From assembly GCF_006345805.1 (NCBI RefSeq), contig NC_043020.1:2294001-2358000 (forward strand): a stretch of 64,000 nucleotides of DNA, in the 5' to 3' direction. Below, piece after piece: positions 1 to 64,000 of this stretch. The number at the start of each line of letters is the position of its first letter. Positions within the stretch are counted from its first letter, which is position 1. Source of the DNA: Octopus sinensis. Lineage: Eukaryota. The notes beneath the pieces were generated by a model. That model was not told the origin of the DNA, ran no database searches, and worked only from the letters and a program-made list of their open reading frames with translations. Position numbers and translations under genes: made by a program.

Positions 1-246
1 GGGACGTAAACACACCAACATTGGGTGTCAAGCGATGTTGGTGAGACAAACACAGACACACACATATATATATATATACATATATACGACAGGCTTCTTT
101 CAGTTTCCATCTACCAAATCCACTCACAAGGCTTTGGTTGGCCCAAAGCTATAGTAGAAGACACTTGCCCAAAGTGCCATGCAGTGGGACTGAACCTGGA
201 ACCATGTGGTTGGTAAGCAAGCTACTTACCACACAGCCACTACTGC
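1..246 (-). mobile_element. tRNA-derived SINE family A (octopus OR-type/CORE-like), partial
   Basis: Reverse complement of the recurrent head gtggctgtgtggtaagtagcttgcttaccaaccacatggttccaggttcagtcccactg (A/B-box-like), followed by the family body. Confidence 0.8.
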
Positions 247-541
247 ACATACCCATTTTTCCATCTTCAGTCACATTGTCGTTTACATTAATGTATTTGG
301 ATATGAAATGTAACCAAGTTAGAACTAGCTAAAATTTCAACAGAAAATCTGTAGAGATTGCCTTAACATGTGATTTAATAGCACTGCTAACACAGGAAGA
401 CACAGTATTTATAGCACTGCTAACACAGGAAAAGACAGCATTGACTTACAAGCCATTTAATATACCTTGCAGTGTATTATGGTTACATAACAAAATATGG
501 TGTCCCTAAAAGTCATTCTCAAAATATAAAGGTAAACTCAC

Positions 542-720
542 TGTGATTCTGTAATCTGTCACTCGTCCACCACTGCCCTCACTGATGGAGGGAGGGTCTT
601 CCAATATTGACCGGCATATCGAGAGGGTGTGGATGAAGATTTCACCTCCATGACTGGCCAACATATGAGATATGACCTTTGTACCTGACTTTCGTGGTTG
701 TTCTAACATCACAGCACGCC
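542..720 (-). CDS. INTS13: INTS13 internal exon ([60 protein letters not shown]), 179 bp
   Basis: Acceptor ctcttttatttcag|GGCGTG, donor CACA|gtgagt. Near-identical to recalled human [31 protein letters not shown]...[22 protein letters not shown]. Confidence 0.96.
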
Positions 721-749
721 CTGAAATAAAAGAGACGATACAGAGTACA

Positions 750-825
750 GATGGTAAAAAGAGCATAACCGATGGTTAAAAAAAGCATAACCGATGGTTA
801 AAAAGTGCATAACCGATGGTAAAAA
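750..825. repeat. ~22 bp minisatellite x ~3.5 next to the exon acceptor
   Basis: gatggt(t)aaaaa(a)ggcataacc-like unit repeated. Confidence 0.8.
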
Positions 826-1325
826 TAAGAGTGACTGAACAAAGGAAGATTAAAGTGTGTATGTGTATATGTGTATACATGACAAATATTCTAGACATGG
901 GTGTTGCCTGTGGCAGGGCAGACCTGGACCGTACTGTAGACACATATTGTGTGGGAAAATTATAATGTCATACCTGTAATCATGAAAAAAGGAGGAACAG
1001 GATGAAACTTAAAAGCATAATGAAAAAAGAGAGGAGAAAAAAAATTAATGAAAATTTTTTAAAAACTTAAAATAACTGAACGATACAACAAAGGACACAT
1101 ATACACATATATATGCATATAGATTTATATATGTCTAAATACATATATTCACACACACATACATACATACATACATACATACACATATATACACAAACAA
1201 TAACATATCTGTGTATATATGTGTACACATATAAATTTACATACTTATATTAATATGCAATTTTTTATAATGTACGTAAGGATGTGTGTGTGTATGTGTG
1301 TGTGTATGTGTGTGTGCATGTGTAA

Positions 1326-1357
<32 letters not shown>

Positions 1358-3120
1358 ACACATATATACACACTGATGTACATGTGAATGGATGTTTGCA
1401 GATGTATGCATGCACATCTGTGTGTGTATTTGTGTGTGAGTGATAGTGTGTACGATGTGTATAGATGTATGTGTGTATGTACATATCTGTGTACACATAC
1501 ATACACAAACACACAGTTTGAAGAACATGTTATGTATGTATTTATATGTCTGTGAATCTACATAAGCATGTGGTCTTGTATGTAGTGTGTGTGTGTGTAT
1601 GTGTGTGTGTGTGTGTGTGTGTGCTGTGTACAGGTGGACATATGTGTGCAGTGTCGCTTTATCATTTCATATTTTTATTTTTCAATAGGAAAAGATTTAA
1701 TATAAGTTTTTCTCTTTCCTCTTTTCATTCATTTTTTTCCTTCGTTTCATTCTAATTTTTACATTCCCAACTTATTTCATTCCAAGACATGAAGTTTTCT
1801 TCATTATTTCAATTTCTCTAAATAACAGTTTTTCACAGCAATTCTTTATAAATACTGCCCAATTTGTTCTGCCAGAGGAAACATATTTTTATCTTTATTT
1901 TTTATCTTTTACTTGTTTCAGTCACTGGATTGTGGCCTTGCTGGAGCAATGCCTTGGAAGGCTTCGTAAAACAAATCAACCCCAGTACTTTTTTCAAGTC
2001 TTTACGACTTTACTGAATGTAGACTGGATGATGGTACTCTATACACATTTGTCTTTTTCTCTATCCAAAGACATCTGGAATTTAAAAGGCAACAACATAC
2101 TGCAACTATAAAATGGGAAATAATAAACTATGCAATGTCATACATAAAGGGTTCTTAAATCTGCCCTTTACGTACTAGAGAAAATTTCTACGTAACCACA
2201 CAAAACACACAAGAGAAATGAAATCTTGTCAGGCTGCAGACACCAAAACACATTTATCTTTAAGAAATGGTTTTAATGCCTAACAGGATAAGAAACTATA
2301 CATCAAGATCACATACACACACGTCTATATGACAAAAAACTTTCTCCTCAGATTAAAAAGAAGTAGTTAATGATTGCTAAATGTTGAGATATAATTAATA
2401 TGATGTTGTGTGTGTATGTGTGTGTGTGTAAACAAATTTAGAATCCCTGTGAATACTGTTTTGAAAATAAATATGAATTATAATTTGTCTCTAAATAAAT
2501 TTATCTTTCTTTAGTAATTAAACCCATGTTTGGGATACAGCTTATCCCAAAGACAAATGTTTGCCAAATAAAATCTTGTTATCTTTCAGGTAATAACAAA
2601 ATTTTCATTTGGGATTTAAAATCTAAGCAAATATCAAACATTGAATTATCAACACAGGTGCTCTGATGAGGGGCCGTAGTTTAATGGTTAGGCTGTTACA
2701 CTCACAGGAGTAAGAGTGTGAGTTTAACCTTTGATGACAGAGGGTTGAGATATGTGGTGCATTGCTGTACTCGAGAAGACCTGCCCACCACAACAGAATT
2801 GAGATCCTAAAACCAAGGTGCCATGTAAAAAGCACTGGTGCTGGTGATGATGATGATGTGATGACGACGATGATGATGGTGATGATGATGAAGCCAATTA
2901 TAACAACAATGATGATAACGATAATGATGATGATGGTGGTGGTGGTGAGGAGGAGGAGGAAGAAGAGGAGGAGGGGAGAAGGAGGGCTTTGATCAACTGA
3001 GGCTACAGTAAAAGACAGTTATCCAAGATGCCATGCAGAGGAACTGAACCCAGAAACTCATGATTACAGAGTAAATGTCTTAACCATTCAGTCATACTGC
3101 ACCCAACCCCTGCATATAAA

Positions 3121-3156
<36 letters not shown>

Positions 3157-5166
3157 CTCATAAGGCATTAGTTGGCTTAGGGCTATGGTAGAAGACTCTT
3201 GCGTGAGGGGCCATGCAGTGGGATTGAACACAGAACCATATGGCTTAGAGACACACCCATGCTTTCTCACACAAACACACACACACACACACACATGCGT
3301 ACACACACACACTCAGCCTATCTCATAAACTACTGCAAATAAACAGACATACATTCTTACACACTGCAACCCACATGAGAGTCCACACACGACTTCCCCA
3401 TCCATTGCTGAAATCCCAACGTCCCCAGCCTACAACCTGAAAATAGATTGGACAAACCTTGGATTGATCTATTGAGCTCGTTAATGTCAACAACAATGTA
3501 ATTGCGAACAAGGTAATTACAAGACAATCAAATAAGACAAACACACACACACACATGTACAAATAGAAGCACGTATACACACAAATGGACAAAGATATGC
3601 ACATATGCATATGTACAGGCACACATACATCAGCATCATTTAACATCCGTTTTCCATGCTGGCATGGATATATATATACACACATACATATATTGTACTC
3701 ACACACACCTAAATACATAGATACATAGACAAATGTATATGCATACACACACATGCACACACCACATGCATATATACAAACATGCACATATCACATCATC
3801 GGCGTTTAACGTCTGCTTTCCATGCTGGCATGGGTTGGACGGTTTCCCTGAGGATGGCAAGTCAGATGGTTACACCAGGCAAAGGTTTCTACAGCTTGAT
3901 AGCCTTCCTAACGCCAACCAGCTGTAGAAACCTTGCTAGATCAGATTGGGGTCTGGCCAGTTCTTGCCATGGGGCCTGGTGCAGCCTCCTGGCCAGTCCT
4001 CAGTCAAACCATCCAACCCATGCCAGCATGGAAAGCAAACGTTAAACAATGATAATGATGACATATATACAAACACACAGGTGCTTACATAAATAGATGC
4101 ATGCAAATAAGTACTTACACACACACACACACGAGATGCATTGGTATGTCTCTCAATATTGGGTGAGAATACAAAAAGCTACACAAAACTATACAAGATT
4201 TTGCGATAAATAAATAAATATACAGATCATCATTGATAATACCTATTTTACTTTTTGCGAGACTTAATTAATTTACAGATGTAAAATTGTCTTAATGCTC
4301 TTTCGGTGTTACAAAATGTTTGCATGGGACAACCTTCATGGCAAGGTTTTTTTAGCCTCACTGCTAATTACATTATAATTGGCGGGGTTCTTTCTGGTTA
4401 TGTTTTGGCTATGTTATCGAACAGCAGATGGAGCATTATAGGTAAGGTCCACAAATACAGAAGATGGGGCAGTTAACATGATCCCTGCATCACTGGAAAA
4501 ACTAAACATCATAACATCAACAGCGAACATTTTAAACATTAGGAAAGAAACTTTCTACCACAAAATTTCAAGTATGAGACCCCTTCCCCCATCTGCTTGG
4601 CCACCCCTCCAATCTGGATAAGTTGTTCTCTGGACATTAATTATATGCCTTATGTGAACACTATACATAAATTACACATGCCTCCCCCCCCATCATAAAC
4701 TTATGCAGGATTCCATCATTTCACAGATATATGTTAATTCATGACATCAATGTGACAGCATACTTATGAATTCACAACCCAATGTATTTACACGTACATG
4801 TGTATTTATACTTATATTAATAAATTTGGATATGTACAAGCTTTGTCACATAAAATGATTACAGAATTAATCCATTACAAAGATCACAGAGTTAACACAA
4901 AGGTGACAACAATTAAAATATTCCCTATAAGTCACCTCCCATGATCTGTATATTTATTTATCCCAAAAATGCCATACAGTCTCGTGTAATTTTGGGCATT
5001 CTCAACGAAGATGGAGGCACATGTCAGTGTTCTACTGGGACAGGTTTCATAATCGTTGAGAGATTTCTCTCTGCACAAAACCATTGGTAGCCTTCTTAAC
5101 CCCCAAATAAAGAATCTTCATCCACCAGTTTGGTGCTAAGCACTGATTCTCATTGTTCAATATCTA

Positions 5167-5222
<56 letters not shown>

Positions 5223-5373
5223 ATCGTGACGTATTTTTGCCATTTCAATATGGCTAACCCCTAAGGGTGGATGCTACTGTAGTTTTTAGCCCCAGGAGGA
5301 CACACTCCTCCAGCTGGCCATATGGCTAACCTTAGGGGTTAGCCATATTGAAATGGCAAAAATACGTCACGAT
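5223..5373. repeat. Perfect ~44 bp inverted repeat with ~63 bp spacer
   Basis: atcgtgacgtatttttgccatttcaatatggctaacccctaagg / ccttaggggttagccatattgaaatggcaaaaatacgtcacgat. Confidence 0.9.
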
Positions 5374-5415
5374 GTGTTACCGCTACTGTATATAACTCAC
5401 TTTGATATTTATCAT

Positions 5416-5447
<32 letters not shown>

Positions 5448-5479
5448 ACATACATATATATATATAATTATATGCACAC

Positions 5480-7803
5480 ACACACACACACACACACACA
5501 TGCAGTGCATGTTACAGATCCTCTCCTCATCCTCTCCGTGCCCCTCCCCCACACACACTCACAGATCGAAAGATCAATGACATTCTTTGGCAGTAAACTG
5601 GTGTTAACAGGGAATGGTGGGGGCGGGGCAGGCGTGAAGCGGGAGACACTACGTAAATCAGCATTTCTCACTACTTCCACCACAACCACCACCACCACAA
5701 TCATAACCATCAACCCCCATCACCATCATCATCATCATCATCACCATCATCACCATCATCATCATCACCATCATCAGCAGCAGCATCATCACCATCATCA
5801 TCATCATCACCATCATCATCATCACCATCATCAGCAGCAGCATCATTACTGTTACCACCACCACCATCACCATCATCATCATCATTATCATCATCATCAT
5901 CATCATCATCAAGGCCAGTACCACAACTACCACCGCAATCACCACCACCACTACTACTGCTACTACCACCACCACCATCACAATCACAATCATTATTACA
6001 ACCACCACCAGACCATCATCAACATCATCATCATCATCATCAAGGCCAACACCTCAGAAAACTTAAATCACCATCATCCTTAACCCTCGCCACCCCTGCA
6101 CACCATCTACCATCTATATAACCATCACTACCACTAAACCTACCACAACCATCATGACCACCATCAATGCCAACACCTCAACCATCCTAATGCCACCATC
6201 CCCACCACTGCCACTCCTCCTCCCCCTACTACTGCTACTACTACTACAACTACTACTACTACTGCATATAAACCACTACAACCAACACATAAACACCTCC
6301 GGTGCAAACACCATCGGCACAACCGCTCAGTCCCCCATCAGCAGAATACAAACACCACCGCCGCGACCACCACTACCACCACCACCAATACCATGTTTAC
6401 ACCCACCACCACCTCAAACACCAAAACAGCCACAACCAGCATGCCGTCACCACCACCACCAACAACAACAACAACAACCACCACCACCACCATTGTCTTC
6501 CTTTCTGTCCACCAATACTAATATCAATATCAATTCTTTATATTGATTTCAAAAATGTAAAATAACACATCCATACGCATACATACAGAGAGATGCAGAT
6601 AACATACATTTGCACACACACACACATACAACATGTGTATAACACACACACACACACACATGCAGTGCATGTTACAGATCCTCTCCTCATCCTCTCCGTG
6701 CCCCTCCCCCACACACACTCACAGATCGAAAGATCAATGACATTCTTTGGCAGTAAACTGGTGTTAACAGGGAATGGTGGGGGCGGGGCAGGCGTGAGCG
6801 GGAGACACTACGTAAATCAGCATTTCTCACTACTTCCACCACAACCACCACCACCACAATCATAACCATCAACCCCCATCACCATCATCATCATCATCAT
6901 CACCATCATCACCATCATCATCATCACCATCATCAGCAGCAGCATCATCACCATCATCATCATCATCATCACCATCATCATCATCACCATCATCAGCAGC
7001 AGCATCATTACTGTTACCACCACCACCATCACCATCATCATCATCACATCATCATCATCATCATCATCATCAAGGCCAGTACCACAACTACCACCGCAAT
7101 CACCACCACCACTACTACTGCTACTACCACCACCACCATCACACAATCACAATCATTATTACAACCACCACCAGACCATCATCAACATCATCATCATCAT
7201 CATCAAGGCCAACACCTCAGAAAACTTAAATCACCATCATCCTTAACCCTCGCCACCCCTGCACACCATCTACCATCTATATACCATCACTACCACTAAA
7301 CCTACCACAACCATCATGACCACCATCAATGCCAACACCTCAACCATCCTAATGCCACCATCCCCACCACTGCCACTCCTCCTCCCCCTACTACTGCTAC
7401 TACTACTACAACTACTACTACTACTGCATATAAACCACTACAACCAACACATAAACACCTCCGGTGCAAACACCATCGGCACAACCGCTCAGTCCCCCAT
7501 CAGCAGAATACAAACACCACCGCCGCGACCACCACTACCACCACCACCAATACCATGTTTACACCCACCACCACCTCAAACACCAAAACAGCCACAACCA
7601 GCATGCCGTCACCACCACCACCAACAACAACAACAACAACCACCACCACCACCATTGTCTTCCTTTCTGTCCACCAATACTAATATCAATATCAATTCTT
7701 TATATTGATTTCAAAAATGTAAAATAACACATCCATACGCATACATACAGAGAGATGCAGATAACATACATTTGCACACACACACACATACAACATGTGT
7801 ATA
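5480..7803. repeat. ~1.16 kb near-perfect tandem duplication of a (CAT/CAC)n-rich segment
   Basis: 5501 matches 6661; identical ORFs at 6154 and 7316; junction falls in (CA)n. Confidence 0.92.
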
Positions 7804-9013
7804 CACACACACACACACACACATGCTATGTGTATACAGACACACACACATAATAAGTCTGTGTGCATGCTTATGTGTATGTGTCTGTATACACATTGCA
7901 TGTGTGTGTATACACATTGTATGTGTGTGTGTGTGTGTGCAAATGTGTAAATACACACACAAACATGCACATGTATATGCACACACATACCTATACACAT
8001 ATATATATGCACACACTCACACACACATGGCAGTGTAGATGTACGTATGTATGTAACTTACACGTATGTTACATATCTGTTTGCATGTACACACACACAC
8101 ACAGACAGGCACACACACACAGACAGGCACACACACACCACACACACAAATACAAATACAAACAGAGAGAGACAAGACCATAAGGAAACAAGCATCAGAT
8201 GTATGTTGAATGCAGAAAGAGAGCAAGGCGGAGAGCAAACAGCCAACAGCGAAGAGCAAACAGCAGAGTGAAGTGTTGACGAGGATCAATGCCAAAGCGA
8301 AAAGGCAGAGGCCAAGAACACAAGAAACAATAGCGCTTCGTGTCTTTCAATTGTGCCAAAATAGAACACAAGAGAAACTCAAAGATATCTTATTAAAATC
8401 GAGGAGGCGGGGGGAGAGAAAGTGTGACGGTGAGTGCAGAAGAGAAGAGAAGTGTGTTCGGAGCAACGGAAGAATTAGAGCAAGGTTGAGGATTCTGAAG
8501 TTTATTGGAAAGTTTTGGTTGCTAAGGTGCGTCTCTGACTGGCACTTTGGCAATGTGGGTTGCTTGCCGTTTAACCCCCGGTCATTTATGGAGACATAAC
8601 AGGGACTTATAATCAAAAGGTGACGCCAATGATAAACACCCGAGTCTTTTGTTGTTGTTTTTTTTTCTATTATCTTGGGTACATTGTGTTGTGCAATGTA
8701 ACATTATTCCTTTCTGGAAAAGGTGGTACGAAGCTTGAGGGAGATTTTGCTGTTATTTCTAATAGGTCAAGGCTACATTATGAATTATCAACAGCAGAAA
8801 ATAAAATTCACAACAGAAATAAGTAAAATGAAGGACATTATCAAAGGGCCATTTAAACTTCAAGTAGTCTGGATGGTTCCTTAAAACCGGGACATTGTTT
8901 ACTGTGATACCATTTCTCTGAGAAAATGGTAGCACGAATCTTGAGAATGATTTGGCTGCTATTTCTAATAGGTATAGCAACTATATCAAGACTTTGTTAC
9001 AATTATCTTTAGA

Positions 9014-9302
9014 GTGGAGGCACATGGCCTAGTGGTTAGAGCAGCGGTCGAGGGATCGCGGGTTCGAATCTCAGACCAGGTGATGTGTGTGTTTATGAGT
9101 GAAACACCTAAGCTCCATGCGGCTCCGGCAGAAGGTAGTGGCAAAACTTCTGCTGACTCTTTCGCCACAACTTTCTCTCTGCATCTTGCAGCTCACCTGC
9201 GATGGACCGGCGTCCTGTCCAGGTGGGGAACCTATACACCAAGAAGCCGGGAAACCGGCCCTTATGAGCCAGGCATGGCTCGAGAAGGAACAAACAACAA
9301 CA
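9014..9302 (+). mobile_element. tRNA-derived SINE, distinct family with (AAC)n tail
   Basis: A box tggcctagtgg, B box ggttcgaatc, internal cctgcgatggaccggcgtcctgtccagg (reminiscent of a V-SINE/Mermaid-type segment), tail aacaaacaacaac. Confidence 0.75.
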
Positions 9303-10122
9303 AAAATTATCTTCAGCAAAGAATGAGTTCACAACAAAAATAAATAAACAAAAGCCAGAAATATATTACAGGTGTGGTGCAGAAGGAGGTCATCAGAAGA
9401 TCATTTAACCATTTAGCATTAAAACTGACCATATCCGGCCAAAGTATTTTACTTGTTTTATGCTCAACATGACCAAATCTGGCCTTTCACACAGTTACCT
9501 CATTAACAGTTACCTCATCAAAATCTCAAAACTAGAAAATAATGTATGATTAATTCAAATCAATGTGAATAAATAAGCATTACATAGGACAGGATAAGGG
9601 TTTGCCCAATGTGCCACGCAGTGGGACTGAACCTGAAACCATGTGGTTGGGAAGCAAACTTCTTACCACACAGCCACACCTATGTAAGTATGTATGTGTA
9701 TATACATATGGAGTGGGAAAGAGATGGGGGGTGGGGATTTCAAACAACACACAACAATATCAAAAACAACAACAGCATCACAACAACACTTCAGAGGAAA
9801 TCAATACTTCCATATTCAAAACATTCATATTAGAATTATTGGAATATAATTTTCTAAGAAAATGCAGAAAAAATATAAATACAAATAAATAAAAATGGAG
9901 TGGGAGAGAGAGAGAGAGGGAGAGAGAGAAGCTGTAGTGCTTAGTCTGGTAAATAGCATTTTACACCACAGACACAAAAACTACACTACAGCAGTTTGAC
10001 TTTTGAAGAAAAAAATTCTGTACGTGTATATATATACATACATATACATACATATATACATTACATATACATACATATATACATACATATATACATACAT
10101 ACATTATATATATATATAATCA

Positions 10123-10187
<65 letters not shown>

Positions 10188-10947
10188 CATATATATGTAT
10201 GTATGTATGTGTGTGTAATATATATATATATATATACATACATACTACATACATACATACATACATATATATGTATGTACATATATATATACATATATAT
10301 ACATGTGTGTATATATATGTATATATATACATGTGTTTGTGTATATCTCTATATGTGTATGTGTGTGTATGTATAAAAATACATATATGTTGTGTGTGTG
10401 TGTGTGTATAGATATATGCATGCATGTACATGTATACATGTATGTATGTATGTATGTACATATATGTATGTACATGTATGCATTTGTATGTTATTTCGGT
10501 TGTCAATTTAGAAGCAGTGTTTATTCCTAATAACAAATAAACGTTACTTTGAAATGAACAATTTTTGGCAACCAATGAAATTATTTAAGAAATTGGTCTA
10601 CATGTTGCCTATTCACTGTGTGTTTAGGTGCATGGACGTCCATGTGTGTGTTCATGTAGAAGTGCAACACACTAGCACACTTGCCCTATATACACACCCA
10701 AGCACACACATAATAAATGTATATGTGTGTATAATATGTATGTATATATGTATGTATGTATATGCAGGCACATACATACATGAGTGTGTGTATGTTTATG
10801 CACATGTATATACATACACATACACACACACATATATATATATATATATTGGGAGAGAGAGAGAGTGTGTGTGTGAGGGAGAAAGGGACACAGATAGGTC
10901 CATATATACAAGTGTATATACATATATTTAAACGCATGTATACATGC

Positions 10948-10990
<43 letters not shown>

Positions 10991-10998
10991 TACATACG

Positions 10999-11030
<32 letters not shown>

Positions 11031-11759
11031 TTTACATATGTATATACTCTCATACACACACACATTTACAGACTTATACACACACATGTATAATATAATA
11101 TAAATGTATGAAAATATGACTTTTTAAAACAAAACATGAACAAAAAAAATGGATGCTAGATCACTTTCCTTTGTTGTTGCTGTTCTTATTGTTGAAGCTT
11201 TTTGTAGTTGTTGTGTCTGAGATATCGGTGATGATGGGGGGGGGGGGCATGATATTAGTGATTTAGTTTGAGCTTGTTTTTATTGTTTCTGTAGTGTTGT
11301 TCTTCCTCACTGTGGCTGCAATTTTTAGCATGTTGGACAAAATTCTTAGCAGCATTTATTTCGCCTGTCCCTTTACATTCTGGGTTCAAATTCTGCCAGG
11401 GTCAACTTTGCTCTACATCCTTTTGGTGGGGGTCAGTAAACTAAGTACCAGTTTGAACACTGGGGCTATTTAATTAATTTGGCCCCTCTCCTCAAACTGC
11501 TGGCCCTGTGCCAAACTTTGAAACCATTAATATTGTTGCTATTTCTAAAGTGGCAAACTGGCAGAATCATTAATTAGCTGGCAAAATGCTTAACAACATA
11601 GGCATAGGAGTGGCTGTGTGGTAAGTAGCTTGCTTACAAACCACATGGTTCTGGGTTCAGTCCCACTACGTGGCATCTTGGGCAGACGTTAAACGATGAT
11701 GATGATGATGATGACCACCACCAACAACAACAATGACAAAGCTGACTTTCTCCAATATT

Positions 11760-12131
11760 AGATTTTGGGGGAGGGGATCAATCAATTACATCAACCCCAG
11801 TATGCAACTGGTACTTAATTTATTGACCCCAAAGGGATGAAAGGCAAAGTTGACCATGGCAGAATTTGGACTCAGAACATAAAGACAGACGAAATACCTA
11901 TTTCTTTACTACCCACAAGGGGCTAGACACAGAGGGGACAAACAAGGACAGACAAATGGATTAAGTCGATTACATTGACCCCAGTGCATAACTGGTACTT
12001 AATTTATCGACCCCGAAAGGATGAAAGGCAAAGTCGACCTCGGCAGAATTTGAACTCAGAATATAAAGACAGATGAAATACCGCTAAGCATTTCACCCAG
12101 TGTGCTAACGATTCTGCCAGCTTGCCGCCTT
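11760..12131 (-). mobile_element. SINE family B, two tandem body units
   Basis: Two copies of ggtacttaatttatcgaccccgaaaggatgaaaggcaaagtcgacc; head ends at cttgccgcctt. Confidence 0.75.
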
Positions 12132-12642
12132 AAAGGCCAAATAATAAACAAGAGACTATTATGACTACCTCATATATCAAGCAAAATTAATTAATTTATT
12201 TAATTAGTTTACAGATGCAGTGACAGCTAATTTCTGGAAGAGAACGAACTCCTGACAATGTACCTAATGCTCAGCTCACTCAACCTGATTTAGTTTCAAA
12301 GCCTAACAGCATCGGTAACTCTGAATACGATGTCACATTTGGCTTTGAATATAGAATTATTTGATTATTGGTGAAGGTTAATAAACAGAAACAGCATCGT
12401 CCAGTTGATCTCTCTTTGATTTTTTTTTGTTTTATCTTGCTCTCCATAACACACCTTTACAACCGCCTCGTTTATCTAGTAAATCTAATTAAGTTAGTTC
12501 ATTAACCTATGGCTGTAGTGACAATTAAAATCTATGGGTGTATTCAAAAGTAATCCTTGGTGCTTACGGAAATATATTTACATGCATATACAGATGCACA
12601 GACAGACAGATAACAAAGAAATTATGAAACATACATAATATA

Positions 12643-12840
12643 TATTGGGTTGTCCGGAAAGTTCTTGCCGATTTATAGCAGCTTACCTTTCGACTTATTT
12701 TAGAACATGATTGAGTCCATAAAATAGGATTTGACTACACCTCCATTTAGAGCACAGTTTAAACTTTCTTTTCGTGGAAGAAGGATTGTGTTCCTATAAA
12801 CTGTGTTAATTCTGTAACCCTTTAAAATGGAAGTTTGCAA
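12643..12840 (+). mobile_element. Mariner-like 5' terminus fragment
   Basis: tattgggttgtccggaaagtt resembles a mariner TIR; ends near a possible start aaaatggaag. Confidence 0.45.
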
Positions 12841-13251
12841 CATAATATGGTGAGGACATCTATTCAGCTTTTTTTAGACGACTTACTATTCATTAATTGC
12901 AGCATTTGTTGCTGTAATAGTAATTGTTGTTGTTCTTGCTGTCTTCGCAACTCAAGCAAACCAGCCAACAAATCTTCCATAATTTTACAATTTTGTAGAC
13001 TGTAAAATTTGCACAAAAACTTGTGAATTTGTTTAATCCTTGAGAGTTTGTTAATTCCTCATTGTCACTATTGTAATCCAATGTCAAACTGTTATAATGT
13101 CCACTCTGCTATAGCAGTGTAGTTAGTTAGACAAACAAGTAAGACACAACTATCTATGACCCTGACTGCTCGACATCACAGTATTTGTAATGACTAGCAC
13201 ATACCACTTGTCATGCGGGAGGGGCATTCTGTTATTACTATTATCCCCCAT

Positions 13252-13315
<64 letters not shown>

Positions 13316-13690
13316 AGATAGATAGATAGATAGATAGATAGAACATATGTCCATGAGTCAGTATGAATACTTGTATGTATATCTGTATGTAGATATACAT
13401 ATGCATGTCATGTTCCTGCATGACAAGATGTTGCTCTTATATGAGATAATCAACACAACAATTCAGTATACTTCATGAAGAGATGTAAAGAGTTTATAGA
13501 GGCCAAGTATGCAAATATAGACATACAATACATTTAGATATACACACACACATGTATAGATTGATAGAGATAAATAAATATATATATATATGTATGTAAG
13601 TGTATGTATATTTACATATATAGATACATATATATATATATATGCATATATACATATATATACATGCATATATACAATATATACATATGC

Positions 13691-13757
<67 letters not shown>

Positions 13758-14211
13758 TATACATACATACACATACATAAGTGCACACACAAAACATATA
13801 TGTACATTATTTATACATACATGTATATACACACACACATATATATATATATTCACACACATAAATACTTCTGCATACAAATGAAATGGCACACAGAGAT
13901 AAATACATAAAAACAAATGCACGCACAAACACACACCCATATGTACACATGCAAATACATACAGATACACACACACAGAAATGCATACATAAATAATATA
14001 CACATTAAATACACACACATACACAAAGGCATTCAAACACAGTCTGACTGTCTCACAAGCACACACATGCACATGCAGATGTGTATACATATGCACACAC
14101 ACACACCTAAATTCACAAACACATATGGTAACACATACATGACTATACATAGACACACACAATCACACACACTCGTATGCAAATACATGTTCACAGTGTG
14201 TATTTCTCTTA

Positions 14212-14246
<35 letters not shown>

Positions 14247-14571
14247 ACACACACTAATACACACAAGCATACACACACACTCACACACATAATCACATAT
14301 ACACACAGATATCAACACTCACATGCACAACATACAAAAACACATACATGCAAATACACATTCACACAGTACCTCACTCTCTCACACACACACCACACAC
14401 CACAGAAAGAAAGAAACACACACACACCACTATATGTACAACACATACATACGCAATACATACACATACAATAAACTGAAACACAAACACACACCCACAA
14501 ACTGAAACATGCAGAAAGAAACACACATTCACGTCTCCCTACCTCTCTCCCTAACCCTCTCCCTCTCACTT

Positions 14572-14615
<44 letters not shown>

Positions 14616-14728
14616 CATGCATACACAGATGCAAATGAGCAAACATGTGCATACATACACGTGTATACACAACATGCACAACGACCATGAGTAGACACAC
14701 ACACACACACACACATTCATTCTCTCCT

Positions 14729-14776
<48 letters not shown>

Positions 14777-15680
14777 ACACACACATATAATCATGCATAC
14801 ATAGATATATATATACAGGCACAAAAATACACATACATACACACACCATCAGACAGAGCAAAATACACCCACCCGCACACACATCACAAGCAGAAATACA
14901 CCCACTCACAAATACACACATACATGTACACACACACACACATATATACACACCACACCTACATGTAAACACACACACAGACACACACTAAAGAGCAACA
15001 GAGATTTGTTTGTTTACTGATTTTGTGATTGTTTGTTTATTTATTTATTTATTTATTTAATGTTTACTACTTGTTTATGTTTTTTTTAAAAATATTTTAT
15101 AATTTATTTATATATTTTTTTTGTTGTTGTTCTTTGCTTCAAGATTAAACATTTAACGAACGCCAAATGTTACGTTTGGTAACTGAGATGCTGCGAAAAG
15201 ATGAAAGATGAGGCTCGGATACTTAACAGATGACAAAGTTTGATCTCGTCGTTGAAACAAGTAACATGATTATTATCGAGTGGTTATATGGTGGCGCCAC
15301 CCAGTTAACCAGTGATTAAATGCTAATTATTTCTCGTTATTTAATCACATATGATTTAAACTATATATGAATAGAAAGAAAATTTTCAACACGTTTTTAA
15401 ATAATGTTACTTCAAACGCTTTAACATTTTAAATTTGCTCAATGCAATTATTAGCAGTATCAATAAAGCCACAAAAATGAATGTCACTTATTTAAAACAC
15501 TTCAAGTGTATAATTTCTTTTACAACGAAACAGAATGTAGAAATTAAATAAGAATGAGAACAAAATCATACAACACTAATATCTGGTCAGGTTCTTTGGA
15601 ATTTTCTTAAATTAGAACAACATCTATGAAGCAATGGTTCCACAAGATTGCTGTTCATATTATTGGTAAGGTCTTCCCAT

Positions 15681-16283
15681 AAGGCGGCAAGCTGGCAGAA
15701 TCGTTAGCAGGCCAGGTGAAATGCTCAGCCGTATTTAGTCTGCCGTTACGTTCTGAGTTCAAATTCCGCCAAGGCCGACTTTGCCTTTCATCCTTTCGGG
15801 GTCAAATAAATAAGTACCAGTTATGCACTGGGGTCGATATAATCGACTTAATCTGTGTGTCTATCCTTGTTTGTCCCCTCTGTGTTTAGCCCCTTGTGGG
15901 TAGTAAAGAAATAGATATTTCGTCTGCCGCTATGTTCTGAGTTCAAATTCCGCTGAGGTCGACTTTGCCTTTCATCCTTTCGGGGTCGATTAAATAAGTA
16001 CCAGTTACGCACTGGGGTCGATACAATCGACTTAATCCGTTTGTCTGTCTTTGTTTGTCCTCTCTGTGTTTAGCCCCTTGTGGGTAGTAAAGAAATAGGT
16101 ATTTCGTCTGCCGCTACGTTCTGAGTTCAAATTCCGCCAAGGTCGACTTTGCCTTTCATCCTTTCTGGGTCGATTAAATAAGTACCAGTTACACACTAGG
16201 GTCGATATAATCAACTTAATCCGTGTGTCTGTCCTTGTTTGTCCACTCTGTGTTTAGCCACTTGTGGGCAATAAAGAAATAGG
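15681..16283 (+). mobile_element. SINE family B with body repeated three times in tandem (~183 bp unit)
   Basis: Head aaggcggcaagctggcagaatcgttagc, then three copies of gttctgagttcaaattccg...gcctttcatcctttcggggtcg...taaagaaatag. Core resembles Meta/MESC-type SINE domain (from memory). Confidence 0.8.
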
Positions 16284-17023
16284 TAATGTCTTGCCATTTC
16301 TCAGTCATATATTTTATCTTTTATTAGGACTGCCGCCAAGCTGGAGCACCATCTTGAAAGTTCTAGCATTAACATTTTGGTTGAAAAGACTGGTATTTAT
16401 TCTATCAGGCTCTTTTGATGAAGTGCTAAGTTATGACATCATAAACAAATCAACACTGCTTGTGAAGCGGTGATAGGGAATACATATAGATACACACACA
16501 CACATACACATCATCATCATCATTTAACATCCATTTCCCACGCTGGCAGCAGGTAAGATGGATAACTGCCCCAGTCTCCAGTCATCTGTTTCGATTTGGT
16601 GTCTACAGCTGGATGCCCTTCCTAACGCTAATCATTCTAAAGTGTACTGGGAGTATTTTGCATGTCACCTGCACAGGTGCCTTTTACATGTCACCTGCCT
16701 TTTATGTGTCACTGGCACGGGGGCCCCTTATGTGCCTCCAGTACTGGCCATGACCATGATTTCACTTAGCTTGATGTGTCTTCTCAAGCAAAGCAAATCA
16801 CCCAATGTTTCGGTCATGTTGTGAGACTCAACAACCAGAGATCATATTTCACCTCATGTATATCTGTGATGGGCTTCCACACAGTTTCCATGTACCAAAT
16901 TAACTCACACGGCTATGTAGTGGGAATGAACTTGAAACCATTTGATTGCAAAGCAAGCTACTTAACTATAGTATATATACATACATATATATATACATAC
17001 ATATATATACATATATATATATG

Positions 17024-17065
<42 letters not shown>

Positions 17066-17229
17066 CTGTGCCAACATATATGTATGCATGTATGTATGCT
17101 CTTTTCTGTTTTTAATTATTTAAATTTTTCGTTTGAAGAAGATGTTTTCAAACAAAGATACAAAGCTCCATCATTGGAATATAGATAATGAAAACAATGT
17201 CACATTTTCTTTCTGTTTGTCTGTCTGTC

Positions 17230-17912
17230 TGTATGTATATATGTATGTATGTGTATGTATGTATGTATGTATATATGTATGTATGTATGTATGTGTGTGT
17301 GTATGTATGTGTGTATGTATGTGTGTGTGTGTATGTATGTGTGTGTGTGTATGTATGTACGTGTGTATGTATGTATGTACGTACGAACGTACGTACGTAG
17401 TACGTACGTACGTACGTATGTATGTATGTATGTATGATGTATGTATGTATGTATGTATGTATGTACGTATGTACGTATGTATGTATGTACGTATGTATGT
17501 ATGTGTGTAGGTATGTATGTATGTACATATGTATGTATGTATGTATGTATGTACATATGTACGTATGTATGTATGTACGTATGTATGTATGTATGTATGT
17601 ATGTACGTATGTATGTATGTATGTATGTATGTACATATGTACGTATGTATGTTTGTATGTATGTATATATAAATGTATGTATGTATGTATGTACATATGT
17701 ACGTATGTTGTATGTATGTATGTATGTACATATGTACGTATGTATGTACGTATGTACGTATGTATGTATGTATGTATGTATGTATGTATGTATGTATCTA
17801 CGTACGTATGTGTGTATGTATGTATGTGTGTATGTATGTATGTATGTATGTATGTATGTACGTATGTACGTATGTATGTATGTATGTATGTATGTATGTA
17901 TGTATGTATGTA
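17230..17912. repeat. Long (TATG)n/(TACG) microsatellite
   Basis: Directly visible tetranucleotide array. Confidence 0.95.
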
Positions 17913-18752
17913 TTGTTGGTTTTCTTCTGTATTTGATTATTTAAATGTTTCCTTTGAGAAAGAAGCTGCTTTCCAACAAAGATTAGAAAGAAGATAACAT
18001 AAACAATGTCACATTTTAAACTTGAGAAAATTCTTGCATATTTTAACTGTTCCAATTATTGATTGGGGAACAATGTGTATGTGTATCTATGAATTGTGTT
18101 GTGCTGTGCTGGTGTTTATACAGTGTGTATGTGAGAAGGAGAATTAACATGACAGCATTGTGAATCTGAGAGAGAGAGAGGGAGGGAGGGAACAAGAGAT
18201 GGAGAGATGAGAGAATTTCCTCTACTTGTCAACCGCAAGACAAAGCCACAGGCCATATTAGTTCAAATCTGAAGGGAAGTTACATGAAGAACCTTAATTT
18301 ATAAGAAAATGGTGTAATATTCTGAATGCTTGTGGCTGTAATCATCATCATCATTCAATGTCTGTTCTCCCTGCTGGCATGGGTTGGATGGTTTGGCAGG
18401 AACTGCCTGGGCTCAGTATCTGTTTTGATAGGGTTTCTACAGCTGGATGCCCTTCCCTAGGGTCGATGTAATCGACTTAATCCGTTTGTCCTCTCTGTGT
18501 TTAGCCCCTTGTGGTTAGTAAAGAAATAGGCACATAAAAAGCACCCACTACATTCTGTGAAGTGGTTGGTGTTAGGTAGCGAATCCAGGTGTAGAAACCA
18601 TGTCAAATCAGAATGGAACCTGGTGCAGCATCCCAGCTTAACAGTTTTCCAGTTTCCAGTCAAACTGTCCAACCGATGCCAGCATGGAAAACAGACATCA
18701 AATGATGATGATGATGATGATGGTGGTGTGTGTGTGTATTATTATTATTATT

Positions 18753-18811
<59 letters not shown>

Positions 18812-19179
18812 CATTAGGGGGTGGGTATGGAATAAACCATTTGTATTTATGACAAAAGAATAAAAGCATGGGGTGGGGGAAATATTTGGTCAGGATTGTG
18901 GGTTCCACATTAAATCAAAGAAGAATTCCTCTTCAGTTTCTTCGTCAATAGGTCTCTATTGTTGTTTGGATTCATTGAATGATGACTAAAATCATTCATG
19001 CATGAATTTAGGCTTTGTCTTAGAGAAAACATTTCTCTTATAAGAACAATGGTAGAAACAAATACATTTATATACAAACACAAGAGATAGATTTAAATAT
19101 ATAATAACGAAATGGTATGTTTATTTGGATCTATAGACAAATATGTAGCTGTGGGAAAACTTAGAAAACTTAACTTTTG

Positions 19180-19485
19180 TAGGCAGAAGTTTGTTTCCCA
19201 ATCACATGGTTCTGGGTTCAGTCCCACTGAATGGCACTTTGGGCAAGTGTGTTCTACTACAGCTTCAGGCTGAGTAAAAACTTATGAGAGGATCTGGCAG
19301 ACGGAAACTGAAAGAAGCCAGTTATATATAGATGTTTGTGTGTCTGTTTTGCCCCCCCGCCATCACTTGACAACCGATGTTGGTGTGTTCACATCCCCAT
19401 AACGTAGTGGTTCGACAAAAAGGGACCGATAGAATAAGTACCAGGCTTACAAAGAATAAATCCTGGGGTTGATTTGTTCGACTAA
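19180..19485 (+). mobile_element. SINE family A, diverged copy
   Basis: Matches head, internal body and gcttacaaagaataa segment of the other copies. Confidence 0.7.
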
Positions 19486-19911
19486 GGGCCTAACATAACA
19501 GGTGTTGGTGTGTTTACATCCCTGTAATTTAGCAGTTCAGCCACAAGAAACTGACAGAATAAGTACCTGACTTTAAAAAAAAAAACATAAAATACATAAT
19601 GGGATCAAGTCATTCAATTAAAATTCTTCAAAGTGGTGCCCCAGCATGGCCGGTGACCCTGTCAGTGCAGGTGCCACTTAAAAGGCACCCAGTCCACACT
19701 ATAAAGTGGTTGGACTTTAGAAGGGCATCCAGCTGTAAAAATCCTGCCAAAACAGTCATAGAAGTCTGGTGAAGTTTTGGATAGCAAAAGTCAAAGACTT
19801 GCCATGGGACTCAAACTCACATCTTTTATGAACAGAACTGATTTTCTACCACTGGACCAAAACAGTGCGTAGAGAAAATTCAGAAAAGTGGGGAAAATGT
19901 CTTAGACTTAC

Positions 19912-20001
19912 CACCGAGAAGGAAATTGGTGAGGCACGATGATGGTCGGCTGTTCACATCGACTGGGGTGATACGGTGACAACTGGTACAGTGATGTAAC
20001 T
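19912..20001 (-). CDS. INTS13: INTS13 internal exon ([30 protein letters not shown]), 90 bp; not in the ORF track
   Basis: Acceptor ttctctctcctctcgacag|AGTTAC, donor GGTG|gtaagt. Matches human [31 protein letters not shown]. Phase 1-1. Confidence 0.95.
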
Positions 20002-20859
20002 CTGTCGAGAGGAGAGAGAAGTTAGAATGGATTAGTTAGCAGATAATTAATGTAAAAGAAAGGGAGTTTAGCTTTGGCAATAATTAAAAACACACACATA
20101 CATATAGGTACAGGTATTGCTGTGTGGTAAGAAACTTGCTTCCCAACCACATGGTTCTAGGTTCAGTTCACTGTGTGCCACTTGGACAAGTGCCTTCTAA
20201 TATAGCCTTGGGCTAACCAAAGCCTTGTGAGTGGATTTGGTAGAGGGAAACTGAAAGAAGCCTGTCATACATATTTTAACACATAAAAGCACCAACCAAT
20301 CGTGGCTGTTTACCAGCCTCCTCTGGCCCTGTGCCGGTGGCACGTAAAAAACACCCACTACACTCACGGAGTGGTTGGCGTTAGGAAGAGCATCAAGCTG
20401 TAGAAACATTGTCAAACCAGACTGGAGCCTGGTGCAGCCTTCATGGCTTACCAGACCCCAGTCGAACCGTCCAACCCATGCTAGCATGGAAAACGGACGT
20501 TAAATGATGATGATGATGATGATGATCTTGCGTAAGTAATTATTTTAAACCTGGGTATACACCTGGTAGTGCGTTAATTAAAGCACCTTCACTGTCTTTG
20601 GCTACCTGATGTCATCCACAGCATGGATATATATGCCAGTGGATTTACTTCAGGAATTCCTCCGTGTCCATCAAGTGTATAACAAATGAGAGAAAGAGAA
20701 ATTAATAAAAAAAAATCTCATAAATTCCATTTTCTCTTTCTTTTATCTATCATATTTATGTCTGTGTTTGTCCCCTTCCCCACCAGTTGACAACCGGTGA
20801 TGGTGTGTTTATGTCCCTGCACTTAGTGGTTTGGCAAAAGAGACTGATAGTGCATATTA

Positions 20860-21299
20860 GTTACAGTTCAGTTGAGTCCATTATCATTGAAGATTTGGGT
20901 ACGAGACTCGTGTCTGCCAATTTTTGTGCCAAACCTGCTTTTAGCTGACCGAGAAAATACTCAGGTTTCAGTTGCAAAAGACCTCCTTGAATGTGTTGAG
21001 AATGATGGAAACTGTGTGGAAACTTTGCGTAGGCTTCTGAACAGGTGTCACCAACCTTTTGACAAAATTTGATGCAGATTCTCCATTCAACTTTCTCTAT
21101 CATAGTCAGTGTGACGATCACATGCTACACACCTTTCTTCCAAGCACTGCTGTAAACAGTAGAAGTGAACTAGAACGTTAAAACATAGGGTACATGCACA
21201 GCAGAGTTCAAGGTCAATCTGTGTCAAGTGATTTCACTCTGTGTGCTTTAGCTTCATTACTATGGCAACAGCCAGTATACTTATTGATTAGACCACGTA
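20860..21299. pseudogene. Rearranged mariner remnant (same family as 60991)
   Basis: Minus strand: TIR at 21299 and EWRICIKFCQKVGDTCSEAYAK. Plus strand 20860-21012: FVPNLLLADRENTQVSVAKDLLECVEND (WVP-linker region). Confidence 0.75.
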
Positions 21300-21680
21300 T
21301 ATATATGCATATATATATTATAATATATATATATATATAATATAATATGTGATAGATAGATAGATACATACATACGTACGTACGTACGTACATACGTACA
21401 TACATACATACATACATACATACATACATACATACATGTATTTAATGGTAAGCCAACCCAAGAACTTACAGTACATACCTATTACATTATTAGATGGTAT
21501 TTTTTTATATGTTTCTCGCTCTCTAGATAGAGAGAGAGACGGACATAGATAGATAGATAGAGAGAGAAGAGAGAGAGAGGGAGGGAGAGAAATAGAGAGA
21601 GAGAGATAGACAGACAGACAGTCAGATAGATAGATAACCAGACAAGTGGACAGACAGACAGACAGATATATATATATATA

Positions 21681-24089
21681 TATCTTACTATTTTTATTCG
21701 TTGTTACTACGTTTCTTCATACATTGTTACGAAAATTAACCTTTTTAGGCTACTTTCAAGCCTTCGCCATAACTTGATTTATCTTCTACCTCTCTCTCTA
21801 CAAAATTTACCTTAGGCCAGGCTACCTCAAGCCGTAATCCTATCTCTTCTTCCCTCTCTTCCCATCTCTCAGCCATTGGCGGTCTTTCTTTTTTCCTCCT
21901 CTCACCATTACGATTCTATAATTAAATTCCCAATTCAATTTCAACTCCCGTTCGATGTCCGCAGCAAGTTCTTAAAAATTTATCTTACTATTTTTATTCG
22001 TTGTTACTACCGTTTCTTCATACATTGTTACGAAAATTTAACCTTTTTAGGCTACTTTCAAGCCTTCGCCATAACTTGATTTATCTTTCTACCTCTCTCT
22101 ACAAAATTTAACCTTAGGCCAGGCTAACCTCAAGCCGTAATCCTATCTCTTCCCATCTCTTCCCATCTCTCAGCCATTGGCCGGTCTTTCCTTTTTTTCC
22201 TCCTCTCACCATTACGATTCTATAATTTAAATTCCCAATTCAATTTCACTCCCGTTCGATGTCACCGCGATGTCCGCAGCAAGTTCTTAAAAATTTATCT
22301 TACTATTTTTATTCGTTGTTACTACTCTTGTTACTACGTTTCTTCTTCATACATTGTTACGAAAATTTAACCTTTTTAGGCTACTTTCAAGCCTTCGCCA
22401 TAACTTGATTTATCTTTCTACCTCTCTCTCTACACAAATTTAACCTTAGGCCAGGCTACCTCAAGCCGTAATCCTATCTCTTCCTTCCCATCTCTTCCCA
22501 TCTCTCAGCCATTGGCGTCTTTCTTTTTTTCTTTTTCCTCCTCCACCATTACGATTCTATAATTTAAATTCCCAATTCAATTTCAACTCCCGTTCGATGT
22601 CCGCAGCAAGTTCTTAAAAATTTATCTTACTATTTTTATTCGTTGTTACTACGTTTCTTCATACATTGTTACGAAAATTTAAACCCTTTTAGGCTACTTT
22701 CAAGCCTTCGCCATAACTTGATTTATCTTTCTACCTCTCTCTCTACAAATTTAACCTTAGGCCAGGCTACCTCAAGCCGTAAATCTCTTCATCTCTCTTC
22801 CCATCTCTCTTCCCATCTCTCAGCATTGGCGGTCTTTCTTTTTTTCCTCCTCTCACCATTACGATTCTATAATTTAAATTCCCAATTCAATTTCAACTCC
22901 CGTTCGATGTCCGCAGCAAGTTCTTAAAAATTTATCTTACTATTTTATTTTCGTTGTTTACTACTTTCTTCATACATTGTTACGAAAATTTAACCTTTTT
23001 AGGCTACTTTCAAGCCTTCGCCATAACTTGATTTACCTTTCTACCTCTCTCTCTCTACCTCTCTCTCTAAAATTTAACCTTAGGCCAGGCTACCTCAAGC
23101 CGTATCCTATCTCTTCTCTTCCCATCTCTTCCCATCTCTCACCTCATCCATGGCGGTCTTTCTTTTTTTCCTCCTCTCACCATTACGATTCTATAATTTA
23201 AATTCCCAATTCAATTTCAACCTCCCGTTCGATGTCCGCAGCAAGTCTTAAAAATTTATCTTACTATTTTTATTCGTTGTTACTACGTTTCTTCATACAT
23301 TGTTACGAAAATTTAACCTTTTTAGGCTACTTTCAAGCCTTCGCCATAACTTGATTTATCTTTCTACCTCTCTCTCTCTACAAAATTTAACCTTAGGCCA
23401 GGCTACCTCAAGCCGTAATCCTCTCTTCCCATTCTCCCTCTCTTCCCATCTCTCAGCCATTGGCGGTCTTTCTTTTTTTCCTCCTCTCACCTTACGATTC
23501 TATAATTTAAATTCCCAATTCAATTTCAACTCCCGTTCGATGTCCGCAGCAAGTTCTTAAAAATTTATCTTACTATTTTTATTCGTTGTTACTAACGTTT
23601 CTTCATACATTGTTACGAAATTACGAAAATTAACCTTTTAGGCTACTTTCAAGCCTTCGCCATAACTTGATTTATCTTTCTACTCTACTCTCTCTCAACA
23701 ATTTAACCTTAGGCCAGGCTACCTCAAGCCGTAATCCTATCTCTTCTATCTCTTCCCATCTCTTCCCATCTCTCAGCCATTGGCGGTCTTTCTTTTTTTC
23801 CTCCTCTCACCATTACGATTCTATAATTTAAATTCCCAATTCAATTTCAACTCCCGTTCGATGTCCGCAGCAAGTTCTTAAAAATTTATCTTACTATTTT
23901 TATTCGTTGTTACTACGTTTCTTCATACATTGTTACGAAAATTTAACCTTTTTAGGCTACTTTCAAGCCTTCGCCATAACTTGATTTATCTTTCTACCTC
24001 TCTCTCTACAAAATTTAACCTTAGGCCAGGCTACCTCAAGCCGTAATCCTATCTCTTCCCATCTCTTCCCATCTCTCAGCCATTGGCGG
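21681..24089. repeat. Tandem array, ~300-325 bp unit x ~7.7
   Basis: atcttactatttttattcgttgttactac recurs at ~21682, 21982, 22298, 22624, 22934, 23258, 23567 and 23888. Confidence 0.95.
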
Positions 24090-24899
24090 TGCGCCCGCCC
24101 CCCCACCCCCACCACCAATACCGATGAACACTGTTCTCACCCCCACCACCAATACCGGTGAACACTGTTCCTCACCCCCCACCACCAATACCAGTATACC
24201 CTGTCCTCACCATCTACCACCGATACGCCTTACTCATCTACACCGGGTACGCCCTACTCCCTCCTCCTCCCCCCACTACCCCCCACTTCCTCATATATGC
24301 TTTCACTGTGAAAAGACAAGCTGCTAGCGCCATAGCTCATCAACTGCCCACCGATCTTATGCTTCCTCCTGACACTGCCTCATTCCGACTATCCCCTTTA
24401 GCACCTCTCCCGCCTCGTAATATCCTACGTTTTTATTTCTTAGGAACTACACCCACACCAACCCTTCCTGCCATCGTTCCTCCTTACCCCAACCTTCCCC
24501 ACTGGTTGCTCCCCTATATTATTACCGCCTCACTGGACCCCCCCCTCTCCCCAACTCAACTCTAGAATACTGTATTCTTTCCTCTACCTAATAACGTTAC
24601 TCAGTGACGATAACGAATGTCTTTATTTCTTAGGAACCTACACCAACCCTTCCTACCATCGTTCCTCCTTACCCCAACCTTCCCCACTGGTTGCCCTCCT
24701 ATATTACCCGCCTCAACTGGACCTCCCCCTCCCCAACTCAACTCTAGAATATCTGTATTCTTTCCTCTACCTAATTACGTTACTCAGTGACGATAAATGC
24801 TGTGACTACAAAGACCCGGGCTGCTTTCTGCAGCAATTCCACATACCCCCTACTCATTCTAAGTACCCGGATCCCCAAAGTACCCCGGACCTCGTTGCC

Positions 24900-25158
24900 C
24901 ATGTGCCGCTGACACGTTAAAATAGCTCGAACCGATCGTGACGATGCCGGACCCCTCGGCCCCTGTGCAGGTGGCACGTAAAAAGCACCCATCCACTCAC
25001 GGAGTGGTTGGCGTTAGGAAGGGCATCAGCCAGCCGTAGAAACTCTGCTGCCAGATTCAGACTGGAGCCTGGTGCGGCCCCTGGCTTCCCAGACCCGGTC
25101 AAACCGTCCAACCCGTGCTAGCGCGGAAAGCGGACGTAAAACGATGATGATGATGATA
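24900..25158 (+). mobile_element. Repeat family C (RTE-like tail, ends ggacgtaaaacgatgatgat), CpG-rich copy
   Basis: ggcacgtaaaaagcaccc...ggttggcgttaggaagggcatc...gtagaaactc...(GAT)n. Other copies near 16520, 18530, 20285, 29965, 39395, 47410, 49635, 50000. Confidence 0.7.
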
Positions 25159-26946
25159 TACTTGCTAAAGAAAAGATTAATATAGTTCTTTCTAGCAGGA
25201 GAAAGCCTCAACCCCAACCATGCCCACTTTTTTGGGGGGGATGGTTCTTTTCCCCAAAGAAACTAATATTATTTTTACCCTCCAGAAACCACTCAAGCGT
25301 TAATTCCTGTTTCTGTCAAAAGGAAATTCCAAGAGTTTGGTTTCCTGTTGCTATGATTCCAACCAAACTGGTTCAGCATTTTTACCTGAAATTAGGAAAT
25401 TTATCAATTTTTGCACAGAGTCTTCCAGTTGCCTGCTGTTTAGATTGTCTTTCTAAATTCTCTACAAGTTATGCTGGGTCATGCTTCCACTGTTATTGTA
25501 TGTTGGGTCAGGTTTGCAGTGTTGTTGTTGTTGTTATTATTATTATTATTATTATTATTAATATTACTATATTTTTTTTATCTCCCCATCTTTTTTCCTA
25601 ATCCGTATTATACAGCCTTATTATGCTAAACATTTCTGTATCGTATGGTCGCAAAGCATTTTGCGATGCTGTTAGCGGTGGTGGTCATGGCGGTGAGGGA
25701 GGTGGCCATGGTGGTGATGGTGGTGAGGATGGTGGAGCAGGTGGTCATCATCATGGTGATGTTGGTAGTGAGCTTTGACATTGATGGTGGTTGTGGTAGT
25801 GGTCTGGATGATGTCGATGGTGATAATGGTGGTGAGGAAGTTTGATTAGGAATGGTAGTCATGGTGATGATGGTGGTGGTGGTAATGGTTGTAGAAGTGT
25901 TAGTGGTGATGGTGGTGGCAGTGATGATGACGTTGGTGAAGGCACTATATTTTTTTCCAACATTACGTATATATGTTTGTGTGCACATCTGTGCATGTGT
26001 GCATGTGTGTGTCTGCATGTGTAAGTGTGTGTCTGTCTGTCTGTCTGTCTGTTTGTATGTGTATAAATGAAAAAGTGTAATGAAGAAATACTCAGAAACA
26101 AGGAAGAGCCACCGATACTGTAAGATGCATATACACACATATATATATATACATACATACATATATATATACATATATATATATATAAGTATATATATAT
26201 ATATATATATATAAATATATATATGTGCATATATATATATATACTCACATATATATATATATATATATACTCACATATATATATTATATATACTCACATA
26301 TATATATATTATTGTATATACATATATATATAATTATATGTATACATACATGCATATATATATGTATGTATGTATGTATGTATACAGGTGCATATGTATG
26401 TGTGTTTTATATTACTTATTTATTGATATTCTGATAGATCTCTTTAGTATTCTTTATAAATACATGATTCCGCTAAAAGAACCTTCTCTCTGCCCCCCAC
26501 ATCTCTAATCCTTCCACCACCCCCACCCCACTCCTCTAAACCCTCTTATCCACCATATCTTTACCGAGATCAATTCCTTTAATCCTTTTCTTCATTCGCT
26601 TCCAGGATCTTTCTCCCTATCCTTCACGTCGGAATTTATTATTTTTATTTTTTATATTTTTTTAATATTTCATTTATTTTGTTTTCTTCTTTCCCCCACT
26701 CCACGAAACCCCCTCCACACACGCCCCACTACACCCACCGACTTCAATTCCTCTTCTGCAGACTAAGCGAAGATCTTTTACAAGCGATCACACCACTGCC
26801 CCACCCCAGCCAATCATTTCTATTTTATTGAGTAAAGAGAGATCATTTTATATTAAACCCTCTATGTTGTTGTCTATTATTATTATTATTACTATTATTA
26901 TTATTATTATTATCATTATTATTATTACAATTATTATTATTATTAC

Positions 26947-26986
<40 letters not shown>

Positions 26987-27003
26987 AATATTATTATTAT
27001 TAC

Positions 27004-27035
<32 letters not shown>

Positions 27036-27042
27036 TATTATT

Positions 27043-27275
27043 AAGGCAGTGAGCTGGCAGAATCATCAGCATGCCAGGTACAATGCTTAGCAGCATTTTG
27101 TCTGTCTTTGCAATCTAAGTTCAAATTCTGCTGAATTCGACTTTGCCCTTCGTCCTTTCAGGGTCAATAAATTAAGTACCAGTGAAACACTGGGGTTGAT
27201 GTAATTGACTAGTCCCTTTCCACAAAATTTCAGGCCTTGTGCCTTTAGTAAAAAGGATTATTATTATTATTACTA
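27043..27275 (+). mobile_element. SINE family B with (ATT)n tail
   Basis: aaggcagtgagctggcagaatc head, core, ends aaaggattattatt; embedded in (ATT)n. Confidence 0.75.
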
Positions 27276-27289
27276 TTCCATGCACCCAA

Positions 27290-27759
27290 ACGGGAAAGAA
27301 CTAAATCTATCCAATGGGCCCAAATGGTGGAGATATGATGTGTTAAGAAAACCACAATCAGGTCTTTGACGGATCAGGATGGGCGTGTGCTACTTGGCTC
27401 TGAGCAGTGTGTGCAGCTTTTCAACATAGAGTTTACATACATTGTGCGGGCCCACAATTTATCCTGATCACCAATTTTAATCTTTAAGTAACCGAAGTAG
27501 GATCTTTTCCCAGAGTCACTAACATTCATTCTTTGACTTGGTTCTGTAAAACACCCACATGTGTAACAAAAAGAGTCAGGGGAATTCAAACATTTCAAAC
27601 ATGGAGCTACAGGTAGGGGCCGATATGGGCCAGCCCATAGAAAAAAAAAATAGATGTGACAGAAAAAAGCTATTGCCATTCTTAAACTCAGTGGCCTCAA
27701 ATTACCCCAAAACAGGTCTCAAACTTAGGTCAGCAGAAAAAAGAATTTGTTGGCCAGTG
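27290..27759 (-). pseudogene. DNA transposon 5' remnant, probably Chapaev3-like
   Basis: Minus peptide CLNSPDSFCYTCGCFT...KRSYFGYLKIKIGDQDKLWA (Cys-rich transposase N-terminus). Terminus TAA|CACTGGCCAACAAA fits CAC ends with a TWA target; family assignment is from memory. Confidence 0.6.
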
Positions 27760-27761
27760 TT

Positions 27762-28160
27762 ACTCCTTACTCTTTTACTTGTTTCAGTCATTTGACTGCG
27801 GCCATGCTGGAGCACCGCCTTTAATCGAGCAACTCGACCCCGGGACTTATTCTTTGTAAGCCTAGTACTTATTCTATCGGTCTCTTTTGCCGAACCGCTA
27901 AGTGACGGGGACATAAACACACCAGCATCGGTTGTCAAGCAATGCTAGGGGGACAAACACAGACACACAAACACACACATATACATAGATACATATATAC
28001 GACAGGCTTCCTTCAGTTTCCGTCTACCAAATCCACTCACAAGGCATTGGTCGGCCCGGGGCTATAGTAGAAGACACTCGCCCAAGGTGCCACGCAGTGG
28101 GACTGAACCCAGAACCATGTGGTTGGTAAGCAAACTTCTTACCACACAGCCACTCCTGCG
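27762..28160 (-). mobile_element. SINE family A, full length
   Basis: Complete reverse copy from the tactcttttacttgtttcagtc tail to the cacacagccactcctgcg head. Confidence 0.85.
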
Positions 28161-28401
28161 TATGGCTTTTGTGGGTGTTTGTAATGAATTCTAAAGTCAA
28201 CCTTCTAGAAGTTTTGGACCCTTACTTCTCCACTCTAACCAAAGTGCCACAGAGTATTCTGGAATCACAGAGTATTCTGGAATAGTTTGTGGAGAAAAAC
28301 ACAATGTTCAGAAAGAGAGAGAGAGAGAAAAAAAGAGAGAGAGAGGGAGTGTAAACAGCATTTTGGATTGCTTTGGTCAATGCAAAAGGGCTTTTAATTA
28401 A

Positions 28402-28620
28402 CCCTTTTGTTACCATATTTCTGTTAACATATTCTGCCATTGTTTCACTTAATTTTTAAGATAATGAAGTATTTAGTAAAATATCTTTCTAATATTTGAG
28501 CTGGGGCCTGGAGCAATCTAGCATAAAATTTTGATGGAAGATTATAATTTAAATCACTTTAAACAATAAGTTTATGTCAAAGAACCTGGAGTGGTTTCAG
28601 GCAGGTTGGTATCAAAAGGT
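28402..28620. mobile_element. piggyBac-like MITE, diverged relative of 47574-47793
   Basis: TTAA|CCCTTTTGTTACC ... GGTATCAAAAGGT|TTAA; internal similarity (ataaa...tttgatggaagatt). Confidence 0.75.
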
Positions 28621-28764
28621 TTAATTAAAATAAGCTTCTTCTTTAATTATTACGAGCTTCTGTATAATTTTAAAATTATTCTATGTAATGGTCGTGTGGT
28701 TAAGAAAATTGCTTCTCAGTCTTATGGGTTTTCAGTTCAGTCCCACTGCATGGCACTTTGCTCA

Positions 28765-29175
28765 GTGGTCAGAGTGAATGACCATCTCCTAGAGCCATTT
28801 CGTATCACATGCTTGATCTGTCTGGTTTTTCTCTTCTATATGTACTGGCTCCATTGCTGCAGATGCTAGAACTGTTGAAGAGCATCTTTTTTGAGCAGGG
28901 ATGCAGGAGGTCTGTGTCAGCATATGTAGATGACATCTCTTTCTTGGTATCATCTGTATATGGGTGACATCAGACACGACAGAATTGGAGATGTCAGCAT
29001 CATTCCAAGAAAATACAAGGAGATAGCAGGAGCAGGAATAAATCTAGACGAGTTGGTGAGCCAGCAGCTTGGCACCCAGAGAGGCAAGTTTGTGTCACTG
29101 AACGGTGCTGTAGGTATCTGGACAGACAGACAGGGTAAATTACTTGGGGCCTAATTCAGTTCAGATCTTCAAATA
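28765..29175 (+). pseudogene. L1/Tx1-clade LINE reverse transcriptase fragment
   Basis: VRVNDHLLEPFRIT..., VSAYVDDISFLVS (YADD-like), YKEIAGAGINLD; frameshifted. Confidence 0.7.
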
Positions 29176-29964
29176 GGGACTGGACTGTTATTAACAGGGT
29201 GGCTAGCCCCACCTAGCAATGAGCTCAGAGGAAGCTATTTCTGGGTGGGGTTATTTCTAGGTCCAGCTGGGGTGGTAAATGCATATATTATCTCTGTCGC
29301 AATTTACCATCTGACCATCATGCCTTGCTCAGTTCTTAACTGACCAGATTGGAGCATCCATGGTCAGCCAATCCATCTATTGATAGCACTTTCTAGAACA
29401 GGCATGTGAAACACACAGCCCATGGGATGCCGGCAGCCCATGTGACCTGTCAGTGGTGTAGGTAGAGGCTTAAAAATGGAGAACTGAAAAAAATTTTCAT
29501 AAGAAAAATAATTAATAATAATTTAATTAAGAAAAATAGGATTATTGATGAGGAAATTAAAGGCTTTCAAAGATTTTTACTTAATCATAAAGAATCAATA
29601 TGATGGGAATCTTTGTTGTAAACATGTGTTTAAAAATATACAGACCCCCCATGGCAACACACATGTGAGCAATGCAGCCCATAGAGAATCTGCTGTTTGA
29701 CGTGCCATGGATGCTGATACACAGAATCCCTTTGAGATTTTTCCACCAACAGAGATTCCAAGATGGTGTACAGATATGATCTCCATTTGTAAGACAGGTA
29801 TTTCCACAGATTATCTCTTGGACAGAGCTGCAGTCCAAGGTCAAGGAAACCCCCCAAGATTGGGTGCTTTGCATGTGGAATTTTGTGTCAAGTGCTCAGT
29901 AGTGTCTACCAGTCAGGGAAGAGAGTTGGCAGAAGTTCCACTTTAGCAATATATATATATATAC

Positions 29965-30240
29965 TAGCATCGCCTTACTGGCACTTATGCTGGTGGCACA
30001 TGTAAAAACATTCAAGCGAGGTCGTTGCCAGTACTGCCTGACTGGTCCCCATGCTGGTGGCACGTAAAAAGCACCCACTACACTACAGTGGTTGGCATTA
30101 GGAAGGGCATCCAGCTGTAGAATCTCTGCCAGATCAAGATTGAAGCCTGGTGCAGCCATCCGGTTCGCCAGCCCTCAGTCAAATCATCCAACCCATGGTA
30201 GCATGGAAAGTAGACGTTAAATGATGATGATGATGATGAT
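29965..30240 (+). mobile_element. Repeat family C copy
   Basis: Same consensus, with (GAT)n tail. Confidence 0.7.
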
Positions 30241-31757
30241 ATATATAGATATATACATATATATATATATATCTATATATATATATATGCACACAGAAGA
30301 CTAGTGTTGGATTAGAGTGAAGACATCCTTGGGGAAACTCAAGAGACTGACCTGATGTTGCTAAGCATCCTATTTGGGGTAACATCCTGAAGTGAGTCAG
30401 TGTGAGTTTGAGCGACTGTATTGATATGAGTGAGCATGTTAGCATGACTGAGTGTGAGTGTAAAGTGAGTTTGTGAGCATGAGTATGTGATGAGTGAGTG
30501 TATGAGGGAGAGGTAAAGGGAAAAGGCCACTCAGAAGGTTCTTCCTTACTCACATGACTAAATATTCAGAAGAGAAGGCAGGGCTTTAAGTAGGAAGCAA
30601 GAAATCAATTTTCGGATAAAGAAACCTTGAGATCTCCACATTTGGAAGTTTAGCAGAACCCTCTTAAATCAAGCCCTCACACTACATCCCCCATCTAGTC
30701 CTAACAAGGAACCTACGTAATCTAAGGTGAACCCTCTTCACACCACCACCACCAACAACAACACTACCACCACCACCACTACCACTACCACCACCTTTGC
30801 CGCTGCCACCACTAGCAGCCACAAATGCCAAAGATAAGAGATAGGATTATTGGATCTCTTGGTAGTAGTGTTAGTGGTGGTGGTGCACCTGGTGGCGCAG
30901 GTGGTGGTGTTAGCAGTAGTGAAGGTGGTGGTGGTGATGGTAGTGCTACTTACAGTAATGGTGGTGGTGGTGGTGGTGGTAAGAGTGGAGAATCCAAAAT
31001 GATAATGCAGCAGAAAACAAACAAACAACATGAAACAAGTATTAACAGTTAAACAAAGAATAATGATGATGATGATGATGAGTAGGAAGGTGGTGAGGAT
31101 GGTGGTGGCAGTGGTGATGATGATGATGAGGAGAAGGAGGGGGGAGGAAGATGGGAGGCGGAGGAGGGATGAAGGGGGAGTATGAGGAGAGGGGGAGGAG
31201 GGAGAATAAGAGGAGGGGAGTGGGTGAGGAGAGGGGCAGAAGGGAGGAGCAGGGGAGGGAGGAAGGGGTTGTGATAAGGTGGACAACGACAATGATGACA
31301 ATGGTGGCGGGATGGGGCAGCGATGACAACGACGATGACAATGATGATGATGATGAGAAAGAAGAGGGTGGTAGTGATGGTGATGATCATGATGATGATG
31401 ATGCGGATGATGCAAATGAAAGGAGGACAAAGAGGAGAACAAGTACAGAAAGAAAGAAAAGAAGAAAGTAACAAGAAACAAAGAGACTCTTGAAGGAAGA
31501 TGATAAGAGGGTTGTTTGCGAGTCAAGAGTCAGCATCCGTACTTTGATGATAACCTCCGTAATGAATCTAGGGATGAGAACATTTCTGCAGATATATATA
31601 CATACATATATATATACTAAATATATATACATAGATATGTATATATATACATACATATATATGTATGTATGTATGTATAAATATATACATGTGCATGCCT
31701 CTGTGTGTTTGTGTATACACACACACATATATGTATATATATGTATCTTTACATATT

Positions 31758-31803
<46 letters not shown>

Positions 31804-31812
31804 CATATATAG

Positions 31813-31859
<47 letters not shown>

Positions 31860-31903
31860 TACATATATACATTTATATATATACATATATACACACACAC
31901 ATC

Positions 31904-31934
<31 letters not shown>

Positions 31935-33101
31935 TATTTACATATAAATATATATATATACATAAAGAGAAAGAGAGAGAGGGGAGATATATAGATGGAG
32001 ACACTGATGGATGGACGGGCAGACAGACAGATAGATCGATGGATAACAGTGAAAGAGAAAGGAGAGACGGAGAGAAAGGAGAGATGGAGAGAAAGAAAGA
32101 GATGGAGAGAAAGGAGAGAGAGAGAGACAAGCAACATGCATGCCCAGACACACGCAAATACAAATGTACAGACACAGATACATAGATACACAAATAAATA
32201 CATATGGAGACGCATGCATGGATATTAGAGAAAAGATATTATTTACAATACGTAAGTTTGGAGATCAATATTATGAAATGCAAAGTCACAAAATAATTTG
32301 CTATTTTTCTTTTTTTATGCTACAACTATTTTCATCGTGAAAATGGTTGCATACTGAAGGACAGTAGCAGGACAGGTATTTGAGCAGTGTGGGTGACAAC
32401 GCCTCTCATCCGCTCCTCCTACACACAGACACACACACATATATACATGATCAAACAGATTCCAAAGAGGCTGGTGTTTGTCTGCATCAGTAAGACTCAT
32501 ATTATATAGTAAAAACCGATAAAAAGTGCACAGAGAACTTGCGAGGTGGAGTGGAAAATCTAAGGTTTTAGAGTCTGATGATCCTCAGGGAAAAGGTGAA
32601 AGCAGAGATATTTATATGAATATATAATACGCTCATGCTGGTGACACACAAAATGCACTCATGCTGCTGCCATGTAAGATACTGCTGTGCCAATGCAACA
32701 TAAAATGCACTTGTGCCAGTGCCGCATAGAAGCACCTGTGTTGGTAGTGCATAAAAGCCACCCTGTACACTCAATGTTATGGAGGCCATTCAGTTGTAGA
32801 AACTATGCCAAAACAGACAATTGGAGTACAGACAAGTGTCATTCTGGCCAACCTGTCAGATCATCCACCCCATGCCAGTTTGGAAAGCATACATTAAACA
32901 ACGACGATGATGATGATATATATATATATATATCATCATCATCGTTTAATGCCTATTTTCCATACTGGCATGGGTTGGAGGGTTCGACTGGGGTCTGGGA
33001 AGCCAGGAGGCTTATTTCTGTGACTACTTTTATTATTATTATCATTATTACTATCATCATCATCATCAATATTATTATTATTATTATTATTATTGCTACC
33101 A

Positions 33102-33134
<33 letters not shown>

Positions 33135-33161
33135 TACTACTACTATCATCATCATCATCAA

Positions 33162-33196
<35 letters not shown>

Positions 33197-33778
33197 TATT
33201 ATTATTATTGCTACCATCATCATTATTATTATTATTATTATCATTATTACTATTATCATCATCATCAATATTATTATTATTATTGCTATTATTATTATTA
33301 TTATTATTATTATTACTACTACTACCATAATCATCATCATCAATATTATTATTATTATTATTATTATTATTATGTTGTTGTTTTTGTTGTTTAGCTTTTG
33401 ATTTATATTTGTGCAAGTTGATTCCAAGTCTGAAGCAGAGAACTCGAGAGACAAGTTAGACATTCAAGTTGGTATTATGACGAGAGTGCCATATTTTTGG
33501 CTCTGCACACAGAGTCTATTGTTTTGGAGAATGTCTGTCAAAACATAAGAAAATTAAAAGTTTCTTTTAAAAGTAATTTGATGATAAGATGAGAGTGTAA
33601 ATCTTAAGATGACAGCAAAAGGTGTTTGCCATTATGTACATTTAAAAGTGTTTTTCATAATGTTTATAGGCGAAAATGTTTTTGGAATCACAGAGACAAT
33701 AATATGTTTCTTAGGATATGAGCAGTGCCCAGGAGCAGCATTTTTGGAATTATTATTATTATGATTATTATGCTATTT

Positions 33779-34172
33779 TACTCTTTTACTTGTTTCTGTC
33801 ATTTGACTGTGGCCTTGCTGGAGCACTGCCTTTAGTCGAGTAAATCAACCCCAGGACTTATTCTTTGCAAGCCTACTACTTATTCTATCAGTCTCTCTTT
33901 TGCTGAACCGCTAAGTTACGGGAACGTAAATGCACCAGCACCGGTTGTCAAGCAATGTTGGGAGGACAAACACACACACACACACACATACATATATATA
34001 TATGCATATATACAAAGGGCTTCTTTCAGTTTCCAAATCCACTCACAAGGTTTTCGTTCGCCAGAGGCTATATAGTAGAAGACACTTGCCCAAGGTGCCA
34101 CGCAGTGTGACTGAACCTGGAACCATGTGGTTCGTAAGCAAGCTACTTACCACCCAGCCACTCCTACACCTA
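33779..34172 (-). mobile_element. SINE family A, full length
   Basis: Same consensus, reverse orientation. Confidence 0.8.
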
Positions 34173-34196
34173 AATGTTTATTATTATGATTATTAC

Positions 34197-34241
<45 letters not shown>

Positions 34242-35363
34242 GGTTGTGAACTGGCAGAATGTTTAGCAGTATTTCTGGGTCCTTAAGTTTTGAGTTCAAG
34301 TTCCCCTAAAGCCAACTTTGCCTTTCATCTTTTAGAGTCAATAAAATAAGGACCAGTTGAACACTAGGGGTCCATGTAATCAATGTCCCCCTCCCCACGA
34401 AATTGCTGACCTCACAATACAATACGTACAAGAATTATGAAGAAAAAAAAGTTCTGAGGTTGATTTGTTTGATTAAACATTTCAAGGCATTGCCCCAGCA
34501 TGGCCACTGTCCAACGATTAAAAGAAATAAAAGATAAACAAACTTCCAAGTACTGAAGTTTGTCATCTGAGGACCAGAAATGACAAAACCTGAATATTGA
34601 ATCTATCGACTCACACAAGACTCTGTACTGAATAAATATTATCAACCCAATCTACCTAAGGTGGTGCTCCAGCATGGCCACAGTCAAATGACTGAAACAA
34701 GAAAAAGAATATAATGACATATATTGCATTTTATTATTAATTTCCAAAAGTGATTCAGAAATTCCCAAGAAATACACTTTGTAATACCAAATTTAGTTAA
34801 TCACATTAGTCATACCAACCACTAAATGGAACATCCACCCAACCATCTTCACTACCCTCCATCCCTGGGTGGGTTGTGGGCCTAGAGTCCTCAAGCATCT
34901 CTTCTATAAGGTCCTATCAGAAGCAACTGTCATTAGATTTTCAAACTAGATTCCCAAGTGTGAGCAGCTTAGTCTTTGGATATTATCCAAATGCCATGCT
35001 CTTCGTCTACTCTAAGAACTTCTGCTGGTTGCCTCAGTTTCAAGAATCTGTTTTATGGTTCTTTCGTGCAAATTCTAATGATGTTGGCAGAATTGGAGCT
35101 GTGAGCTCTCATTGTGTAGAATTTGCAGCTTGACCTGGCAAGACACTCTGATCTCTGAACTATGACCCCCGCTATAGAACAAGGTTCGGTAAGGTAGCCT
35201 GCACACGTCACAATATGTATGCGAGGTGACGTAATGATTTATTTGGGCTTCTGGTTTGGCATATTGAAATTAATGAAAGGATTACAATAACGTTTGCTGA
35301 TTGACAACCGTAAAATGGAAGTACCAAGCTGTTGAATATTCTTGATAGATTCCTTCTGTCACA

Positions 35364-35399
<36 letters not shown>

Positions 35400-35754
35400 T
35401 ACACACACACACACACACACACACACCTGAAGTAGTTGTAAAAGTTTGAAATTTAGAATTTCACATACAGGTCTGTATTTGTATAACTTATTACATTTGT
35501 GCGTGCGTGTGTGTGTGCGTGTATGTGAGTATGTGTGGGGGTGTACGGGCATGTATATATTTACACACTATTACTTACAGCAATTTCAAGTTCTGTCATG
35601 GAAAACTATGCGTGTTTGTGTGTGAATACATGTGCATAGGTATTTATATATATTGGGTCATCCCATAAATAATGTGTTTTTTTTATAATTGGATAGATAG
35701 ACAGATAGAGAGAAAGGTAGATAGATAGATAGATAGATACACATATACATCTAT

Positions 35755-35786
<32 letters not shown>

Positions 35787-35794
35787 CATTCATA

Positions 35795-36140
35795 CAGTTG
35801 CAGCCAAAATGTTCAGAACGGCATTGTTTTCGTCAGAAAAGTAGGTATAAGTCTTTATTAAAGTTGTTCTATACTCTATAATTTTCACAGACAATAAATA
35901 CGATATTAATTGTTATTAACCGTTCTGATCATTTTGGCTGCCATGGGTTTTGCAGTAAATCACTAAATCATCCATAACTTTTGTATTATCTTCTCAAATT
36001 ACACCAAAATCTCAGACAATAACAAATAATATCGTATTTATTGTCAGTGAAAATTATAGTATATAAAACAACTTTAATAAAAAATTATACCTACTTTTCT
36101 GACGAAAACACTGCCATTCTGAACATTTTGGCCGCAACTG
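35795..36140. mobile_element. Tc1/mariner-type MITE, 346 bp
   Basis: TA|CAGTTGCAGCCAAAATGTTCAGAA ... TTCTGAACATTTTGGCCGCAACTG|TA; imperfect TIRs extend ~120 bp. Confidence 0.88.
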
Positions 36141-36437
36141 TACATACATATACATTCATACATATAAATAATTCATACAGGTGTGTATGTGTATGTGTGT
36201 ATAAAGGATAAAAATCTTTCCTAAGTCATTATAGACTCCTAGACCTGGTCTCCCGGATTCTGTGACATACATATTTAAAGCGCTGAATGGGGAAGCTAGT
36301 CTGTCCTAGGATTATTCCTTTTTACCCCATGAATGGACTGGAGCAACATGAGATTACAACACATTGCCTAGTTGAAGAACTGAAACCACAATCTTACAAT
36401 CATAAGTGCATCACACTTACCACTGAGCCATGTGCCT

Positions 36438-36467
<30 letters not shown>

Positions 36468-36471
<4 letters not shown>

Positions 36472-36776
36472 TAGAAAAAAACCACCTTTTATCAATTCAA
36501 AATGAACGATTAAATTATACCATCTAGAAAATTACATATAATAGAAATATTAAAATTAAAATAACAATAATATACCGATGATTAAGTAAATTGCAAAATA
36601 ATAATAAAAACGTATATATTTGGTATTTATATGTTTTTATTATTATTTTGCAATTTACTTAATCATTAGTATATTATTGTTATTTTAATTTTAATATTTC
36701 TATTATATGTAATTTTCTAGATGGTGTAATTTAATTGTTCATTTTGAATTGATAAAAGGTGTTTTTTTTTCTAATT
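36468..36776. repeat. ~310 bp AT-rich palindrome
   Basis: Arms aattagaaaaaaaccaccttttatcaattcaaaatgaac... and ...gttcattttgaattgataaaaggtgtttttttttctaatt; centre ~36622. Confidence 0.9.
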
Positions 36777-36784
36777 TTCATATA

Positions 36785-37146
36785 TACTCTTTTACTTGTT
36801 TCAGTCATTTGACTGTGGCCATGCTGGAGCACCGCCTTTAGTCGAGCAATCGACGCCAGGACTTATTCTTTGTAAGCCTAGTACTTATTCTATTGGTCTC
36901 TTTTGCCGAACCGCTAAGTTACGGGGAAGTAAACATGCCAGCATCAGTTGTCAAGCGATGTTGGGGGGACAAACACACACACATATATATATACAACGGG
37001 CTTCTTTCAGTTTCCGTCTACCAAACCCACTCACGAAGCTTTGGTCGAACCGAGGCTATAGTAGAAGACACTTGCCCAAGGTGCCACGCATTGAGACTGA
37101 ACCCGGAACCATGTGGTTGGTAAGCAAGCTACTTACCACACAGCCA
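36785..37146 (-). mobile_element. SINE family A, near full length
   Basis: Same consensus, reverse orientation. Confidence 0.8.
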
Positions 37147-37693
37147 TATATTTTGTGAAATTTGATTTAGTATTTCTAAACTGAATTTTTCCCTGTAAGT
37201 TAGGAATAATATTCCCTCAAATAATTATTATTATATATATATATAAGCACACTCACACAACTATATGCCAAAGTTGGGGCCAGATTTGTAGGGGTTACAA
37301 AAGAGTGCAACCAAGCAACCCTCTCCATACAATATTAATTATAACAAGTTATGAAATATTCTGACAGTTGAAACCTGGAACCTTTAGGCTGTGAAATTGG
37401 CAAACATGGGGAAGGTTGTTGTTGTTGTTGTTGTTGTTAGTGTAGCCATTACTATATTTGTTGCTGTTACCATAGATTCTACTATTGCTGTTCTTGCTGT
37501 TGTTGTTATTGTTGTTGCTGCTGTTGCTGTGATTAATGTTAATGTTATTGTTGTTTGTTTTATTTTGTGTGTTTTGTTTTATATTGTTTTAGTTTTTTTT
37601 TTTTTGAGGGGGTGGGCATGTTGCTTCGTTTTAGTTTGTATAGTAAGGAGGGAGGGAGGGAGGGGAAGGGAATATGCATTAAGAAACATTGGC

Positions 37694-37728
<35 letters not shown>

Positions 37729-37938
37729 TGCATGCATGTGCTTGTGTCTATTTGAGTGTGTATGTGTACGTGTGTTAGAGTATGTGTATAGGTGTGTGTG
37801 TGTGTGTGTGTGTGTGAGTGTGCCCAAGTGTGCTTGTGTGTCAGTCCGAGTGTGTAAGTGTATGTATGTGTGTCTCTGTGTTAGTGTGTGGTGTGTGTAT
37901 GTACTTATGTAATAGAAAGAGAAAGAGAGAGAGAGTGT

Positions 37939-37974
<36 letters not shown>

Positions 37975-38539
37975 ATGTGTGTGTGTGTGACTGTGCATGT
38001 GTGTGCTTGTCTGTCTGAGTATGCATAGGCATGTGTGCAAATATGAGTGTGTGCATGTGAATGTGTGTGTCTGTCTATTTGTGCATGCATGCATGTGTGT
38101 GTGTGTGTTACTGCATGTGAGGGTGTGTCTGTCCACGTATCCGTATACGTCTCTGTTGCGCCAACAAACTGCAAACAACAGTGTATTGTTTATGCTGTTA
38201 TCGTTGTGGTGGCAGTGGTAATATCAGTGGGGCCATGGTAGTGGTGGTGGTAGTGGTGGTGATGATGATAATGGCCCTTAAGGTCAATAACGGTGAGAGT
38301 GTGACAACGGTGATAACAGTTATAATGTTCCTGGTGGTGATAATAATGACAATGGTGATGTGATATATTGACAATAATGTTGATAATGGGGCCATAATAA
38401 CGATAATGTCTTCCACGCAAGTTTCCAGGTAACTCCATACTTCCAAATGGTTTCTTTCTACCCTAAAAAACTTAAAACACTTTAAGATGGATCAGAAATG
38501 AACATCAAAGTAAATTTCTTAGCCATTCAGCACACACAC

Positions 38540-38912
38540 ATGGCTGTGTGGTAAGTAGCTTGCTTATGAACCACATGGTTCCGGGTTCAGTCCCACTGCG
38601 TGGCACCTTGGGCAAGTGTCTTCTGCTATAGCCTTGGGCCGACCAAAGCCTTCTGAGTGGATTTGGTAGACGGAAACTGAAAGAAGCTCGTCGTATATAT
38701 GTATGTGTGTGTGTCTGTGTTTGTCCCCCAACATCGCTTGACAACCAATGCTGGTGTGTTTACGTCCCCGTAACTTAGCGGTTCGGCAAAAGAGACCGAT
38801 AAAATAAGTACTAGGCTTACAAAGAATAAGTCCTGGGGGCAATTTGCTCGACTAAAGTCGGTGCTCCAGCATGGCCACAGTCAAATGACTGAAACAAGTA
38901 AAAGAGTAGAAG
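38540..38912 (+). mobile_element. SINE family A, near full length
   Basis: Head tggctgtgtggtaagtagc through tail caagtaaaagagtag. Confidence 0.8.
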
Positions 38913-40197
38913 AGAGAGAGTATATATTTACTATATAAATGTGAGTGTATTTGGTTATGTATGTGCGTTTAGCTCTGAAAGGCTCTGGAATGAGGCATCT
39001 TCAAGAAAAACAAACTGATATTTGAAATCTGTGTCCATAAATAATAATAAAAAAAAATAATTTGCTACAGTCCAACCCATGCCAGCATGGAAAGCAGACA
39101 TTAAATGATGATGATAAGAAATAACTCTGCCACTCTCTATCTGTCACCATCAGTCTATCTCTGTTCAATTTCATTTTATGACAGCTATCGCATACAAATC
39201 TTGTTTTCTGATTGAGTACAAATGATCAAAATTTAAATCTCTGTAACATTTTTCTAAAATGTTTATTGAATAAATGAATGACAAGCTCAGATTCAGCATG
39301 AAAAACTACATCAATATAGCAAATTTGTAAATTTTCGCTGAATTTTAAAATTTCAAGATCTGTGACAGTAACAGAGAAGGTCTCTGTATTTGTCTATGTC
39401 CGCTTTCCATGCTGGTATTGGTTGGATGAGTTGACTGAGGACTGGGAAACCAGGCTCCAGTCTTGATCTGGCAGAGTTTCTACAGCTGGATGCCCTTCCT
39501 AATGCCAACCACTCCGAGAGTGTAGTGGGTGCTTTTACGTGCCACCGGCACGAGGGCCAGTCAGGCGGTACTGGCAATGGCCACACTCAAATGGTGTTTT
39601 ATATATATATATATATTCATATACATATATACACACACACACATACACACATAGGAGAACATAGTTGTAAAGCAAGGTGAAAAATAGCACCCAAATATCA
39701 AAAGGTAGACTCAATCATAGTGTTTTATTGAAGTAAAAAAATTCTTCACAGTTTGTGAAGTTTTTCAGCTTCTAAATATATATAGACACACAACAGGATT
39801 CATTCAGTTTCTGTCCATTAAATCTACATTTACTCACAAGGGACTAAAGTAGACAGCACGTTTGGGAATCGACATTCTTTATGACACAGCCATGCCTGTG
39901 CTTATATCAATACATACACACATATAAGTATGTATATACATCATCATAGTAATTTAATGCCCATTTTCCATGCTATAAATCTTTCACCTTTTTCCCTTCT
40001 CTATAAATATTTACTACACTCTCTGTCTGTCTTGAAGTGTATAGCTCACACTGAACATGTGTGTTTTTATCAGTGTGTGTGTGTGTGCATGTGTAAGGAG
40101 TTTCATTAGGGCAACAGGGTGATTCAAAAGAAGTATGTAAAGGATAATCTATTTTAATAGCATATTTTTCTCTTAGTAAAAATGCTTTTGCTTACAC

Positions 40198-40246
<49 letters not shown>

Positions 40247-40630
40247 GAGGCTCACTAGGTTCAGGATGGGGGGGGGTTAAAAGTTTAAATTACAACATTT
40301 TTTTTTGTCATTGCTTAAGTTCCAGCAATGGACCACCCCATCATCATTCCATAAAATGCTGTAATGGGGGCAAAAACATATAAAAGCATGAATACATGTG
40401 ACAAAGAAACAAGGAATGTACCAGGTGGTCGTGGGATGTGCTAAAAACAGAAGCAATAGCTAAAATCTCCCTTAAATCACATGCCATTTTTGCCTGAAAA
40501 TTATAGAATTATAAGCAGAAACAAATGGAACCGTGCGGCTGGGATGCGAGCTTCTTACCACAGAGCCAAGTCTGTACCGAAATAGTCTCAACAACAATAA
40601 AATACAATAAAAAAAACAGTAATAACCTAC

Positions 40631-40729
40631 CAACAAGATTAGATTTTGGGGTACACCATTTCAAAGTAACCGTATCTGTGGGTAACCCTTCTTTTGATGC
40701 AATTATGAGGCCTTCAGCGTGTCCACCTA
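40631..40729 (-). CDS. INTS13: INTS13 internal exon ((V)GGHAEGLIIASKEGLPTDTVTLKWCTPKSNLV), 96 or 99 bp depending on NAGNAG acceptor
   Basis: Acceptor ttttttgtcag/tag|GTGGAC, donor GTTG|gtaggt. TVTLKWCTP matches human ETITLKWCTPR. Phase 1-1, in frame with both neighbours. Confidence 0.92.
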
Positions 40730-41022
40730 CTGACAAAAAAAATAAGAGAAAGAAACAAAAACTACGGAAAAATTTAGAAATAAAATACAAAAATCAATAT
40801 CAACACTGTAAAGATAAATATTTAAAAAAATGATTTAATTCAATTGCTTTCATTTCTGTTCAATAAAATTTACTGTTGTATGATGACTATAAATTCTGTT
40901 TCGAGAATTTCTTGACTGCATAAAACAGAACACTAACAATTGGTAGGTTCTTCAAATAATAAGCTTGGTACTAATGATAATAATAAATAATAATAATAAA
41001 GTTTTTATTCTATAACAACATA

Positions 41023-41069
<47 letters not shown>

Positions 41070-41089
41070 TGATGATTTATAATAATAGG

Positions 41090-41765
41090 GTAGGGCAGTA
41101 TTTACATTGGAAAATATGTAAGCACTACAAAATCAGCACTCCTGCTTACTGGTATGAAGATCAACCTGAGCCCATCGCTGGAGGTAAAAATGTCTCTGTC
41201 TTCTGGGATTTTCCAGTCAGCACCGATGGAACAATGCAAGCTAAATGACCAGACATTATTATTAAAGGATGTGAGAGAAAATACTTGTTGACTTATAGGG
41301 GATAAAAATACATCTGTAAAGGAATTTGACAAATTAAGTAAATATAAGGAACTGGGAATTGAAATACAAAAGTTGTGGCATCTTTAAGCAAGAACTCTTT
41401 CTGTTATTGTAGGTGCCCTAGGGATGTCAGAAACATCTAAAAGTGATTTAAAACTGGAAACGGGGGCTCTAATCTGTGCTGCCCAAGAGCAAGCACTAAG
41501 AACAGACTACATAAAATACAGAATAGACAACACATCAGAAAGTGATAAGTGCAGAATCTGTGGACAAAACAGTGAAACTGTATTTCATATTACCAGCCAA
41601 TATATGCCACTAGCCCAGAAGGAATATCAGAGACGCTACAACAATATAGCCAGGCTTGTCCATTGGACACTCTGCAACAAGTATGGTCTTGACAGAGTGA
41701 AAAAGTGGTGCGAACATAAACCTGAAGGCATCGTCGAAAATAGAAATGCAAAGATCCTATGGGAC
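41090..41765 (+). pseudogene. R4/Dong-like (restriction-like endonuclease) LINE fragments
   Basis: 41100-41425: LHWKICKHY..WYEDQPEP..VFWDFPV..PDIIIKD..KLSKYKEL..VIVGALG. 41424-41765: LICAAQEQALRT..CRICGQNSETVFHITS..LVHWTLC..KILWD (zinc knuckle). Confidence 0.8.
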
Positions 41766-41909
41766 CTTTGCATTTCTATTTCTGGTGAGGTCAGCTTTAC
41801 CTTTCATAAGTACCAGTTGAACACTGGGGTCAATGTAGTAATTGACTTACCCCCTCCCCCAATGAAATTCCGGGCCAAAATTTGAAATTTAGGCTTATTC
41901 ATTTATTCA

Positions 41910-42147
41910 TTTACTTGTTTCAGTCATTTGACTGTAGCCATGCTGGAGCACCAACTTAAAAGGTTTTTAGTCAAAGAAATCAATCTCGGGACTTGTTATT
42001 TGTAACCCTAGTACTTCTATCAGTTTCTTTTGCTGAACATCACGGGGACATAAACACAGCAGCATTGGTTGTCAAGCAATGGTGGTGGGGGAGGGGGAAT
42101 ATACATGCACATCTAATTACATACATACATAATTACATACATACTTG

Positions 42148-42187
<40 letters not shown>

Positions 42188-42358
42188 TACATACACACAC
42201 ACACAATCGGTTTCTTTCAGTTTCCGTCTGCCAAATCCACTCACACAGCTTTGGTCAGCCCAAGTAAATGACACTTACCCTAGGTGCCACACGGTGAGAC
42301 TGAACCCGGAACCATATGGTTAGGAAGCAAACTTCTTACCACACAGTCATGCTTGTGC
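41910..42358 (-). mobile_element. SINE family A, diverged
   Basis: Same consensus, reverse orientation. Confidence 0.7.
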
Positions 42359-42940
42359 TATGATCAGCATTTTAAGGGAATGGGATCAGTTAATGCTATC
42401 AACCCCAATACTTTACTGATACTTTATTGACATTAAAAAGATGGAAGGCAATACTGACCTTGGCAGGATTTGAACTCAGAATGTAAAGACCCAGAAGGAA
42501 TGGCAGCAAGCATTTTGTTCAATACTCTAAGGTTCTGGCAGTTATTCAACACGACTACCATATCAAATATATCATGTCAAAATGCAACACAAACCATATC
42601 ATTTACATGACAAAGCAAAGCTAATTAAAATCTGCCCTTTACTCATAAGATGAGGAATCATCCATGGAGATTCACCATCCTCTCCACTCTCCTCTCCAGC
42701 TCTGACCACCATTGAAAGAAGCCACCAATGGCTATAAATACTACGAACAAACTATAAACCATCTCCTTTAAATGCATGACATAAAAATATTTAAAAGAGA
42801 CAGTATCGACTTTCAAAATGTACTAAAAATTGTTCATAAAGTTAACCAGGACATAAAGATGTGTGGAGGGTTAGACAAACATACATGAAGGGGATTATTA
42901 GCTGGAAGTAGGGACACTAAATTAGAGAGAGAGAGAGAAT

Positions 42941-42986
<46 letters not shown>

Positions 42987-43589
42987 GAGGTACTGGAATC
43001 AAAAGCTTAGAACAGAAGCAACCGTATTTAGGAAGAGATGAAAATGATAGGATATGACTCAATACTAGAAATAAAATAATAGGTATAAATACACCAGTTA
43101 TTAGAGTGATAAACTTTAGCATAACATATTTAGGAAGCGATAAAACTGGTGAATATACAACACAAAGAACTAAAGAGGGAAATTGGGAAACAGTATAACA
43201 GAAGAATTGGACTAGCACTGGAAATGTAAGTCAGAAAATAAAATAATGCAGTTGTGTGGTGGGAGGCTTGCTTTCCAGCCACATGGCTCTGGGTAAGTGT
43301 TATCTGCTGTAGCCTCGAGCCAACCAAAGCTTTGTGAGTAGATTTGGTAGACAGAAACTGAAAGAAGCTCATCGTGTGTGTGTGTATATATATATATGTA
43401 TACATATATAGACAGATTGATAGATAGATAGATAGATAGATATGTATGTATTTATATATATATATATATATATATATGAATATGTGAAGGTGCATGGCTC
43501 AGTGGTCAGGCTTCTTTCAGTTTCTTTCTACCAAATCTACTTACAAGGCTTTGGTGGTCCCAAAGCGAGATTAGAAGACATTTGCCAAA

Positions 43590-43922
43590 GGATGTGGGCT
43601 GTTCCTAGCAGGGCTACTTTTTGGAACGTGTGTAGTGTAGAGAATGCAGGTAAAGCTTCTACACTTTTTGGGGTTTTTTTCTTTTTTAATCATGCCCAAT
43701 GTTCCAATTATTACTGGTGTCTTTTTCACTTTCATGTTCCACATCTTGAATACTTTATTCCAATCCTTGACTATTATGTCTGGACGACTAGCTTTTATTT
43801 CTTTGTCAGTTTGAACAGGTATATCGCAGATGACTGTGGCCTGGTCGTTGTCTTGTACCTGGTTTGGCACATGTTTATACCATTTACAGTCAGTTTTTAT
43901 GTCGTTGTGTTGGAATATTGTC
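43590..43922 (-). pseudogene. R4/Dong-like LINE endonuclease fragment
   Basis: DIPVQTDKEIKASRPDIIVKD ... PVIIGTLGMIKK. Confidence 0.7.
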
Positions 43923-43924
43923 TA

Positions 43925-44123
43925 CAGGCAGCAAGATGGCAGAATTGGTAACATGCCAGACAAAATACTTTGCATTTTGTTCATTTTTTTTTTTTACAGT
44001 CTGAGTTCAAATTTCAATGAAGTCAACTTTGCTCTTCATCATTTTGGGGTCAAGTACCACTCAAGCACTGGGGTCAATGTAACATCTCACAAAATTTCAG
44101 TCCTTGTGGCCATAGTCAAAAGG

Positions 44124-44170
<47 letters not shown>

Positions 44171-44407
44171 GGTAGGGAGCTGGCAGAATCATTAGCACAC
44201 CAAGTGAAATACTTAGTGATATTCTGTCCAGTTTTGCATTCTGAGTTCAAATCCCACTGGGGTTGACTTTGCTTTTCATCCTTTCAGGGTTAATAAAATA
44301 AGTACTAGATGAGTACTGAAGTCAACATATTCGTCTTACCCCCTCCTTCAAATTGCTGGCCTGATGCCAAAATTCGAAACCATTATAATCATCATTAGTA
44401 TTATTAT

Positions 44408-44444
<37 letters not shown>

Positions 44445-44470
44445 CATAGTAGTAGTAGTAGTAGTAGTAG

Positions 44471-44506
<36 letters not shown>

Positions 44507-44729
44507 GGCGACAAGCCGACAGGATTGTTAGCAGAGCAGACAAAATGTCCAGCAGTATTTTTACCCATCTCTACAGCCTGAGTTCAAATTTCAATGAGGT
44601 CACCTTTGCTTTTCATTTTTCCAGGGTTGACAGAAGTAAGTACCAGTCAAGAAGTTCCGGTGATGTAATCAACTTAGCCCCCTCCCCTCAAAAACCAACA
44701 GTCCTCTGCCAAAATTTGGAACCAATATT

Positions 44730-44773
<44 letters not shown>

Positions 44774-44820
44774 CATTATTATTATCATTATTATTATCAT
44801 TATCATTATTATTATTATGG
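43925..44820 (+). mobile_element. Chain of three SINE family B copies separated by (ATT)n/(AGT)n
   Basis: Heads at ~43926, ~44169 and ~44506, each followed by ctgagttcaaat core and a trinucleotide tail. Confidence 0.7.
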
Positions 44821-45889
44821 TAATATTCAAGAAATCATTATTGAAAAATATAAACAATATTAAATAAAGATGGAAATCATTAATACTGCAGCTGCTGTTG
44901 TTGTTGTTGTTGTTACTATTGTTGTTGTTGTTGCTGTTGTATTACATTGCATTATCGCATTGTATTATCACATTATCGTGAGCTAACTGATCATTTTAGA
45001 GATTATTGTTGTTTGTTAATGTTTATTTGTTCTTGTTGCGGTGATGGTGGTGGTGGTGGTTGTGGTGGTGGTTGTGGTGGTGTGGTGGTGGTGGTGGTGG
45101 TTGTGGTGGTGGTTGTGGTGGTGGTGGTGGTGGTCGTCGTCGTCGTCGTCGTCGTCATCATCATGACAATATTAGAGGTGATAATTGTGGTGAGGGTGTT
45201 GGTGATGATAGTAATGGTGATTTTAGTAGTAGTAGTAGTAGTGGTGGTGGTGGTGGTGATGGTGGTGGTGGTGATGGTGGTGGTGGTTATGGTGGTGGTG
45301 GTGGTAGTAGTAGTTGTTGTGGTGGTGGCGGTGGTGGTGATAGTAGTAGTAGTAATGGAGGTGGTAGTGACGGTGGTGGTGGTGGTGGTGGTGGTGGTGG
45401 TGGTGGTGGTGGTGGTGGTGCTGCTGCTGGTGGTGCTGGTGGAGATGGTAGTACTGGCTGTTGTTTTTGTTGGTGTTTTGGTGGTAGTTGTGGTGGTGGT
45501 GTGTGTTGGTAGTAGTGGTGATAGTTGCTATGGGGGTGGAGGTAGACGAGGTGGACGATGTAGAATTAGTTGTAGTGGTGGTGGTGGTCATGGCAGTGGC
45601 AATGGCATTATATTATTTTTGGTGGAAGGTGAAGCGAGGGGTGAGTGGCAGGGGTGGGTTTGTTGATGAAATGTTTTTGTATATTGACTTTTGTTATTTT
45701 ACTACCACTAACCTACCAACCAGCCAACCATTATGTTCTTCCCTGCCCCACCCTCTTTCTGATTTAATTCTTAGAGAGATGTGGGGAGAGGAAAGTGAAG
45801 GAGAGATGGATAGAGAGAGAGAGAAATAGAGAGAGAGAGACTGTAAGAAAAGAGAGAGGTGACTCTGACAGAAAGGGAGATAGTGAGAA

Positions 45890-46300
45890 TGAGAGAGAGT
45901 TTGAGAGAGAGAGAGAGAGTTTGTGAGAGGGAGAGTTTGAGAGAGAGAGAGTTTGAGAGACAAGGAGTTTGTGACAGAGAGAGTTTGAGAGAGAGAGAGT
46001 TTGTGAGAGAGAGAGTTTGTGAGAGGGAGAGTTTGATAGAGAGAGAGTTTGAGAGACAGGGAGTTTGTGACAGAGAGAGTTTGAGAGAGAGAGAGTTTGT
46101 GAGAGGGAGAGTTTGAGAGAGAGAGAGTTTGAGAGACAGATAGGTTGTGACAGAGAGAGTTTGAGAGAGAGAGAGTTTGTGAGAGAGAGAGTTTGTGAGA
46201 GGGAGAGTTTGAGAGAGAGAGAGTTTGAGAGACAGGGAGTTTGTGACAGAGAGAGTTTGAGAGAGAGTTTGTGAGAGAGAGAGTTTGTGAGAGGGAGAGA
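45890..46300. repeat. (GA)n-derived minisatellite with 14-16 bp units and a higher-order period
   Basis: Units ending in gttt (gagagagagagttt, gtgagagggagagttt, gagagacagggagttt, gtgacagagagagttt) cycle repeatedly. Confidence 0.85.
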
Positions 46301-47573
46301 GACATACAGACAGACAGACAGAGACAGATAAACACGATTGTTGGGAGAGATGTAAAATTAGATAAACAATGAAGGGGAATAAAGAGAAAGGGGGAGGAGA
46401 GGGAGGGATGTAGAGGTAGAGAGAGAGTGAGGAGAAATAGGAGAAAGACGAAATGGAAGAGAGAAAGAAAAAGGGGATGGAGTGAGGGAGGGAAAGGGAG
46501 GAATGTGTGGGGGGTTCTTCACAGTTTCATGTCTGTGAGAGATTGTAAGATCATAACACTTGCAGAAGTGTGAAGAAATTGTGTCATGTCAGGAAACTGT
46601 GGCGAGCAATGAGAGCAGAGGCCATGGGTGGAGTGGAAAGTCGAGCTGTGGAGGACGAGGGTAGGGTTTGAACTCTCTACCTCGCCACACCACTTTGCAG
46701 GAACAGATTACCAGATCTGCTTACGTAAAAGATGCGCAGGCATGGGAGACACCTTCAGCACTTTCTGCGGCACAGGTGCAGCGGAAGGAAAGATTTTAGT
46801 GCATTAATCCGTTAACATCCGGATTATGCTGTTGGATGCAATGCTTCTTTCTTCACATGTAGCACGAAGTTTTGTCACTCAACAGGTCGCGGTCTCAAAG
46901 CGACGAAAATATTTTGACAAATTAAATTTAAAGGTTGAAATGAATCGCACAGTTTTTGTGTGTTTCTTAAATGGCTTATAAATACCTTCCACGCTGCAAT
47001 TGTTTTCGTTCCAGCACACGATCTCAGATCGGGTCACTTGCTATGCAAGTACATCTCCGTAACTTTATTCACATTGTTTCAAATTAATCATGCATTGTCT
47101 TGCAGCTTCGAGATTTCAATGATGGGTTTGTTTATTTTAAGAATGACATTGCTGGGTAGACGTGAGAGGCCAGATCTGTCCACTTTGATCAGGTAGTTTG
47201 ACGGGTAGAATATTTCGACTGGATATGGCTAGTTTAAATGCTACAGGGTTAATACATCAAAAAGAGTAAAGATGGCACTTATTCGGTCATGTGATATAGA
47301 CAGATACTAACAGTGGACCAAGCTGCCTGGTACCTTGCTATACTCAAAAAGACCCATCCTCAACAGCAGTGTGTTGAGGCCACACATCCCAGGGGAAGAG
47401 GATTGAGCTGCAAGAGTTCAATGTGCCAGCGACACATGAAAAGTGGTTAGCATTAGAAAGGGCACCAAGCAGTAGAAACCAAATCAAATCGGACTCAAGC
47501 CTCACACAGCTTTCCAGTTTACCAGCTGTGGTCAAATCATTCAACCCATACCGTAACAGAAAACAGATGTTAA

Positions 47574-47793
47574 CCCTTTCGTTACCGTATTTATTTTGAG
47601 ATGCTCTGTGTTTCTTTCAATTAATTTTAAATATAAAAAGAATTTGGTAAAATAACTTAGTTATCATTAGCTAGTGTTTGGAACATAAATTGTGACTAAG
47701 GTTTGGTGGAAGATTTTAAATAAAATCTTATGAAAACAAGACATTTGTACTACAGAACCAGAGCCAGTTTCAGCCGAGTTGGTAATGAAAGGG
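47574..47793. mobile_element. piggyBac-like MITE (TTAA TSD)
   Basis: TTAA|CCCTTTCGTTACC ... GGTAATGAAAGGG|TTAA. Confidence 0.85.
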
Positions 47794-49634
47794 TTAAAGG
47801 ATATGATGATGATGATGATGATGATGGTGATGGTGATGATAGGCTCAACTTCAAATACAGAACACAGGATTTTGGAAAATATGCATGTCTTATAATGCTA
47901 TGAAATATGGTACTTAATAAACTTCATTTAAATTATTGTTAGCTTATTAACGCCTTGCATTATCTTGTCAGACACAGATACTACTGACCAACCACTTGCA
48001 AAAGAGCAAAAGTACTGACAGTCAGCCTGTGATGTCATATTAAAGGGTGACAGGAGCATAAAATAGAAAAAAAAACTGTTTATGGATTGGTTGTGATAGA
48101 TTGTTTGAGGCGCAAATGAAGGATTGGAGTTGAGAGGGTTAAAATATGAAAGTAATTGACCCCTTTGGATGTGGACTCACACCAAACTATCCCTGGTCCC
48201 AAGGATACAAAGCTGACCCCTTTATGTTTAAAGCTTCCAACAAAATTATATATAAGAACTTGATACAAAGACTGCATAACTTAGAACTATAACACTAGGT
48301 ACAAATACTAATTAATTCATCACAGGCATTGCTTCCCAACCACATGGTTCTGGGTTCAGTCCCACTGCATGCAATCTTTGGCAAATGTCTTCTACTCTCG
48401 CTTTGGGCCCACCAAAGCCTTGTAAGTAGATTTGGTAGAAAGAGACTGAAAGAAGCCTGTCACACGCACACACACACACACTTGCATAATCATATAATTG
48501 TCTGTTGATATTTTTACACAGTAGTGATGTTGAGAACGATGGTGATGATTGTGATGCAGCAGCTACTACTACTACTAGTACTACTACTACTGCTGTTAGC
48601 AGCAGCGGCAGCTGTAGCAGCAACAGTAAGTATCAGTATGTTACGACTTGATGCCATTATCCCAATTCTGGGATGACACAAAAAGCATGAGCTTTAAGGA
48701 AATTAGATGAGGAAGGGGAGGAGGAGGAGAGGGGTCCAGGAAACAGCAATGAGTATGGGCATAATGCAAAGACAAGGATGTGAAAGAAAGAAAGAAAGAA
48801 AAAAAAAAAGAAAGAAAGAAAGAAAGAAAAGAAAGAAAGAAAAAAAGAAAGAAAGAAAAAAAGAAGGGAACAACGAAAGATTGTAAGAAAAAGAAAGAAA
48901 GAATGAAAGAAAGAAAAAGAGAAAGAAAGAAGGGAAGAAGGAAAGAAAAAAAAAGCAAAAGAAAAGAAAGAAGGAAAAGAAAAGAAAGAAGGGGAAATGA
49001 AGCAAGAGAGGGAGAGGAGGCAAGAAAGAAAGAAGGGAAGAAAAAGAACGAAAGAAAGAAAAGAAAAGAAGAAAATATAATATTAATTTATATAATATTG
49101 AAAGAAAAAAGTTGCTCTGACCATTCTCATGGAATAGAAATATAGGAAAATAGGAAATGGTGAAAAGAATTTCTTGAAAAATAATAAACTCATAGCTTGG
49201 AATAACTGGAAAATATTGAATAGACACATACCGTAAAAACCCATGTAATATGTGCACCTGTGTAATTTGCGCAGGTGATTTTCAGGATAAAATTTGTTAA
49301 AAAAAAGCTTCTACACGTGTAAAATTCACATCTAAAAGTTTTGAGAATTGCCGATATGGCCAGGGGAAAAAGATTTCCAATTTAGTGGTATTTAGCATAA
49401 TTTCGTTTACTTCATCATCATCATCATCATCATGAAGTAAGTGAAGTTATGCTAAATAACTTATGATTAGATTTTATTAAATTTTCATTAAATAAAAATC
49501 ATTTCTGTTTAACAGGTATCACATTGAAAGCTATTAAATTACAAAGTGTTTGTGTTGTTTATGATAAACTTTATTTTACATTTCTTGCCCACGAGAGATT
49601 ATGTCCGATCTTTAGCGTACTTCTGTTTGTCTTC

Positions 49635-49880
49635 TCAAAGCACCAACCGATCGTAGCCGTTGCCAGCCTCAACTGGCACCTGTGCCGGTGGCATATAAAA
49701 GCACCCACTACACTCACGGGGGGGTTGGCATTAGGAAGGGCATCCAGCTGTAGAAACACTGCCAGATCAAGATTGGAGTCTGGTGCAGCCTCTGGCTTCC
49801 CAGACCCTGGTTGAACCATCCAACCCATGCTAGCATGGAAAGCAGATGTTAAACGATGATGATGATTGATGATGATGATG
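49635..49880 (+). mobile_element. Repeat family C copy (a second diverged copy follows to ~50230)
   Basis: Same consensus, with (GAT)n tail. Confidence 0.7.
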
Positions 49881-51281
49881 ACACTCCATAATCACAGGAA
49901 AGAACACACATTTGATAACGTGGTTCTGGTTCAATCCCATCAATACTCCTCCCCATTCCAGTCAAAGGGTCTTTGTCTTGAAAGTTACTTAGCAACCGTG
50001 CTGGTGCCACATAAGAGAGCACTCAATACATTCTGTAAGGTGCTCAACATTAGGAAGGACGTCCAACTATAGGAACCACGCCACAACAGACAACTGGAGC
50101 CTGGAGCAGCCCTCTGGCTTAGCAGCCCCTGTCACACCATTCCACCCATGCCAGCATGGAAGATGGACATTAAATGATGATGACGACGATGATGTTGATG
50201 ATGATGGTGATGAGGATGATGATGATGACCTAGTACAACAGCCACAATAACAAAACTATAATGACAACTACAACAGTGTCACACCCGCAAGAACACTACC
50301 ACACCTACGACAACAACAACAACATCATCAATAACCACAACAACTACAACCTTGACAACAATCTGCACATTGACAGATATTGAACAGAAATAAAACGTCT
50401 GAAACTAACAAAGAAATCAACAAAGCAATATAAAATAAAAACAAAACAAATATGTAGAATAAAAATCTAAATTAAGCAAAAAAGTGATTAAATGGAGATA
50501 ATTAAGGCCGAGAGACTAATTAGTAACTGTTAGCGATGAAGCAGACGGTGACTAACACTTTGATGGATCGTCTTATGTATAGGACTTTAGTGGTTTTGTC
50601 TTTCTATAGTGGTTGTTTTGTGGTTATTGTTGTAGTAGTAGTGGTGGTGGTGGTGGTAGTAATAGTGGTAGTAGTAGTGGTAGTAGTAGTAGTAGTGATG
50701 GTGGTAGTAGTAGTTTTAGTAGTAGTGGTAGTAGTAGTAGTAGTAGTGGTGGTGGTGGTAGTAGTGGTGGTGGTGGTGGTGGTGGTGGTGGTGGTGGTGG
50801 TGGTGGCGGTAGCAGTAGTAGTAGTAGTAGTGGTGGTGGTGGTAGTAGTAGTAGTAGTAGTTGTTATTGGTGGTGGTGGTGGTGGTGGTGGCAGTGCTGT
50901 TCTTATATAGCCCTTGGTTACTCCTAGTAGAGCAGCCCCATAGCACAGCACAGAGGTCATGGTTGTCAGCCCTGAGAGAGAGCAGTCTTACAGAGGAACA
51001 CAGGTAGCCGTTGATGGTGCAGGTGTGCCACTCCATGTCAGTTATGATAGAGCAACATTATACAATTATACAATTGGTTGTGTTCGTGATCCCTAAGTTG
51101 CTGGAGGATCAGTTCTACAGCACAGAGAGGTCATCAGTTGAATGACAACATATGGACAACCCTTATGCTAGAGGTAGATCCGCTATGGCCTTACCACTAA
51201 GAAATAGTCTCAAGAAAAATTTAGCAAACACCAGAACGTAAGCGAGCAAGACAAATGAAAAGCAACAAAAATACAGATTAT

Positions 51282-51354
51282 TCACATACATGTTTCACTA
51301 TTAACAGCTTGCGTAATTTTACTTAGGCAATTTGTCCGTAGATCTTCAGTGTGA
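51282..51354 (-). ncRNA. Type I hammerhead ribozyme motif with long helix II
   Basis: Minus strand reads TCACA-CTGAAGA-tCTA...TAGt-GAAA-CATG-TA-TGTGA. 5-bp helix I, palindromic ACATGT helix III; the first helix II pair is mismatched. Confidence 0.6.
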
Positions 51355-51695
51355 CTGTCCACACAAATATAATTTGCAGAACTATATATTAGGACGTCTG
51401 CACAAAGTTGGACCTGTATATAGTTCTACCTATAACACATATGGCTAATTTTCAAATGTCTTCGTTTTGGTGCGCTAAATTGCCAGAAAATGATACTGCA
51501 GAAATTAATTTACTGCAGTGGCTTTTGCCGGTTAGAGAATGTATTAATTTAAATTTAAATTTAAAATGAGGGTGAACCTTCATACTTTTATATGCTAGAC
51601 CACTGGTGTGAAATTGATGTTAATTAAATTAATATCCAATTTCTCACCTTTAAATTTATACATATATATACTTTATTTAAAAGCAGCAGAAATTC

Positions 51696-51748
51696 AACAA
51701 AACCTGTTACTCAGAGTTTCACGTTCCCGTTCGTCGGACAGTTTTGTT
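51696..51748 (-). ncRNA. Type I hammerhead-like motif, CCGA core variant
   Basis: Minus strand reads AACAAAAC-TGT-CCGACGA-ACG-ggaa-CGT-GAAA-CTC-T-GAG-TA-ACA-g-GTTTTGTT. Confidence 0.6.
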
Positions 51749-52049
51749 AAAATTTTTGTTAAAATAAAGCATATTACTCTACCCCTGGTATTTGAGTACT
51801 CTTTTTTTCCACCTTGTTTCACATTTATGTGTTTACTGCGGTATATATATTTATATATATATATATATATACATACACAACAGACTTCTTTCGGTTTCCG
51901 CCGACCAAATCCACTCACAAGGCTTTGGAAGCCCTGAGTTATAGTAGAAGACACTTGTCCAACACGCCACACAGTGGGATTGAATTAAGAACCACAAGGT
52001 TAGGAAGCAAGCTTCTTAACACACAGCCACACCTAGTATGTGTGTGTGT

Positions 52050-52108
<59 letters not shown>

Positions 52109-52176
52109 AAAGGGTTGAGAGGAGAGAGAGAAGAGGCGGATATCTTCAGTTCAGGTAGAGTATTCGAAAGGCTCAC

Positions 52177-52261
52177 CTTGTCTTTTGAGTTCTTCATGTG
52201 CCACTGCAGGGTGAAGGAGCTCCACATCATAATTTGCAGAAGAGCTGGCATTTTGTTCTTC
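52177..52261 (-). CDS. INTS13: INTS13/asunder internal exon (EEQNASSSANYDVELLHPAVAHEELKRQ-G), 85 bp
   Basis: Minus-strand acceptor tttctttctaaaacag|GAAGAA and donor CAAG|gtgagc. Peptide matches recalled human INTS13 EEQHANTSANYDVELLHHKDAH. Phase 0 in, phase 1 out. Confidence 0.93.
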
Positions 52262-52613
52262 CTGTTTTAGAAAGAAACAGAGAAAAATGAATAAATAAAC
52301 TGAAGAGGAGGAGATAGAGGTGAAAGGGAGTGAAATAAAAAGAAGGAACGAAAACACAAGAGGAGGAGGGGTGGAGGAGGAGGAGGAGGAAAGGTAAGAA
52401 ATAGATACATAAAACTCTTCAAGGCAGTGCCCCAGCATGGCCACTGTCAAATGACTGGAACAAGTAAAAGATAAAATAAAGATGTGTGTGTGTGGAGCAG
52501 GATTACACATATAGGAAATATTTGTCATAGAATATACATGTGTGTCTGGTTAACACCATAAACATATAAATGTAGTCTATAACATACAAACACACACACA
52601 TAAGCATCTGTAC

Positions 52614-52646
<33 letters not shown>

Positions 52647-53035
52647 ACAAGACTGGGTCTCAGACACACAAAAGCAGCCTTCAAAGTGTTGCGAGATCAC
52701 AAATCACTGAACGTTGCAAACGGTAACGAAAGAACTTTGATGAACAAACAAACCGTTTGACCGTTTAGCCAATACATTAAACAAAGATCGATTAGTTTGT
52801 CGGTTGGATACTTAACCATTTGACTAATAAGAAAGAAGTGGAACTGAACCAGTGCATGTGTCAGTATTATTATTTGGCATAATGACCCTCTCAAGACACA
52901 ACAAAATATTACTCGGTAGTCTTATTTTTATTACATGATTTCAAAGCATTAATCAGTGCGACTCTGTGTGCCATGGGTACGGGCTGTGATTTGTTTCAGT
53001 GCCATTATTTTCATTGTATTGAAAGTGCTTTATGT

Positions 53036-53443
53036 AGGCGCAGGAATGGCTGTGTGGTAAGTAGCTTGCTTATTAACCACATGGTTCCGGGTTCAGTCCC
53101 ACTGACTGGCACCTTGGGCAAGTGTTTTCTACTATAGCCTCGGGCCGACCAAAGCCTTGTGAGTGGATTTGGTAGACGGAAACTGAAAGAAGCCCGTCGT
53201 ATATATGTATATATATGTATGTGCATGTATGTTTGTGTGTCTGTGTTTGTCCCCTTAGCATTGCTTGACAACCGATGCTGGTGTGTTTATGTCACTGTAA
53301 CTTAGCGGTTCGGCAAAAGAGACCGATAGAATAAGTACTGGGCTTACAAAGAATAAGTCCCGGGGTCGAGTTGCTCGATTAAAGGCGGTGCACCAGCATG
53401 GCCGCAGTCAAATGACTGAAACAAGTAAAAGAGTAAAAGAGAG
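53036..53443 (+). mobile_element. SINE family A, full length, young-looking
   Basis: aggcgcaggaatggctgtgtggtaag ... caagtaaaagagtaaaagag; CpGs retained. Confidence 0.85.
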
Positions 53444-53449
53444 AAAGAG

Positions 53450-53800
53450 GATGTAAAAGAGGTGCCAAGCAGTGCGATTTTCTGTATGTTGTATATCTTC
53501 TTAAGTCCTGGTGTTTTATGTATTTGTCGATATGTCATTTAACCATGCCAAATCCACCCTGTCATGATAAGGATTATATCTTCACTTCAAGTCCCACATT
53601 CTGGTTATCTCTATTTCCAGATCTTTGTATTTCAAGAGTTTTTCCATTTCTTTTAGAGATACCTTGGGACTGATATGTCAATCACAAAGAATATATGTAT
53701 ATACAACTATGATGCTGTTAGTAAAACATGTTCCTTATCTTCTTGGAGATTTTGGGTACAATGATACTAATGTGTCCATCAGTTCTAATTTAATTAAATT
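53450..53800 (-). pseudogene. R4/Dong-like LINE 3' fragment
   Basis: KTPGLKKIYNIQKIALLGTS and upstream KYKDLEIEITRMWDL-like sequence. Confidence 0.6.
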
Positions 53801-53959
53801 CTATGTCTTTGTGCAACTGAAGATTGCTCTACATTTTAAATTGATATAATGAAATGATTGCATTGTTCAATTAAACGGAGTCGCATGAAACGATCGTGCT
53901 GCATTACCTCTGGATATCCTTGTTGCTTATTTTGATATATATATATATATATGTATAAC

Positions 53960-54084
53960 TGTGACAATTATTCGGTAGCCAAGATAAAACTCTGAGTTTC
54001 GGATGCCGAGGTGGAAATCCACACCACCATCTTTTCGGTTATCCGAAACTCAGAGTTTTATCTTGGCTACCGAATATTGTCACA
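53960..54084. repeat. ~45 bp inverted repeat with 36 bp spacer
   Basis: tgtgacaattattcggtagccaagataaaactctgagtttcggat / atccgaaactcagagttttatcttggctaccgaatattgtcaca. Confidence 0.9.
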
Positions 54085-54585
54085 TATTAATTTACAGATA
54101 AATTTCCTCTATTTACATAATATTGCGGTCTCTTTCTTTCTTTTGTTATCTTACTATTTTTACCTATATATATATATATATACCACACACATGTATACAC
54201 ACACAGTTATGTGTGAGTGTGCGCATGTGTGATGATGAGATTTTCCAGTTCCCATCTACAAAACTCTACTCACAAGATATGGGCCACACTGAGTGAACAG
54301 AGAAGAATGGCACAAGATGCCAAACCGGTGAACTCGACACAGAACCATACAAACTGAAGACAGAATTCTTAACTGCACATGAATGCCAACACCGATGTAT
54401 GTTTAATACAACACTAATTATATAAACACAGATTTTTATATAGGTCACGTGAGAATTGCTTGCATACATCTATATATATGTGTGTGTGTGTATATAAACA
54501 ATATGTGTGGGAGGTGTACAGGAAATTTTTGTCTTATATTAAAATACACGTATGCATAATACTAATAATAGTAATAATAATAATA

Positions 54586-54616
<31 letters not shown>

Positions 54617-54745
54617 CAAAGATAATAAAATATGCTTAGTATACATATTTAATATATATTATATTCACTACATATAAATGTGTGTGTATACATATATATT
54701 TGAATATATATATATAATATATCCGCACACACACACCACACCACA

Positions 54746-54805
<60 letters not shown>

Positions 54806-55105
54806 TATATATTACCACGGACACTCTCTCTCTCTCTCTCTCTCTCATATTACACATAATACAAGCATCAATATATATATATATATATACACACACATCT
54901 TTACGGGAGAGGTAAACCTATGAACAGGAAAATATACACGGTATGAAAACAATAATCATCAAATATATATGTGTATCTATCTATTTATATATGTATATAC
55001 ATATATACACTCAATATATAACTGTAAATGTATATATAAACCTATATATATATATATATATACATTCACACACATATACATACACACATACATATATATA
55101 CACAC

Positions 55106-55136
<31 letters not shown>

Positions 55137-55692
55137 CTTACATACAGACATATACATACATACAATATATATTTATATATACTTATATACACACATACCT
55201 ACCTACAAACATACTTACATGCCTTGCCTATATATATATATATATAGACACACATATACATACATATACACATACCTACCTATACACATACATACATGCC
55301 TATATATATATATATATATATATATATCATCATCATCGTTTAACGTCCGTTTTCCGCGCTAGCACAGATATATATATATCATATATATATACACATACAC
55401 ACACATACATACATGTAGGACTTTATTTTCTTGTGGATAAAAGCGACAGTGTGAATAATTTCTCCGTCTATAGAATTCATCTGTCGCCGACATCAAAGTG
55501 AAATTATGTATTGATAAACATAACAATATATAAATGAATTGATAAATATTAAATATAAAAAAAAACACACACACCAAAGTCCCTTAGCAACCTTGAAATA
55601 ATACTGAAATGATAAACTTGCCTTGTTCCGAACAATCACATTTCTCAATTCAAATGTGGTCGTGTTTTCATATATGTGTGTGTGGTGTTGTA

Positions 55693-55734
<42 letters not shown>

Positions 55735-55761
55735 ATATCTATATATGTATATATATATTAG

Positions 55762-55810
<49 letters not shown>

Positions 55811-55972
55811 GTATATATATATGTGTATATATATATATATATAATATATATATATTATATAATATATGTATATGCGTATGTATATATGTATTAATGTATA
55901 TGTAGATATGTGTGTGTGTTGGCATATATATTACATATCTATATCTATCTATCTATGTTATATATATATATA

Positions 55973-56005
<33 letters not shown>

Positions 56006-56208
56006 TTATACATACAAAGATATTTATGTACATACAGATATGTATGTGTGTATGTATGTATGTATGTATGTATGTATGTATGTATGTATGTATGTATGTA
56101 TGTATGAATATATACATATGAATATAGATATGTATGTGGATGTACACACACACATATTTATATATCTATATAATATGAATCTAGAGAGACTTATGTGTAC
56201 ATTTATAC

Positions 56209-56240
<32 letters not shown>

Positions 56241-56574
56241 GTGTGTGTGTATATATATAGATAGATATACACATACATAAATGAGGCCACACACACACAT
56301 ATATATATACGCTTGTTAGCTTCAGCACAACACTTCTTTTCCTTATTCTTAGATAGTTGTTTCTCCAAATTTATAAATTTCTGGGGTGATAGAAGCTTTC
56401 TTTCCTTTGATGATAACCAGCATCCTTGTTATCACCATCATCATCATCATCTTCATCATCATCATCAATACCAATGCCAGCATTTCCAACCCACCTCACA
56501 TTATATAAACTGTTACAATGTAAACTCTTCTTCCTCTTCCTTTCCATCATCCACCACTCTCTCTTCTTCTATTG

Positions 56575-56628
<54 letters not shown>

Positions 56629-59528
56629 ACTCTTTCTCTCTTTCTCTCTCTGACTCTATTTTCCTAGGAAACCAGATTTAGGGAGAATTCCCTGAGCAAC
56701 GGGACTGGAATTCCATACTAACTCAGTGGCTAGCAGTTTTACTTATCATCATACAGAGATGCAGGTGTAGCTGTGTGGTAAGAAGTTTACTTTCCAACCA
56801 CAAGGTCCTAGGTTCAATTCTACCAAGTTTGGGACTTATTATCTTGTGCTTAGCAACTCATTACCTTAAATTTGAAGCCAAACTTGGTATTGAACTTCCA
56901 CTCTGTAGGATAACATTGGATGCACATCTCAGTCTATTTGACTTCCAACAATTAACAATTGTAATTTGAAGTTGAATGGTTAGCAGTAAGAAAGATGTCC
57001 AATTTTCTATAAAAATTATTGTCTAAGCTGTTCTGAGAAAAAGTAACTTTTTCACCATAACAAAAAACAAACAAACACACAGGTGTCTCTGTGGTAACTT
57101 GAGCTACAACAAATAGCAGTCAAATCTCTCTTAAAACACACCCTTTTAGATTTATGGTATTTCAGGAAGAAAAAACAAAAAAGAAGGTACGTGATGGGTC
57201 TGCTACATCAGAGGCAACTCTGAGCTAAAAAAAACACAGACAAACATACTTCACATTAAAAGATTATCTACTAAATAACACTAATAAAGTTTAATTCTCT
57301 GGCAAAACTCCATGTATTTTAAACATTTTCTCTTTATGCTCTAAGACATAAAGATTGTTCAACTAAAGACATCAAAATTATGCAACCTGACCTTGTTTTC
57401 GAGGTTATTTTTGTCGTAAAAAAGTGTTGTGCAAAGAACATATTTTAATTGGTAGCCGAAAGATTACTGGATCTTTTGAAACCTCATACGTCAAAATTGG
57501 CAACTCAGTGTTTGAATCCATAAGGAACACACACACACACAAATTCAGCATTATATGTTTAGATTTGATAGGATGTAACAAGGACAACGGGTGGCTTTGA
57601 GAAGGCCAAAGTCAGTTCAACAATAAACTCAGAATAAAAAGATGAATCAATGACAAGGTGGGTTTTACAAAGAGTGAAACTGCTTCCATATCAGATAGTC
57701 TTAGACAAAGTTGATGTGCTGATGTCAACTAAAAGCAAAGATTATTGTGTAAAGAGCATAGTTGGTGCCCTAATAAACAGTCACACATTTCCTAAGATGA
57801 ATTAAAGACACAGAGTATTTTGGGGAATGTAAATTTGGTTTCCAGTCACTTTTACTGTCCATGAGAGACAGTTTAAATGTCATGTGTTGACCAGCCAATC
57901 AACCTCCCCCTCTCCGTTGCCGTTTCATATCACAGACTTCCTGGCGCTAGACATATGGAAAACAGCGTGAATTCATATTCCTGGCTTTCACGACGAGGAA
58001 TAACTAATGCGAAGTTTTATTATCAAGAATTTACTTTTTGAAGAAAAAGAAAAAATATGTGTTTATACTTGTGTGTGTGTATGTGTGTTCGTTTGTTTGT
58101 GTGTGTTTGTGTGTGTATATATACACAAAGACAAACTCAGATATTTAGAGACAAATATGGAAAGAAAAAAAAGGAAAGCAAAGAAGGAAAGAAAAAATTA
58201 GCAATGAACTAAAAGGGAAAAAGAAAGCAAGGAAAGATAAAAAGAAAGAAGAAAAGAATGAAAATGAAAGAGAGAAAACATTATCTTTTATGTTTTGTGT
58301 TGCTAGATATAACCAAAGTGATATCATATTGATTTTGTTTATTAATATAATTCCAAGACATACCAATATTGTCATATATATATATGTATATATACATATA
58401 CATACACATAAATGTGTGTGTGTATGTATATATATATATATAATATATATACATACAAAAATATATACATATGTACACACACACACACACACATTTATAT
58501 GCATATATATATACATATAGATACATGCAAATATACATACATATATATACATATACAAACATACATACATATATACATACGTGCGAATACATACATATAT
58601 ATTTATATATAGAGACATATACATGTGTGTGTGTTGTGTGTGTGTGTGTGTGTGTGTGTGCATATAACACTGTTGTAATATCTTGGGTGTTATTTTCTAG
58701 AATGGGGGTAAGGTCGAATAGCAGAAATGGTAAACTCTTCTTGTTTTATATTCTTTATTTTATAACATTCATTTTTCCCCCGACTTCATTTGCCAAACAC
58801 AACAACAACAAACAAACAAGGAAACAACCAAAAACTTGAGCCACCTCTTGGCACTACATTGAGTTCAAATCTGCAGTGGGTGTTCCATTGTTTTGCTGAG
58901 TCACTGGGACACTTTATGCTACGTTCCCCACTTTGGTCACATTCTATAAGAAACTAGTGCCAGAACATCAGGAAAATTGTAAGAACTTGGTAACAGATAA
59001 AAGAAAAACAAATAAATAAATGCATCAATGTAAGAAATCTCTGCATCCTCTTCCTTGTATTCTTTAATTTCTAACTCAAATTTCTAATCCCACCTTATGT
59101 TATAAAGGGATGGTCATCTGGTTATCTTCCTTGTATTAACAATCATAGCCAGAGGACATTACATCATCATCATCATCATCGTTTAACGCCTGCTTTCCAC
59201 ACACACAACAAGCTTCCATAAAGCTTCTGTCTATGGTATTACTCCTATAAGGCTTGATCGGCTGAGGTTATAGTAAAAGCCCCCTGCCCAAGGTGCAACA
59301 TAGTGGGACTGAACCCAGAATCATGTGGTTGCAACGTCACCTCCTTAACCACACAGCCGTTCCTGATAAGAAGAAGACAAATTGTAACATGTTGACTTCA
59401 GAAATTTACAGAAAGACTAGCAACAACAACAGTCACTCTTTGATGTGCCATTGAATGTATGTGTGTAGAGAGGAAATGATTGTGTTATTTCTGATTATTT
59501 TTGTTATCCTATATTTCAATAATATCTT

Positions 59529-59589
<61 letters not shown>

Positions 59590-60990
59590 CATCACCATCA
59601 TCAGTGCTGCTATCTCAATTTTTACTATTATATTATTATTATTATTATTATTATTATTATCATCATCATCATCATATCATCATCATCAAAATGGCAAGCA
59701 GGCACAATTGTCTTTCATTGGTCTTCATGTTCTGAGTTCAAATGCCACCAGGGTTGACTTTGCCTTTCATCCCTTCAGGTGTCGATAAATCAAGTACCAG
59801 TGAAACACTGCGGTCAATGTAATCGCCTAGTCCCCCTCCCTACAAATTTCAGGCCTTGCACCTATAGTAGAAAGGATCATTATTATTATTATTATTATTA
59901 TTAAGGATGGAGAGGGAAGTGTTGTCTTCTAACCAGTTTGCCGAAAGGTGGAAGAAAGTGGCAAGGAAAGGAAACGGAAAAAGGCACCTGCACCAAAAAT
60001 CAGGGTACCCATGGTTTTTCATGGGGATTTTCCATGAGCAGTCCTTGAACATCTCCCCCCCTATTGAGGAATACACATTCCTGATCTACCTCTTTTTTCT
60101 TTTGATATTTTATTAGTCCTGCTTACAGGCAAAACCCTCACGACTACACACACATTCACACACACACACACGCATACACACACACATTTTTTTTTGTTTT
60201 GCCCTGTGCTGTCCATAATGTTTTTCTTCATGGAAACCCTTGTGGCAAATATAAAGAAATCATCATCATTATTATTATTATTATTATTATCATTATTAAT
60301 GTTGTTGTTATTGTCGTCGTCGTCATCATCACAACTACTACTGCTGCTGCAGCAACTATTACTGCTTTTCTACCATGATTACTATTATCATAATTACAAT
60401 TACCATAATTACGATTATTATTATTATTATTATAATTATTATTATTATAATCATTATTATTATTGTTATGATTATTATCATTATTATTATTGTTATGATT
60501 ATTGTTATTGTTATTACTGCTGTTGTTGAAATAAATAACATTAATATTCACAAACATAACTTTAATCAATTATGTTTGTTTGATTGTTTGATTTTCTTGT
60601 TTATATTTTATCTTCATATTTATTTATTTATTTATTGGATTTTGAACTCTGACATCGGCTTAATATGATACAAAATTGAAATTTCCAATGTTTTTTAAAA
60701 TATAGATCACTTCAACATATATACATATATATATACACACACATATATATATAGATACACACACATACATATATGCATACATACATATATATATAAATAA
60801 ATATACACATACATATATCTATATATATACGCACACAAACATATATGTACATAAATATATATATACACACACACATATATATATATACATATAATTATGT
60901 ATATATTTGTATATATATTATATATACATATATATATATGTGTGTGTGTGTATGTATGAATATATGTATGTATGCATGTGTGCATATGTA

Positions 60991-61322
60991 TACGAGGTCT
61001 TATCAATAAGTATCCGGACTGTTGCCATAGTAAAGAAGCTCAAGCATGCAGACTGAAGCATCTTTATCAAAAATTGACCTTGAACTCTGCTGTGCATGCG
61101 CACTAAGTTTTAATGTTCTAGCTCACTTCTGCTTTTTACAGCAGTGCTTGGAAGGAAGGTGTGTAGCATGTGATCCTTGCATTGACCATCAAAGAGAAAA
61201 TTGCCATGGCGATACCTGCTCAGAATCCTACACAAAGTTGCTGAAAGTGTATGGAGAGGAGTGTATGAGCTGCACACAAGTGTACGAGTGCTTCAGAGTT
61301 TCCAAGATGGCCAAAAAAATGT
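60991..61322 (+). pseudogene. Mariner transposon 5' end with decayed transposase N-terminus
   Basis: TIR-like tacgaggtcttatcaataagtatccggac. Peptide GDTCSESYTKLLKVYGEECMSCTQVYECF resembles the mariner paired/HTH domain. Confidence 0.8.
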
Positions 61323-61332
61323 GAATATAAAT

Positions 61333-61368
<36 letters not shown>

Positions 61369-62017
61369 TAAAGGGAAAGTTTACAAAAATAAACAAAAGA
61401 CGAAGGCAGGTGGAGTACAAACAAACAAATGTATTAGTATAGCACTCAGGAATAGAAATAGAAAAAGTCTTTTACGTTTCGAGCCTACGCTCTTCGACAG
61501 AAAGATACACAGAAAGAAAGAAACAAGGAGAGAGAGAAACAAGAAGAGAAACAAGGAGAGAAAAAAGGAGAGAAAAAATGCGTGTAGGAGCTAACGATCT
61601 ATCATGTACAGTGGGCTTCTTTCTGTCTCTGCCTACCAAATCTACTCACAAGGCTTTGGTCAACCTGAGGTTATAATAGAAGGCACTTTCCAAAGTGCCG
61701 TGCAGTGGGACTGAACCCAGAACCATGTAGTTGGGAAGCAAACTTCTTACCACACAGCCACGCCTGCATATATCTTGTAATGTTTATCTTTTAATTATGC
61801 TGTGTCAATATTTAAGAAGTAAAACGGCCTTAAAAACATTTACTTGCATTTCTTATATAGAATTTCTTTGGGAAACAGTCTATTTAATTTTTTAATTATA
61901 CTATGTGAGAATGGCTATTCTGGGATAAAATAAGAAAAGCTGATTAAAGCATTTGTTTACAGTTTTGAAATGGAGTTTAAATGAGAAATATATTATCACA
62001 TTAATTATTTGTATTAT

Positions 62018-62508
62018 AGAAATGTTACATTTCTAAATATCTCAGAGAGATATAAGCAGTAGTGGTACGATAGAGCGGTTGTATACTGTCAACTTAACGT
62101 AACAGTCCCATAAAGGGAATCACACCACCGGTATTTAGCCCTAGGAAGCATCAACGCTTCCTGTCGGCCTTGACACATTTCCTGTGTCCTTATGTTTACA
62201 AGGGGGAGATAAGCACCCCCACCCAGCTAAGCCTGCATCCAGAGACTAGTTTCTGAGTTTTTGCTCATCATCAGTCTGGAGTAGCATGGCTTGCTAGCTG
62301 CAGATGCTTGTCTAGACCTTGTAAACATATATAATAATTCCAGTGAAATAAATCCACTGATCACAAAAACAGAAATATTACATTTCTAAATATCTGAGAG
62401 AGATATAAGCAGTGGTGGTATGATAGAGCAGTTGTATATTTCACTGGAATTATTATATGTTCACAAGGCCTAGACAAGCATCTGCAGCTAGCAAGCCATG
62501 CTACTCCA
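62018..62508 (-). mobile_element. Non-autonomous Penelope-pLTR/retrozyme-like element
   Basis: ~68 bp direct repeat at offset 353 (62018-62085 / 62371-62438). Inverted copy of 62277-62350 at 62437-62508. Internal hammerhead; no ORF. Confidence 0.65.
62238..62280 (-). ncRNA. Minimal type I hammerhead ribozyme motif
   Basis: Minus strand reads TCCAGA-CTGATGA-TGAG-caaaaa-CTCA-GAAA-CTAG-TC-TCTGGA. It has a perfect 6-bp helix I, intact core, 4-bp helix II, palindromic ACTAGT helix III and a GUC site. Confidence 0.8.
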
Positions 62509-62633
62509 TATGTAGTACATATATATATATATATATGTACCAGGGGAAAACATTTTTATTTTGCTTCAATAAACTCAGTCTGATCCATTCAAACACAGAA
62601 AAGTGGATGTTAAAATGCTATACATACATACAT

Positions 62634-62707
<74 letters not shown>

Positions 62708-63386
62708 GGATGGATGGATGGATGAGTGCTTGTGTGTGTGCATGTGCATGCACTCGTGTCAGTGTGTTTGACCCTCCCACTGTTTGGCAATCGGTGTTGG
62801 TCTGTTCACCTCCTTATAACTTAGCAGTTTGGCAAAAGACAAATGATAGGATAAGTCCCAGACTGAAAAGGGAAAGTAAATAATGGAACCAATTTGTTTG
62901 ACTAAAACCCTTTAAAAGCACTGCTGCAGCATGGCAGCAGTCCAATGATGGAAACAAGTGAAAGAAGCTAGGTATATATCTGCTGCATCTTTTGAGATTA
63001 AACTGTAACAAAGTGAAGCCTTATATCAGCAAATGCAAAAGCCCAGCCAAAAGCTGATCACAATTCAGCTTTGTAATTGCTTGGTGTGTTTACACTTGTT
63101 TTGAAATAAAAGAAAGAAAATATTTGACGTTGGCAGAATTTATTGAATGCAAGAATTCAGCAGAGAAACTGTTTAAATTTTCACTTACGTTTTCAATGTC
63201 AATACACGTCTGTTGTTATTTTTCTACTTTTCAAACACTCCTTTACGCAACCCCACATACTACGGCCCTCTGCCATCCACAACGTTTACTGTGAACCCTT
63301 AGTGGTGAATAAAGAAAGCGGTGTTGCTTTTGTTATCATTATTATTGTTGTTGTTGTGTTGTTGTTGTTGTTGTTGTTGATATTAA

Positions 63387-63605
63387 CCCTTTAGTGTTCA
63401 GATTATTCTATCAAACATAATGCCTATTGATTCCCATTGATTTGAATTAATCATGCATTATCTCATATCTTCAAGATCTTGATGGTGTAATCACTTAATG
63501 TAGAATAACATTGTAGGGTAGGTGTGAGAGCCTGGATCTGGTCAGTTTGAACATAAAACAGATTAACTATTTTGGCCGGATATGGCTGGTTTAAATACTA
63601 AAGGG
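63387..63605. mobile_element. piggyBac-like MITE, second family
   Basis: TTAA|CCCTTTAGTGTT ... AATACTAAAGGG|TTAA; related pieces at ~9407-9590 (reverse) and ~47060-47250. Confidence 0.8.
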
Positions 63606-63608
63606 TTA

Positions 63609-63802
63609 AGGTGACAAGCTGGCAGAGTGGTTAGCACACTGGGCAAAATGCTTAGCAGCATTTCATCCGTCTTTACATTCTGAGTTCAAGTTCCGCTGAG
63701 GTCGACTTGGCCTTTCATTCTTTTGAGGTCGATGAAATAAATACCAATTACGCACTGGGATCAACATAATCGACTAGCCCCACCCCCAAAATTTCAGGCT
63801 TT
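63609..63802 (+). mobile_element. SINE family B
   Basis: aggtgacaagctggcagag head and gcctttcattcttttgaggtcgat core. Confidence 0.7.
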
Positions 63803-64000
63803 GAGTTTTCTTGAATTTATTCAAAGGTGGGTGAAAGTTACAAAAATGGCAAGAGTGGATGGTACTTCTCTGAGTGTAGACCTGTGAGTCGGAGAGAAGG
63901 AATTGGAAGGGGCACTTGCTCTTGGTGTTCAGGGAAATCCAGGACAGTGGGGTTCCTTGATTATCCCTAGAGGTCATCCTGTATGAGGAGGGCTACATCT

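Follow-up and report, generated by a model that had tools for sequence, protein, structure and literature searches.

Among the closest described relatives of the sequence considered here are the non-LTR retrozymes of metazoans which, in the part of the source available to us (PMC7229834), are units that encode no protein, contain a type I hammerhead ribozyme and have a GC content below 50%; in mussels they are about 350-390 nt long. They have a highly self-paired fold and longer target duplications when these are present, and they coexist with Penelope-like elements (PLEs). The octopus family described in this contribution shares all of these properties. It differs from the retrozymes of that source in that its copies are mostly dispersed and partial or about one unit long, not arranged in tandem arrays, and in that it carries explicit PLE marks, lacks the G10.1-C11.1 pair of the hammerhead and has a dedicated LINE parasite.

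PLEs have an optional 3' tail and inverted copies (PMC8557442, available sections). For the anole PLE, it was shown that both strands of AT-rich DNA are nicked, that cDNA synthesis begins from two internal positions, and that ribozyme cleavage is not needed for insertion (PMC11167929, available sections). The octopus unit shares with PLEs (anole Poseidon, PMC11167929; structure, PMC8557442) the optional 3' tail between two fixed ends, the inverted 5'-truncated copy, partial tandems, AT-rich targets and a hammerhead upstream of the 3' ends. Unlike them, it has no reverse transcriptase (RT)/GIY-YIG frame, its tail is about 53 nt instead of 30-40, its hammerhead is of the canonical and not the minimal type, and it has no sequence match to the resident pLTRs tested.

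Retrozymes and their proposed dependence on PLEs are already known (PMC7229834; bioRxiv 10.64898/2026.07.22.740005; both as far as available). The second of these sources presents vertebrate retrozymes as non-autonomous PLE derivatives, with monomers arising from rarer multimers, and the same relationship is proposed here; the evidence there is pLTR homology, whereas here it is an insertion signature with no parent found. In its available part, eight of nine tested dimers were without cleavage, and no mollusc is among the species sampled. Tx1-clade LINEs (Tx1 in Tx1D, Tx1-Mar in Mariner-N4, Keno in U2; PMC4494074, in part) combine an endonuclease-RT-zinc-finger ORF2 with insertion at one site in another repeat, target duplication and tandem re-insertion. 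The octopus LINE has the same features but targets a hammerhead retrozyme across at least four diverged families, has an ORF1-only derivative that uses the same site, and is assigned to this clade provisionally.

Here, we analyse a copy of the octopus family located in a 64,000-nt stretch of Octopus sinensis DNA (the window). We consider it probable that this copy is a dispersed member of a protein-free retrozyme family of about 353 nt, likely inserted in trans by a Penelope-type enzyme and containing, just upstream of the ribozyme, a specific site for an L1/Tx1-type LINE. The presence of PLE scars and of a site-specific LINE in a retrozyme family appears to be what is new here. With Repbase, Dfam, subscription journals and supplements left aside, where a prior annotation is possible, we found no report of a cephalopod retrozyme or of a LINE that targets retrozymes in the literature.

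Architecture of the locus

The element is read on the minus strand, and element coordinates (e) count from e1 = 62438, the first base of the hammerhead core being e165 (Table 1). The 353-bp period of the preliminary description is evident: the two copies of the 68-bp direct repeat are 93% identical and spaced by 353. The repeat is nevertheless not the terminal redundancy it was taken for. The window copy, 1.19 units long, was cut from a head-to-tail template, and the repeat is no terminal repeat of the element. The inverted piece does stop inside helix I, as had been noticed: it is the reverse complement of its sense counterpart with two substitutions and a 2-nt deletion, and it ends 2 nt before the 5' strand of helix I is complete.

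Table 1. Features of the retrozyme locus in window coordinates.
Feature	Position	Strand	Remark
Retrozyme sense body	62018..62438	-	421 bp: one 353-bp unit and 68 bp of the preceding unit
Penelope-type "tail"	62018..62070	-	Between the family's two preferred 3' ends (~62070; 62016-62018)
68-bp direct repeat, downstream copy	62018..62085	-	
68-bp direct repeat, upstream copy	62371..62438	-	3' end of the preceding unit; head-to-tail junction 62371/62370
Type I hammerhead with extended helix I	62228..62292	-	Core 62238-62280; predicted cut between 62244 and 62243
Palindromic helix III ACUAGU	62245..62250	-	Predicted pairing between two ribozymes
Target site of the family's L1/Tx1-type LINE	62284..62300	-	Empty in the window copy
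Inverted 5' arm	62437..62508	+	Antisense to 62277-62350; 2-nt overlap at the join
INTS13 exon closing the element's intron	52175..52264	-	

Compared with the letter most common in each column of the examined copies, the window copy diverges by 4.3%, and its 3' end is the distal one of the family's two preferred sites. Its inverted arm ends at e162, an atypical place for the family; the sequence there resembles the proximal 3' site (CTACTCYA), and this arm end is perhaps a cryptic cDNA start. No target duplication was found at the window locus. No empty allele was seen either: one contig (run X17) reaches 27 letters into the element from the left flank, where bridging needs 31.

The host gene INTS13 (PF10221) is encoded on the minus strand; its preceding exon is found 6.3 kb past the window end, and the boundaries are GT/AG. 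The element is therefore intronic and in the sense orientation, which agrees with the earlier proposal that it is part of the INTS13 pre-mRNA. With its one ribozyme, the window copy cannot release a circle alone. In the predicted fold of the pre-mRNA the arm pairs with e89-162; once it is included, the pair probabilities of helix I fall from 0.26-1.0 to 0.0 and the active fold is predicted to cost 8.3 instead of 1.8 kcal/mol. The circle of about 353 nt that had been envisaged is thus not expected from this copy. With its single ribozyme sequestered in this model, the INTS13 pre-mRNA is likely uncut and the copy is likely inert within the intron. The single locus is ordinary and probably harmless to INTS13.

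Family size and sister families

The window stretch has 3104 first-look candidates in the genome; only the best candidates are scored in these genome searches, and the 40 scored here, the window copy aside, are 87-96% alike. The exact core pattern of the hammerhead has 826 matches in the genome, compared to 5 for a reversed control pattern. Among the first 30 of these matches, 24 belong to the family of the window unit and 6 are other hammerheads; most of the 826 belong to the family, which comprises at least many hundreds of copies. The aligned family pieces differ by 3-22% from the per-column commonest letter, and the family appears from these alignments to consist of several subfamilies of different age. 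No near-identical partner of the window copy was present among the aligned pieces. Contigs at least 85% alike occur in four runs with four organism labels (482, 37, 2197 and 1343 records).

Sister hammerhead families that are more diverged and have different helices number at least three (L276, L284-L289, L301, L330-L373). Two have a 343-360 bp period, and a third resembles the unit in its 3' part. First-look candidates amount to 1218 in one sister family and 2139 in another, and some sister-family cores begin with UUGA or CCGA. Six loci (L033, L036, L042, L043, L048, L057) hold other hammerheads that are unrelated to the unit although they share the GAAACUAGUC end.

Insertion marks

The marks left by insertion were read from 73 non-redundant loci picked by core pattern, after six loci of other families and three second-arm loci were dropped. 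The 3' ends fall at e350-372 in 35 loci, at e400-423 in 20 and elsewhere in 18, so that two fixed sites account for 55 of the 73. An inverted arm on the 5' side is present in 46 loci, and 44 of these arms end outward at the same two sites. The flanks are 78% AT (versus 63%). Target duplications of at least 8 bp were found in 7 of 30 best-match loci and in 20 of 870 cross-locus control pairs; such duplications, when present, are longer than 4 bp, as is expected of non-LTR retrozymes. These marks match both the PLE pattern of tails and inverted copies (PMC8557442) and two-site initiation at AT-rich targets (PMC11167929), as described in the available parts of those papers. They support the suggestion that the window element is a retrozyme-like retroelement which codes for no protein, contains a hammerhead and bears the marks of Penelope-type insertion.

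The junction between units is crossed in 24 of the 73 loci. Since many copies run through both the cut site and this junction, their template must have been an uncut multimer or a circle and not a cut linear monomer. Direct dimers are rare: they are absent from the 73 pattern-picked loci and were found in 2 of the 30 best matches and at one further locus, and no long tandem array was seen among the loci examined.

Two pairs of distant loci (L242/L243 and L248/L252) have the same inversion junction within each pair and may be segmental duplicates or re-mobilised composites. At another locus (L238) two inverted unit pieces, 1.1 kb apart, lie upstream of a truncated copy.

The hammerhead and its possible activity

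The ribozyme consists of helix I (UCCAGA/UCUGGA), the CUGAUGA core, a 4-bp helix II with a 6-nt loop, GAAA, ACUAGU and the GUC site. All elements expected of a hammerhead (CUGAnGA, GAAA and an NUH cut site) are present, as are three helices with an open helix I, and the helices are supported by covariation. The fold of the whole unit, in which the ribozyme caps a long rod, has z = -7.9 when linear and -6.8 when circular; together with the excess of core matches over the reversed control, the linear value indicates that the hammerhead is not due to chance. No Rfam hammerhead model matched, even at E<=10, in the model search that had been recommended. The Rfam miRNA and snoRNA matches were discarded as microsatellite or hairpin noise.

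The preliminary description called this a minimal type I hammerhead. The core, the GUC site and the helices bear out type I, but not the minimal form. In the available part of PMC4209133, the minimal form (min-HHR) has a long helix II (7-8 bp) and a short helix I (4-5 bp), whereas the weak palindromic helix III of the canonical metazoan type I form needs a second ribozyme. In the window copy helix I extends over at least the interval given in Table 1 (6 bp, a bulge and a long extension) and helix II has 3-4 bp, the alternative reading being a 3-bp helix with one extra base per side. By the definitions of that paper, the sequence is that of a canonical metazoan type I hammerhead and not of a min-HHR.

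Across 56 family rows 89.5% of cells are paired. The loop of helix III, read by eye, is UA in 50 rows and AU in 6, and half-changed in none. This double change, which was probably inherited from a single event, also occurs in 40 contigs of run X20. Covariation was scored on 25 hand-picked rows, 12 near and 13 from sister families, in which related rows inflate the counts: 14 of 15 pairs changed on both sides, and the score was 0.585 compared to 0.273 for shuffled and at most 0.202 for slid alignments. Thus, the conserved core and helix covariation, whose lack in other copies had been named as fatal to the retrozyme interpretation, are present. The long rod beyond helix I had one-sided changes only and no net covariation term (+0.24).

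The G10.1-C11.1 pair is highly conserved in type I hammerheads (PMC4209133, available part). It is absent here: the window copy has U10.1-A11.1, the position is unpaired in 39 of 55 rows, and the 28 young copies have C-A (21) or U-A (7). The young subfamilies may therefore cleave poorly or not at all. The inner ends of the inverted arms do not accumulate where the ribozyme would cut: the 7-nt bin of that site holds 4 of 55 ends, with up to 6 in other bins, so the genomic copies provide no cleavage footprint. The unit is covered by contigs from two runs that are presumably RNA; they show neither strand, nor ends, nor level.

It is possible, if rather unlikely, that the hammerhead is vestigial in the young subfamilies and that the unit is a SINE-like PLE passenger copied from uncut multimer transcripts, with no circle being formed. 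The state of the 10.1/11.1 pair in young copies and the absence of an end pile-up at the cut site would both fit this scenario, as would the ability of the anole PLE to use uncut RNA as a substrate in vitro (PMC11167929, available part). However, the young group has kept the core while changing the palindrome on both positions, and multimer source loci are rare whereas junction-crossing copies are common, which a circle explains simply.

Resident Penelope-like elements and the search for a coding parent

The genome contains several PLE families. Neptune-like PLEs have open frames of about 1008 amino acids with RT and GIY-YIG similarity, the clade names used here being our own reading. Two Neptune-like families (L099-L118) with variant hammerhead-like cores in their terminal repeats are candidate active mobilisers. 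Two very abundant young GIY-YIG families (L169-L218; about 15,000 and 16,000 first-look candidates) reach 95-100% protein identity; each has two 3' ends beside (TA)n, and one ends in YCTAT, as the retrozyme does. In an old Poseidon-like family (L119-L168) that has its own hammerhead, every scored copy is short or broken. The sampled PLE families have their own 3' ends, and some have their own hammerheads.

A coding parent of the unit was sought among these elements. Beyond nested or separate insertions, no sequence was shared with the unit at 53 loci around Neptune-like RT matches and other PLE fragments, at 50 Poseidon-like loci or at 50 loci of the two young GIY-YIG families. In the reverse direction, PLE proteins compared with 52 unit loci (7 kb upstream) and 40 sister-family loci revealed only nested or separate insertions. 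The window unit itself has the optional 3' tail and inverted 5'-truncated copy of PLEs but no RT and GIY-YIG frame between pLTRs, and is no autonomous PLE. It also has no homology to a resident pLTR, a comparison that covered five PLE families. As none of these families has the unit as its pLTR, it is best described as a non-autonomous retrozyme, likely mobilised in trans. Within that sample, the possibility raised at the outset that it is only the end of a known autonomous element did not materialise. The non-coding 353-nt unit with 42% GC and a type I hammerhead lies within the bounds set for non-LTR retrozymes (150-450 nt, GC below 50%). Head-to-tail repeats with two or more ribozymes are absent from the window copy, and the head-to-tail junction is seen in the family. 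By sequence criteria, long tandem arrays excepted, the unit is a non-LTR retrozyme.

The unit could instead have served as the pLTR of an autonomous Penelope-like element, one that has died out, is rare or escaped the searches, and the copies would then be 5'-truncated insertions of that element. The unit shows every PLE insertion mark, Xenopus retrozymes are homologous to pLTRs (bioRxiv 10.64898/2026.07.22.740005, available part), and our searches scored the best candidates only and sampled the PLE families in part. Nonetheless, we consider this explanation improbable. In both young and old subfamilies, copies that reach far enough 5' continue into a further unit's tail and cross the junction at the frequency given above; none of the 52 loci with 7 kb of upstream sequence has a PLE frame abutting the unit; the 3' ends of the five PLE families are unrelated to it; and the three sister families likewise repeat or end as 340-365-nt units.

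A site-specific LINE

In 11 of the 73 loci (10 identified by script, with one script match rejected, and 1 by eye) a LINE 3' end is joined to the unit within e139-147, in most cases some 25 nt upstream of the core. At five loci the LINE splits the unit, with both halves present and a target of about 9-16 bp duplicated; these duplications were read from printed junctions, an exact-match automated search being too strict. A search anchored on the LINE, with a query containing no retrozyme sequence, provided two sets of 30 loci. The ORF1-only LINE, three of whose loci were already known, is followed directly by a hammerhead unit in 20 cases; in 9 the target site recurs next to it and a further LINE comes after, and 1 is truncated. 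The ORF2-bearing LINE is followed by the unit in 24 cases (2 after a gap) and by the target site and another element in 2, and is 3'-broken in 4. The target follows the LINE in 29 of 30 and 24 of 30 loci, respectively, where target-specific LINEs are recognised by a target in more than 20% of flanks (PMC4494074, available part). The site is used in the family of the window unit and in at least three sister families with differing helices. The L1/Tx1-type LINE and its 1.4-1.9-kb ORF1-only derivative often occur in tandem at this one site (L031-L065, L219-L333).

Relatives of the LINE ORF2, about 1150 amino acids long, contain PF03372, PF00078 and PF13966 (endonuclease, RT and zf-RVT), the domains being read from these relatives. 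The nearest solved structure of one of them is human L1 ORF2p, and the best named protein relative, among the matches listed, is from Argonauta; those matches include no named Tx1 reference. A zinc-knuckle ORF1 is a Tx1 trait, and the LINE ORF1 gave zf-CCHC matches of 18.5 and 20.4 bits, under the cut-off of 20.8. The "Tx1" label should accordingly be read as one based on a weak zinc knuckle and target specificity (PMC4494074, available part), not on a tree.

Five LINE-retrozyme chimeras have no upstream unit half within 7 kb. In two chimeras (L268, L292) a PLE-type inverted retrozyme arm lies against a truncated LINE, which suggests that the chimera was copied by the Penelope route. At L061 several elements are nested within a single split retrozyme, namely an ORF1-only LINE, a LINE in reverse orientation, a fragment of Poseidon-like sequence and the 3' end of a LINE.

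A further reading would make the LINE the mobilising element and regard the hammerhead unit as its partner SINE or its 3' end. This is very improbable and largely refuted by the five split units, which have a duplicated target on either side. A unit does follow nearly every intact 3' end of the LINE, but 62 of the 73 units have no LINE, and the units end at fixed non-poly(A) sites with outward-facing inverted arms.

A model of mobilisation and its implications

The mobilisation of the retrozyme in trans by a Penelope-type enzyme may be envisaged as follows. Rare dimer and trimer loci would produce head-to-tail multimer transcripts in which paired hammerheads cut, and a ligase could close circles. 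The template was an uncut multimer or a circle, as the many copies extending through both the predicted cut site and the junction between units show. The enzyme would then nick AT-rich DNA and, on either strand, begin cDNA synthesis from two internal positions separated by about 53 nt, which would give rise both to the two fixed 3' ends and to the outward-facing inverted arm. At the window locus, the predicted consequence is an arm that sequesters the ribozyme. The LINE, for its part, inserts upstream of the core, and the Penelope-type route may subsequently carry the resulting LINE-retrozyme chimeras.

A longer chain with three tiers can be put forward tentatively, and we regard it as possible rather than probable. 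Penelope enzymes would copy circular hammerhead RNA, a LINE lineage would have specialised in the position just upstream of the hammerhead across diverged families, with the ribozyme trimming the LINE transcript, and the Penelope route would carry the LINE and its ORF1-only cargo as a composite resembling pLTR-ORF-pLTR.

The mobilisation of animal retrozymes by Penelope elements has so far been proposed from co-occurrence and pLTR homology. In the octopus family the insertion scars themselves are of the Penelope type, no coding parent was found, and exact predicted cDNA start sites can be given. A LINE homing to the base of the hammerhead across diverged retrozyme families is a target class absent from the literature found; its endonuclease site is short and well defined, and it lends itself as a natural test of the exploitation of ribozymes by other elements. 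The drift from G10.1-C11.1 across subfamilies, in turn, makes it possible to ask directly whether selection favours weak cleavage.

Other features of the window

Near the element, positions 61701-61779 of the window hold a short dispersed SINE-like repeat that is common to several of the fetched loci. Farther away, the frames at 41388-41885 (plus strand) and 43571-43921 (minus strand) resemble what we take to be decayed C-terminal regions of LINEs.
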